From Amoebophrya sp. A120 (taxonomy: Eukaryota; Protista; Dinoflagellata): a stretch of DNA of 64,000 bases. Made by a program: the position numbers and the translations under genes. The notes under the pieces are model-generated. The model saw only the letters and a list, made by a program, of their open reading frames with translations, searched no databases and was not told the origin of the DNA. Where the stretch lies: NCBI GenBank assembly GCA_905178155.1, contig CAJINV010000003.1, positions 7,187,612-7,251,611 of the forward strand, written 5' to 3'. Shown here one piece after another: positions 1 through 64,000 of the stretch (position 1 is the first letter of the stretch; every line of letters begins with the position of its first letter).

Positions 1-40
1 CCATCGGTCATTGCCTGTCGCGAAAACGTAGTACGAAGCT

Positions 41-594
41 GTGCGCGTTCCAAGCTTGCGTGTATTTGTCAACAAGTGGCTTTGTCGTTCCCTTCCGGTA
101 GCATATCAGGCTTTCTTTGACTGCGACTGCGATCCACCCGCCCAAAGATTGGAACAGTTTCTGTCTTTCTGGTCCTCGTCCTCGTGCAGGAAGTACTACA
201 ACGAAAGGAGCAGCGCTCTCGTTATAGCGACATGCACGACCCCCGCACAATCGTGTCACAACGGCCGCGTCAGCTTGCTGCGGTTCGAATTCGATGAAAA
301 AAAGATAGAAGCTACTGGAATCCTCCGAGCTACTCCATACTTAGTTTACGTGCATCTGTTCTTGGCTCTGTGTCTTTTCGGCGGATCACTTTCCTATTTG
401 CGGAGTTTATCCTACTACGTAGCAATGCTGGTCAACAACATCGAACTGGTGAAGCTCCAGCTGAAGCGGAAAGCAGGAAGCATATGTCGTTCGTTCTCCG
501 CTTTCTTTTTATTGTAGTGCTGAAGACGTTAGCCCGACGGCGTTCCTGGATGAATCGCTGCAGAAAAGATAGAACGACGAGCTGGCGGCTTTGA
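41..594 (+). CDS. 3' end of a hypothetical plus-strand gene; exon structure uncertain
   Basis: Coding-like patches (KYYNERSSALVIATC..., MLVNNIELVKLQLKRKA) separated by T-rich intron-like stretches; converges on the FAH gene. Confidence 0.3.
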
Positions 595-742
595 AATTTT
601 TCTGCTCGTTTTTTATTTCCGTTTTCTGGTCCACCGTGTTCTGACGACTGACAGGCTGGCGGAGATATAACAGGTACGTTGAACCCGTGAAAGTCGCGCT
701 GCTAAAGCGAAAGAAGTACTTACTACCAGCGCAATCTTCATC

Positions 743-3086
743 TCATCCCGAACCAGCACGAGCGGGCAACAGTTGCGACGAACACGAGCCGAATCCCACC
801 TTAGCGTCCGCGGTGGTGCCACGCAAAACGACTGCGTCTCGGTCTTTGAGAAATTTTCGCACATCACCGTTCTGGAGCGCTACTTCGTCACGGCCCGCCC
901 AGGTGAGTTCCAGAAGACACCCGCGCTCAGATTTTTCCGGACCCGATATAGTCCCTGTACCAATCAGGTCGCCTGATATGATACTACGTGAAAGCACCTT
1001 GGTGACATCGTATACGTACTTACAAGCTGTGGCTTTGCGTGTTGTTGCTTTTGCTGTGTGTTCTTGTCTTACTTCTGTCCTCTTCTACTTTATGATTCTT
1101 GTTGGCATATTGTTATTGAGATAATTCACGCTAGCTCTATGCTGATCCTGTTTTCAGAATTGCGTGGTGTGTACTCTACTTATGTTTTGTATTTCTGTCA
1201 TGCCCGCCCCCGCCCCCCTACATCCCCGATTTGTACGTATGCGCAGGTGCGTTTTAGTTTCAAAGTGCATAGGTTGCATGTTGCAGCCATTCGAGGCATG
1301 GTGTGTCAGTTGCTGCGCGAGGGACCAATACATATACTTGAGGTTCGTGCGAGTAACCACTGTTTCGCTAAGGCCTCCGTCCGTGGTTGGCACTGCAATC
1401 TCCGCCGTCAATCTGACGTCAAAGTTTCCCCGCGCGCCTTCTGGTTGTCGCAGATAGGGCAAGGGAAGAGGGTCCGTCTGCGGTGGAGTGTATCACATTA
1501 ATATAATTTTCAAGTCGTCACGACCATGCTACCATGGCGTGAATTAAAATTTCTGGAAGTCGAAGATCTTTTTTGCTATATCATGTATCTGCCGGCGCCG
1601 GTAGGAGCACGCAGCAGGAAAAGCCGAGACGGCCACAGTAGCAATTACTTTTCATTCCAAACAATCGCAAAAAGAAGTGGCCACCTGCTTCTACCCATGA
1701 ATACATCAGCAGCACATCCTTGTTGTACTTTGTACATGGGCGGCTTTGTAAAAATCTTGATGTTTGATTCAATGCGATAACGTGGGGACACGATAGGGCT
1801 CAAGCGCAGCCATGGGAACGATCCAGGGGGAAATAATGGTGCCAAAGTTTTTTGCCAGGAAGGGTCCAAGAGGCACATACTCCCACTTTTGCAGGTCCCG
1901 CGCGGACCAATCGTTGAGCAGAACCAGGCCGAAGAGTCGTTCCTCTGCTTCCTGAAGAGATAGAGTCTCGCCTAGAGCCATAGGCTTTCCGCCGATAAAC
2001 GCACCCACCTCGAGCTCATAGTCAATCAGCTTCGAGGGTGCCCATTCCGGAGGTCCGTGGGGGGGAGCGTCTTTCGGTAGAACCTGACCAGAGGGCCGGA
2101 CCACCGGCGTCCCGGATATTTTCACGGAAGAGGCCCGTCCGTGGTACCCTACCGGCAGATGCAGCCAATTCGGCAGCAGCGCATTTTCCGGATCCCGAAA
2201 CATTTTCCCTACCTGGAGTTGAGGTGAATGCAGAGGAGTAATCACAGTCATTTTTTCAAATCGCATTCCATGGATTTTCTCGACTGTATCAGCGACGTAG
2301 TTTGAGCTTTTGTCCTGGAGGCGCTGCTGACTCATCGTTGTAGCGAACTTGGCGAGTTAAGAATAGATACTTCTTCGTACAAGTGTCGTGTCAGTCTTCT
2401 AGATGCATCGCGAACCTATGGAACAACTGAATCTGAGAATCTGAAACAATTCAAACAACATAGGAATAGGGATAGGGGTGGACTACGACTAGTTCTTCAA
2501 GAAAGAAATGAAGATGAATCGATGTTAAGACCGCGTTCTTGTCCGCGGCCTGTCAACATAAAGTAGCAGGTCTGCGTTGTCTTACGTTGGTTGCGTGGTC
2601 ACGGGAGGCGTAAAAGTCAGTGTAATCACCGATCCGGCACGGCAGATGCATTTGGACACTAGTGCGGTCGATAAGCAGACCCTTGTCTGCGTGGCTCGCA
2701 AGGAATTCTTCGTCACCAAAAACTTCTTGTTGCAGCAATGCTCGGAACCCATCCCAAGCTGCCTTGCCCTCACTCATGAAGGCCTGTAAATCCTCGCTAA
2801 GCAGAGTGGCCAGCCCCGGCGGCGCTGCCCCGTCTCCGCGCGCTTGCAGAATGGTGCGCGCCAAGTACTGGCAGTCCAGCACCTTGCTGCCAATGGCAAC
2901 GCCGATTCGGGTCGGTGTGGTGCTGACGGCACGACCGCGAACATCTTCCGCGCTGGTGGTGCTGAAGACCCCGTATGGTAGATTCGCTGGCCCGAAAGCG
3001 TCGGAAGGAGCCACATCGCCAACAGAAGAAGTTCCACCTGTCGTCAGACCCACCAGCTCCTTTGCCCGTGCCGTCATTGACGCCAT
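743..3086 (-). CDS. FAH: Fumarylacetoacetase, 4 exons (about 3086-2586, 2212-1782, 1487-1272, 974-743)
   Basis: Spliced translation gives FAH motifs: [28 protein letters not shown]|[53 protein letters not shown]|[18 protein letters not shown]. Intron 1 (2213-2585) is GT-AG; introns 2 and 3 are non-canonical. Confidence 0.95.
977..1271. mobile_element. Degenerate TAT...ATA non-canonical intron (FAH intron 3)
   Basis: Interrupts the conserved QP|GD with no usable GT-AG pair. Termini are TATG...CATA; the direct repeat is not recognisable and the exact junction is ambiguous. Confidence 0.55.
1491..1779. mobile_element. Introner-like non-canonical intron (FAH intron 2)
   Basis: IR TATCACATT/AATGCGATA; flanks CACGT/CACTC on the minus strand; removing 294 nt gives [16 protein letters not shown]. 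Confidence 0.85.
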
Positions 3087-5655
3087 GGCTCGACGACCCG
3101 GAAATAAGACTTGCTCAGCCCGGAGCTGCAGCTTGAGGGCCCCGTGCTCGTTCCGACCTCCTCGTCGTTTCTCGTCTTTACTCTTGGTATTTGGGTCGAG
3201 CAAGCTGAAGCAGCTAGTGGTGTGAATACAACGCCTTCCCCTACAAGCGGTTATCGTTGTGGCTCCGCCACCTCGTCCGCGGGCCGTTGTCCGACACGGA
3301 TCAGCTCTTCGATGTGATTGGCCACCGGAGCACTGTTTGAAACGGAGCGGCGTTACGGTGGGAAGTGCTTGCACAGTGACGACCCTAAATCTATTTACCA
3401 ACATTTTGTGCCCCAGTGGGACGGGGTAAAAATAAGTTTGCAAATCTTCTGTCGTGCTCGTGTCAGTCCTGCAAGTACAAGAACTACCTCCTCATTTTCA
3501 TTTAGCAGCTGAGATGCATCGAAGTAGCAGTAGCACCAGCAGTAACTGTAACAGTCGATGGTTGGAAAACAAAAGGAACGACGCACGGAAAACGCTGTGC
3601 GAAATTTTTTGCAAACCTTTCTCTTGGGCAAAAGAAGTAGTGATCATGTGAACGTTCGTTGGAGAGCCGTGCCGCCAACACAAGGTAGAAAAAAAGAAAA
3701 CAAAAACATGGCCACTCTCTACGTACTACCAAATCCATTTCGTATCGGTCAGAAACAGAATAATTCTGTAAATAACACTCTGAATCGACTATCAATAAAT
3801 TGACCCACGAACGAATTAAACCAGAATCATGCACTCAAAAAATTAAGACATAGATACAACGAGGATCCTTCAAGAATCTTCGCCTGAAGAGGCTGCTACA
3901 TGATAAGATAACCAGAACAAGACAGCGTCGAAATTACTGCCCCTTCAAGTGCTTGCAATTGCAGCTACCTACGAGGCGTCGTTTTTTCTTTTATCATCAG
4001 GCTCGCCTTTCGCAGTTCGGTGGTATCTACGAGTGCTAGAAAAAAAAGCATATCCATATATAAATAGACTCAGATGATGAAATTCAAATGCAACATCAAC
4101 AGCATACAATTAAGTACAGAATAAAGCATCCGTGCGATGCAAGACAAGGAAGAAATATGACCCCATCACGGAAGTGCGAAAACCAAGAAATACGGCGCTT
4201 CTTCATCCCATCTTTCTGTAATGTAAGAATAGTTCGTAAATTTATTGCAAGTCAACGAAACGCACGGCATGCGCATGACCTGCGAAAACGAAATCCAACA
4301 CCGATCTATGGGATATCGATATTGCGAGCAATATTAAACCAAAGACGTCCACAAAATATTTTGTAAACGCTAATAAATTCTTTCGTCATCTCAACAGCGT
4401 GACACTTTTTTTTTCGACGAGTTTCTTGCGCTTGTAATGTTAGTGATTGCAACTAGTAGCCGCGTCCGCGGGGGTAGTGAGATCAAGGCGGATTCTTTGG
4501 CTGCCCGATCCCACTAACTTTACTTCTGCACTGCTTTCGCGCGTCCCCGATAGCGAAAGAGCTGCGCTCTTTGCCGCGAGCGTGCCATCGCGTATAACGT
4601 TACCCCACATGGTGTCGGGGACGGTAGATATCACGGCCATAAGTCGCCATCTTTCTGTTTTCAAAACCCGAAAACCTTTCCCGCGGGCCATGGCCTCCGC
4701 CAGGGTCGGCCCCTTCACCGCCCCACATCGGGCCCATAGCATGCGGATTATCTTTCTGCCTTTGGCGGCATTCGCGTTTTTCGATTTCTTTTGTTGAAGA
4801 ACAAAAGTCGATCTTTTTGGCTTGCCTCGCGCATTACAAATGCCCGACTTGGGTGGCCGGCTTTGCGGGCCTTCAAATGTGGGCCAAAATGAGGCCCATG
4901 CCATGCGGCTTCGCTTTCTTTTTCCCGCCGCAAATTTTTACGCGTCTCTTTTTGGGCGCCCCAAATCGGCGGAAATAGGTGCGCTGGGCGCCTCAGAAGG
5001 GCGTCACTTTTGGTTTTGCCGGCTCCCTTGCGTCTTTTTATAAGTCGGCAATCGATAGAATTCGCCCGAGCTTTTTTCTTTTTGACTTCGAAGCCTCGCC
5101 CGATTGATAAATTGAATTTTTTATGTCCAAAAACACTTCAGGCCGATTGAAAACTGTCGGTCGTTTTGCCTGTGGCCTGCCTGGCAAAAAAGCCGCTAGA
5201 TTAGAACGTTCGTGACCTCACTACATATGAAATTCTCGGCAGCTACTTCACCTCGGCATACTTTTATTTCCAATCAATTGCAGGGTTGTTGTACCAGGGC
5301 ACCACGACCCTCCAGCAAAGCACTCTCACTTGCTGAACTAGGGAGGAGATTGACGAGCACAACTAACTCGTAGCCATTCCAATATATTGCCAACTTTAGT
5401 AGTACGACTGGCTCTTTCATCATCAAATGAAATTCGAGGCATACCCCCTTCGTGATTCTAGTGTGTTTTTGAAGAGTGCTGTCGTGCTCTGTCATCAGCA
5501 GTTGTTTTAGCCATAAAGATCATACTTCTCTGGGCAGTATTAACAACCGGACCCGACACCGTGACTGACTCTGAGTCTGACTTTACCGTAACAGAACAGG
5601 TGCAAGTGTAGGAGCTGCGCATACTTCTACTAACTTCTATCAAACACTTCCACTT

Positions 5656-8600
5656 TCAAAGCTCCAGGTGGACCGGCTTCTTTCCGGTCCGAGTCCGCAG
5701 CGTGGCCAGGGTCCGCGGGTCAGAGGGCGTGTAACGAACCGTGACCCAGAAGTGGTGCAGCAGCAACTTCTGCCCGGGCTCTGCCCTATGCGAGTGCCAG
5801 GCTTGAAGTCGACAAAATTGAAAAGTAAAAGATTTGTAAATGCATAAAATGCAAATGGACGATACCAGTCGGACCCACAGTTTCTAGTCGGCGCATGACA
5901 TAAACAGTTTCTAGTCGGCGCATGACAGAGTTTGAACTTCCTGACATCTCGAGCAGATCATCTGTCATGCTGTTTAGTGCAAGAAAGCTTCCGTCTGTCA
6001 TGCTGGTCAGCAGCCCAACTCTTGAGGACCCTTAGCGGGACCAACATAATCTGCCTCCCTTGCGTCCTCTGCAACGGCGTCACTCTCTGCGTCGCGTCTT
6101 ATGCTGCATCACAGAGCATTTCATCTTTGTCGATTTTATCCGGACACGCCCATATGTTCCGATCTGCGCGTAAAATTCGTACCAGCACGTCCGCCGCTGC
6201 TTGCTGTCGCGGGCGTTGTTGTAGGGACTCTATGCATCGCAAAAGGCTCGCACTAGTAGAAACTGCATTACAAATAAAAATCTAAAGTTTTTGAAGTAGA
6301 GACCAAGGACGGCGGGGCGGGAGTTAGGTGGTGAGTGGCGGAGCCTCTTACTCAGTCCCTCGATAGACAGGAGCGGGCTTACATCTTTTCGCAACCTGGC
6401 ACACGACTAGGAAGGAGCAGTGCGGTCGCCTCTTAGGCCTGAAAACAAGCCAGAACCCGAAACCCGTTTATGTATTAATAGGCTTCTTGTTCTTACAAAA
6501 ATGATCTCCGTTTTTATGTTGTATTAGAATTAGTTGTTTTCTTGCAAAAATGATCTTACAGGAAACGTAAAACTTCTCATGCAGATTGGGGTAAGAAAGT
6601 GGATCTTTACTTTCACGCAGTATTGCAATTAGAAGTACGAGTGCGATACCGATAGTTTTGCAATGCATAGATTCGCGAGCGCGACGATATCGTCCCGGTC
6701 CCAGTAAAAGAGCAGGGTCTCCGTTTTCCGTTTGCGCGGGACCTGCTTGATCCATTGCTGGGCCTGGAGTGTTGCGAAGGGGGAGCAGAACAACTTGATC
6801 AGAATGCCCGCCGCGCGTTTTCCGTAGCCGTGGTCCTCCCAGTCCAGGTCCACGCGCAGCTCCAGGGGAGGGCTCTCAACCTGGAGCCACCACTTCATGG
6901 CAGGGTAGTCGTGGATGCGGTAGGGCTGCGCGGCAATCCGGGTGGGGTCCGTCACATCCTCGACGCGCGTAAAAAACAAGCGGTCGCGCTCAAACTTCGG
7001 ATGAATTTGCCGGGGCGGGGGCAGCGGTGGCGTTTGCCGCGTGCCGCAAATCAAGTTGTACCCCTGTGCACAACAAGCCGCGTCGAACTTAGCGCCATTC
7101 CAGTGCACGTGCCCACTCGTCGACGACAGGGAACATCCAGCTGGAACAAAGCACCAGCCCGTGCTCCCGGTTTGGCAATTATTAGAAGAGGAGTCTCCCA
7201 CGGCCATGGTCGTTCCCCATTTGAAATGCTCTCGCCCACCGATGCCGTTGCTATGAGGTTCACGCAGGTACGGCAAAAAGAGAGGCGCCGTCAACGCCAT
7301 CCCCAAACCCACCTCCTTGCACTCAACTTTGGTGATTCGCTCTTCTCGCTCCGCATCGCGGTAACAGCGGACGGGCTCCGCGGTCACCTTGGTTCGCGCA
7401 TGGTACAGGGAGTAATCACGGTGGAAGCGCTTCACGCACAACACCTGGAACGGCAGGCGGTGGCACCGTGGATCCAGAAACATCTCGTTGGTGGGCGCAC
7501 CGCCCGAGTGGGTGCCACCCCGGAAGTGTGGCCGCCCCGCGTCTTTTGGTCTGGTGGACATGCTGCACCCGAAGGGAACTTCTCCCCAACCGCCGGCATC
7601 GTCCCGGCAGGAGGCGGTCGGCCCCGGGCCGGCCGGGTTGGACGCGAGCGGCTGCTGGTACGCGAGATGCCCCTGCACGTCGCGCAGTCGGGCTACGCCG
7701 GAACGCAGCTCCAGCCGGAGGTAGCGGAGAAAGTGTATCGCCTCTTCGCAATGATCCACGTCCGCGATCGGCAACCCGAGCAGCTCCGGGGGACACATGG
7801 GGTACCCCGGCGTCCCCAGGTGGTAGGTGAGCCGCATTCGGTTGGCCTCCGCACGGTACTTGTGGGAGACGAAGGTAACGACACTGCTGAAACGGGTCTC
7901 GAGCCCCTGGTACTTGCCCAGGGCCTTGAACGGCTGGCACTTGTGGTGTTCGTAAAAGGACATTGCCACGCAGGCCGGGTGGTCCACGCACCACTGCAGA
8001 CAGGCGTCGTAGTCCGGGGGAAAGAAGGACACGTCCCCAGGCTGAATGGGAACATTGCCATCCCCCGCTTCCAATCGCCGCCCCACCTGCCGTTCCCCGT
8101 CGCCCGCACGCAGAATCAGCTCGGCGCGGTAGGCAATGGACCCGGAGCACGGGGCGTGTCCCGGGGTCTTGCCAATAATCCGAATCGAGCTGGCAAGCAC
8201 CGGCGTCGCGAAATAGACGACACGGGCCTCCTGCTCCGGATCGGACCGGCAGTCCATCCCGGTTTCCAAAAACGCGCCCTTATCCACCTCCCGGAAGCCG
8301 TGCAAGCACACGCCCCGGCCCATCGGATCGCTTCGCGTGCATCCTGGCACGTACGCACCCATAGCCAGATTGCTTTTCGGTAGGTACTGCACGTAGATCC
8401 GGGACACCCCTTGCGTGTGCGCCGCCCGCGGTTGCAGGACTACCCCCGCGACAAACAGGTCGCGGACATCGTTTCCAGCGGCATCCGTGGGTTGGACCTC
8501 TAGCTGGAGGACATCGTTGACGGCTTCGTTGTGATTGTTGTAATCGTAGTTGCAGAATCCCCGTTGCCACCAGTGCGCGTCGCCCGGCGCGGCGTCATAC

Positions 8601-11600
8601 AGACCGGAGCTGACAGCCCTGCAGGCGTCGTGTTCGGAAGACGCGGTGGAGCGGTCGATGCTTGGTGTGTTGGTCAGATGGTAGCCGCCCTGGTTCTGCT
8701 CCAGAAACGCGGTCAGTTGGGTTTTGCTCTGAAAACGGAGCGGGCGGGCGGGGAGCAGACGGGCTCGGCAGGCGTCGGTCATGAGCAGCGCCACCTGCGC
8801 CTCGCGCGGGACGAGGTCCCTCACCCTGGTGGAGGGCACGGCTCGCCGGGGCCGGCACAGCCCCCGCGGCGGGGAGTACGTGCAGCCGTCGATTTCCCAC
8901 CTGACACCCCCGCACTTCGGTTCCTGCGCGCACCATTGCGCGCACTCGCTCCATGGCCAGTCCCCAGGCAGAAACCCAGACCCGTCGGCGCTCACCCAGG
9001 GAATGTAGTCCGTTTCTGCAAAGTCCAACTCGACCATTTCGCTGCACTCCAGGCGCCTGGGCGTCAGTGCGTGCTTGTGAAACTGGAAGTGGTTTGCCGC
9101 ATCGGGGGTGTGCCCGCCTCCGCTCACGACACAACGCTCATACACCCAGACACCACACATCGTCAGACCCTTGTTCGGTCTTGCACTCGTGGTCGTGGGC
9201 CGCTCCAATTGGATTTGCGTCACGCGCTTCCCGATTGGAACCCAGGTGCCCGAGTTTTGCACACGAAAGGGCACCGTCGACTCGGCTGTGGACGAGCCGT
9301 TCAGTTTGATGTCAGCACCAGAGATGTGGTCGTCGTAACCCGAGTTGCTGCCACCGGTTTCCCGGCGAAAGATGACGAGGCCCGCGATATCGAGAGCGCG
9401 AGGGAACTCGAGGCGCAGCCATTCGTTCTGATTGTTGATCCCGGTATGCAAGCAGGTGTGCCCCCCGGTGGTGCCACGGGTGGTAACATCCCCGTATTCG
9501 CGCAGCAACATGTTTTGCGGTCCTGCAGAGGTTGCACTCAAGAGAGAGCTCATGGAAGGTGTGATCCATCGGGGCACCAAGAAGCGGGCAGCTTGCCGAA
9601 GGGTGGTATCTTCGTAGATCCACGCGCCACAAACAATCACGTACCACTTGTACGTGATGCGAAGAGAGAAAATGTCGCGGTCGATCGGGATCCAGGTGCC
9701 CGACTTCGATATACTGGCCGGCGTCGACAGCACTGGCACGTCCGTATTGTCGTTCAGGTAAATGCCCCTGCCATTCAGCTTGTCCGCGTGTCCGTGCGTG
9801 TCATCCCGCTTGAAGAGCACGACCCCGCGCACCCGGTGAGGCATGCGATCCTTAAACTTAAATTCCCACCACTCGTCCACCGTACCATGCGGCGACTGCA
9901 GGTTAGAATGAAAGCAGCGGTGCATGCCGTTTAAGACCGACGTTAGATCGTCCGCTGCGCGCTCCAGCGGCTGGCGCGCATGAGCAGTGGCAGAGAGAGC
10001 AGAACTGCCGTAGGCGTCTAACTCCTCGATCGGGACGCGCAGCAGCGGATGCGCGAGGGGCACCGGGCGCCGCAGCTTGTCAATCCGAAACTCAGACGGC
10101 GGCGCCACGTACAGTTGCGCACGGCATGCGTCCGTCATCACGAGGGCAACTTGTCCGATGCGAGCCGACGCCGCACGACTGCTCGCCGCCTGCCGCGGGC
10201 GGCACACCCCGCGCTTGCTAGGGTACGAGCAGCTGTTCACCTCGTAACTGACTCCGCCACAAAGCGGCTCCTGTGCGCACCACTGCGCACAGTCCGGCCA
10301 GCTCCAGTCAATCCCCGGCAACGTTTCCTGATCGGAGTTCACCCAGAGGAGGAAATCGGTGCCAGAAAAGTCCATCCCCGCTTCTTCGTATACATAAAAA
10401 AACCACGAGCATCCCCATCCATCTTTTGCATGACAAAAACTGGATTTTATGCATGTTTCGCATGACAAATTGGATGGGAACAATGGCTATTTTGTTGTTG
10501 TGGATACTTCGACGCACTGGTCTACGGGAGAAGTCCGCGCGCTGCTCAGGGTCTGGAACGTCGCGTCCGGGTCGTAGATGGAGTCATCGACGCAGGCCGT
10601 TGCGTGGGGCGGATCGGTCCACGCACGCTCGTACAGGTGCGCCCCACAAATAACTTGGATATCATAGGCACCGCCGTCGGAGTATGCATAAGTACTTCCG
10701 TATCCCGGATTGCGGGGGCTTTTGTCGAGGGGTTGCACCACGTACACGCGTTTGATAGGCTGTTTTTTTATCATCTTGCCCAGGTCCAGCGGAATCTCGG
10801 TGCCGCCCTCGGTTCCCTGACCTACGTCCCCGAGCTGAATGTAGTCCTCACCCTCCGCCATGGTTCCGCCGACCAGCAGCGCTTACAGCTCTGCCTGGAT
10901 AGCGGCATAATTAGCAACATCGTCCTCGTCGACCGTAATCGGGGGATCCACCCAAACGGTGCTTTTCCTCATCCGGTAAATCAGATCGTCGTCCCCCACC
11001 TCCCGCGCAAACAGGTGGAGAAGCGAAACGTGCCGCGGCCCCGCGGGCGTGGAGTGCGGGGCCAGGTCCGCGAAAGAGATCCGCCACCAGTTGAGCCCCG
11101 CCTCCACCTGGGTAGTAGCGGTTGCGCCGGTCCGCCAACTATGACAGCACTTGCCCGGCCAGGCCGTACTTACTTTCCCCGCTCACATAGGTCAGCGGGA
11201 GCGTCGGGAGCTGGCTTGCGTAATCGGATTGCGTGCTCGACTGAGCAGCGGTCAGGAGATTGGGTGCAATCTGGGTGTGCGCGCGGTGCCGTAGCCACCA
11301 CGCGTACGGCGTGACAGCACAGAGCGCGTTGTGGTTGTTCACCTGCCAAATGACTAGGTAATTACCGGACTCAACATGGAGAGCCGGTTTAAACTGGATT
11401 GCGACGGAGTACCCGGCGGCTCGGCCACTTGCAGTAACCGCGGACAGGGAGGCAAGCGTGTCGCCAGGGTGCAGCACCAGTTGCTGATCGGACGCCGTGC
11501 CCAGGCCGATCGCCATGGTCCCCACGTTGGCATACGAAGTATCGTCGACGGTATCAGGATCAGGATCAGGATCAGGGGCGGGCCGCACGTGCAACACGAG

Positions 11601-14600
11601 GCCGCTGAGAGCGACGCTGGCGCCAAAGTTCATCCGCCAAGAGTTGGACGCCCAGGAGGAGGAGGACCAGGAGGAGACCTCCGTGGGCTGTTCGAAATCC
11701 ACCACGAAGCCGCCCAAGCGGGACGCCTTCCCGGAGGCGGGCGGTCGCCAGATCACGAAAGAGCGGCCCTCTTTCCCGGCGCAGTCCGCCCGAATGCGCT
11801 TCCACCATTTTGGAATTTTGGTACCATCTCCGGGGTAATGTGCCGGGTGGGTGCCCGAGTTCGTGTTGTATTGGTACATGCCGCCCGGTATGGCGCCCGA
11901 GCCGCAGTTGTTTGCGCAGCTGTAGCTGAAATCGTTGCACACGTTGACATTGGTACAACCGCCACTGGGCGTGCACAAATCGTTTGTCACGCCCACTTGC
12001 AGGGGCACGCCGTTCCTTTGAAAGCTGCTGGTGCAGCTTGTGAAATCCTCGGCGCCAAAGTTCTGCGCCCAACACTCGTTGTTCATGAACATGTCGATCC
12101 GCGTGAAAGCTTTGGGCGAGGCGCCCTGGAACCACCGCTGTATGTAGGGGTGCGGGCCGGTCAAACCGTCGATGCCCTCTATTTTTGCAGTGAGCCCGGT
12201 TTTCTGTTGTTGATCCGTCTGCCCGTAGCCAGGGTTGGACACCACCCACGTGGGCGCATTGCATTGCCCTTCGTCGTTTCCAGGGAAAATACCGGGGTAA
12301 GACCCAGCCTGAAGACCGGACACAAAACCGGCAATATCTAGCGGCTGGCCCACCGGCCTTATCCCGGTCCCTAGAGGACCCGACGCGACTTCGAAGCATG
12401 AGCGTGGACGACCCCCCCTTTCACGCTCCTCTGTATCGCATGAACAGCTGATACAAGCATCAACACAAGAGAAGCCTGCGCATCAGAAGCTTTCGAGCTT
12501 TTTACGCGCTCAGTGTACGTAGTACTGCTCAGGCTTCGGAATTTGTCATGCAAATCACGCCACAGAAGGCACCGCACCAGATGGAATGGGGATCATTTTG
12601 CATGACAGATGCGGGGAACGAGGGGGGGTTGATGTGCACTCTCACACGAAGGCAATCTGTGCCACATACAACCAGAACCCACAGATCGTCCGCCGGCCCA
12701 GAATTTGGAGCTTGTAGGCCCGCTTGTTCACCTATGGAAGGGTCAGGATCGAAATCGACAAAGTTGAAATCAAACCAATACTCTGCAAGACATAAAACCC
12801 AAGGAACAAAGTGCCTGTCGTGCAGGGATGGCATCAAGTGGAGCCGATTGTAAGAAGCCTGCTCAGGGATAGAGATAGAGCCGCTAAAGTAGCACGACAG
12901 CAGCAGCCCTCTTTGCCCAAGCAGCATGACAAATTGAAATTGGAGCTGGATATTATAACGCTTCCAAAATTTGTCATGCGCCGCTTAGCAACTGGGTTCC
13001 AACTGGTATGCATTTTATGCATGACGCGTTTTTTGATTTTGTGTTCAACTTCGTCAATTTTTAGCGTGACGATTCCATATCACCGGAACCCAGGTGCCCC
13101 AGACGCCAACGTCCGTAGGGAACGTGTCGTGGTGGTTCGGGGCGGTGGCGCTATCCTGTGAAAAAGTTAAAGCATCGTAGTAATTTTTGCAGTCATGCAT
13201 TTACAAACTTTTTCTTGAGGTACATCCGCGTTACAGATTTCATTTCTCATGCTAAGAAATTTTGCTTGTCACGCGATCATTTTTAATAGTGCGATGCTTT
13301 TGTAGAGCATAGGCACCATCCAAGTACAGTTTCACATCGGCCCAATTGGAGCCAATCGTTCCATCGCGGTTGGAGATAACAAAGCCCGCGACATGCCGCT
13401 GGCGCGCGTCCGAAAATTCCACTGTCCAGCCGTCACTGCTGGAACCTCCGTACCAGCAGAATTTTGGAGTGTCGTAGATGTCTCTTGGTGTCGTGTCTCC
13501 AACGGCCCGGGTGTCGATTGGGTTGCGTCTGGAACCGGTTGGCCCTTGGCCTATATGATTATCGCCTGTCACAGAAGCAGTCAGCGACGCCGGATCGACA
13601 TAAGTGATGCCCGCGCCATACCGCGTCGCACTGAGTTCAGAACTATCTGGCAAGGACTCGTACAGCCAGAAGCCGCAAAGTTGCATAGCATAGGCGGCGA
13701 CCAGTTTTATTTTCCAGACCGACTTGTTGATCGGGACAAAAGTGCCACTTACAGATACTGAACTCGGCGCCATTATGGAAGCGTCAGGAACGAAATCGAC
13801 AAAGTTGAAAATAACAAAATCTTTTTTGTTTTTGCATGCAAGAAATTTGCATGAAAACAGGAACCTGTTAGACTTTGAGATGAAAGTTGAAAATTATAAA
13901 ACTTGTGACGCATAAAATGCTGCAGCGCAAAGAATGCTTCTATTGCAGAGGACGAAAGAGAGGTAGATTGTAGTGCTGGCAAGGGTCATTAGTTGGGCTG
14001 CTGACCACTAGCATGACAGAGGCAGGCCCTCTTGCGCTATTAAACGGCGCGACGTATTTGCTTCAGAGGCTAGGAAAATTTGTCATGCGCCTGCTAGAAG
14101 CTGTGTGCTTAAAAAACGGGTATCGATTTGATGCATTGCAAATTATTTCAACTTTGTCAACTTGGATTCTGACGCTTCCATAGTCTTCGTAGACTCCGCC
14201 GTCGGGCTGTCGTTCAAGTAAATGGAGGCGCCCTCGATCGGCCATATGCATTGCAAACATCTCTGGGTCTGGAAGAGTTCCTCAAACTTTTGATGCTCAT
14301 CCTCGAGCAGACAAAAAATCTGTAATTGTATGAGTTATGATTGCCAAATATATCATGCTGCCAAATCAATACTTGCTTGCTACACAGATAGCAAAATTCT
14401 CATGCGGGGTAGGCACTGAAAAGCCTTCGCAAAGCTTGTAGTAATGCTGCGCATGCATTGCAGGCAATCTATCTGTTACAGAAGATGCATGACAAACAAG
14501 CGCACCTCTCCAGACCCAGACTACATATTTGCATTTGATAGGATACCCGTGGTTGTCAGTGTTGTCCCGCTTGAACACGGTAAACCCAGTGACTATGGGA

Positions 14601-15914
14601 ACGTCAGGATCGAAATTGACAAAGTTGAAGTAATTTCTCATGCACATAAAGATAAAATGCATTCATAGCATGATACGCCTGTCTTGCAGGGGTGGCCGCG
14701 GCAAGTGTGGCCGATTGTAAGCCTGTTCGGGGTTTGCGATGCAGCTGCGAAAGTAGCACAGGACAGGAGCCGTTTTCATCGGTGCCCACACAGCATGACA
14801 AATTGGATTGCAATTATGCTTCCAAAATTTGTCACGCGCCAGTTAGAAACTGGATGTGGGTTCCGACTGGTATCCATTTTATGCATGACAATTTTATTTA
14901 TTTTCGACTACTTTAACCTTGTGTTTGTCAATTTCGATCCTGAGGACGCTCCCATAGTGATGTGCCTCGGCTTTCGGTCTCGGAATTGCACGGCCCAGGA
15001 GTCTAGGTTCCAGTGGTAGCAAACCGTATTTCCGCCCTCGGGTTTCTGCGCACTTGTGTCTCCCTCGAGGCGTGCGAGCGGCAGGCTATGGTGACACGGG
15101 TCTGGGTTTGGATGTCCGCACGTGCCCCAGGTACCGTCGGTATGCATTGCAAAGATGTTGTCTGGGCGGCCTTGTGGAACAGTGCAAGATATGTCCACCC
15201 GCTCGCCTAGAACGCAGTCATGCAGGTTACTCAAAGCCCCCTTGTTTTGTCAACTACATGCAGAGTTTTTCATGCTGTCTCGTAGCTTGAAAACTTGTCG
15301 CGCTGAGGTGTCAACTGATACTGAAGCGTCGTGGTGATCAATATCTTCCCAACAGGAGGAGTATCACAACTTTCCAGTTGACGATGACCCAGACGTATTT
15401 GCATTTGATATACAGGGTAGTTATCAGGGGCGGTCGTCAGCAGCTGTTCCTATGGAAGCGCCAGGATCGAACTCGACAAAGGTGAAAACTTTGCGATACA
15501 CGAAATCGACGCCAGTTGGAAGCCCAATTTCCAAGCGGCCGCGAATGACAAATTGATTTACGAGCTCCGGAATCCAGTTTGTGATGCTGTTTTGGCAAAA
15601 TTAGCGTCCCTTGTCGCGCTACTTTAGCAGGTCACTCTCCAACCACCAAACAGGGTTACAATTGCCCTCGTTTCTTGCGCGCCCTCCTTCCAATACAGAT
15701 AATTTATTGGGTATTTTTGCGTTTTACTTTTATCATGCATATACTTATGTCAATTTCGATCATCCTGACAATCCCATAGTTCCGGTGGCACGAACAGCCC
15801 GGTTGTCCCGGACGCAACGGCGGCCTCGACGCTCGGGATAGTAAACGACGACGACCCGCCGAGAAGTCGTGGAGCTGCCAGAAGCCAAGACGTAAAAAAG
15901 ATCAGCAGGAGCAT
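5656..15914 (-). CDS. Large secreted multidomain adhesin/lectin-like protein (repeated F-type lectin/F5-8C-like beta-sandwich and PAN/apple modules), ~2290 aa, 12 exons; one frameshift and one in-frame TAA
   Basis: N-terminal hydrophobic signal (MLLLIFFTSWLLAA). Repeated CxH...WW/WLxxxF...GxVxFxR...GxxIxL...GTWxP...CGxWxYE modules and CAQWCAQEPxCGGV PAN-like modules. Exons total 6874 nt (3n+1), matching a single extra base near 11177-11180. Confidence 0.75.
5787..6154. mobile_element. Introner-like intron
   Basis: TATG...CATA; flanks TGCCC/TGTTC; internal GCATGACA motifs and a 27-bp tandem duplication near 5877-5930. Removal +5 nt joins YAQIG to EPGQKLLLHHF. Confidence 0.75.
6231..6669. mobile_element. 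Introner-like intron (related to families C/D)
   Basis: IR TATGCATCGCAAAA/TTTTGCAATGCATA (13/14); flanks GACTC/GATTC; removal gives LANPYNNARD. Confidence 0.85.
10389..10506. mobile_element. Introner, family A
   Basis: Perfect 5-bp direct repeat CTTCG; interior matches 26829-26937 (inverted) and 29939-30070; removal gives QCVEEAGMDF. Confidence 0.9.
12733..13079. mobile_element. Introner, family B
   Basis: Long imperfect TIR TATGGAAG.GTCAGGATCGAAATCGACAAAGTTGAA; perfect direct repeat TCACC; removal gives GTWVPVNKRAY. Confidence 0.9.
13152..13311. mobile_element. Introner, family D
   Basis: Starts TATCCTGTG.AAAAG; flanks GGCGC/GGCAC; removal gives YLDGATAPN. Confidence 0.85.
13774..14182. 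mobile_element. Introner, family B
   Basis: TIR TATGGAAGCGTCAG...GACAAAGTTGAAA / TTTCAACTTTGTC...CTGACGCTTCCATA; flanks GCCAT/GTCTT; frame restored. Confidence 0.9.
14245..14540. mobile_element. Introner, family C
   Basis: Ends TATGCATTGCAAA..TCTGGGTCTGGA / CCAGACCCAGA..TTTGCATTTGATA; removal +5 gives HGYPIEGASIYLN. Confidence 0.85.
14594..14956. mobile_element. Introner, family B
   Basis: Same TIR and interior as 12733-13079; flanks GTGAC/GTGAT; removal gives RHITGFTVFKRD. Confidence 0.9.
15141..15410. mobile_element. Introner, family C
   Basis: Ends TATGCATTGCAAAG..TCTGGG / CCCAGACGTATTTGCATTTGATA; direct repeat degenerate; removal +5 gives DNYPDGTWG. Confidence 0.8.
15451..15778. mobile_element. 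Introner, family B (interior inverted relative to 12733 and 14594)
   Basis: TIR TATGGAAGCGCCAGGATCGAA; perfect direct repeat GTTCC; removal gives FVPPEQLLTT. Confidence 0.9.
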
Positions 15915-17486
15915 AGTAGTTATTTGCTGCTGCAGCCCCAGTTGTAGTTCTCGCGGTTGCTTGGCGAGGATAAGCACAACGCTGGTGCGATTTGCTTCTG
16001 AAGATATGCTAAAATCGGCCAGCACGACAGGACGACAGGACGTCGGGCCAGGACGACAGGACGTTGACCGAAAGAGTCGCGCTAAAATATTTCTTGCGCA
16101 AGAAAGATGCCGAGCCTCGTCCACACGACTCGGCTTCGACTTATTCTTTTGTCGCTTAATAATTCTCATAGTTCTTGGTCCTCGTTGCTGCCGCGCCGGC
16201 CTTGTGAAGTAGATCGATCGTCCACCAGCTCCAAGTCCAACAACAGGTAATAGTCCTGTTGCCAACCTTTTTACGTCCGCAGGCTTCTTACGCCACTGTT
16301 ATACTTATTTGAACTGTTCTGAATACTGCACCTCGCAAAAGACAAAGAGCAAATACAAACTTCAGAAACTCAAAAAAGATGACAAACACATATGCGATGT
16401 CCCACCCTATGAATGAAATGCGAGCGTCGCCGACGCCGAGTTCTTGCTTGTGTATTGTAGGCACTTAAGAGAACAATGAAGAGCAGCTACTGCTTTTCCT
16501 TCCGTGATCGTTCGAACAAAAGAAACAGAAAAGCAAAACAAAAAGCGTTGAGAAGAAAAAGAAGAAACAGCTCCTGTCGCCAGCATTTGATTTCTCACAT
16601 GAAACCTTTCGCGCAGCAGGTGCAGGAGGTGGAGGAGCTTGATGCTCCTGCAGCTGCTTAAAATTATTCCAAGAACGGCGTGGGGCTTCTTCGCAAAAAC
16701 CATGACGGCAACAGGAACAGAGCATGACGATGACCAGTCTTCGTCTTTTTGCGTACAAAAAACTGAGGTCGGTCGTGCATCGTCGCATCACTCCTCGAGC
16801 GCTACGTACCGTCAGCAAGAAGCTGAAGTGATTCAATTTTACACGATAAATATACTCGAAACAAAAAAGTTGTGCAGGTAAAGGTTCTAGTGCCAAAACG
16901 ACGATACAGAGATGCAGTGGTGGCGACCCTCGCTTGCCAGCTTCCTCAGTCTCGTCACGAAAAACTAATTTACAGGTGAGTCAATAGGTCAATTTTTTAC
17001 AGTCCTGGTCAATTTTTCATATATTATACAGTGGCTTTCCGCTCGCAAATGAGCGAATCAATTATGTACAATGTCCAATCAAACAAGTCTTCAACAAGTC
17101 AAAGCTTCTTTTTAGTACTTCTACTTTGATACAAGTGAAACAGCTGTAGCCCGGAGTCCTGCCCTGCAGCTCCTGCCAACATAGTTTTATTCATAAAAAT
17201 TATATTCTAAGTACAACGCAAAAAACGAAACTCAAGGTTTTCCATTGTTCATATTCAAATCTACGCGTTGCGGCCTGAACCTGTCCGTTGTGCATACAGG
17301 TGTATCAGTATCCTAGCAAACACGGAAGTTGATAGAGAAAATCAACTGCAAATGCAAACACAACGAGGTTGCAGAGTCCATTTACTCAGATTAAAGTGGA
17401 TGTGATTTTCAGAGAGAACTAAAAGTGGATTTCAATTTTAAAATAGCGATGCTATCACTCCTCGAGAAGAAACTGCTTTCCACCGG

Positions 17487-20400
17487 TCACAGTTCCTCCC
17501 CCTTCGCAGACGTCGAACCGTTTGCCACCCAGGTAATGCGGCAGTCGACTTCGTCCCCGATTTCGAGCCCAATGGGGATAATCTGGAACCGCACGCCCTG
17601 CGCGAGCGTCTCGGCAGTCCACTGCACGTCGTCGCACGCTATCACGGTGTTTTGCGCAGCACAGATTTGGCACTGCGTCGTGTGAAGTTTGTTGACGAGC
17701 GGCATACCGATGGTAACGTCGAAGTCCAGCTCGAGCTTGTTGCCGCTACCCGTCAGAAACGCCGCCTGTTCCGGGCGCTGGCAGACACCGGACACGTTCC
17801 GGATCTCGTACACACCGAGGAAGGGAGACACGCCACACAGGTACCCGAAAAACTTATTCTGCCCATACAAGATCCCGATGTACACCTCGTGGTGCCGCTC
17901 CCACAAGTGCTGCAGCTTCTGTGTGAAGGCAATCCGCATACGGTAATTGCCCGGCCACTGGATAGTGCGTTTCTGCAACAAGGAGTCAAACGGCTTCAAA
18001 GAAAAAGCTAGAGCCTTTTTCATTACCCAACTGTGCTCCTCGTCCTCCTTCCGCACTAGCAAGAATTGATCTGCAGAGCCGAAGTTGATAAGATATTCAT
18101 TGGTTTTTCCACATTTAATATTCTTCGTATCTATACATTCATTTTTTTTCTACTATGCGAGTACAGAAGTTTACGTTGACCGTGCGACACTTCTGATGTT
18201 ACAACTCCTGGTCCAGCTCAGACACACAGAACTCAACAAAAACATCAGGAAACAATCGTGCACTACTACTTGAACAACTTCTTCGCATTGATAGATTGTT
18301 CTTCTCTCATCAAAATCAATCCGAAAATCATGACGGTGCGCATGTTGGTACCGAGATCTTCGTCGTCTTGCTGCTGTTGCTCCTGTTGTTTTTTCAACTC
18401 CTCCTGCTTTTTTTTCACTTCCTTTGCCGTCATACGTTGGTCCAGCTGCTTCTGCTCCTTCTTTGAGGTTCTGTAGTGTCGCACAGGTTTGTTGTTGGGC
18501 TTCAACACCTTGAAGACGAGCTTCAGAGCGCGTTGTTCCCGGGAAGTTGCGTCGCCAACCTTTACGCCGGTCTCTTCCTTCACAATGCTGGTCGCCAACA
18601 GAAACTGCACCAGCGCATCAATGTTTTGACTTGTTTGCCGGTAACATTGGCACACCTGGAAGTGAAAGGAAGTGGTCCACGATTCGCTTCCGGGTATCGA
18701 TTTACTTTGCCGTGAAGTGTAGCTACAAATTTACAAACTCCGTTTGGGCGGGCCGTTGATGCTGCCTGACCACCATGCCGATGATACACGAGAACAAAGC
18801 ATCACGTCTTGCGCGACCGTTCTTGATCTTGTAAGGCCTTACTTTATCTTTAGATAAAGAACACCAACATCCATACATCGTCATCGCGCAGTAACCTCAA
18901 GAAATAAATCGCCAGCCAGAATACACTTGAAGTTGGCGAGCCACGATAAAGATGGCGAAGGGGGTCGGAATCGCGATGATCGCTACAGTATAAAAAAATG
19001 AATCGACTACTTACACCCAAAACCCAACGAACGTGCTTTTCTATCATTTCTGATAGAAAAGCTTTCTGATAGAAAAGCACGTTCGTTGGGTTTTGAGCTG
19101 ACTTGTCCACCTTGTCAGTCCCTGCCACTCCTACAACAACTTAGCCGTACCTGCAAAACATCGTGAGTGCTCTTGTCGCGGTTGGCGTTCCAGCGCTCGA
19201 TGATGAGCAGCAACTCTCCCTCGTTCACGATGGCCAGGTCATCTTGGTCCAGAAAGGTGGACAAGAAGCTCGATTCGAGCGAATTCCAGCGCTGGTCCCA
19301 GGAGATCAACATCAGGTAGTTGCGGCTGCTTCCCATCTGCAGCAGGGCGTGCAGCATGTCCTTCTGAAACAACGGCTCCTGCACCGCGTTTCGCAAGTAG
19401 TACTCAATCTTGTAAAAGGACTCCGTAAAGTTGTCGTCGCCGCACACCACCTGGCACTTCAGCGGAAACCACTGCAATTTTTTCAGTTGTACTGTCAAAA
19501 ACAACCAGAACCATGAAGATGTATGTTGACTATTGAACGCAAACTCAACACCCTGCTGCTGCTCAAACCAGTTTCACTATTTGACGAGATAAAGAACAGC
19601 CGTCAGAGGATGGGTAGCTTGGGCGTACTTCAAAAACTCTTCCGGCCGCTTGAAAGCTGGCACTTGTTTTAGCCGAGAGATTAGAACGATCGCAGCCTCC
19701 TTGTCACGACATGTACAGCGATCTTTGAAAATGAAAACAAGCGCGAGGAAACGAATAAGGACAATAATATCAACTAAACCTATATTCTGTATGCGTATGC
19801 TGCGCTCTTGTCTTCCGCCTCCACGAGTTCTTCAAGAAGATGAAGAAGATTGATATAGACCATATAATCTCTATACCTTGATTAGAACGTAGAAGAGGTC
19901 GTCCATCGCAAACTTGGCGGCACAGAACAGCATCGCAAGCATGTTCTCCATATCCTGTGCAAAAGTATCGCACTCGTATAAATGCAAGGCTTGCATATAC
20001 AAGTCTTTATCTTAAGGGAAATCTGCATTACAAATTTTCTCTCTCATGCTGAGAAAATTTGTAATGCATTTATACGAGTACGATACTTTTGCAGTTCATA
20101 CTCCATCAGCGTCTTCTTGGCTTCCGCTCCCTGTGGCTCCATCCACAGGTAATCTATGCGGCCAAGGTACACATACCGCAGGATTTCTACTACTCGTTCG
20201 CCGTGCTCCACCATCTCGTATCGCTCCGCGAGGCTGTGAATTTTGAAAGTTAAAGTTTAAATTGCTGATGTGGAAATAAACCGCGATCTAGCTACAGTAC
20301 TTATTATCTATCGATGCGATCGCTATCCTCTTCGCGTCTAACAAATTATGATGAAATATCGTACCGCAAGGGGTCGCGCCTTTGCAATGCACCCATTTTC

Positions 20401-21689
20401 CCAAACAGTGGGTGCGCAGTGGAATATCCCATCTCGTATGGGACATGCTGGGGTTCCGTCGAGCGGTCATCGGAAAAGCTCGTAAATTCCAGGTCGGCTT
20501 TTAAGCGGTTCATCTTCCGCTTGGTCATCCACTCGCGCACAGGCACAGGATCTTTTTCTACGTAGATGGGGAGCGACTTCAGGTTCCTCTATGCAGTGCA
20601 AAAGTATGGCACTAGATAGTTCTAGTGTAGTAAAGTTGCACTTGTTCTTTAGTCATCTTTTCAGTACTGATTTCGGTAAGGGGGCAGAAGATTTGTCAGA
20701 TAAATGAATTGCACGAGCGCAATACTTTTGCCATGCATATCCGTACCTGGAGAGTGCCGTGGAGCCACATGATATACCGGAGAAAGAGGCGCTCGTCTAC
20801 TTTTTGTCGTTTCGTCCAGCAGAACCAGGACAATATGGGATATACGAAATCAAAAACAACAGGAACAGACTGTATGTTGTAAGAATATTGCAAAATATCT
20901 TCAAGGATGATCTAGACCTACCATATGAGAGAGAAAGGCACCGCACAGACATAAGTCTAGATGCCGGCCGTGGTCGGAAAAAAAACTATGTCGTCGAAGA
21001 GAAAATAAAGCAAACGCGAACCTGATCCAGGAATCCCGGCACACGTTTCAACACCGCGGAGTGGCATCGAAAAAGGGGCCCGTTTCGGACCTGCAACCCT
21101 ATGTCGCCGGATATGGAACCCTCAAGCGTGGTCTTGTTTGCTGTTACATGATTTGACCTGCGTTCTTTAATTTTGCCATGCAGAATTACCGCGGGGCTCC
21201 GTCATGATCATCATGTAATAGACATCACCCGCACGCAGCCCCAGAGGCCAAGGATCCCCTTTCCGGGGGGGTGGGCCTGGGCGAGGATGACGATGAGGAA
21301 GGTACTTCGCATGACCAGGCGTGGGCTCCAGCACGCGGAGGTGACGAACAAGCTTTTTCTCGAAACGCGCAACAACCTGAAATGTTGTTCCGAGTTTCAT
21401 CTAGTAACGCGACACGCGCAACCCCCCCCCTTTCAGTAGTTTTGCTACTCTTGTTGCATCAGAAATTCAAATTCATGCAACAACGAACTGTCAACGTAAC
21501 GCTTGAGAACTCCATACCGGAGGAAGTTTCGACAAAGCATTCCTTAAAGAGCTCAATGGACGCTTCATGGTCCGCGTTCGCTCGGGCCATCTGCTCCAAT
21601 ACCGGGAGCATCGGGTCAGCCAGGACGCGCGCGTCCAACTCCCCATCAGTCCGCGCCTTTTGACGCCCTCGCCGGGTGCCAGAAGCCAT
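17487..21689 (-). CDS. BTB/POZ-BACK domain protein, multi-exon
   Basis: FRCHSAVLKRV, ILRYVYLGRI and ENMLAMLFCAAKFAMDDL are BTB-like; FLDQDDLAIVNEGELLLIIERW is BACK-like. Not all junctions resolved. Confidence 0.7.
19018..19095. repeat. Perfect 29-bp inverted repeat (hairpin) within an intron
   Basis: CAAAACCCAACGAACGTGCTTTTCTATCA (19018-19046) and its exact reverse complement (19067-19095). Confidence 0.95.
19951..20100. mobile_element. Introner, family D
   Basis: IR TGCAAAAGTATCGCACTCGTATAAATGCA (one mismatch); perfect direct repeat CTCCA; removal gives KTLMENMLAML. Confidence 0.92.
20221..20358. other. Non-canonical intron bounded by perfect 5-bp direct repeat TCGTA
   Basis: Repeat at 20216-20220 and 20359-20363; removing 143 nt gives PLRYEMVEHG. 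Confidence 0.7.
20590..20739. mobile_element. Introner, family D
   Basis: TATGCA.TGCAAAAGTAT / ATACTTTTGCCATGCATA; flanks TCCTC/TCCGT; removal gives LQVRNLKSLP. Confidence 0.85.
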
Positions 21690-22685
21690 AGTTTCCACAA
21701 GCGTAGTAAACAATCCTCGTTTTATTTTGTGGTGGTAGTTTTTAGTCAGGCGTATGGGGCTCTTGGTCTATGTTTCAATGGCGCGCGATCGTGTTTAGTA
21801 CTTAGCTGGATCGAGGATCGAGTGTTGTTGATGACAAAATGCACTTTACGCGAATGCACCGATTACATGCCTGCAACACAACTTTGTCTTTGGTTGCACT
21901 AATGAATACCCGCCTGCTTACTTCCTCGAAAGCGAAGAACTACACGGATTTTATCGACGAACTCCCACAAACGAAAAGGATCAGACCTCACAAACCCCCA
22001 GGTGGCACCAAAACTCGGAAGGATTGAAGAGATAGCTACGCTGAATGTTTCGAATCGAAATCGATTTGATTTTGAGCTGGTGGAAAACGAATGCTAAAAT
22101 CGAACGTATGTTGATTCTTTAACGATAATCGCAACGATAAAAAGAATGGCGACGAATTCGTTCGAATCCTTCTTTAAAACCCTCGTAGCTTTATTCACGA
22201 GTCAGCGAAGCTCCTCCTTGCACGTAAGCAGATTTGACGATGAAAAAGAAAGACGAGGACGTGAGAAAACTCTCGCACACCGATAAAATCAAGAACCTGT
22301 GTCAACGAAGTGGTGAAAGAGCTATTGATTTGCTTATGTTAGTCGCCTTTCGCTTTCTCTACTACACTTACAACAAGTAAATCTGGAGCAGCTGCAGGTG
22401 CGACACAAAAAAATGCGTCCTCGACATATGGATACGCAAACGAGGACGAGGAGTAGCTTGGAAATCACAAACACAGGACGCATCAAAAAGTGCTAGACGG
22501 CTATGCGTGCTGCTTAGGTTTGATCAAAACCACGCTGTTGATGGATTGCGTATGTTTGTATTGACGTTTTCTGAAAAAAGTGTCGCTGCCGCTCCACTTC
22601 TATGGATGTTGATCTCGCATATCCTTGCGAGAGCCGAAAGTCGTAAATATGTTGAGATGAACGTTGAAACAAAACCGAACTCTTT

Positions 22686-24667
22686 CTATTTCGTCTTCAA
22701 CAGTTCGTCCAGGGCATGCAATACAATGAGACGTTCCGGAGAATCAGCATCGGCCTGCGATCGCAAGTAGCGCAGCACAGGCTCGGTGAGCGACACGACG
22801 CGGCTTCCTGACGAGTTTCTGTTTTTGCTCGCGGTGAATTGCTCATGCGGGCTAGCCCCGGCACCCTTCATTGCTGATTGGGAAGCGGAGGTGGCACTCC
22901 GCTGCAGTAGTGCTGTCAGGAGCCAACAGCACTCGGTCGACGAGAGTTCCGGGACCCGGCGACAGGTAAAAATCAGCCCGTCCAGCAAGATGCGACCGAT
23001 GCAGCGGCGCGCCTTCTCCTCCTGGTGCGAGCTGGCCTCGGGAAGAAGCAGCGCGATCTTCTTCTGCTGAAAGAAATGCTCCAGAAAAGCCATCTGGAGG
23101 TTCCAGAAAGGAGAAGCCGCGAAGTCAATGTATGAAAGTGCACAACTGCCCCTCCCACGTCGACCCAAAGAAATGCAAGGCATACACAGTACCAGCCAAA
23201 TAAGACAAAAAGGCATGACAGGTCCAGGTTCCCTGCAGACTGTAGTACTGCTACCGTCTGGGTTCCAGTTTGTCACGCATGCATGCTGATGCAGCCTAAA
23301 ATGTCAAACTATGCTAGTACAGCTGGAAGTGGATTAGTTGCAATTTTACACTGGAAAATGAGGTGGAAGTGGAGTTGTGCACTCTCATAAAATGTCGCCC
23401 GGAGGTTGTATCGATGTACCTGCTGCCGCAGTCGCTCCGTCATCAGCAGCGCCAGCGCTGGTGCTGCCGCCGCGCTTGTTACGCAGTTGCAAAAGGTCTC
23501 TGTGCTTGTAAAACGCAGTAAACGCGGTATCCGCGAGCCTCGCCAAAAAAACATCCTCACGAACCTCCTCTTGGGTGGTTCGGGTGAGAATGAGCGAGAT
23601 CCATTCCTCACTGAGCTTGCTTTCGTCCGTTTCGTCAACTAGTTGCGCCGTCTCATCTCCATGCTCGGTTCTTGCAGCAGTGCTACTTTCAACGTCCGCA
23701 TTCGCATGCATCAGCTGAAACAGCTCGTCAAAAAGCTCCGTTCGATCGAAATAGCGGAACAGACCCGCACGCGTGTACAGTTCGTGCAGCTGGCGATAGT
23801 CGGGGAAAATCTGACTGCCAAAGAAAAAGGCGGCAACCTGCGGGTTCGTATCCTGGATTGCGGTCTTCAGGCCTGCTAGCCCAGCGTATGAGAGTGCGCA
23901 ACTACTTCCCCTGCCCCTCATCTGAAGCGCATGAACAGCTGCAACACTACGAGCAGAAGCAACAAGCAGCTGCAACACAATCACAAAGACATGTGGCTTC
24001 TCCATGACTAATCTGCAACTGCAAACGGATTATCGTGCTGCTCTTGGAGGTTCCAAAATTTGCCACGCAGGCAGCGCGTAGAGCAGTCTGTCAGAGCGTG
24101 CACCATAATTGGGTATAAATATATAATGTTTTGCGTTTAGAAATGAGGAGGTTCTTCGGGGTGGGTTGTGCACTCCGATACGGCGCGGCGCTGCACGGCG
24201 CGCAGGCAGTTGCACCACAACTGCACGTAGAAGCAGGAGTGCAAAGTCTGATGCGCTGTGCTGCTACCCGCAGACTGGTCTTTCACATCGTGTTGCTCGC
24301 CATCATCGTCCAATTGAACACCGGCCGCTGCCAACGACCCTTCCAGTGGTCTGTTGTCCGCAGCGCTAGGCAGAGAAGTTGTAGAATCTTGCTTCCCGGC
24401 TTCGGATAGGGTGCCCGCAAGTGTTGATGCATTTGTTCCGGATGCAGTTGCAGCTTCTCCCAGTTGTACTGGGTTCAGTGTCTGTTGTTCCGCACAGTTA
24501 GGAGAGGGCTCGCTTGTTTCAACTGCGGTCTTATTGTCCGCACCAGTGCGAACGGCAACTGATACACCCGGAGGAGCTTCAACAAGCCCGACTGCTGTGC
24601 CTGTCTGCCCATTGGCCCTGCCGTTAAGCGGCGTTCCCGGGGTTTCCGGGAAGTCAAACCCTCGCAA
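22686..24667 (-). CDS. Hypothetical protein exons; gene boundaries uncertain
   Basis: Coding-like ORFs 24137-24667, 23385-24005 and 22686-23276; the peptide RGRG(S)SCALSY recurs at two exon starts. No family recognised. Confidence 0.45.
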
Positions 24668-24865
24668 AATATCGCTGGTGAATAGCCGAACCTTTGTTTT
24701 GGTTTTGGAGTTGGATCATGTTTTGGAAGAACACCACAGTAACAACAGGTAGTACATTCATTTTTCTTTTACACCTTCTCCAACCTGCAGCCTCCGCCCT
24801 TGGTGGTGACATTTGCGCCCCGAAAAACACAAGTATCATCAATCGTGGCTGAGGACTACTTTCAT

Positions 24866-27800
24866 TTACAGAAACAACGACTGGTTGCGGTTGGGGCCTA
24901 AAGTTTGGGAAATTCTAATTCGAATTGTTATTGTAAGCAAAGAAATAGAATTAAAATGTTTCAAGTGAGCCCCATTTAGTACCGTTTTTCTGTCGCAGAG
25001 AAGCGACGAGATTAGCAGGTGATAGAACTTGTCGGCCTTGGGGTAGTCGAGGAGGAAGTCTTCTAGATTGGCCACAAATGGCTCGAGACATCGGCACAAC
25101 TGTCTGATCTCTACACACGGCGAAGGGGGACTAAGCAGTCCCACCAGCAGGCAAGCCACCGACTCAGACTTTCGGAAGTCGGAGAACCCGGTCTCCAACA
25201 GATACTGTAAAGGAAGTCCCTGCTCCTCGTTGGACGTCGTGTCTTCCATGCAGCTCCGCCACGCCCCGACCGCGTCCTCTAGATTGCGATCCTCGCAGTA
25301 ATACCTGCAAATGGTCGCTTTCATTTTTAGATGGTACAGATACTAATTCATCGAGGAAGCTGCAAAAGGAGAAGTGGGCGATCGAGTGACGAGAAATACA
25401 AAGAAGTCGAGTTGTACGCTAGGATTTTCTTGGCTTCCTCGAGATGGTAACTGGTTTCTTCTGGGTCCTTGGAACCAATGAGAGAAAAGTTTTCGGGAAA
25501 GTAATCAGGCCGCCCTCCGGCGGCGACGATTTGCGCGTATGGGTTCTGGACTCCGGATTGTAGCAACTTCTGTTCCCGCTGTGCATCCTGCTCGAGCGCT
25601 ACTTTTGTCTTCACACCCGCCGCACCGCCTTTGCCGAGACTCACGATTCTTTCGAGCCACTTATTGTCCGCCAGGTCCAAGACGTCCTGAATGGCGAACT
25701 TGATGCGCTTCGAGTGCTGTTTACGCTATTCTACAAAAAAATAGAAGTACGCACATAAAAAAAGACCAGAAAAAAAAGAGACTTGTCGTGCTGTCCAGAA
25801 GGAAAATAAATAGACAATTTTTTTTCTTATTGGCGTGGTCCTTGTGAACATGCTAGTCCTCCGCCTCCGCAGCACATTCACATTCTCCATCTAACACGAC
25901 AGATATTTCGCTTTCTTGCGGAGGAGCATCACAGAGCTTTCTGTGGAAGAAAAAAACAAAAAAAGGACACGTGCTGCCATGATTATTTTCTTTGCTGGTA
26001 TGAGAATGAGTGTAGGCGTATTTTTCTGTAGAATATGCGAAGCAGCTCGCGCAATCGTGCCATGAATGTCGACAGGTACTCCTTGCCTGAGCTGCTCGCC
26101 TCCAGCGTCTTGCCCACGTTTTTCAGCAGCATGCAAACGCACTCGATGCTGAGTTCCCCGGGATCCCCGCGTACCGGGTAGATTAACTCTGAGACGACCG
26201 ACCGCACGATCCGTTGCGAAAGTAGCTTGCGCAGGAACAGCTGGCCAATGAACTTCATGTTCCCCAGCAGTCTTTCCTTTTTCTTTTGGTCATCCGACTT
26301 GCTGCTCGTCAACCCGCTCATGCCGTGCAGGATGGAGGTCCTCGTAGTTGTTGTACTACCTGAGGCTGGTGCCCCGGCGGCCGGTGGCCCGCCCTGTTGT
26401 ACGGTAAAAACTCGCTGCTGCTGTGATGAATCTGGAAGTTGTAGATGAGCTCCAGCACCCCCCATAGTTGCAGCTGCGCTCTGTAGTTCCGTGGTACTGG
26501 AGGCATTATCCCCGCGGCTCGAGGTTCGACTCGCAATGGAAATCGAGGAGGAACTAGCAACAAGAGCCGCCTTCTGTTGCTGTTCCTGGAACGCAGTGTG
26601 AAACTCTTGTTGCGCACGATTGAGGAGCGCTCTCGTGAAGGTAAAAGTAGAGCTTCCAGCACCCCCACTGGCGCCGCCAAAAGAACTGCTAGGTCCTGAC
26701 ACGACCGTGCCCATTGCGGTGGATGCGGGCGTGGAGACAACACTGCCTCCTCGACCAGCAACCGGGCTGTTCGCGCCCCCGCCCGTGCTTGTTCCTGCTG
26801 TGTCTTGCGGAAATTCCGGGTAACGAGTTATCCAGGAAAAAACACCCATCCCTATCCAATTTGTCATGCAAAACATGCACAAAATCCACTATTTGTCATG
26901 CAAAAAATGGAGGGGGATGGGTGTTTTTTCCTGGATACGAGTCCGTAGGACCATACACATGTCGGAGTACATCTCGCAGTAGGTTGGCTGTGACACGGCC
27001 TTGTCAAATACCTCTCGAGCAACGGTGTCGAGATCCGCTGCGCTCCTGATAGGAAGCGCGGCCATGGTCTCGCAAAGCTTCCTGTATTTGATAATCTGGC
27101 GAAGAATAAACATCACATACGTATAGATACTCATCCCCAGAAACCCAAAAGAGTCGAAGTTGATAGCAGTAGCACGCATGGTGTCTAGTTTCTATCATGT
27201 TCATGTGTCGACTGCCCGGCAGTCACTGCCGCACGTTTCTTGCCTACTATGCTTATCCTGCAAATAAGGACGAAGGCGAAGCCAGTACAAACTGTGGAGA
27301 TATGCTCGTGCGAGGACAGAAATCATCAAAATAAGGAGCAAGAGGAAGAGTACTTGAATCGCTCGGGTGCAAGCTTGTTCAACACAGCCGTGACCTGACG
27401 CTGAATTGAGTCGATGGGTTCCGTTCCGAGTACTGCGAGGCTTGATACCATCGAGGACGAGGGACGATTTATCGGGTGCGCTAAGAGGTGGTCTGCTCCG
27501 CTCGACGTAGAAGTCCCATCAGCCCTAATGAGACCACTCCTTACTCCTTTTTCGGCTTGCAGCGTGTAGCTCGTCATCTCAGGGAACGAACCGCGGCCGG
27601 ACGCCGGCGCGTTCAAATCCCCCATGCGATTGTTTTTGTGCGAAGTGTCTGCAGCTGCTGATCCGCTCGCGCCGCCGGAGCCAGTCGCTCCTCCCCCAGG
27701 GCCAACAAAACCGTTAGGGTGATAGACTCCACCACGTGAGGGCCAGACGGTAGACTTTTTAGCATAGATACCATGTGGGCGGGCCAGGTAGTCGCGGTTT

Positions 27801-30800
27801 AGAATTTGCTGGTGAAGAGTAAACCACATGTTATCCCGCTCCCGCTGGGAAAGGCGGAGACGGTTTTGAGACAGTAGGACGTCCCGGAAAGAAAGCAGTC
27901 CATCACGAGAATAGACAAAGCCTCTGGCCGCATAGTCGATCCGGTTCCTTGCGGCCGTCCGCACTTTGCTTGATGCGGTCCCTGTCCGCGTTTTGGCAGT
28001 AGAGGGCCCGATAATATTGCCCGTCTTCCGGGGGCCCTCGTTCAGGTAGTTGTTCTGGGTAGATATGGTTGATGTTGTAGCCGACGATAAAAGAGGCCCC
28101 CCATCGCCATCAACAACCGGATTCGACGCCACGACGTTTTGTATGAGAGCCTGAACCTCGGGCGCGCTTGCCTCAGGTAGATGGTGCGAAGTAGATGATG
28201 TCTTCGAAACACTGAGCATGCCGTGATTTTGATTTTTCGTCGTGCCGCTGCCGTCGTCGTGTTCGCATGACTTATTCTCCGTCCCCTTGTTGACCATTTT
28301 TGTTGATGTGTCGCTCTCTGCGCGGCGCTTCTTCTCGTGGCCGCGCAAATTCACTTCGCTTCCTCCGGGCTCTTCGCAAGAATCTGCTTGCCTTCCAGGC
28401 GAGCTGGCGGGGCTCTTATTTTCGTGCGAAGGTGATTGGAGGCCGAGGTCCGCGGAGTCGACATCGCTGCAAGCATCATGAAACGAGTCCGGATCTTCAT
28501 TCGGATTGTCGACATTTTCTTTTTCGCTTGCCACTTCTCCAGGTCGTAACCCATCTAGCGTACCCGACAGACTATGAAACGACGCCGCAGATCCCAGCAG
28601 CGCATTGTCCTCATCGTCAAAGTGGTCGTGGTGCACCTCCTCAATTTGAAGATCTCCGCCCCCGCTAAGCAGGCTGCGATCGGCTTCATCCGAGAAACGG
28701 CGATCATTGTGCAGCAGCAAAGGCAAGGGGGCAGAGACACTGCGATCGCGACCATCTTGAAATAAATCGGAGCCCTGTGGATGCATCGGAGTTGCGTTTC
28801 CGTGCTCAACGCGCCCGTGTGGAATGGAAGAAGTGGACTTCGGAACGCCAGTCGGCGTGGGGGCACTGGACGGCGATATGATTGATAATCCACCCTCCTG
28901 TGGGTCTCGTCGTAGCAGTTGTTCTTCTCCTGCTATTTCCAAATTGATCTTCAGCGTTTTGCTATTGCTGGTCCTGCTCGCGGTGTTGATGTCCTCACTT
29001 CTTTTTAGCATCGACGGTTCGTCACCGGGGACGAGAGTTGCTGAAGAAGACAAATGCGTAGTTGCACCATCTGGTGCGACAACATCTTTTGCGGCGGAAA
29101 GCGTCGATGCAGGAGGCTGGAGGGTCATCGTACTAGTATTCGCTTGTTCTCCAACCGCACTGCTCCTGTCTCCGAAAGAGGACTCGTCTCGGTATATTCT
29201 TTGAATATTGGGAGGGTACGCCGAGTCGACCAGCGAGTTTGCGACGTTTGGTCGAGGTGCAACCAGCGGTCCCCCGCGAAACGCTTGCACAAATGGATAG
29301 CGCTCTCGCTGCATCTCTTCTAGCGATTTGATCGGCAGCGCAGTGGCTACAGCGGCACTGGTTCCGCTGTCCTGTTTCTGGCCCTCTCCCGCCGGGTCTG
29401 CCTGCTTCCTCTGGCTCTGCGCTGCTCCCTTCACTGGAGATGAGGACTTGGACTGCGACTGGGCGGGTGGAGACACGGTTGTGGGCATTTTATTCTCCTG
29501 CTGGTGGACTACTTCTTCAGGTTTTTTGGCCACAGCAGAGGCCAACACAGCCGGTGCGGTTGGCGGCTCCATCTGGCCAACATGTAAACCCAGCGATTGC
29601 TGAGGTAGATGCCCGACGAGGAGCGCTGAGGTATCTGTCCCGCCGACGGCCGTTGGAAAGAGAGTGGCAGACGCGGTAGATTGCTTGCTTGTTGCGGTGT
29701 TGCTCCTACTGCTCGAGTGTTCTACAACCGGGGGCGCCATGGGTCTCAGGTCGCTAGCGCTACCCCAAGCAGGATCCAATGGAAGCGCTGCGGCCGAGTC
29801 GGCCGATGCCGTCCATTGATCGAGTTGGGCTTCTGACGCTCCTGGCATGTGTTGCTGTGCGAGGTAGGGGTGCGCTGCGGTGTAGGGGACGGGAAGGTGG
29901 TTATACTGTTTCTCCGAGGTGGACCGGGACGCCGAGGATATTCCCTAAAAATTTATCATCCCCATCCATTTTTCTTTGCATGACAAAGACAAGTGACGGA
30001 CTCTCCTTTATACATTTACATGGTTCGCATGGCTACAAATTGGATTGGGATGGTTCATTTCCAGGGAATAGAGGATTGCTGAAAGTCATATAATGAGTTC
30101 TGCAGCAGTGAGGATGCTGTCTCAACACCAGCAGAGGTACTAGCTGCACCAGACAGCTGCATGCCTGTCGTCGGGAAGAGGCCCCACGAGGACCTGGTTG
30201 GATCTGCAACGTTACCTGCCACTATTTCCATTTCAGTGGTGTTGTACAGCGGCTGCACGGGAAGTTCTGCTGCTCCTTTAGCAGCGCTTGTGCCTCTGCC
30301 ACTACCTCCGCTAGCAGTGCTTTTGTGACTGTGTTGCCGAAGTCCACCGGCAGTGAAAGTTTGGACCCGGCCTTCCTTCCTGCTCCCGCCCCCGCGGTAG
30401 CTGAAAGAGCTGCTGCTGCTGCTGCTGCCGGTCGTGGCTCCGATGGTAGTGCGACGCCACGCATCCCCATGCGGCTGGAAAGCCGAATCGAGCTTGTTGT
30501 CCTCCCGTGCAGGTGGACCGTTGCTGCCCGCGGCCGAAGCCGAACCATACAACTTATTATATGCGTCTTCGTCGCTTTCTTGAGTAGCCGCACCGGCAGG
30601 TGTGACCCGGCCACTGCCAGTTCGCGTTCGCGTGTGGAGAAAAACTTGCTCTTCGACGCTCCTCCTCGTGGCTGAAGAGGCTGCGCCGCGACCCGCCTGC
30701 TCACTCGTTTTCTTTCCACCTTTTTTCGCCCCGAGCGTGGGCCCTCCTGTTGGAGCGACGCCGACGCCTTGTTTTTGAGCAGCGCCACTACTTCCGGCGG

Positions 30801-33800
30801 CGGCGTCGGCTATTGGCGGCCTTCCGCGGGCGAAGGCATGCACCTCCCGAACGTTTTCTGTTGTGATCGTGGTGGTGATCTCTGCACTGTTCCGCTGCCA
30901 CAGCGGAACGTGTATCGGCTTCCCCGTGGAAGAAAGCCGCACCTTCTCAACGCCGCCGTCTCCCTCCTTCGCGGAAGGACGGGAAGACACTGGATTGTCG
31001 CCTTTGGTGCTGCTCTTCAATGCGGCACTTGCGTCCTCTCCCTGCTGCAGCGTGACGTTTGCAGAAGCAGGACCAGATGCATTTGTTTCTTGCACGACGA
31101 CACGCGAGTCGTGCTCTTTCTGAGCAGCTACAATACCAAACATGCCTCTACTCGATCTCAAGGCGCCATCGTCGTCGCTCGTTGCTGCACTAGCATTCCT
31201 CGACGACTGTTGCTTCATCTTTTTACCGCCTTTTTGCGAAGTTGCAGAATTGCCGTCTTTCCTGGTACTGGTGCTGCCATTCATTTTATTGTCTTGCCTT
31301 TCCGTGCCCCTGGACTGATGGATGGTCGACTTCGCTCCGCCTTTGAATGTAAATATTGCGTTGCCCTTTTTGGTGCTAGTTCCTGACGCGGATTCCAGCT
31401 CTTGCCACCCGACCTCGGACGGCGTGCGGTGCGGCGTGTGATCGTACGCTTCGTTGCCGTTCCACTTCCAGCGCAGCTCCTGCTGCTCCCCATGAATACC
31501 TTCGCTACGAGCCGCGGCGGCCGCACTGGTCATTGTTCCAAAATTTGCAGGAGCGGCATCAGGCCGCTGCAGCTGCTGTTTGTTACTGCTAGAGAAGCTT
31601 TTGCTTTTGCTGCTTGGCCTTTGCTTCCCTCCTCCCGCTCCGGGATGAGGATGAGCTTGGTCCTCGGGATGTCCGTCATTGTCGTGAACATTGTTCCGTT
31701 GCGAAGTCGTATCCCAAAAGTACCCCGCATGGGCCGAGAAAGACGCCGCTTCCTGCGCATCAGCATAATTGCCTTTCCGCTCTGCACCCCCCGTAAGAAC
31801 GGTCTGTGGACCCCTTGCTCGGTTGTCGGAGTAGTCCACAAACGGACCAGCATCGCCACCTCCAAGGTAAAAATGCCCGGTCTCGCTTTTATTTTTGCCA
31901 CTGGACGAGGCCCCCACCTTCTCTACGTAGTGACCTGGCGTCTGACGTTGGCTACTGGTGCTGGCGTACGCGGTGGAGGTGCGAGCTGCACCATCAGTGC
32001 TGTACTTGCTGCTGCCCTTGTTCACCGATCGATCTTTAAAAGCAACCGCGTTGTTGTGCTGCGCGCCCTGGACCTGATGCCGAGCTAGTACCGCTGCGCC
32101 GAGGTGCTGCAGCTGACCACCCGCGTGTTCCGTGCTAGACGCCTTGTAGTTGTGGTAGGCGGAGGCACCACTATGCATGTGATTATTCTGGTCTTGGTCT
32201 CGGTGCGCCGAGGCCGACGAGAGGCCGATATTGTTGTTCAGTGCAGTCGAGGAATTCTTGCTCGTGGAACTTACTGCGGAAGACACCTGCCTCCCCGGCG
32301 AGCGCCAGTAGGGATCCTGCTCGATAGCATTCCACGAAGAAAGATCCTTGTTGTTGTAAGCCCGCGAAATTCGATCGTCTGCTGGGGACGTCGAGGAAGA
32401 GGAATTAGTTCGCTCGTTCACATGCGAGTGCCATCCAGCATCCGCCCCGGATGCAGTGACCTGGTGTTGCATTTGCACAACTCCCGGCGCCGACGATCCC
32501 CCCTGCAGCTCTCCTGCTGGACCTGATGCGCTGTGTACACCCTTTCCATAGTACGCGTTGCTGCTCTGATACTTCGACGCGTCCGGGCTTTCGTCGATGT
32601 CGGGAGCATAGGCAGCGTAATTGTTCGATCTGTTCGTGTCGTGATGTGCAGTGCTGGTCTCGTACCCGTAGGGTCTGCTTCCGGGCGGAACATCAGTAGA
32701 TCGGTTGCCCCTAATCCCTTGCGAGCCTTTTAGTCTTTCCTTTCCCCCAGCAGTTGTAGTAGTTGCGGTTGAGGAATTGTATCCTGTTGCGGGACCAGCA
32801 GAAAAAGAAGGTTTATTCTTGGCGCCCTTTTGTGTGTAGTTTTTGCTGGTTATGGAGGACGCGTAAGCCCGGCTATCGTCAGCAGATTTGTCGTGCTGCC
32901 ACGACTGTCCCGCTTGCGGCCCCTTACTGTACTTAACGCCAACGTCGCTGTGGTCGTTGTAGTCATAAACTTCAGCACCAGTATCTCGTCCCGGTTGCGT
33001 GTAGTGCTGACCTGGTTGCGGTCCGGAACCATTGTTCTTGGCGAAGCCGCTCGCTGAAGCACCCACTGGCCCCGAAGGTCCCTGCTTGTTTCCGTAGTAC
33101 TGGTAGTGCTTGCCTGGTTTTTCGGAGCGCCCCCCGGCAGCCCTATCTCCCTCTGGATGAACGGTCGTCGATTGATAAGACCCGTAAAAGTCTTCGTGTG
33201 CAGAAGTGCTGGTTGTATTCAGTTTCACATTCACCTCCACAACCGACGACGAGGTCCTGTAGGTTGACGAAGACGAAGTAGCACCTCCCGCGTAGGAGGC
33301 TCCTGAGTATGGTCCTCCCGTCCCCGGGTGGTGTGGTATCAGAAAAAAAAAACCACCCTACCAAACTCGTCAAAAGGAGATTTGCGCTGCAGTATTTGTA
33401 TGTCTGTGTCTGACAATTTTCTATATACATGCAAGGACGAAGACGAACCAGGAGCGGAGCCATCTCACCATTTTTTTTGTACAATACCAAAACAGCTGCA
33501 AAAAAAAGCATATACAAAAGGGCAAGTGCACCCATGATCACGTACAAGCTGCAGCTGCGACAGAAAGCCGTGGCTCCGGCTCCGCCTTCTCGTAACACAA
33601 TCTTCTGGTGCTGACGTGTCGTGGCAACCTCAGGGCCAGATTCTACTGAATTGCAGCCTCTCTTTGATCAATCTGGAGAATTGTCCCTGATCATACGCTG
33701 GCTTTCGCTTTGCTGGTACCCATCTCGACCTCCTCGTCCTCCAACTGCTCGGTTATAAGTTGCGTGCTCGTGGTTTTGCGCGTGGCCAACTATCGCACCA

Positions 33801-33940
33801 TCGTGGTCAGGTTTTCGATACTTGCCCTTTTCTTGGTCACCCGGAACCGTTCCGTAATCCGTCTTTTCGTAGTTTTGTTTCCCCCCTCCACCTGTGTAGG
33901 TGGATATCGAGGGCGCGCTTCCTTTTTTGGTGCCCATCAT
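24866..33940 (-). CDS. eIF4G: Translation initiation factor eIF4G-like (MIF4G plus MA3-like), with ~2000-aa low-complexity N-terminus; ~2500 aa
   Basis: VTAVLNKLAPERF, VFDKAVSQPTYCEMYSDMC, FTRALLNRAQQEF, RLLGNMKFIGQLF, IECVCMLLKNVGKTLE and SKRIKFAIQDVLDL are typical of eIF4G MIF4G. Exons are joined by GT-AG introns (27082-27353, 25305-25417) and four introners. Start and 3' end approximate. Confidence 0.88.
25727..26035. mobile_element. Introner-like intron
   Basis: IR TATTCTACA.AAAA / TTTTCTGTAGAATA; flanks TACGC/TGCGA; removal gives ELLRKQHSKRIKF. Confidence 0.88.
26829..26937. mobile_element. Introner, family A (perfect 24-bp TIR)
   Basis: TATCCAGGAAAAAACACCCATCCC and its exact reverse complement; perfect direct repeat CGAGT; contains an in-frame stop; removal gives MVLRTRYPEF. 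Confidence 0.95.
29939..30070. mobile_element. Introner, family A
   Basis: IR TATTCCCT/AGGGAATA; perfect direct repeat GAGGA; removing 137 nt joins the 1061-aa and 840-aa ORFs in frame. Confidence 0.92.
33337..33695. mobile_element. Degenerate introner-like intron
   Basis: TATCAG...CTGATCATA termini; removal +5 joins ORF 33668-33976 to the frame of ORF 30055-33240. Confidence 0.6.
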
Positions 33941-35108
33941 GATGATCGTCTGAGTCGCTACTTTCTTCCCAAACAACTTCTCAAAGTATGTCGTGGGCGC
34001 AATAAGCTCCAGCTACTGGTGGCCCTCGCGGGCAAGCTCCAGTACGACTGCAATTACGGGCATGTTGTCCGCATGCTCCGTTCCCATCCCGTCATCTTCG
34101 CGTGCTGGAAGCCAGTTCCGCCCCTAGCCTAAAGCAGAAAGCGAAGTGAAAAACTACGGATCCGAGGTCTACGACACCTCAGGTTGCAGGGACCACGGTC
34201 GAACATAAAGCATGACGAAGACCATGAAGTTTCTATACCATAAGCATAATTATCTTACTGGAAGCGAAGTGGAAGATCTGCGGAAATAAAAGAAAACATT
34301 ATAAACACAAACAATAAATAGTCAGCACAGGCAGGCACGATTTTTACGCCAGCAGAAATTGCATCTTGCAGTTGGACTACTTCCGACCGTACATTAGCAT
34401 TTTGAGCCTGCTCCTTACAATCATCAGATCCCGAAAAAGATGATGCTCGTTGCAAAATACATTTTGATGACATAAAAGAGACTACACACGTGACTTTCAT
34501 CCTAGAGGATCGACAAACATTCAGAATCCATTCTGCCTGTGTTTCCGCCCTACGTGTGACGCGACAGCCAAATAGAGCAAGAATGAACATATATTACGAG
34601 AGAAAGCGAGGATATTCTGTGGGTCCTGTTGAGAGGTATTGACGAACAAGAATTTTTAGTCTGCAAGAAGCAAATACGAAGGGCGCCAAGCGACCTCGTT
34701 GAAAACAGATTAACTTTCACGAGGAAAGCACAAACTTCACATCAAAGCTGCTCTCTCATTCTCTCACACTCAGGTCACTGTCAGGTCGTAATCATGCAGC
34801 CGGTGCCGTTCATACTGCAACTTGTCTTGGTACGATTCCAAACCGCTACTATCGAGGATGTACGTTTCATCTTGATATAAGCCCCTGAGCTGTTCACGTA
34901 GACAGTAAACATCTACAAGCCAAAGGTAAAAATGGGCGCGCTATCATTATCAATGTAGGACTTGGAAATGGAATGAGTTTTAGTCTTATACTCTTTTCAT
35001 CCGTAGTGCACTATCACTACACGGCATGACTATTATACTCGTACTTCGTGTGTCTTCATTCATGGCGTTCGGAGACATAAAATGAAGAGCGTATCTACTT
35101 TTATACAT

Positions 35109-38100
35109 TCATGTGTAACGCTCTATGTCGGCGCGGCACATTTCTTCGAACGCAGTAGTCTCGCCCGTCTCGGTTACGGTTGTAGGGTCTGCGGCCCGAC
35201 GCAAGACGTGCTCCCGGTGATGCGTCCCTGGGAATTCCACACTTAATCCTTCCCCCGAAGGAGCGTAGGTCAGGTAGGAAGAATACTTTTTAAGCAGCAG
35301 CCACACATAACACCTCGAAAAAAGTGCGTATCGCTCCATGTACCGGTTCGCGTTTGAGATGAGTTGCGAGATAGCCTCGGCATCCAGTTCCCGCGCAAAC
35401 TCCACCTGGTCGCTCATTGCCTCGAGCGTGATAGGTAGGAGGTGCTCGTAGTAGGTTAGACCTAGATGATAATGCTCGTACACTGGCCGGCCGCGATTAC
35501 CGATCTCAGTCGCCAGTAAAACCAAACTTTTTCCGGTCAGCTTCTGCTTTAGCCCGCCACTGTACCCGTTTCCGGGTAAATCCAACGCGTATGCCCATCG
35601 ATCCTGGTGAAGCAATGCAATATTAATGAGCAAGTAGACGTGGTTCTCAGAGTTGATGTGGTTGGTTCATGAATTATCGTCCTGCAGCTACTTGAGCGAT
35701 TGCTTATTTTTTTTTCTCACGGTCCACGACGCCTCGTTTCTTCTTATCTCGTCTGCAAAAACTAAAAGAAACTATAACCAGTATACCTGCTGCTCGTCTA
35801 GCGGTACGAAATTCGGATCACTGTTGACTACAGTGACGTTTGAGAGGTCGTCCTCCAAAAAGGCTACGTCGAACAGGTCTGGTCGTTTTTCCGCCTGGCG
35901 GAGAAATTCACGACGGAATGTATCCTGTGCAAAAGCACTCGTATAAATTTTTGCAGTCATCCATGACATCAAATACCGTTCGCATTACCGACCTGAGATA
36001 TCATTATTCATATACAAACCCCAACTCTCTTTTTACGAATAAAATTATTTGTGATGCTATTTATACCTAGTAGTGCGATACTTTTGCATGATTGCATAGG
36101 GTGAACCTCGCTGCAACATTTCGCGATAATCGTGGGACCAGTTCACTGCCCCTCGATCCGTGCCTCTCCAGAAGGCTTTTTTGATCTTTGACGATGGTAC
36201 TTCCTCCTCTCCAACACGCAGCAGGGCGGTAGTAGTTGGTGCCGCTTCTACTGCCTCCATCTGCCTCTCCCGCTTTTTCAGGAGAACGACCTCAGTCAGG
36301 TTTACCAGCTGTGGTCGGCAGACATTGGGGAAAAGGATATCAAAAAACTCTTGATTGCTTGCGATGGAGAAGAGGGGAAGCGGAGCGCGGGCCTCCTGAT
36401 CCAGCAGATTATAGAAGGGCGGTGTGCCCTCGTTCTTCCTCAAAATCGGCATGTCTCCGTGATTCAGCACCAGGTCAAACGAGGAAATACTCGGACTCTG
36501 CTGCAAAATTTCTACCAAAAAGTCAGCCAGGCAAGATGGTTCGATAGCATCCGGCGGCTCTTCGCCCTGCGGTACAGGCTGCTCGCCTTTGCCTACTTTT
36601 TCGAACGCGGGTTTAGGCGCGGTCTGGTTCAAATGCGAGAAATCGGGAAGAATTTGGAGCAGCTTCGAATCTTCCCGAATGTACCGAAATAGCAGATTTT
36701 TTGCGTCTGTAATCTGGTTCAGGGCTGCGTGCACTTTTTTCTGCGTGACTCCGAAGGCGCGCCAACGTGCGAGGTCAGGCGCAATCGCGGCGTACGGGTC
36801 GCAAAGGGGCTCGCTCGTATTTCCCTTGGCTTTTTTCCGAGTCGCAAACCCTACAACGCACGCCCGTGGGTCGCTTTCCTGTCTCGTCGCGGCCCCAGGG
36901 GGCATCATGTGACGAGTGTTGCTTATGAAAGAAAATAAATGAATTGCGAACCTTGTGGTCATCATGGCATCGAGCTACAACGTCACCCGTCACCAGGTTA
37001 GGACGGGGGAGTCAGCACGACTGTACATGCGTTTGGGTTTGTGATTTTCTCTGGCCAAGACCCACTGATGTGCAGGACTCGACTTCTAGTTCCACATGAC
37101 CCTGGTCATGCCATGGATCATGTGGTCCTCATTATATGACTTCATTTGCACCTGCTAGTTAATCATGCCACTTGTTACCACGACATGACGGAGACCGAGA
37201 AGAAGTTGTTGCATCTCAAGAAGACAAGATGAGCAGCAGTAAGCAAGAAGTAGGAGAAATCTAACTCGTATAATCGACACTCGTGGAACTTGGCGCAGCT
37301 TCTGTTGTGGGCTGGCGTGATGCACCCGAAGTCGTGTCTGCGGCTGGTATTACGGAAGAAGAGCGAGGAGACTCGTCTACTGTCTGCTCATGCTCGTCCT
37401 CGTCGTAGTAAAAGTAACCACCGTCGATGAGGAAAGCCTCAAAGGCGCTGGCTGTCTCGTCCAGAAGAGCTAGGAGTGGATGCTGCTTGTCCTGGAGCAG
37501 GTCTGCGACTGAGAGCTCTTCCACAATTTGCTGAGCACGCCGCAGCAATCCGTCCGTGTCGGAATTGTAAATCGGAATGCGGGACCAGGCCAACGCGACA
37601 AAGGCCGCTGCGAAGTATGCAACGATATAGCAGACGCTTTGCATTTCGATTCCGATGCTGACACATGCACGACGAGGATGAACGTAGTAGAAGTAGCACG
37701 CAGTAGCAGGCATCAAGTACTCCAGCAGCAGGACCACATGAGTATCTACAAGCCGCGTGAAGACCCATTTCCGTCAAATTTTTGCTACTCAATCGTGACA
37801 GTCAGTCGTGCTGTTTCGCTGCTCCTCTTGAAACGATTTTTGCGTTCCGTATTATATCTGCATTTCATACTAACGTGCACGGGTTCTGTTTCTCGGGCTG
37901 GGCAAGATAGGCAGCGGTTTCTGGCACCAGTCCGTCCCCGAACCTTTGTCGATGTTTGACCACGTACTCGAACAAGAAACTGCGATAATATGCACCCGAC
38001 GGATCTGATTCCGGAATGCCACACGTAATGCGCTCCTCCGACGACCGAGTCCAAGACGCGTCTTGTTCGCCCCCTACCTTGCCGGTCGTGCTGTCGCTCG

Positions 38101-39034
38101 ACTCCAGGTATCGCAGGAGGCGAAAGATAGGCCACCCGCTGCGCGCAATACGGTCCCAGCCCACGCGACGAAGCAGTAAGGTTTCCAGAGCGAAGCCATC
38201 TTCCCTACCAAGCTGCAGCAGTAGTCGCAAAGCAAGATATCCGAGTACGCACGTAGGTGGTGAAGACGATTTCGACTGTTGGACAAGTAAACCCAAAGCG
38301 TTCATCCCCCCGCGCCGGCTGTAATCGTTCATTTCCTCCTGAGCCTGCGGTTGGTCTTCTTCACCAGCGAACGAATGTGCACTGATGTCATCTCCGGAAG
38401 ATGTTTTGCCGTCGATAAAATCCGAAGAGCCCCCCTCCCCGCGAAGATACAGTTCCACCCCGGTTGTGTTGTCAAGTAGATGCGCAAAGTCTTGCACAAC
38501 GTCCTGCATCGAGGACTGTCCACTCATCGCGGAAAGTAGGCGCTTTTGCAGTCGCATCCAGTCCGGGAGGCCGCCGCACGTGGGATTCTCAAGCGCATTC
38601 ACCAGTACCGGGGACGAACGATTTCCACAACCTGGTGCACCGTCTTGGTAGCCAATCATCAAGCGAAGCAGTAGCCAACCAACTTGCTCTCCCACATGGC
38701 CGAAAAACACATAGAAGAATGAGAAGACCAAGAGAAGAAACAACCTGGCCGTCCACAACAGAACGCCAGCGCTTTGCGTTCTCATCCGCTTCAATCTCCG
38801 CGCGTGCACGACACGTTGTAGCAGCAATTCTCGTCGCCCGAAGTTGTAAATATTAAAGTTGGTTCTTTCATGTTGTCTCCATGATCCTCCTGGCGGAATG
38901 TTTCCTCCCGGAACTGGAGAAGGAGAACACGTCACATCTTTAGAGTACTTCCTGCGAAAAAAGTGCGCCGGTCTGGGTTGCTCCGCAACAGAGCCTGTGC
39001 CCCATCCCAATCCACCGCTCCTTTTATGTATCAT
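35109..39034 (-). CDS. Glycosyltransferase family 90 (CAP10/POGLUT-KDELC-like), type II membrane protein
   Basis: FDLVLNHGDMP, DILFP, KAFWRGTD, PDLFDVAF, FVPLDEQ, YALDLPGNGYSGGLKQKL..SLVL and YEHYHLGL...EH.LP match the GT90 pattern; N-terminal hydrophobic segment. Ends approximate. Confidence 0.8.
35921..36098. mobile_element. Introner, family D
   Basis: Starts TATCCTGTGCAAAAGCACTCGTATAAAT, ends GTGCGATACTTTTGCATGATTGCATA; removal +5 gives RGSPRREFLRQ. Confidence 0.88.
37616..37869. mobile_element. Degenerate introner-like intron
   Basis: TATGCAA...TTTCATA; flanks CGAAG/CTAAC; removing 259 nt gives NPCTLAAAFVALAW. Confidence 0.7.
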
Positions 39035-40530
39035 GACCGATGTTGCGCTGTCACGTGACGAAGCATCTATCCCACCTCCTGCTGAAGCTGTGCCTCACAT
39101 TCTTGTTTCTGCGCGAGGGCTTTTCCAGTACTAGCAAACGGCTTTCGACGACTTCAGGAAGAAGAGTGCCTCGCACTTTATTCGGACTCTGACTCATTTA
39201 TTTATTTATTTGATCCACTGACTCTGACTCATGAAGATCAATATCATAGGCGCCAGTACCTTCGATCATAGGCATCTTCACCTATCCAATTTATTCGACC
39301 CGTGTAAAACGGTCGTGGAACTGCAAGAAACCAATGAATATAAAGGTGTGCTGCAGCTGCGCAACGAGACCAATTTCGCGATGTTGTTCGTTGAAAGAGC
39401 AAGAGGGAACAAAGCGCAAATACCATTAATACCAGCAAAAGAAAAAGAACAAAAATCGACTTAAGCCTATAACTCCGATTCACAGTGTTTAAGAAAAGGA
39501 CCCGAGAGAGGACACAACTGCTATTTTTTCAATTATCAGAAGAACTGCAGGCACAATACTAGAAAAAGAGACCAGTGTGTGACAAGTCTTAGACTTAGAC
39601 ACACAAATAAAACAAATAGATCCACCAATTTTTCTCATACTGAGCAGCGCTTCAGATGAATGAAATGGGAATACAAAATTATTCAAAGTTGAAGATCGGC
39701 GCCATGAAGCAAGCGATGATAGGTACTCTGGAAGGTTCGAAAAATCCTCTGCCGATGCGGAAGTGCAGAAGCTGCACGAACACCATTCAAGAAAATTGGA
39801 ATGGTGCAGCGCTAGTTGATGCCGTCGACAGGAATTCTATTTTTTTTTTTTCGTCCTGCGTTCTTTTTATCAGTTTCTGCAGACAAAAAAGCAAACTGCA
39901 CTGATGTACCTGCAGCTTTAGCCCCGGTACGTGGTCAACTCAAATGCTTCATGAGCAGCTAGCAAAAGTAGAGCATGGTCCGATGCTGACGTCATTCTAT
40001 GGTGTGCGAGTAAAGCTAGAGAGCAAGTCGAAACACCGCAGCAATACCAAACACCCCGCCGACCGAAAATTAATATCTGAATACGCTGGTGCTGTCGTCG
40101 TGGAGTTCCTCTGGGTCTTGTTGTATTTCCTTAGCCTCCCTAGTATCACCAAGGGGCACAGAATCATGTTAGAAGGGTAGGTTAGGTCGTACAGCTGGTA
40201 CCACGATACAAGCAGCTGTATTTCGTCGCTGCGAAGAGAGATATGCCCGCTTTTAGGCTGGATTAAGTAGAGGATTTTTTGCTTATTGGCTAGCAGCGAT
40301 GTCTGGATTTCACTTTCGTAAACTCCCGGGCGGGACAAACCTGCACCAGCACAAGCGCCTGCTGCTCGTCCATTTTAAATAAAATGGGCGTCACGCATAA
40401 ACTTAAGAACTACTTTTTTCATATTCAAGCATGGTAAGTATCAAAAATAAAAAATAAAGAACAATATGACAATGACTGTCATTTATTTTACTACTTTTCT
40501 TATTCCCACCTTCTGTCGTAGGTTTTATCA

Positions 40531-40971
40531 CTATAGGACCAGAACACCTAGGTACCATAAGACTCCTCCTACAGCAAGAAGACTTCCGAGAATCAATGCG
40601 GCGACGAGTGCAGGCGACTGCAGCCAGCGCTGCAGCATTTCCGCGATTCCCCAGCTGGAAGAGCTAGAGTGGTGGTCCGGGACCGGGCCGGACAGGAACC
40701 CCGGTGCCGCCGGTCCACCAGGAGGCGTGGCGGGTCCAACCGCCCCGGCGTAATAGTCATGTGCTCCGCCCGGACCCGCTCCGACTGCCCCTGCATGGTA
40801 AGCCGATGCCGGCACCGGCTGCTTTGTGGAAAGGAAAACTACAAGAAAAGCGTCCCCGGTGGGTTGATCACGTTCACCTTCACGATCAGAAGTGAATGGC
40901 AAAGTCCCTGAAGTACACTCTGAACAAACTTTCATCAGTAGATTGGACAAGATGTGAGCCACGTGGTCCAT
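40531..40971 (-). CDS. Small Pro/Gly-rich protein with C-terminal transmembrane segment
   Basis: 146-aa ORF ending LVAALILGSLLAVGGVLWYLGVLVL. Confidence 0.45.
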   Translation of the reverse strand: MDHVAHILSNLLMKVCSECTSGTLPFTSDREGERDQPTGDAFLVVFLSTKQPVPASAYHAGAVGAGPGGAHDYYAGAVGPATPPGGPAAPGFLSGPVPDHHSSSSSWGIAEMLQRWLQSPALVAALILGSLLAVGGVLWYLGVLVL

Positions 40972-41534
40972 GACCTCTCACGTAACCGATACGCGTACTT
41001 AGAAACGGGTTTTCATGTGGTCAATGTCGCTGGTGGGAAAGCGCAAATGCAATTGCATGTTGTCAACAAAACTCGACCACTCTTGATTTTCTGATTGTGA
41101 TCTCGTGACGTGCTCCTCTTCTTAGCCTTATTTGCCGCTTTCTTGCGTCCCATTTTCGTAAGATGGACAGCAGGTGCAGGAAAACCGGGGGGCCCCGCAC
41201 TACCGCTATTACCTTCATTTAAATTCATTCGCTACATCAAGTGGGCAGCAAATTTATGTCACACTCACAGAGGACCACACAGTCTGTGATCCATTAACGT
41301 ATCTGACTTTATGTTGTTCGAGTCATGATCTATAAAACAGACCTCCCGCGAAGTCATTTCGACCGAATGTGACGAGGGCAACAGTTCATGTTCTCCTTTT
41401 GTTCCAGCCCTAATATCGACCAGGGTGTTTTTGGGCAACCGCCTTTTCAACAAAGAACTTTAGATAGTCGTAAACTCTAAATAAAAGGAGATATATATAG
41501 ATACGGGGAAACAGCAAGATGCGAAAAGAACCAA

Positions 41535-42308
41535 CTAAGAGTTAGAACCTGTACTACCTCTACCTGTCCAAGACAGCAGCGCGAGGAATAAAACTACGGC
41601 AGCAACTAGCAGCAGCACAACAAAGATGCAGCGTCTGGCCCTTTCTCGCGAGCGTTCCAGGGTTTCTTGTCGGGTTCTCTGCAGGCCCGCTCGGCCAGGA
41701 GAAGGTGGCTTGCGTGATACCGTGACGAAGGCTGCGGAAGGCTTTTTTATGTTGAGCGCTGCGTAGTCTGGACCGCCATCCGAGTCGCTGTTTATGTAGC
41801 CGGTTAAAGGTCGCTTCTGCTGTGAACTTGGTGCCCCGCGGCCACCGGTATCAACAAGTCCTGCACCTGCTTCACCTGCTCTTGCTCTACTTTTCGAGAA
41901 TGCAAATGGTGGTCTTCCAGTTTGCGCTCGCACCACCGCTGGTGGTGTCCCGGGGTGTCCGAGTAGTGGTCTTGCCTGATCTGTTCCTTCAACGTTGGGC
42001 GTGAAGGGTGATACGATTCTTCTTGGTCCGAGGACTTCATCCGCACTTCCGAACGCAGACACACCGCTGCCACGACGCGGGACGCGGCCACTGCTGGTCC
42101 TTTTGCCCTCATGCTTTGTTTGTGCGCTTGTTCGTAGTCGCTGCGCCGCCAAGTTCTTATTTTGTTTCTTTGCCTTCATCGCCTTGCGTCGATGATCTTG
42201 TCGACCGGAAGGAGGAGCTACGTACGAACCTGAGGCACTGCTTCTCGTGCTGGAATCCGATCCGCTCGAGCTGGAATAGGTTGCAATCCCAAGACAAAAA
42301 ATAAACAC
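41535..42308 (-). CDS. Hypothetical tail-anchored membrane protein
   Basis: 257-aa ORF; basic/Ser-rich, ending RRCIFVVLLLVAAVVLFLALLSW. Confidence 0.55.
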   Translation of the reverse strand: MFIFCLGIATYSSSSGSDSSTRSSASGSYVAPPSGRQDHRRKAMKAKKQNKNLAAQRLRTSAQTKHEGKRTSSGRVPRRGSGVSAFGSADEVLGPRRIVSPFTPNVEGTDQARPLLGHPGTPPAVVRAQTGRPPFAFSKSRARAGEAGAGLVDTGGRGAPSSQQKRPLTGYINSDSDGGPDYAALNIKKPSAAFVTVSRKPPSPGRAGLQRTRQETLERSRERARRCIFVVLLLVAAVVLFLALLSWTGRGSTGSNS

Positions 42309-42380
42309 TTGACCCCACTCAACAAAGCGAGTGTGAGGACGACGACATTCATTGCACGCCGAAGCAAAGCTGCAACCTCA

Positions 42381-42523
42381 TTTTCACCCGCCCAGCCGGG
42401 TAGGTGGAAAGTGGGACAGAACCACGATCCGGGCCGACTGGCCGGATCTTGCTTTTCTCCGTTCGCGTACGCGTGGATCCGGTTCCGTCCCACTTTTCAC
42501 CCACCCGGCCGGGCGGGTGAAAA
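42381..42523. mobile_element. MITE-like foldback with 43-bp imperfect inverted repeats
   Basis: TTTTCACCCGCCCAGCCGGGTAGGTGGAAAGTGGGACAGAACC vs GGTTCCGTCCCACTTTTCACCCACCCGGCCGGGCGGGTGAAAA. Confidence 0.8.
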
Positions 42524-44367
42524 GTGGGATGACCACAAATCGTCTTAATTTGTTACCCCGCTCTAAGGGTCAAACTTCAGGACTGTGATCAATGTGGACG
42601 ATAGTTCTTGTACGCATTTTTCTATATTGCAATGTAAAATCTTCAAAATAGAAGTTTCGGTAGGTCACTGTACGCATTTTTCTATAAAAAAAGTGGCGCA
42701 TGAATGCTTTTTCCGACGAATATGAAAAATCATACGGGCAAATGAATGCCCTCTGCCCACACATGAGTTCGTTGAGAGTGCCAGGCTTTATTTGGTGGCC
42801 AGACCATAAACGAAGTTGCATCTGAAGCTCGTCTTTTCACACGGCGACTGCGTCGGCGTCGTCGCTTAGAACTGCCTCGTTGTTCTTTTGCGCCACCTTC
42901 ATCGGCTGACGACGAGCTGCTGTAAGAGCTCGACGAGGAGGACATTGAAGATAAAATAAGTACTTCTATGCGAGGACGAATCGCGTGCCTACGGGCTGGA
43001 AATAGAAACTGGCACAACTAATACTAAACTAACCTCCCCGCCTCGGTCATTAAGTAGCTCCACTTCGGTACCTGAACGAGGGCGGTTGCCTCAAAACCAG
43101 GTAGAGACAGGAGGTAGAGACAGCGGCCTCGAGGAAGGCGGCAAAAAATCACCGCCAATCTTGTATGCTAAACAACTTCAACTTCATCATGCTATGTTGC
43201 ATAGAAAAAGGAAGACAAAAAGAAAATCGAGCGGGCGACTGCAAGGAGAAACATCACAAAAGAGAAAAGAACATGATAACCGAGAAAACCGACATGAGGA
43301 CGCCACGATGAAGCCACATGATGGAAGTATAAAACACAAGTAGTGGCACACGATCAGAACAAGAACACCAAACTCACCAAAAAGCATACCAAGCAGTCCA
43401 TTTTCATGCTGCCAATGCCTCCAGACGTGGCTGTGGCATTATATATCTCTTGCAGAAACGAAGATGGCCATGCGGATCGATGCGCGGCCTTTGCGACTTA
43501 CTAATGTAATATCTAGGGCATAAACATTTGAACCTTCGTGGAATCAAATACGAAAACTTGTCTTCCAAAGATTAGGAGACAGCATCCTCGTCACAACGAG
43601 CCTCGACACAACGGTTAGATAGTACTTAAGTGCTTGTAGTTTTTAGGGCAGTTTTTCAGTTTCAAAGCGGCAAGGGGGGAAAGCATATAGCCAACTACAT
43701 ATAGAGCTAGGTCGTAAATCTTCATTGAAGGTGATGCGTAGGTGATAAAGATACTGGCGCTCGGATGCGCAGAACCTTGCTAGCTTGCAATGCTACGCGC
43801 GGACCGATGCTAACCTACACGCCCGGAGAGTTCGAACATACACAAAATTTGCGTCAGCTTGTAAAAGTGCATGTAGCAAATATGTTCAAACTATTTGAAG
43901 ACTTCGACCGCCCTGTCGACCTGTAGACAAAAGAAAAAGCAGTGTCAGCTTTTATTTCACGACCACCGCGTTTTACGTTCATCGAGGAAAAACAAAAATC
44001 ATAGTCGATATAATTATAGAAATAAATTTCATAAAAAATTGTAGTCGTTAGCTTCCAAAACTAGTTCTGCACTTTGTAGACCTTCTTGCTGCCGAACTGG
44101 GGAACTGCTTGCACTTCTTCAAAATTTGCTTTCCAAAAACTCCGGGCTAAACTCTCAACAATTCGTGCAGGTTCTCCATCATTAACACGAGCTGCTTCTT
44201 TCTTTTTTATCTAGGCAACGAATAAGTTCCCTGGATTAAGCATGAATAAGGTGCCTTGTTGTGCCAACGGCGTTATTTTTGTTTTTTCTAATTCGCACAA
44301 CTCTGCCTTTGGCAGACGGCTTTCAAGATGAACAAGATACTTATACGCCTGCGGCCCTCATTTTTTC

Positions 44368-45367
44368 TCATCGGCACTTCAATACTTCTTTTTCGCGTGT
44401 GCTGCCCAATATCATACAAATAGCTTGGTTATATAATTCTGCTGCTCTGGCTGCAGATTGCATCCCAAAGGAGGCCGTCTATGAACTGCAAAAGTATCGC
44501 ACTCGTATAAATGCATTACAAATTTTCTCAGCATAAGCAATGCTTACCTTAAGGAAAAGATTTGTCTTGCAAGTCTTGCAACATTTATACGAATACAATA
44601 CTTGCGCAGGATAGGTCGTTCGAAGATCTCGCAACTTCGCCTACTGCGGGCGGAGTATCTGCATCCGCATCTTCAGCTGAACTTAACAGAGACACATTCC
44701 GAGGACCACTAGCCCGCAGCTGCAATGCCTGTGCGACTGGTGTATCAAATGCAAAACTGTCTGGGTCTGGAAGAATGCGCGAATTGTCATGCTGCTTTTC
44801 CATGACCAATGAGGTCTGGAATGCAGGACCTAGCAAGACAGATTCTGTGCGATCTCTCTCATGCCTATCCTCCATGAGAAACTCTCTCCCGACTTGGTGA
44901 AAACTGGGCGACTTTTGGTAATCACGTAACACAGATTTTTGCGTGCTTCAGATTTAGCATGACAAGTTGCACTCTTCCAGACCCAGACATTTTTACATTT
45001 GATATGGTAATACGTTGTACAACCCGAGGACGTCGTGGCCCAAGGATGAAAACAAGCAAAGTATCCCACGAAAAAACTGTTTCACTGTGAACTTGTGATG
45101 CATGGAATGGAACACAAAACTATTTGTTTTGCTACACGACATGCAAGACGTTGGATCATTTTTCCGGTGTTTTCGCTTGGGAAGTGCGCAGGGCAAATTT
45201 TCTGTGCCATGTGTAACAAACTTGTGATGCAGATCTTGCAAAATCATCACAGTGAAACAGTTTTTTACTGCGATACAAAGTAAACCCGTACTAAAAAGAT
45301 AAGCCGCCACCGCCTTCACTTGGCTGCGATTTTTCACAGAAGCACGAAGATGAACAACCTGCGCCAT
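44368..45367 (-). CDS. Hypothetical small protein with three introners, inside the first cassette
   Basis: Removing the elements gives MAQVVHLR...YLFSTGLLCLFSSLGHDVLGLYNVLPVAQALQLRASG...; 3' end uncertain. Confidence 0.5.
44480..44613. mobile_element. Introner, family D (inverted relative to 19951)
   Basis: TATGAACTGCAAAAGTATCGCACTCGTATAAATGCATTACAAATTTTCTCAGCAT is nearly the reverse complement of 20046-20100; direct repeat poor. Confidence 0.85.
44743..45004. mobile_element. Introner, family C
   Basis: TIR TATCAAATGCAAAACTGTCTGGGTCTGGAAGA / TCTTCCAGACCCAGACATTTTTACATTTGATA; flanks TGGTG/TGGTA. Confidence 0.92.
45062..45275. mobile_element. Introner (family A-like internal motifs)
   Basis: TIR containing AAAAAACTGTTTCACTGTGA; perfect direct repeat CAAAG. 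Confidence 0.92.
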
Positions 45368-45788
45368 TCTGAATTTCTGTGCTTTTAGCTGACGTCCTGC
45401 CGGAGGTAGTGAGACAGTGTATTTTAGCCTGCTCCACCGCGGACGGTATGTAGTGAGACAGTGGAAGAAGAAGATGAAGAACAAGAAGACGAATAAAAAT
45501 GCAAATTCTAATATGGTGAAAGATGAAGTAGGTGACATTATATTTTCAACTTGTGGTGCGCGGATCCTCACTTGACTTCTTTGTTGTCAAAGTTCAAGAG
45601 GCAATAAGTACAAGTGACAGATTCTTCCATATGCATAACGTTCAAACCGGCGCGAAGCTTGGGAACGTCTTTCTCTTTGACGGCCTGGACGATCTCCTTC
45701 GGACCAATGTCGTAATCCGCAATGAGCCCCATCATCTTCTTCACCTCTTTCTCTTCCTGGGACTTCTTCTTTGCCGCTTTCTGCAGAT

Positions 45789-46437
45789 NNNNNNNNNNNN
45801 NNNNNNNNNNNNNNNNNNNNNNNNNNNNNNNNNNNNNNNNNNNNNNNNNNNNNNNNNNNNNNNNNNNNNNNNNNNNNNNNNNNNNNNNNNNNNNNNNNNN
45901 NNNNNNNNNNNNNNNNNNNNNNNNNNNNNNNNNNNNNNNNNNNNNNNNNNNNNNNNNNNNNNNNNNNNNNNNNNNNNNNNNNNNNNNNNNNNNNNNNNNN
46001 NNNNNNNNNNNNNNNNNNNNNNNNNNNNNNNNNNNNNNNNNNNNNNNNNNNNNNNNNNNNNNNNNNNNNNNNNNNNNNNNNNNNNNNNNNNNNNNNNNNN
46101 NNNNNNNNNNNNNNNNNNNNNNNNNNNNNNNNNNNNNNNNNNNNNNNNNNNNNNNNNNNNNNNNNNNNNNNNNNNNNNNNNNNNNNNNNNNNNNNNNNNN
46201 NNNNNNNNNNNNNNNNNNNNNNNNNNNNNNNNNNNNNNNNNNNNNNNNNNNNNNNNNNNNNNNNNNNNNNNNNNNNNNNNNNNNNNNNNNNNNNNNNNNN
46301 NNNNNNNNNNNNNNNNNNNNNNNNNNNNNNNNNNNNNNNNNNNNNNNNNNNNNNNNNNNNNNNNNNNNNNNNNNNNNNNNNNNNNNNNNNNNNNNNNNNN
46401 NNNNNNNNNNNNNNNNNNNNNNNNNNNNNNNNNNNNC
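45789..46437. other. Assembly gap (N run)
   Basis: Run of N. Confidence 1.
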
Positions 46438-46604
46438 CTACAACTCAAATACACCTTCACTCGCTCCTGGTTTAGGAATGCACAAGAACTGGTTACTATC
46501 CTACTCACAAGAACTGGTTACTATCCGCCATTGCAGGAGTGAAGATTGAGCAGGTGGTCGTGCAGTCAGTCTGGTCGACGAGGCGTTTATCTCTAGTACA
46601 ACTT

Positions 46605-47409
46605 CTACTTTGCCGCGCTGCCCTTGTTTCCGGCTCCTGCGTTTGTGGGGGATGAGGTAGACTTTGCTGCAGATGAAGAGGATGCTCCACCGCCCCTTCT
46701 CGGCGACTTGCTGCTGCTCTCGGCTGCTCCGCCACTACTTCTCCCCGCAGACATCAGCATGGAGTTCACCGTGGCCTCGTCGTCCTCTAGGAAAACCCGG
46801 TCGGTGGGCACCTTCAGCTTCAGTTTGTGCTTCATGAACCCGCGCACGTAGCTGCTGGCCAGGTCCCACACGTCGTGGCAGTCCGGGGACGTCAACAGGT
46901 TCACGTCCGCCTTCTTCTTGATTAAGAGGAGAAAAACCTGCTGGTCGAAGTTAATCGCAGCTAGGTGGAGCAAGGTCATCCCCGTGTCCGGGTCCCGCGT
47001 GTTTGGCGAGACGAAGGCCAGTATGAAAATGTGCAAAAGTCTGCTACTAGTATGTACCTCTTGCGTGGAAGAAGAAGATGAAGAACAAGAAGACGAATAA
47101 AAATGCAAATTCTAATATGGTGAAAGATGAAGTAGGTGACATTATATTTTCAACTTGTGGTGCGCGGATCCTCACTTGACTTCTTTGTTGTCAAAGTTCA
47201 AGAGGCAATAAGTACAAGTGACAGATTCTTCCATATGCATAACGTTCAAACCGGCGCGAAGCTTGGGAACGTCTTTCTCTTTGACGGCCTGGACGATCTC
47301 CTTCGGACCAATGTCGTAATCCGCAATGAATGAGCCCCATCATCTTCTTCACCTCTTTCTCTTCCTGGGACTTCTTCTTTGCCGCTTTCTGCAGATTAGG
47401 AGACAGCAT
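46605..47409 (-). pseudogene. Frameshifted copy of the ankyrin-repeat cassette gene
   Basis: Near-identical to 50445-51245 but with a 4-bp duplication (AATGAATG near 47325-47332); same intron at 47022-47241. Confidence 0.7.
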
Positions 47410-48164
47410 CCTCGTCACGACGAGCCTCGACTTTCTGAGAAAACAAAAACTATATCAGATCAGATCAGAATATTACCGTTTGGTATGCTCGCACTCGTTG
47501 GTGCGGCGGTGCAACAGTTTTTTGGAGAGAAACTCAAGAGACCCCCAGTGAAAGCTAGATAGATAGATAAAGAAAAAGCTGGACGGACTAGTGGAGAGAG
47601 AAAAGAGGAACGAGAGCTACAGTGAGCCACTACCTGTGCCTTGACTTAAGATGATTAAACAACGTTGATAAAAGGTAAAGGAAAAAACAAGACATACTAC
47701 GCCCTTGACTGAGAACTAGCATTTTTGTTACAATAATTATACTCGTTGGCGAAAAATACATTTTTAGACGGGGACCAGGCGAGCTGTACGAAATCTACTT
47801 TTTGAACCTTCTGTAGTGATGAGAGCTAGCTTTTTCGCGTACTTTTAGGACCATAGCATGCGGACCAGGCGAGACGTTTTTACTGGCTTACTCACGGGAA
47901 AGTTTAACTTTAGCGAGCGACGCTCTTTCTGTAGAACACTAGACCAGCCTCAGTTTCCTCTTTCCTGTAGCAACACGGCCCTCACGTCCGCTCGTTCGTA
48001 TATCTGCATATCGATGGAAAAGAACAGGCTGAACTCGCATATAGCATCGTGATTTGCTACGCACAAATCACTTACCGCGTGTTCATCCTGGGGGGCTTAG
48101 TGTTACCAAAGTTGCTCCGTCGTCGTGTGTGAGGGCCGTGTTGCGTGTGCGTCTGCAACTACTA

Positions 48165-49019
48165 CTACTGCGGGTCCGCGCGCGCCGCTTCCCGTGCAGC
48201 ACGCTGGCGCTTGAGTCTCGAATTCTGTTGGTCGCGGGTGCTGTTAAACTCGTCCCGGTACTCGATCGCCTGCGCCAGAGCCGCGCCCGGGCTCCCATAC
48301 GCCTCAGGCTTCAGCGTCTTTGTCGGGTGCCACATCTCACCTTGGTCGTCCTTCAGAGGCACTTTGACCAGGAGTTTTTCTTCTTTCGTGAACGTAATGT
48401 AGCGCGGGAGCACAAGATCTCTGACGCCTTCGATCAATTTCCGTTTTTCGTTCGCACGCACTAGCGGGTCCACGCGCTGGCGGCGGACAAGAGGGCGGGG
48501 AGCTTCCGGGGGGCGTCGCTGCTTCAGCTTTGCGGTGACCTGCTGCTTGAATTCTTGTACCACAGCCTGCTCCTTGATCTCACGCATGTGTACGAAGGCC
48601 AAGCGAAGACAAGAGAAGTCCTTGAAGCTCCAAACCTTACTACTCTTCTTGCAGCTGTCGCATCTGCACCTGACCCCTTTGAGCCGCTTCTCCTCCGATG
48701 GTTTGAGGCCCAGACGAAACGCGGAGCGGTATGCTGCTGGATCGAAAGTCGCTGGGGTGCATACGAAGTGCGGGAAGTCCTTCACCTCCTCGAGGATGTC
48801 GAAGAGCTCGTGGTGAAGCGCCTGAAGCAGCTGTTCTTCGACTGGGTGGAGGTCCGGCGTTCCTAGCCGACCCGGTCCCGGCAGAAGTGTGGACGCCGGT
48901 GTCGGTTGCCTATTCCCCAGCCCAGCAACGACGCGCTCCACTCCGATGTAGCGCGAGACAACTCCCAAAAACTTCTTGTCCTCCTGCCCAACCCTCCGAG
49001 CCCGCTGCTCAATGTTCGC
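48165..49019 (-). pseudogene. 5'-truncated AP2 (ApiAP2-like) DNA-binding protein fragment
   Basis: Frame is open from the repeat junction with no N-terminal ATG; WHPTKTLKPEAYGSPGAALAQAIEYRDE resembles the AP2 strand-helix motif; a second weaker AP2-like segment starts LKGVRC. Confidence 0.6.
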
Positions 49020-49543
49020 GATTAGGAGACAGCATCCTCGTCACGACGAGCCTCGACTTTCTGAGAAAACAAAAACTATATGGACTAGCTTTTCCGCCCT
49101 GCTGGTACCTGATTGAGTTATTTCATTTTGATACAAATTTGTCGTGCTGATCTGTGTCAGCACGTGATCCTTTCGCCGGAACACAAATCTTCCACAAAAT
49201 GCCCGCTGCTGGGGTGGTCGGGGCGCCGGAGTGCCTGGCTTATTCCTGTGCTGTCTGGTGAGTCACACCCTTCACAATGGCGAGAAAAGGTCCGAGTCTG
49301 TAGCGTTCGTAAGGTTCCAGTATTCAAAACGTGCTCTACAGCAGCGAGGCGTGCAGCGAGGACCACACCGTGACGCCCGTGCCACAGAGGTGGCAGCGAG
49401 GCGCCCTCCCGCCCGGCCACGGAGGTGGCCCGGGCCGTGCTCCAGTGCTCCACGGAGGTGGCTACACCGGGTGCAGCAGAGGCTGCATCAAGTCCAAGTT
49501 CGCATGGCTGGCGCCTCCACTCGGATCCCGCCGCCCTGTGGCT

Positions 49544-50090
49544 TTACTCCGCCATGCGAATCTTGCCGGCTTTGTCGCGTAAACAGGGTGGCTCTCGTAG
49601 GTGTTTGCGGTTCGTGACGTTGTGCGGAGGGCAGGCAGGGCAGACTTCCACCCGCTTCACGTAGTGTCTGCCCTGGTGCATGAAGAGGCTCCCGCTGGCG
49701 ACCTTCTCGGCCGGTAGTGCGGGTTTGGCTCCAGCGGTGGAGCTGCTGCTGTGCGTCGCGGCCTTGGTCTTCATGGGCCGGGACGTGGAGGGTGCTGGCG
49801 CGCTTGCCAACTGGAGGGCTGGTGCAACTCCTGGCGGCAATCCATGCGGCACTTTAAGGTAGTGCGGCTTCGGCACCGCTGACTTCCCGCGCTTGCTGAA
49901 GAACGGTTCGTCTTCCACTGGGTCCAGCGCTTCCTCGCACAACACACTGCTGCGCTTTCGCCCCTCCTGTGCCTGCTTCGCCGGCTTCCCCGGCTCACCT
50001 TCCGACCCGCTGTACTCCTGATCGCTCCCGCCTGCTGCATCCTTGAAGACGACGTCGCCGGAAAACCGCAGGTCGGCGGCCAGCTTGTAG
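49544..50090 (-). pseudogene. 5'-truncated GC-rich coding fragment with a CxxC..H motif
   Basis: Open from the junction (YKLAADLRFSGDVVFKD...) to VEVCPACPPHNVTNRKHLREPPCL; no N-terminal start codon. Confidence 0.5.
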
Positions 50091-50444
50091 ACGAAAACTT
50101 GTCTTCCAAAGATTAGGAGACAGCATCCTCGTCACTACGAGCCTCGACTTTCTGAGAAAACAGAAGATTTTACATATACGTAAACATTAAGTGGTTGAAG
50201 ATAAATCACATTTACATCACGTTCGAGCTATCTGTTTTTGCTTCCTTCAAACGAAAGCCGTCGCGCTGTCTTGCTCCCTACAACTCAAATACACCTTCAC
50301 TCGCTCCTGGTTTAGGAATGCACAAGAACTGGTTACTATCCTACTCACAAGAACTGGTTACTATCCGCCATTGCAGGAGTGAAGATTGAGCAGGTGGTCG
50401 TGCAGTCAGTCTGGTCGACGAGGCGTTTATCTCTAGTACAACTT

Positions 50445-51245
50445 CTACTTTGCCGCGCTGCCCTTGTTTCCGGCTCCTGCGTTTGTGGGGGATGAGGTAG
50501 ACTTTGCTGCAGATGAAGAGGATGCTCCACCGCCCCTTCTCGGCGACTTGCTGCTGCTCTCGGCTGCTCCGCCACTACTTCTCCCCGCAGACATCAGCAT
50601 GGAGTTCACCGTGGCCTCGTCGTCCTCTAGGAAAACCCGGTCGGTGGGCACCTTCAGCTTCAGTTTGTGCTTCATGAACCCGCGCACGTAGCTGCTGGCC
50701 AGGTCCCACACGTCGTGGCAGTCCGGGGACGTCAACAGGTTCACGTCCGCCTTCTTCTTGATTAAGAGGAGAAAAACCTGCTGGTCGAAGTTAATCGCAG
50801 CTAGGTGGAGCAAGGTCATCCCCGTGTCCGGGTCCCGCGTGTTTGGCGAGACGAAGGCCAGTATGAAAATGTGCAAAAGTCTGCTACTAGTATGTACCTC
50901 TTGCGTGGAAGAAGAAGATGAAGAACAAGAAGACGAATAAAAATGCAAATTCTAATATGGTGAAAGATGAAGTAGGTGACATTATATTTTCAACTTGTGG
51001 TGCGCGGATCCTCACTTGACTTCTTTGTTGTCAAAGTTCAAGAGGCAATAAGTACAAGTGACAGATTCTTCCATATGCATAACGTTCAAACCGGCGCGAA
51101 GCTTGGGAACGTCTTTCTCTTTGACGGCCTGGACGATCTCCTTCGGACCAATGTCGTAATCCGCAATGAGCCCCATCATCTTCTTCACCTCTTTCTCTTC
51201 CTGGGACTTCTTCTTTGCCGCTTTCTGCAGATTAGGAGACAGCAT
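50445..51245 (-). CDS. Chimeric ankyrin-repeat protein (~190 aa); ATG supplied by the array repeat
   Basis: MLSPN|LQKAAKKK...KLRAGL..FVSPNTRDPDTGMTLLHLAAINFDQQVFLLLIKKKADVN after removing TAT...ATA intron 50862-51081 plus 5 nt. Confidence 0.65.
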
Positions 51246-54200
51246 CCTCGTCACTACGAGCCTCGACTTTCTGAGAAAACAAAAACTATATGGACTAGCT
51301 TTTCCTCGTCACTTTCTCCCTACAACATTGCGCAACGTGGTTCGCAAGAAGAACTAACATGGCAGCTAGGCACCAAACTCCAACTGGTACAATTGCCGTC
51401 GCCGACGTGGTGAAGATGTTACAACCCAATGCAATCTCTGTCTCGTAGTTTTATATTTTCATCCAAAACTGTATTCTGTATCCGTTGCATTCCCTTCGTT
51501 AAACGCCAAGGTGCTGATGTTGTTGGAAACATCCACATCGGCAAGGGTAAGCAGCGCAAGCGCTACCGCTACTGCATTAAAGTTCATTTTTTGCTCACAC
51601 AAGAACGCCCTATCTTGTTATCAGTTTTCCTGGTCAATGAAGTAGCAAGCTATGCGCAGCTGTTGTGGACAAAAGTGCGAAGAACGAGGGCAGCAACTGC
51701 ACAAGGACAAGCGGAGAGACAGACTTTTGCTCGACCTGAAGTTCGATCATCCTCCTGCTGCTGACTGTACTTTTTTTGTAGCCGTACGATATTTTTGCAT
51801 CATTTAGTCCTTTCTAATTTTTTTTTAATTTTTTCTAAGAACTCGAAGTATGCCATTGCCAGCTACACTTTCCAGAAGACCCTCCGGCTCTCCTCCCTGA
51901 GCTCGTTCCTATAGTAGTAAAATCAATATATTTAGCGTAGCATTTATATTGCTCCATCAAATATAAAAGTAGACTAGATCCGCAGTCGTGCTCGCGACTC
52001 GGGGTGTCGGTGTGGAAGGTCGTCACCAGATCAACTGGGATAAAGATAATGTTACATGCGGACGAGTGGAAGCTCGCTCTTATTTTTCGTTAATATCTAT
52101 ATCTTTTAGCATGTGCATGCCCAGCAGTTGCCAGCCAGACATGAACTACTACGCTAAGGAGCAAAGAGTCAACTCTGAAAGAAGGAGTCAGATTCAATTC
52201 ATGTTCCGGGTAGTAATTAGAACTGCAAAATGCACTTTTTTCATTTTGCCGTGTAAAGTGGTCTCGAGATGAGAAGAAAGGAGCCTCCTGCTGCCATTCG
52301 CTTTACTTAGCCGTAACATGATACATTGAATTCGTCTCCACATCATCATCAGAGAGTGAGCTAATCCTAGTTGTCGGTCCTCCCACCCGCACATAGGCCC
52401 ATACCGTTAACAAGCGGAGACGCTAGCGATTAGGGCAGAGCGAACTGCCATGCTTCCGATCTATGACAATGACGTAGTTGTAGTTCTTGAAGCATTTAAA
52501 TAAATATGAAGAGGATGCATGGTCGTGCATTCTCTCGGAAGTCCCTCCCTCGGCGCCACCAATCCGCGTGAATTGTTTCTCCTGATTACGCATACGTAGA
52601 GGCTGACGCTATTATTTTTCATGTTGGCGTCATTTCCACACAAGGCCACGGCACACTGTCTTCATGCTCTACTTTCTATAAAAACGTCGAGTGTATAGAA
52701 TCGCGTTCTGATTTCCATTTCCATGTATTTCTAAATTCCTCTCGTCGCCTTTGTGACGGACGACACAGAGCCAGAAGCCCTGTCGCACTGTCTTGATGCA
52801 CACGAGAGGACAGATTTGTATGTATACTTACATAGTCGTGCTTGTGGTCTTGGATGTATAAGATAGACAGAGCATCGGACTTGAATATAGGCCAAATCGA
52901 AGACAACTATTTCTATTTCCGATTCTTCGCATGAAGGTGCTCTTTCATTTCTTACCTAGCCCAGGCGTGGGCAACGACTCGGAGGTGCATAGAAACATTG
53001 TACGACACGGGCATCGGCATCGTTGCGCTTGTTGATTGTCCGCTTGATGTAAAACTAGAAGTCCAAACTCAGCCAGTGCGCATTGCAAAGTTTTCAGGAC
53101 CACGATGTCATATTTTCATCAGGTACAACGTACATCTACATTTACTGTCAATATTGTACAACTAGCGGCAAGACATGCCTCGTTATCCTTAAGTGTGACA
53201 GGATCATGAAATAGAAATACCACCAGCAACTACAAGATACTAGACAACTCCACACGACGGAAAACTTCTCGTCGGCAATGTCCAATCGATGTCCTGTAAG
53301 GTGGCGTAGCAACCGTTCTGTGATGACGAGCATATAATTTTTCTTCCTTAGTTTACTGCTTGTTCTATCTTCGATTGCAAGTGACTCCAGAATTCAACGT
53401 GGTTCCCGATAGATTGGAACCATGCTGAAGCTGATGCAAGGCCAACCATTCTGCTGCAGCAGCGCCAGCAGCGAACAGCAGGCTGTCAACATCAAATGAG
53501 TCATAGAGACCTTGCAACTCCTTTTTTTTGAATGGCGACATCATTGACGTAACAAAAAAAACTCGCTATAAAGATATTTTTTTTTTTCTTTCTGCTACAT
53601 CGACTGCACATCATGCTTTTAAGTATGTTGTGTAAGGCTACGGACACCCACGGCCATGACTCTCAGTCAAAGAGCCTGAATAATGAAATGCGTGAAATTA
53701 CAAGGAATCCTGACACTAGGCTACTGCTTGCGCCCCCTAGTACTCACGAATTCCTAAAAACAAAACGTATGGCTCCTGAATGCAAATGCAACTTGTTCTC
53801 GCAACTTAATCGTCTTCGTGCAAAAGTGTTGGAATCAAATTCATCAACGTCGCGAGTATAATCGTCGCACTCGACATCGCTTGAGGGTTTTTCGCCTCAC
53901 CTAGTATTCGAGCTCGAGAATGAATCGACTAAACAACATCAGAGAACGAAATAACAATCAATATAGAACCTTGGATCTCAATAAAAATAATTTTATTTTT
54001 TATGAAGCAACGCCTATGATCTCGCTTTTACTCCAGACGATGCCCCCTTGGAGCGGCTGTGAGAGCTCCGCGAAGCGCCCTCATGAGCTAAGACTCGACC
54101 ACGCGCAATACTGTAATAGAGGCGGTTACAGGTGAATCTGGCCGTGTACAAGCCGCCTTAAAATCTAAAAACGTAAGGCCAGGACCTGGTCGTGAGATGA

Positions 54201-57200
54201 CTGGAAAGAATAGGCCGGAACAACTTCGTGGCCCAGTTTTATTTAAGATTACGTGGCTTTACTGCACAAAGTGCATACAATCACTTCGATTCATCTACAG
54301 ACTTAGTTCTTGTTTTTCTGATTTTTTTCATTTCATTTTATATAGGTATAGCTTGCATGAAAAATCTGATTTGCCGTTCCACTCCGATGGCATACTATCG
54401 ATAAAGCAAAAGGAGCAGGAACACCTAGTAGCGGCTTCATATTGTTGCACTAGCAGATACAGAACATGCCTACAACTTTTTCATTAACATGCCAGAAATA
54501 AGAGATGGAAGCTTTCTTGCAGCGCAGCCGCAGCGTCGGTATCCGCCTCTTGTACATACTTATTTCTTGTTGGTAAAGATAGACCGTTCCGTGCGTGGTT
54601 TTCGTCCGGAGGTCATCGTAGTGCCAACGTTCTTCTGGTTCTGTTCTTCTTGGTAAGTCGAATACAAATGCGTACGCTGCTGCGTGAGTCGTTCCTATTG
54701 TACTGCTATGGCGTTCTGTCTTCGAAAGTAACCAAAATACCCGAACTGGATAACGAGCTTGAAAGGTTGCAGGCAAAATTCGGCTTTGTGCGAGTATTTC
54801 AAAAGTAGTATACGAAAATTCGTGGCCAAGCACGACTTATAGTTGCGAAATAGATGCAAAGGGAGCAAAAATGTGCACAACTAATAGAGTTAGAGTCGCC
54901 AAAGTATAGTCTACTTACCTCGTCATGGTAGAGGTGCGTGGCTTTGGCTTTTGGCTATGTTGATATATGATTTATTGAAATTGAGGTTGATATATACATA
55001 GAGTTGCACAGTCCCTCTCCCTGCTCCAGGCCCAGCCGTAACACAGTCACACATCCGTCGGTCGTTTGCTGGTCGCTCGTTTACGGCATGCAGCACCCTG
55101 GACGGTGCGCAGAAGACTCTCGCGAGGAAATAGTTCGCGTTCGTCTGCCGACAAGCACCGCAGCGCCTTCAGGTTCACTCCCAACCGGGCAGTCGGGAGA
55201 CCACGACCAAGCTCCGTCGTCTTTGTGTCGGTATATCGCATACAGTTTTCCCTTGCGCGATCTTTTGCTTTTCGCTATGGCCGAACCGCTACCACAACGG
55301 TCGTGTAGTACCGCACGGGTATTGTCATCTTCTCCCTCATGCGACCCCTTTCGGAATGCGTGCTCGGACAGGAGGCGTGTGTGTTCCTTCAAGTTCTTCA
55401 GCGTCAGTGGGAACACTCCCGGGGGAAGAGATTGCGTCGAACCGGAACTCGAGTAGTTGATCTTTCTGGACCTGGAATTGGTATCGGACCTCTCGTCTGA
55501 AGCCGAATCTATACCCTGCAAGTTCTACAGCCCCTCTGCCGCGGCCCTCTGCTTTTTTGCAGCATTGATTCGGATATTAATTTGCCCGCATCATCATCTT
55601 CTACAACTTGGAAATTATAAGCAGTACGAAAGAAAGAAAGCGAAACTGATGCAGTCGCAGCTGTTGGCAAGCTGTAAGCTGCTAATTCTTCGATAGACAG
55701 ATACGAGCTTCTAGCGAATTCAAGTTCAACCTCTGAAGCGATCATCTATATTCCAGTGGGGTGGGCGATTTTGATTGCATATAGACATAAAAGAAACAAG
55801 CACGCACAGGATACGGACAAACTGAGCATGGGGGGAGAGCAGAGGCCATATGAACATTTTTGTGCTTTGCATAGAATCTGGCGCGGTTGAGGTGCTTGCG
55901 TTTTGAATCACGCGCATGTCGTCGGTATGAGGCCCCCTGGTGCCGTATCCTGTGTAAAAACGTTCCCGATCCATAGCCATATTCAAGTTGGAAAGTGAGC
56001 GACGCAATTGAATCCGGAAGCTCAAGCTGTTGGAGTCACGCATGACGAGATTCTGCGTATCTGTATTGGGAGCGCAGCTTGGCAAGCGCAGTCGCATCAC
56101 AAACCCACCACCTTCTGCTTCTCCTCTTTATAGCATCACAAATTCTACAGAGACGCGACTGCTTACTAAAGGGCAAGGATGCCTGTTTCTGTCATGGGAC
56201 GCATGCGCATTCTACTTACTTACAGACGTTTCTCTTCCTGTAAAAAATGATGGAGATGCAAACGGGCATGACAACTCTGGGAGGGACGTATTTACCCAGC
56301 ATATGCCGCGGTAGCGATGCAGCGTGACCGGTCGCGAACGTCTTTTATCTACTGCGGGTGGTCGTGGTGCTATGCATTTCAAAGATGCCTCGGTCTCAGC
56401 GAAAACCTGTGAGTGTATGTTGCATCGTGACCGAGAGACGTCCAATGCTTATCTACAAGGACTGGAGATCGATGGCATCATTTCTCACGCAGTCTAGGCA
56501 TGTAGAAGCCCAAGCCTCCGCAGAATTTGCTACGCTCTGTGCGGATGATTCTCGCAAATGCAAAAACTCCATGACTACAGTCATGCACTTTCTTCCACAC
56601 CAAGACATACTTGCATGCATTTGATAGAAGATAGTCTGCGCCCCACGGGGTGTTGTGCGTCGTCTACTAGTTCCAGACTCGGCTTGGCCTGCCATCGCTT
56701 AGATTGAATGGTGCGGCTCGGGGCTGGAGTAGAAGATGAAGATGGGGCCGACCAGGCTAACGTCCCCGATGCAGTCACGCTGGACGGAGTTCCGCGCAGT
56801 GGTCCTTGTCCTTCATGCTGCCGGTCATCGCGACTCCGACTCCGCCAGCCGCCTAGCGAGCTTGTTGCCTGGGCCTGCCGCAATCTTGTTCCCTGGTCCT
56901 CTTGCTCCACGTGGTTCCCGTTCGGTTCATCTTCACCAGATGAAATAAACTCAATATCTTCAACTGACTGAATGCATCGAGATCCCGGCGGCTCGTCTTT
57001 TGCATTTTTGTTTTTTTTTCGGAGATTTCGCACTAAGCATCGCTCCGCTGCAAATCTCGAATCTGTCCCGGGATCGAGTGCGGGGAAATCCAGTGGTTGT
57101 GCATCCGCGAGAAAGGCAATAGCACACCAATGCCATTACACTCTGACCACTCATCTCGTTTTATTGTTAGTATACGAATAATACTCTACAACTAAAGTCT

Positions 57201-57202
57201 AT

Positions 57203-58410
57203 CTAATCCTTGTGTCCATTTGATTTTAAGATTCCGCAACAGAACGGCGGCCTGTGATATGCATGACAAGAAGCGACGTCTTTCGACGTGGAACGTTCGC
57301 AGATCTTCATCTGATCCAAGTGCGACATGTGCTTTAGCTTTTCTCGTCCATAATGCAGCCCCTCTACTCTGTGCAGGGCCTGAAGAGCAGCGGCTTCGTC
57401 GGTGTCCATTTTTAGGAAAGCCCGCTTGTAGTGCTGGAATTCAGGAACTGAAACACAGATGTTAAAATCTAGCAGGGAAAAAAAGGCCCACTCCAATTTG
57501 TTTAACTCAGCCAACGGCACTCCCCCGATTAAGGCATATCGCGTGTTGGAGAAGAATCGATCGTCCCAATACTTCGAAGCCAGTGTGATTGCGGCAAGCC
57601 AAAAACGGTAGAGGTATGAAGCGGAAGTGCCTGACATTGGGGAGTGCTGCTAGCCCGCCCTGGGGGCTTTTGTCATCCACATTAATAAAATTGAGGAAAC
57701 TCAAATTTTATGCGCGCCAAAAGTTAGTCAATTCCTTGTGGTTCCGAACGATTGTCATCTATTAGGAATAGGAACAAGAATGGCGCTCTGCATCACAAAT
57801 GGGGCGACGTAGGGATGGCCACGCAGCTACAAGTTGGGCTCTATCTTGGGACTAGCAGCAGTCTGGGAGATCGTTCGCCTTCCGTCCATAAAATGTTTGC
57901 ATTGTTCAGGCGGTGGCTCCGATGTTTTCCGGGAGGGTCGACGCTCGTCAGCGACGCCCGCAGTCGGTCAAGATAGATGTACGCGATAACGTAGCTTTCC
58001 GCACTCGCGTCGAAGTGCTTGTGGAACCGCGCAAAATACTCGTTCAGAGGCATCGACGTCTGGCTCGTTAAGTAAAACATGTTGAGTCGCTCGTCCTCGC
58101 AATATTTCGGCCTGCGATAAATGCCGAAATGAGTTTCGGCGTAGTTAATAACTTTGCGCCAATAAAGGTCCGGCTCAATCAAGTCCAGAGTTAGCGAGTC
58201 CTGCATTTCCATGGGCAGGGCGATCTTCTGCAGCGCTCTTGCGACGTTGCGCACCAAACGGCCATCCTCTGCATCAGCTGCTTGGTCAAAAATTTGCCTC
58301 AGCTGCTTCGGCTTCGACTCGTCTGACTGCTGCATCAGCTGCTTCGCCTCGTCTGACTCTAACTTTCCGACCTCTGCCAAGGGATCGTCGTACCGTCCCG
58401 TTGCCGCAGG
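57203..58410 (-). CDS. Cyclin, PHO80/P-U type; may extend further 5'
   Basis: PLNEYFARFHKHFDASAESYVIAYIYLDRL and RFWLAAITLASKYWDDRFFSNTRYALIGGVPLAELNKLEWAFFSLLDFN; probable GC-AG intron 57631-57878. Confidence 0.9.
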
Positions 58411-58754
58411 CTGAAAAGGCCGATCCAGCTGTCCCAGATGATTGTAGCAGGGAAGCTCAGGTCATCGGAGAAAAAAGCTTGCAGCTCTCAACGTCACCAT
58501 TTTGCGACTCACAGTTCCGTCAGAGGAATACGTCTGCTCGGCGCGAACCTCGAATCATGATCGATATCAAAGCTAACTACTTTCATGTCAGCTGGAGCCC
58601 ACGACAGTTTTCGCTTACGCACGAGTGCCGCCACAGCCCTCTTCTGGCATCCCCTCCGGGCCGTTTGCATTTCCGTTTAATATTTTCTCGTATAATATAT
58701 GCAAGAATAACGCACGAGATCAAGAATCACATGAAGCTGCACCTTTCTGGGTAC

Positions 58755-61700
58755 TTATGGAGATTGATTTTGCCTTTGTCTTTGTGCTGTGTATAAATAT
58801 AACATGTGTGCAAAAGGGTGACGAGCTCGGTAGAGATGCTTTTTTGAAGATACTCCCGGACGACATTCCATGTCCGTCTCCGCGTCCGCGTCATCAAACG
58901 AAGCAAGCGACACAGCGTTCGCACTGCCGGCGTCGGCCGCTGCGCCCCCCCGAATATCAGGTTGGACAACACCACCGCCACCCAACAGGCCGCCATAGGC
59001 TAGAGGAGCATCGGAGGGGCAATTCTTTTGTGGCGCCGCCACGGTTGCGGATGTCGTGCCTTCCCCGCGGCCTTGAAATTGTGGACAGGATCTAGAAGTG
59101 CTGCGTGTGGTGCCGAAGTGTTGTTGTAGTTCCGGCATTTCTTCACTAGCTACACCCGCACTGATCATGCCCACCCGTTCTACTTGATGAGCACGCGACT
59201 CAAGAGCGCGACGAGTGGATGCCTTCTCCTGCTCTGGTGGTGGTGGATGCGCATGCACAGCCCCCGGTGAGTTCGGCCCATTTTTCCTGGCATCTTTGTA
59301 ATGCTTGTCTTGCTGGTCACACGCGGAGCAAAGATCTCGCAGCGATTGACGGGTGACGCCGTATACTGCGTCCTGCTGCGGCACGAAGGCTCTTTTGTCC
59401 CGGTCGCACCAACCACTACCAGAAGATGCACCTTGCGCTTCTTGCCCTGTTTTTTCATCCGCGCCCGCTGCGATGTCGGGCTGCGTTGTAATTCGAAATT
59501 AATACTAGGCGAAAGCCTTGACTTTATGGTGCACGACCATTTTAAAAATCACATGTAGTAGCAAAAGTAGACAAACTTAATCTCTTCAAAAATATTATCC
59601 TATTTCACACCATCTACTTTAGATATACTCGCGAACTAGCGTCGTGGGCGTCCGAGGTTTTGACTTGGCCTTCAGGAGAACGTAAGCATTGCTGAGAGGC
59701 GCGCCGGACGATTATGCCCTGCAAAGGTCTTACAATTTCGCGCGTTTGTTCCACAACGACAATACTGCAACAAGATACCAAGAGATGTTTTCTTGCAGCG
59801 CACAGTAGAAATGCGATTTTGGGCTTTTGGGACAGCGTACAACCAAGATAATGTATATCTATATTTATTCTATATTCATTCATCAACAACATGGCGCAGC
59901 GCTGGCGTCGGCATGCAGTGCATACTAACACGCGTCGTGAACTACATGCTGCAAGCGTGTGCTGCCAGAAGATTATTTACTTTAATCATGAGCTTAAAAG
60001 CGCCTAGGTATGTGCGACGCGCCCATCCCAATCTCAGGACGTGCACTTTTTGCAGCGACAGGTTCATGTATGCTAGTAATGCAGCAGCCGAAATTGTAAC
60101 GCGTGAACCAGCCATATCGATGCCTCTGTGTGCCCGGCGGCGCTTCAGGTTTTATAGAACTGGATTGGCTCCTGATGTCTTTGTGCTCCTGCACGCTCAC
60201 CCCAGAAGCGTGGCTTTTTCACCGTAGAAAAAAAAAACTTTAACCTGCAAACAGATACTAGATTCGAGTAAATACTGATGGAGGAGCAGGAGCATAGAGC
60301 TAGGCAGTATGTAAAATTAGAGCGCAGGTCTTTCACGGTACAGTCGTGGTGACCATGAGTCACAATTCTCAGACAAGTCATGTGATGCAATTCTTGTCTG
60401 CTCTCAGGGATCCCAACAGACGAGAATGACCACGAACATACGAGGAGCAAATCCATTTTCATATCTTTTTCACCGGCGAGCCACCTGGAGTGTTCGGCGA
60501 CGGCGACGAGCCCGGTGTAATATCATCCTCCACCGTGGCATCAGAGTCGTCTTGATCTTGTACTCCTGCACCTCCGTTGACAGGACCTTGCTGTGCGACA
60601 ATATCGGCCCCTCCAAGGCGATCGTCGTGCAGCGAGAGAAGGCGCATGGAGTCATTCAATAGTTCATCAACTACAGCAGCAGCTGCATGATCACCTTCAC
60701 GTTCACCACCGCCGGCACCAGCACGAGAAAACTGGTCCTCCGCGCTGTCGCTGGTGAGTGAAGTGCTGGTATGAGCCGCCGAAGCCGAACCCAGACCGGC
60801 TCCCGATGGGCTTCTTGTCGAGTCTTGATCATTGGCCCTGGCCACACGGCCCTGGTGGTGACCACACGTCGACAGCCGGTTGATCCCGATTGGGTGGTCG
60901 TGGACGCAACCGAAGTGCTCACCATCGGTCTCAGAGCCCGGCTCTTGCTCTTCTCCCTCGCCCGACTATGGGAGTGAAAAGTCGTGGGAAATCGCCAAGG
61001 AGATTCAAGGAGACCAAGGCGCAACCCCAGGAATAGGAAAAAAATAAAAATATAATTATGATATAAGTATATTTTTGCAAAGTTACAACATGTCCGACTA
61101 GGAGGTCCTCAGAGGAACTTCGACCCACCCAGCCGGGTGGGCCTTGTTAGGTCCCCGGCCCCAAAAATTAAGTTATGAATCCACCACAGCTCGCGCTCGC
61201 GAGTGTTTCAGTTTGTTTTCTCGCCGGATTCATGATCCATCCGAATCAAAAGCAATATTTATATGAGGAAGTATGCCGTCCAACCGAGCTTCTACCGTAC
61301 GCAGAATTACAACTACTCGTTGCATCCCGTGCAATGCGAGCACTTTACGCAGCCTGCTCCTGACAGCTCAACATGCAAAGTGAAGATAAGAAGTTCTTGA
61401 TTCGATCAAGAAGTTAGAGATGTCCCGCGACGTCTTGCAGGTCGTCTTTCATATCACCGCCTTTGCACGGAGTGCGCCGCCGACGGAAACATCATCACTA
61501 CCGGTCATATCTGGTAGTGATGTTTCCGTCCGTACCACCCCGGCTGCGGCTGCCACGTCGCGTCCTTTCGTCGGGAGATCCGGGACGAGGGTAGCCTCCG
61601 AGTCGCTGGAAAAATCGCCCCCGACCCGGGATTTCAACATTATCCCAGGATAGGCTTGCAACTCGCTGCCACTCAGGCAGTCCTCGCGATCTGTCCTCCG

Positions 61701-63884
61701 ATACGGTGGCAGTGCGAACTCGTCGGGGTTAGAGGCATAGGCAGCACAGGATGTCATTCGCTGCGGAGTTTGAGGATCGGACCCGTGGCTGGCGACGTCG
61801 TCGAGGTATGATGTGTATTGCGCGTCCTCTTGCGCTGCACCGCTCTTATTTTTTGATTTCTTCTTCAGTTTCAGTCCTGCAGCGGTTGTCGGACCAGGAG
61901 CTGCCTTGTCTGCCGTCCGCATGACGGGTGTAGTTCTGGTGTAGAAATTGCTGTCGTGTGCACCACCTGGTGCGGCACTCGCAGCCGCAGCCGCACTTTC
62001 TCTCGTGCGGCTGACGACGTGCTGCAGACGGGCCCCTTGTTGTCTGTCGCCCGCTAGGCCGAATCCCGAGGGCCCAATAGAGGCAGCCTGAATTTCTGGC
62101 GGCCGGAAGTCGAACCCACTTGCAGCAGAGGCAAAACTCTTGCTTCCACCTGCAGAGAATATAGAAAAACTGGAAATATAGAAATCTTTCAACAAATCAA
62201 AATTAAGTATGTATCGCGACGTAATCAACTACTACGACACATGACCCAGCATCTACAACAGCTCCAGAGTGGTGCAGCCGTACTAGAAGTAGAAGATGAA
62301 GAGAGGGTTATAACAAGTGCATAGAGAGTCAATCGCTCAATGAGACCACCCCTTGCAGCTGGACAACGGGCAGACATTTAATTATATTTCGCAATTCTCA
62401 TAATCCAGGAAGTTTTGCAGGGGCGAGCTGCTTCATCTACGTGCACTTTGCCCTCATCTTGCTTCAGTTCTAATGGAGCCATGATGTCAACAACACAAGC
62501 GTGGCGCGGCCCAAGGCGACACGTCTTCTGACAAGCGACGTTGTTCTTGTTCGGCGTAAACGGCTGGGAACATACAAGCACGATATAGAAGTTTTGATCA
62601 ATTTCCATAGAGTTGTAGTAGCGCGCTTTTGTTCCCTGTATGAGTATGTACAGAAGTTGCCAGAAAGCTCAAGCTGGTACAGTGCAGCTTCTGACATAAA
62701 CAAAAACGTATTCTAAGCGCGAATAATATTAAATGGCTTACAGTTGGTGAATCATGGGCACAGCAGGTAGCAGCGCGTGCTTGAGCAGGAGGCGCAGCGG
62801 CGGGCAGACGCTTGCAAGCATGCGGTGGGAGTACGGCGGCACGTTTGCGCGCTAGTACTAGCAATCGAAGTACAAGTACAGGAAGACCACGACCACGAGG
62901 CATGACTGATAGCGTAGTAAACATTTAGCTGTAGTACCGCTCTGTTCTCTCAGAACAGACCCACTGGGACCGGCCGCGCGATAAGGACGCCGTCCAGACA
63001 GGTGGTCATCCAACATGACATCAGGCAGCTGCGATCGGCAGTATGCAATGCAAATTATTTTTGCACTATGTAATCCCCGGCGGAGTCAATGTCAACAACA
63101 ACAACATGCAAACGAAGTATAAAATCGTTACTGTCCGCGATTCCGTTTCCAATTTTGCACAGTGAGCGAAACTCTCGTAGCAATGCGCAGTCATGACAGA
63201 CCGCCGCAATAACGACGCACTATACAGCTGACAATTATGAATCTGTATCCAAGCAACTTTGTGCACGCTTTGGAACGTCGTTCGGGACAGAGTCCTGTCC
63301 TTGAAGCGAGCTTCTATTGATTTCGGAATTCTATTTGGAAATCGTGTCGCTCTGAGAAAGCTCTACTGATGCAGAAGATTCATCGGATTTTTCAAATTCC
63401 TTCGCCAAAATAAGAAAGTACATCATTAATTTGCACATGATATCGATGTCGCGGCAACGACACACAGCATCCCTTGGATTTCCTCAAGTACGAGAAGAAA
63501 AGCGGCGCAAACAACTAGAGCCCAGATAATAGGATGACGCAAGCGGATTATCATCGTCGGGACAGCCGCACCAACGAGGGAGGGCGAGCCGGGTTTCTTC
63601 TTCTTGCTGTTCCTCCACACCTCGTTCGGCTGCACTGACGTCTTTCCAGTCTTTCTGCTGCCGGTCTTGCAGTCTTTGCCAAAAAGGCCTACATCCACAT
63701 CAGGGGTTGCTAGCGGCTGGGGTTGGCCAAAATTCGCGGTCACGACATGCCGAGCGTCCCTCGAGCCGAGGGTCGTGACGTTCTTTGCGAAGTCGATGTG
63801 GTGTTTCATGGCGCAGAAAACTTCAGTCAGCTCCCCCAGGGGAAGCGGCTTCCGTTTCACCCGCGCACTTGCGTTGGTAAACAT
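58755..63884 (-). CDS. Low-complexity coding exons (58755-59384, 60459-60845, 61449-62228, 63426-63884): cyclin N-terminus and/or upstream hypothetical genes
   Basis: GC-rich open frames separated by AT-rich stretches; no family recognised. Confidence 0.35.
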
Positions 63885-64000
63885 TTCCGAAGTAAAAAAA
63901 GTAAAAGCGCTTTATTCACAGGTGCGAACTTAATATTAACGCTCGAAATAAGTATAAGTAGCGGAATCGGAATACCAGATGCAGAGTGGTCAGCTGTTGC

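Follow-up and report, generated by a model that had tools for sequence, protein, structure and literature searches.

Serial insertion into a duplication left by an earlier insertion is known from R1 tandem arrays and, more widely, from R1/R2, CZAR/SLACS and R9, and the excerpts of PMC2718515 and PMC5814959 describe R1-type arrays as 5'-truncated units in one orientation with the target duplicated between units. In R1 the later element enters the duplication made by an earlier one, and the transcripts include flanking target sequence (PMC2718515, in part). Target duplications of more than 50 bp are known for Dualen and R9 LINEs (PMC9977147, in part). Penelope-like elements retain introns when they retrotranspose and mobilise host genes, introns included, in trans, and Terminons are head-to-tail chains in which host genes lie between 5'-truncated units (excerpts of PMC3846280, PMC8557442 and PMC6431247). 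Helitrons and Replitrons can carry co-oriented, intron-bearing host fragments in series, with Replitron-1 combining variable duplications with one fixed end (PMC10288648, in part). Integrons and CRISPR loci, too, hold foreign pieces separated by repeats at one site and grow from one end.

The locus described here shares features with each of these systems. In the window, a stretch of 64,000 nucleotides from Amoebophrya sp. A120, a pattern search found five exact-register copies of a 38-bp core, starting at 43570, 47394, 49020, 50111 and 51230, where 0.02 are expected by chance and 0 of 100 shuffles reach five. This confirms the array that a first-pass annotation had placed here, together with its left insert junctions (43607, 47455, 49095, 50162) and the lengths of its internal flank-bearing copies (62, 76 and 72 bp), and it supports the picture of a single site holding several unrelated inserts with target copies between them (Table 1). 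Core and right part are common over 38, 62, 76 and 52 bp in copies 1-4, the 20-bp left flank is common to copies 1 and 4 only, and the single variable core base, position 26, is A, G, G, T and T in copies 1 to 5. From 45786 the assembly gives only GAT before a 648-N gap, and these bases (45786-45788) are probably the first three of a sixth core. Inserts measure 1-2.2 kb and repeats 38-76 bp; every insert lies on the minus strand and is a 5'-truncated 3' end. An Rfam search over 40-56 kb with E up to 5 gave four weak matches, none over the core, and on this ground the core was rejected as an SL RNA, snRNA or ribozyme target. The core pattern had 0 matches in JGI metagenome contigs, and a Nextera adapter was rejected as its origin, with only 7 bases in common. 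Nothing comparable turned up for Amoebophrya or any other protist in the open-access literature searched.

Table 1. Features of the array, in window coordinates
Feature	Position	Strand	Remarks
Left flank (20 bp) and core copy 1 (38 bp)	43550..43607		variable base A
Insert 1, left part	43608..45460	-	three inverted-repeat segments
Insert 1, right part: 5' piece of ankyrin insert, apparently re-copied	45461..45788	-	ends in GAT
Assembly gap, 648 N	45789..46436		N run in assembly
Insert 2, second ankyrin copy	46437..47393	-	equals 50277-51229 save one 4-bp duplication
Core copy 2 and right part (24 bp)	47394..47455		62 bp in total; variable base G
Insert 3, 5'-truncated ORF and 3' region	47456..49019	-	44% identity to CAD7941176.1
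Core copy 3 and right part (38 bp)	49020..49095		76 bp in total; variable base G
Insert 4, 5'-truncated ORF with C-terminal CxxC and 450-bp 3' region	49096..50090	-	match to P0004
Left flank (20 bp), core copy 4 and right part (14 bp)	50091..50162		72 bp; variable base T
Insert 5, ankyrin tail of host gene CAD7967140.1	50163..51229	-	exon/protein comparison
Core copy 5 and right part (38 bp)	51230..51305		variable base T; continues into unique right flank
11-bp direct repeat bracketing a 47-bp segment	51245..51313	+	repeats 51245-51255 and 51303-51313

The array is real, with several of its junctions present in public read contigs; the order and number of its units are provisional, as the assembly gives them. 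In the stretch compared with read contigs, 47394-52500, one contig of the DNA run (X1) spans insert 3 into core copy 3 (48671-49049) with 0 differences, another of 3785 bp leads from 51276 through the right part into the unique right flank, and loose ends around core copy 1 in a second sample (X3) equal its left flank and the beginning of insert 1. No record of the DNA run crosses an entire core with unique sequence on both sides, as would be expected if alleles or core-sharing loci had been joined serially by the assembler and the ankyrin duplicates had arisen from the gap and its filling. The gap does have ankyrin duplicates on either side, and two haplotypes in the DNA run are suggested by a second ankyrin allele and by the depth of array-type contigs, 17-31 against 62.4 in the flank (about 0.4x), from which it follows that the array may be confined to a single haplotype. 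We nevertheless see only a slight chance of such an artefact: read contigs speak for the junctions at 49019, 50905 and copy 1, the core copies differ at the variable base, and the window-type ankyrin allele has a depth of 94 against 29.5 for the other (3.2x), as expected for a donor plus inserts 2 and 5. The published A120 assembly, from which the window presumably comes, was moreover screened with Nanopore for chimeric joins (PMC7789003, in part).

The ankyrin cargo has an identified donor. Insert 5 consists of a 5-nt intron end (TGCAG), an exon (residues 779-825), a 225-nt intron, the last exon (residues 826-962) and a 3' region, and it matches the 962-residue CAD7967140.1 with 100% identity over residues 826-962. 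Residues 1-760 are not in the window and the donor gene lies outside it; with this full-length donor elsewhere, the insert is not the sole copy of an ordinary gene. The 48 nt at 50163-50210 may be filler of other origin, and an X1 contig boundary falls at 50211. X3 contigs contain the spliced form of the ankyrin piece with its upstream exon, and in RNA contigs the 225-nt intron stands at 67.6 spliced to 11.1 unspliced; none of the listed runs with matches is recorded as RNA. The 4-bp duplication in insert 2, at 47325-47328, shifts the reading frame. The right part of insert 1 shows 0 differences from 50905-51232; an X3 contig begins exactly at 50905, the point at which insert 1 switches to the ankyrin piece, and the switch point at 45461 carries 3 nt of microhomology. 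Such identity implies a common right junction by descent, and the three ankyrin pieces appear from their sequence to be a single capture, copied again. Only two or three independent junctions therefore stand behind the supposed fixed base: of the four right junctions in five said to share it, three are one ankyrin junction, which leaves two independent junctions at one base and one 20 nt away.

Two of the four distinct cargos, inserts 3 and 4, belong to multi-copy repeat families, which weakens the claim that the cargo is the organism's own genes: half of it is repeat-like. Insert 3 aligns with residues 132-409 of the A120 protein CAD7941176.1; its ORF has a zinc-finger-like CxCDxC and a weakly AP2-like C-terminus (an AP2 lead, 0.84, is all the Atlas comparison gives), and its 3' region closes with a 110-bp terminus that is present in high copy and contains a hairpin and (TCTGA)n. 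Family copies diverge at 47459, in a short tandem repeat (loose ends of three contigs, agreement 0.49). No longer homologue of insert 3 was found among 7992 candidates, and no relative of its family was confirmed in viral and metagenome contigs. The fold search with P0001 had Toxoplasma mitoribosomal chains as its best result (E 0.06-0.2), and searches with two predicted models, P0001 among them, gave no match at E 0.001. The raw RNA runs X10 and X11 gave 1 and 69 reads; those of X11 lie on a 35-bp patch, and hand translation of its flanks yields P0001. Since the reads fall on this P0001-like patch, they are uninformative about the array. The left part of insert 1 probably derives from the 3' portion of another gene with introns: it has introner-like inverted-repeat segments at 44486-44609, 44743-45004 and 45061-45276, and their removal leaves no convincing single ORF.

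Insert 4, for which the Atlas comparison gave nothing, has P0004 as its sole relative (residues 287-433, E 7e-26, 39-42% identity), and P0001 and P0004 cannot be aligned to each other; viral contigs gave no relative of P0004. Upstream of the matching part, P0004 has, by eye, tyrosine-recombinase-like residues (R95, K122, QSFRR 189-193, LGRGW 217-221, Y230), their spacing being judged against the Cre and DIRS motifs. A Crypton- or DIRS-like tyrosine recombinase might accordingly act on the core as if it were an att site, integrating or reshuffling circular units in an integron-like manner. The variable base does lie between the 5-bp arms of an inverted repeat in the core, within its 4-nt spacer, the 11-bp repeat ends there, and re-insertion of the ankyrin unit would fit excision and re-integration. 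We consider this improbable. The domain found no support in Pfam, PHROGs, NCBIfam or PDB searches, Foldseek returned no match (predicted model, pLDDT 35.9), and the catalytic part is not in the window. Recombinase sites have arms of 11-13 bp and spacers of 6-8 bp (PMC3212892, in part) against 5 and 4 in the core, and the recombinase would leave unexplained how truncated host tails acquire both half-sites.

The reading we favour, tentatively and at somewhat less than an even chance, is that a recurrently cut site received unspliced RNAs in trans by target-primed reverse transcription, in a manner resembling R1 arrays with Penelope-like cargo. A putative retroelement enzyme would copy unspliced nuclear RNAs into a recurrently cut intergenic target, each insertion would duplicate the target, and the next insert would enter the surviving copy; insert 2 and the right part of insert 1 would have been re-copied from insert 5 via core homology. 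Growth would have been mainly at the left end, because the common right-part lengths shrink leftwards (76, 62, the gap, 38) and, read in that direction, the variable base is T, T, G, G and A. In favour of reverse transcription, all four distinct cargos lie on one strand (chance 0.125), the three with an identified relative keep the stop codon and 3' region without the 5' part, and insert 3 ends at its family's terminus. Copy number rises 3'-ward, in insert 3 from 24.5 (48671-49049) to more than 600 (606-1005 at 47459-47568) and in insert 4 from 47 in the ORF to about 145 in the 3' part, and right-part lengths nest as expected of insertion into earlier duplications. Non-LTR elements are present in A120, and the text of the supplement names no PLE, Helitron or DIRS (PMC7789003, in part).

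Several observations stand against reverse transcription. An RT or endonuclease is found in 0 of the 128 window ORFs, which, with Rep also absent, bears out the earlier statement that no integrase, RT or transposase is visible; poly(A) is absent from all insert ends; and the independent junctions number only two or three. The array differs from R1, R2, CRE and SLACS in carrying four unrelated cargos without a common element 3' end, so that the SLACS/CRE parallel, the closest of the three first offered, holds only in part; its target is apparently low-copy and intergenic, with no Rfam match that would make it an rRNA or SL RNA gene, and its duplications are variable, at 38-76 bp, unlike those of the R1 type. 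Nor is there the 180-220-bp pLTR or, by Rfam, the hammerhead of Penelope-like elements, and in contrast to Terminons the junctions lack telomeric repeats and the site is internal, among ordinary genes. The 3'-biased depth of insert 4 could also reflect terminal repeats of a recombinase element.

The polarity of the junctions depends on where the target is cut. With the whole repeat taken as the duplication, the fixed junction falls at the cargo 5' end and the variable one at the 3' end, the reverse of the fixed 3' and variable 5' junctions of R1 and R2; with a cut at core position 26 the two agree. Such a cut, a less firm part of the proposal, may be indicated by the variable base and by the 11-bp duplication, whose first copy ends at that base and whose second lies just past the right part (rough chance about 1e-4); the 47-bp segment between them is likely the oldest and smallest insertion at the site. 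With priming at position 26 the true duplications would be 11, 26, 26 and 46 bp, and right parts of 12-50 bp would be copied target sequence.

The retained ankyrin intron and the three introner-like segments also count against reverse transcription, and the composite build of inserts 1 and 5 fits DNA template switching equally well. A repeatedly nicked or broken site might have been repaired by strand invasion and template switching (SDSA, MMBIR or theta-type end joining), in which stretches of 1-2 kb were copied from the array itself and from other loci and the target was duplicated by fill-in. This would account for the kept introns and introner-like segments, for the missing poly(A), for the start of insert 5 within an intron, for the microhomology and 48-nt filler, and for re-copying inside the array. 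We rate it as unlikely, though the likeliest of the alternatives: it predicts neither a single strand for all four cargos with their 3' ends kept nor the stop of insert 3 at its family terminus, and it leaves the fixed base unexplained.

The core could also be the terminus of a small mobile element, or belong natively to an intron of the ankyrin donor, with the units being read-through or transduced flanks (of Helitron, Replitron or 3'-transduction type) that were later concatenated. The ankyrin junction lies 5 nt before the exon, core plus TGCAG resembles an intron end (the branch-point motif count speaks neither for nor against this), and the 20-bp left flank shares the reading frame of the insert-4 ORF and so may be cargo; hairpins occur near some 3' ends, and Replitron-1 likewise pairs a fixed end with a fuzzy one and makes variable duplications (PMC10288648, in part). 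The probability is nonetheless low. The core-insert 3 junction is single-copy (24.5), which means no source copy elsewhere in that run; the core depth of 88-135, in which the tool leaves the sharing of reads among copies undefined, is unlike that of a high-copy element; and the right part passes unbranched into 3.8 kb of unique flank. Helitrons begin with 5'-TC and end in a hairpin and CTRR, whereas here CTRR occurs at one of four insert ends, with no common terminus and no Rep; they also leave no duplication (PMC12130899, in part), and here each unit is bracketed by 38-76 bp.

The parallels drawn at first with CRISPR adaptation and integron cassettes fare worse. The inserted pieces are gene tails of kilobase size that come from the genome itself, the repeats vary in length, and neither Cas1 nor any other Cas domain occurs in the window; attC-like sites and an integrase are likewise missing, and only one of three junctions gives an in-frame fusion. 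We attach the smallest probability to the core serving as a landing site dedicated to an Amoebophrya enzyme, either a tyrosine recombinase or an RT-endonuclease with sequence specificity, that would add tails of host genes and active mobile elements from one end, leaving a eukaryotic integron- or CRISPR-like record that varies between haplotypes and may feed silencing of captured elements. A programmed capture locus would be of far greater importance, and this sequence shows no sign of function. Instead, the array is likely a trap that a retrotransposon enzyme built by inserting repeatedly at this spot, and its role would be limited to trapping mobile and nascent RNA.

Even on this ordinary reading the record is unusual: 3' fragments of heterologous origin, introns included, have piled up at one low-copy target with duplications of 38-76 bp. 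The Amoebophrya genome is known for its invasive introners, and the array points to an active, uncharacterised integration activity, for which the core provides a defined target sequence for finding and testing the enzyme. If the depth means that the array is on one haplotype, empty and filled alleles would coexist in the culture and the mechanism could be read directly. The ATG of the core shares its reading frame with the ankyrin exons, which offers a route to new truncated genes.

The 38-bp core that separates the five inserts was recovered at the five definite positions given by the first-pass annotation, an 18-base core pattern giving five matches against 0.02 expected, and the left insert junctions fell at the same positions on re-reading. 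Blocks of 38, 62, 76 and 20+52 bp are common to the core copies. The ankyrin piece of insert 1 (45461-45788) equals 50905-51232 of insert 5, and 46437-47393 of insert 2 equals 50277-51229 of insert 5 but for a 4-bp duplication; these pieces are copies of each other and therefore have one right junction, common by descent. The fixed right-junction base, previously claimed for four of five cases, thus has the support of two independent junctions (ankyrin, counted once, and the AP2-like insert 3); that of insert 4, the CxxC fragment, lies 20 nt away. The core-like motif pairs may mark older units or a recognition motif.

Features of the array and its surroundings, in window positions
Feature	Position	Description
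Dispersed inverted-repeat intron-like families	12732-15639, 19951-20100, 44480-44613	Several families, recurring throughout window; 67-95% identity
Palindromic MITE-like repeat	42381-42529	~1 kb left of array; 43-bp arms, internal 21-bp perfect hairpin
Core-like tandem pair	43099-43131	GAGACAG preceded by GGTAG/GTAGT; left of array; 43117-43131 matches core at 13/15 bases
Core copies 1-5 (starts)	43570, 47394, 49020, 50111, 51230	38 bp
Core-like tandem pair	45400-45463	Same motif; at template switch within insert 1
Assembly gap	45789-46436	648 N; GAT alone readable before it, at 45786
High-copy 110-bp terminus	47459-47568	Hairpin and (TCTGA)n end; depth 606-1005 in run X1
Insert 5 (and 2)		Intron end TGCAG, exon aa 779-825, 225-nt intron, last exon 826-962 and 3′ sequence of 962-aa gene
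Expressed second ankyrin version	50341-50857	Contig of run X3; 8 letters differ, 3-bp deletion, different 3′ region
Donor intron	50859-51083	Non-canonical GT...TG ends; confirmed by A120 gene model and spliced contigs
Core ATG and ankyrin exons	51012-51254	In frame; ATG behind polypyrimidine-CAG stretch of right part
Recurrence of 11-bp sequence ending at core position 26	51303-51313	47 bp bracketed (rough chance 1e-4)
Flank differences	51741-51757	

A single base of the core varies, position 26, which reads A, G, G, T and T from left to right and sits in the 4-nt spacer between the arms of a 5-bp inverted repeat; because three bases occur there and no variation elsewhere in the 38, it suggests a break or priming point. 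The same letters fit two parses of the target. In the first, the duplication is the whole 38-76 bp and the fixed end lies on the cargo's 5′ side; in the second, the cut falls at position 26, the duplications measure 11, 26, 26 and 46 bp, and the right parts consist of target sequence that was copied. The second parse regains the polarity known for R1/R2, to which passages of PMC2718515 ascribe a rigid first cut and a flexible second one. The lengths of the common blocks are consistent with nested insertions made mostly on the left side. The 20-bp left flank may be cargo: it shares the reading frame of the insert-4 ORF. The core plus TGCAG could be the end of the donor's own intron; that the core is an element or intron end, for which Replitrons provide an analogy in parts of PMC10288648, is improbable.

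Over 137 residues the ankyrin ORF shows 100% identity to A120 CAD7967140.1, the product of the donor gene, which suggests that the window comes from A120 or a strain nearly identical to it. AT5.2 carries an orthologue of the donor gene; donor residues 1-760 were not found in the window. Contigs of X3, a second sample's run, skip exactly the 225-nt intron and extend upstream to the preceding exon of the donor (a hand-translated contig end). Given its in-frame core ATG, insert 5 could encode a short ankyrin protein; for inserts 3 and 4 the core ATG is out of frame. Three inverted-repeat segments in the left part of insert 1 resemble the Amoebophrya introners described in PMC7789003. Insert 3 has a sole match, residues 132-409 of A120 CAD7941176.1 (44% identity), and its AP2 likeness is weak. 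Insert 4 matches residues 287-433 of a single metagenome protein, P0004, which upstream of the match carries R, K, QSFRR, LGRGW and Y. We take the order and spacing of these residues to resemble those of tyrosine recombinases; profile, sequence and fold searches gave this assignment no backing, and capture through recombinase-driven circles is a rather unlikely origin of the array.

Read evidence covers 47394-52500 in four of 12 runs. In X1, a DNA run that is possibly the source of the assembly and is not independent, a 379-bp contig of depth 24.5 passes from insert 3 into the core with no differences, and there was no sign of a second near-identical copy of 48701-49019. Depth climbs toward the 3′ end in insert 3 (24.5 to 606-1005 in the last 110 bp, other copies of which have unlike flanks) and in insert 4 (47 to about 145). 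Each of the two belongs to a repeat family, and the 110-bp terminus is a short repeat, or the end of an element, so far undescribed in this genome. In X3, loose contig ends around core copy 1 match the left flank and the beginning of insert 1 (from one contig or two), and a contig begins at precisely 50905, the point of the template switch in insert 1. Junctions 47455, 49095, 50090 and 50162 were not among the 14 of 50 loose ends and 16 of 157 pieces listed. We consider mis-assembly of the array distinctly improbable.

All four distinct cargos run in the same strand direction, and all three with a known relative lack the 5′ part and keep the stop codon and 3′ region. Tentatively, and at somewhat under even chances, we favour an RT acting in trans: a cut at the site would prime reverse transcription of unspliced RNAs, and the ankyrin unit would be re-copied afterwards. 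Such a model would account for the orientation of the cargos, for their 3′ anchoring and for the element terminus at which insert 3 ends. Penelope-like elements provide precedent for retained introns and host cargo in sections of PMC3846280, PMC8557442 and PMC6431247, and long duplications are known in Dualen and R9 from part of PMC9977147. Against it stand the composite inserts, the absence of poly(A) from the ends of all four distinct cargos and the lack of an enzyme: the first-pass annotation saw no integrase, RT or transposase, and no domain of these kinds, nor a Rep or Cas domain, was found in the 128 window ORFs, where introns may hide short exons (Pfam matches occur in 11, all on the minus strand). 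DNA-templated repair at the site explains introns and fillers but leaves the orientation unexplained, and is a less likely, though serious, alternative. Serial insertion at one site, which holds under reverse transcription, repair and recombinase circles alike, is probable; a programmed capture locus is very improbable.

Six window-type contigs have depths of 17-31 (median 25) against 62.4 for the right flank (ratio 2.5), and the second ankyrin allele stands at 29.5 against 94 for the window type; this ratio, 3.2, fits the donor plus inserts 2 and 5. The second version is likelier an allele than an annotated paralogue, because the donor protein cluster has one member. These data suggest two haplotypes, one of which carries the array; the alternative is that the flank is duplicated. 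Together with the flank differences, the second ankyrin version is a hint that this strain, commonly handled as a single genome, has two haplotypes.

The array was found to belong to no family tested, and no comparable locus in protists is described in the open-access literature searched. In how it works it resembles an R1 tandem array, here with Penelope-type cargo. On the basis of one locus and two to three independent junctions, with no enzyme found among the window ORFs, the array is taken as a variant of known insertion hotspots.
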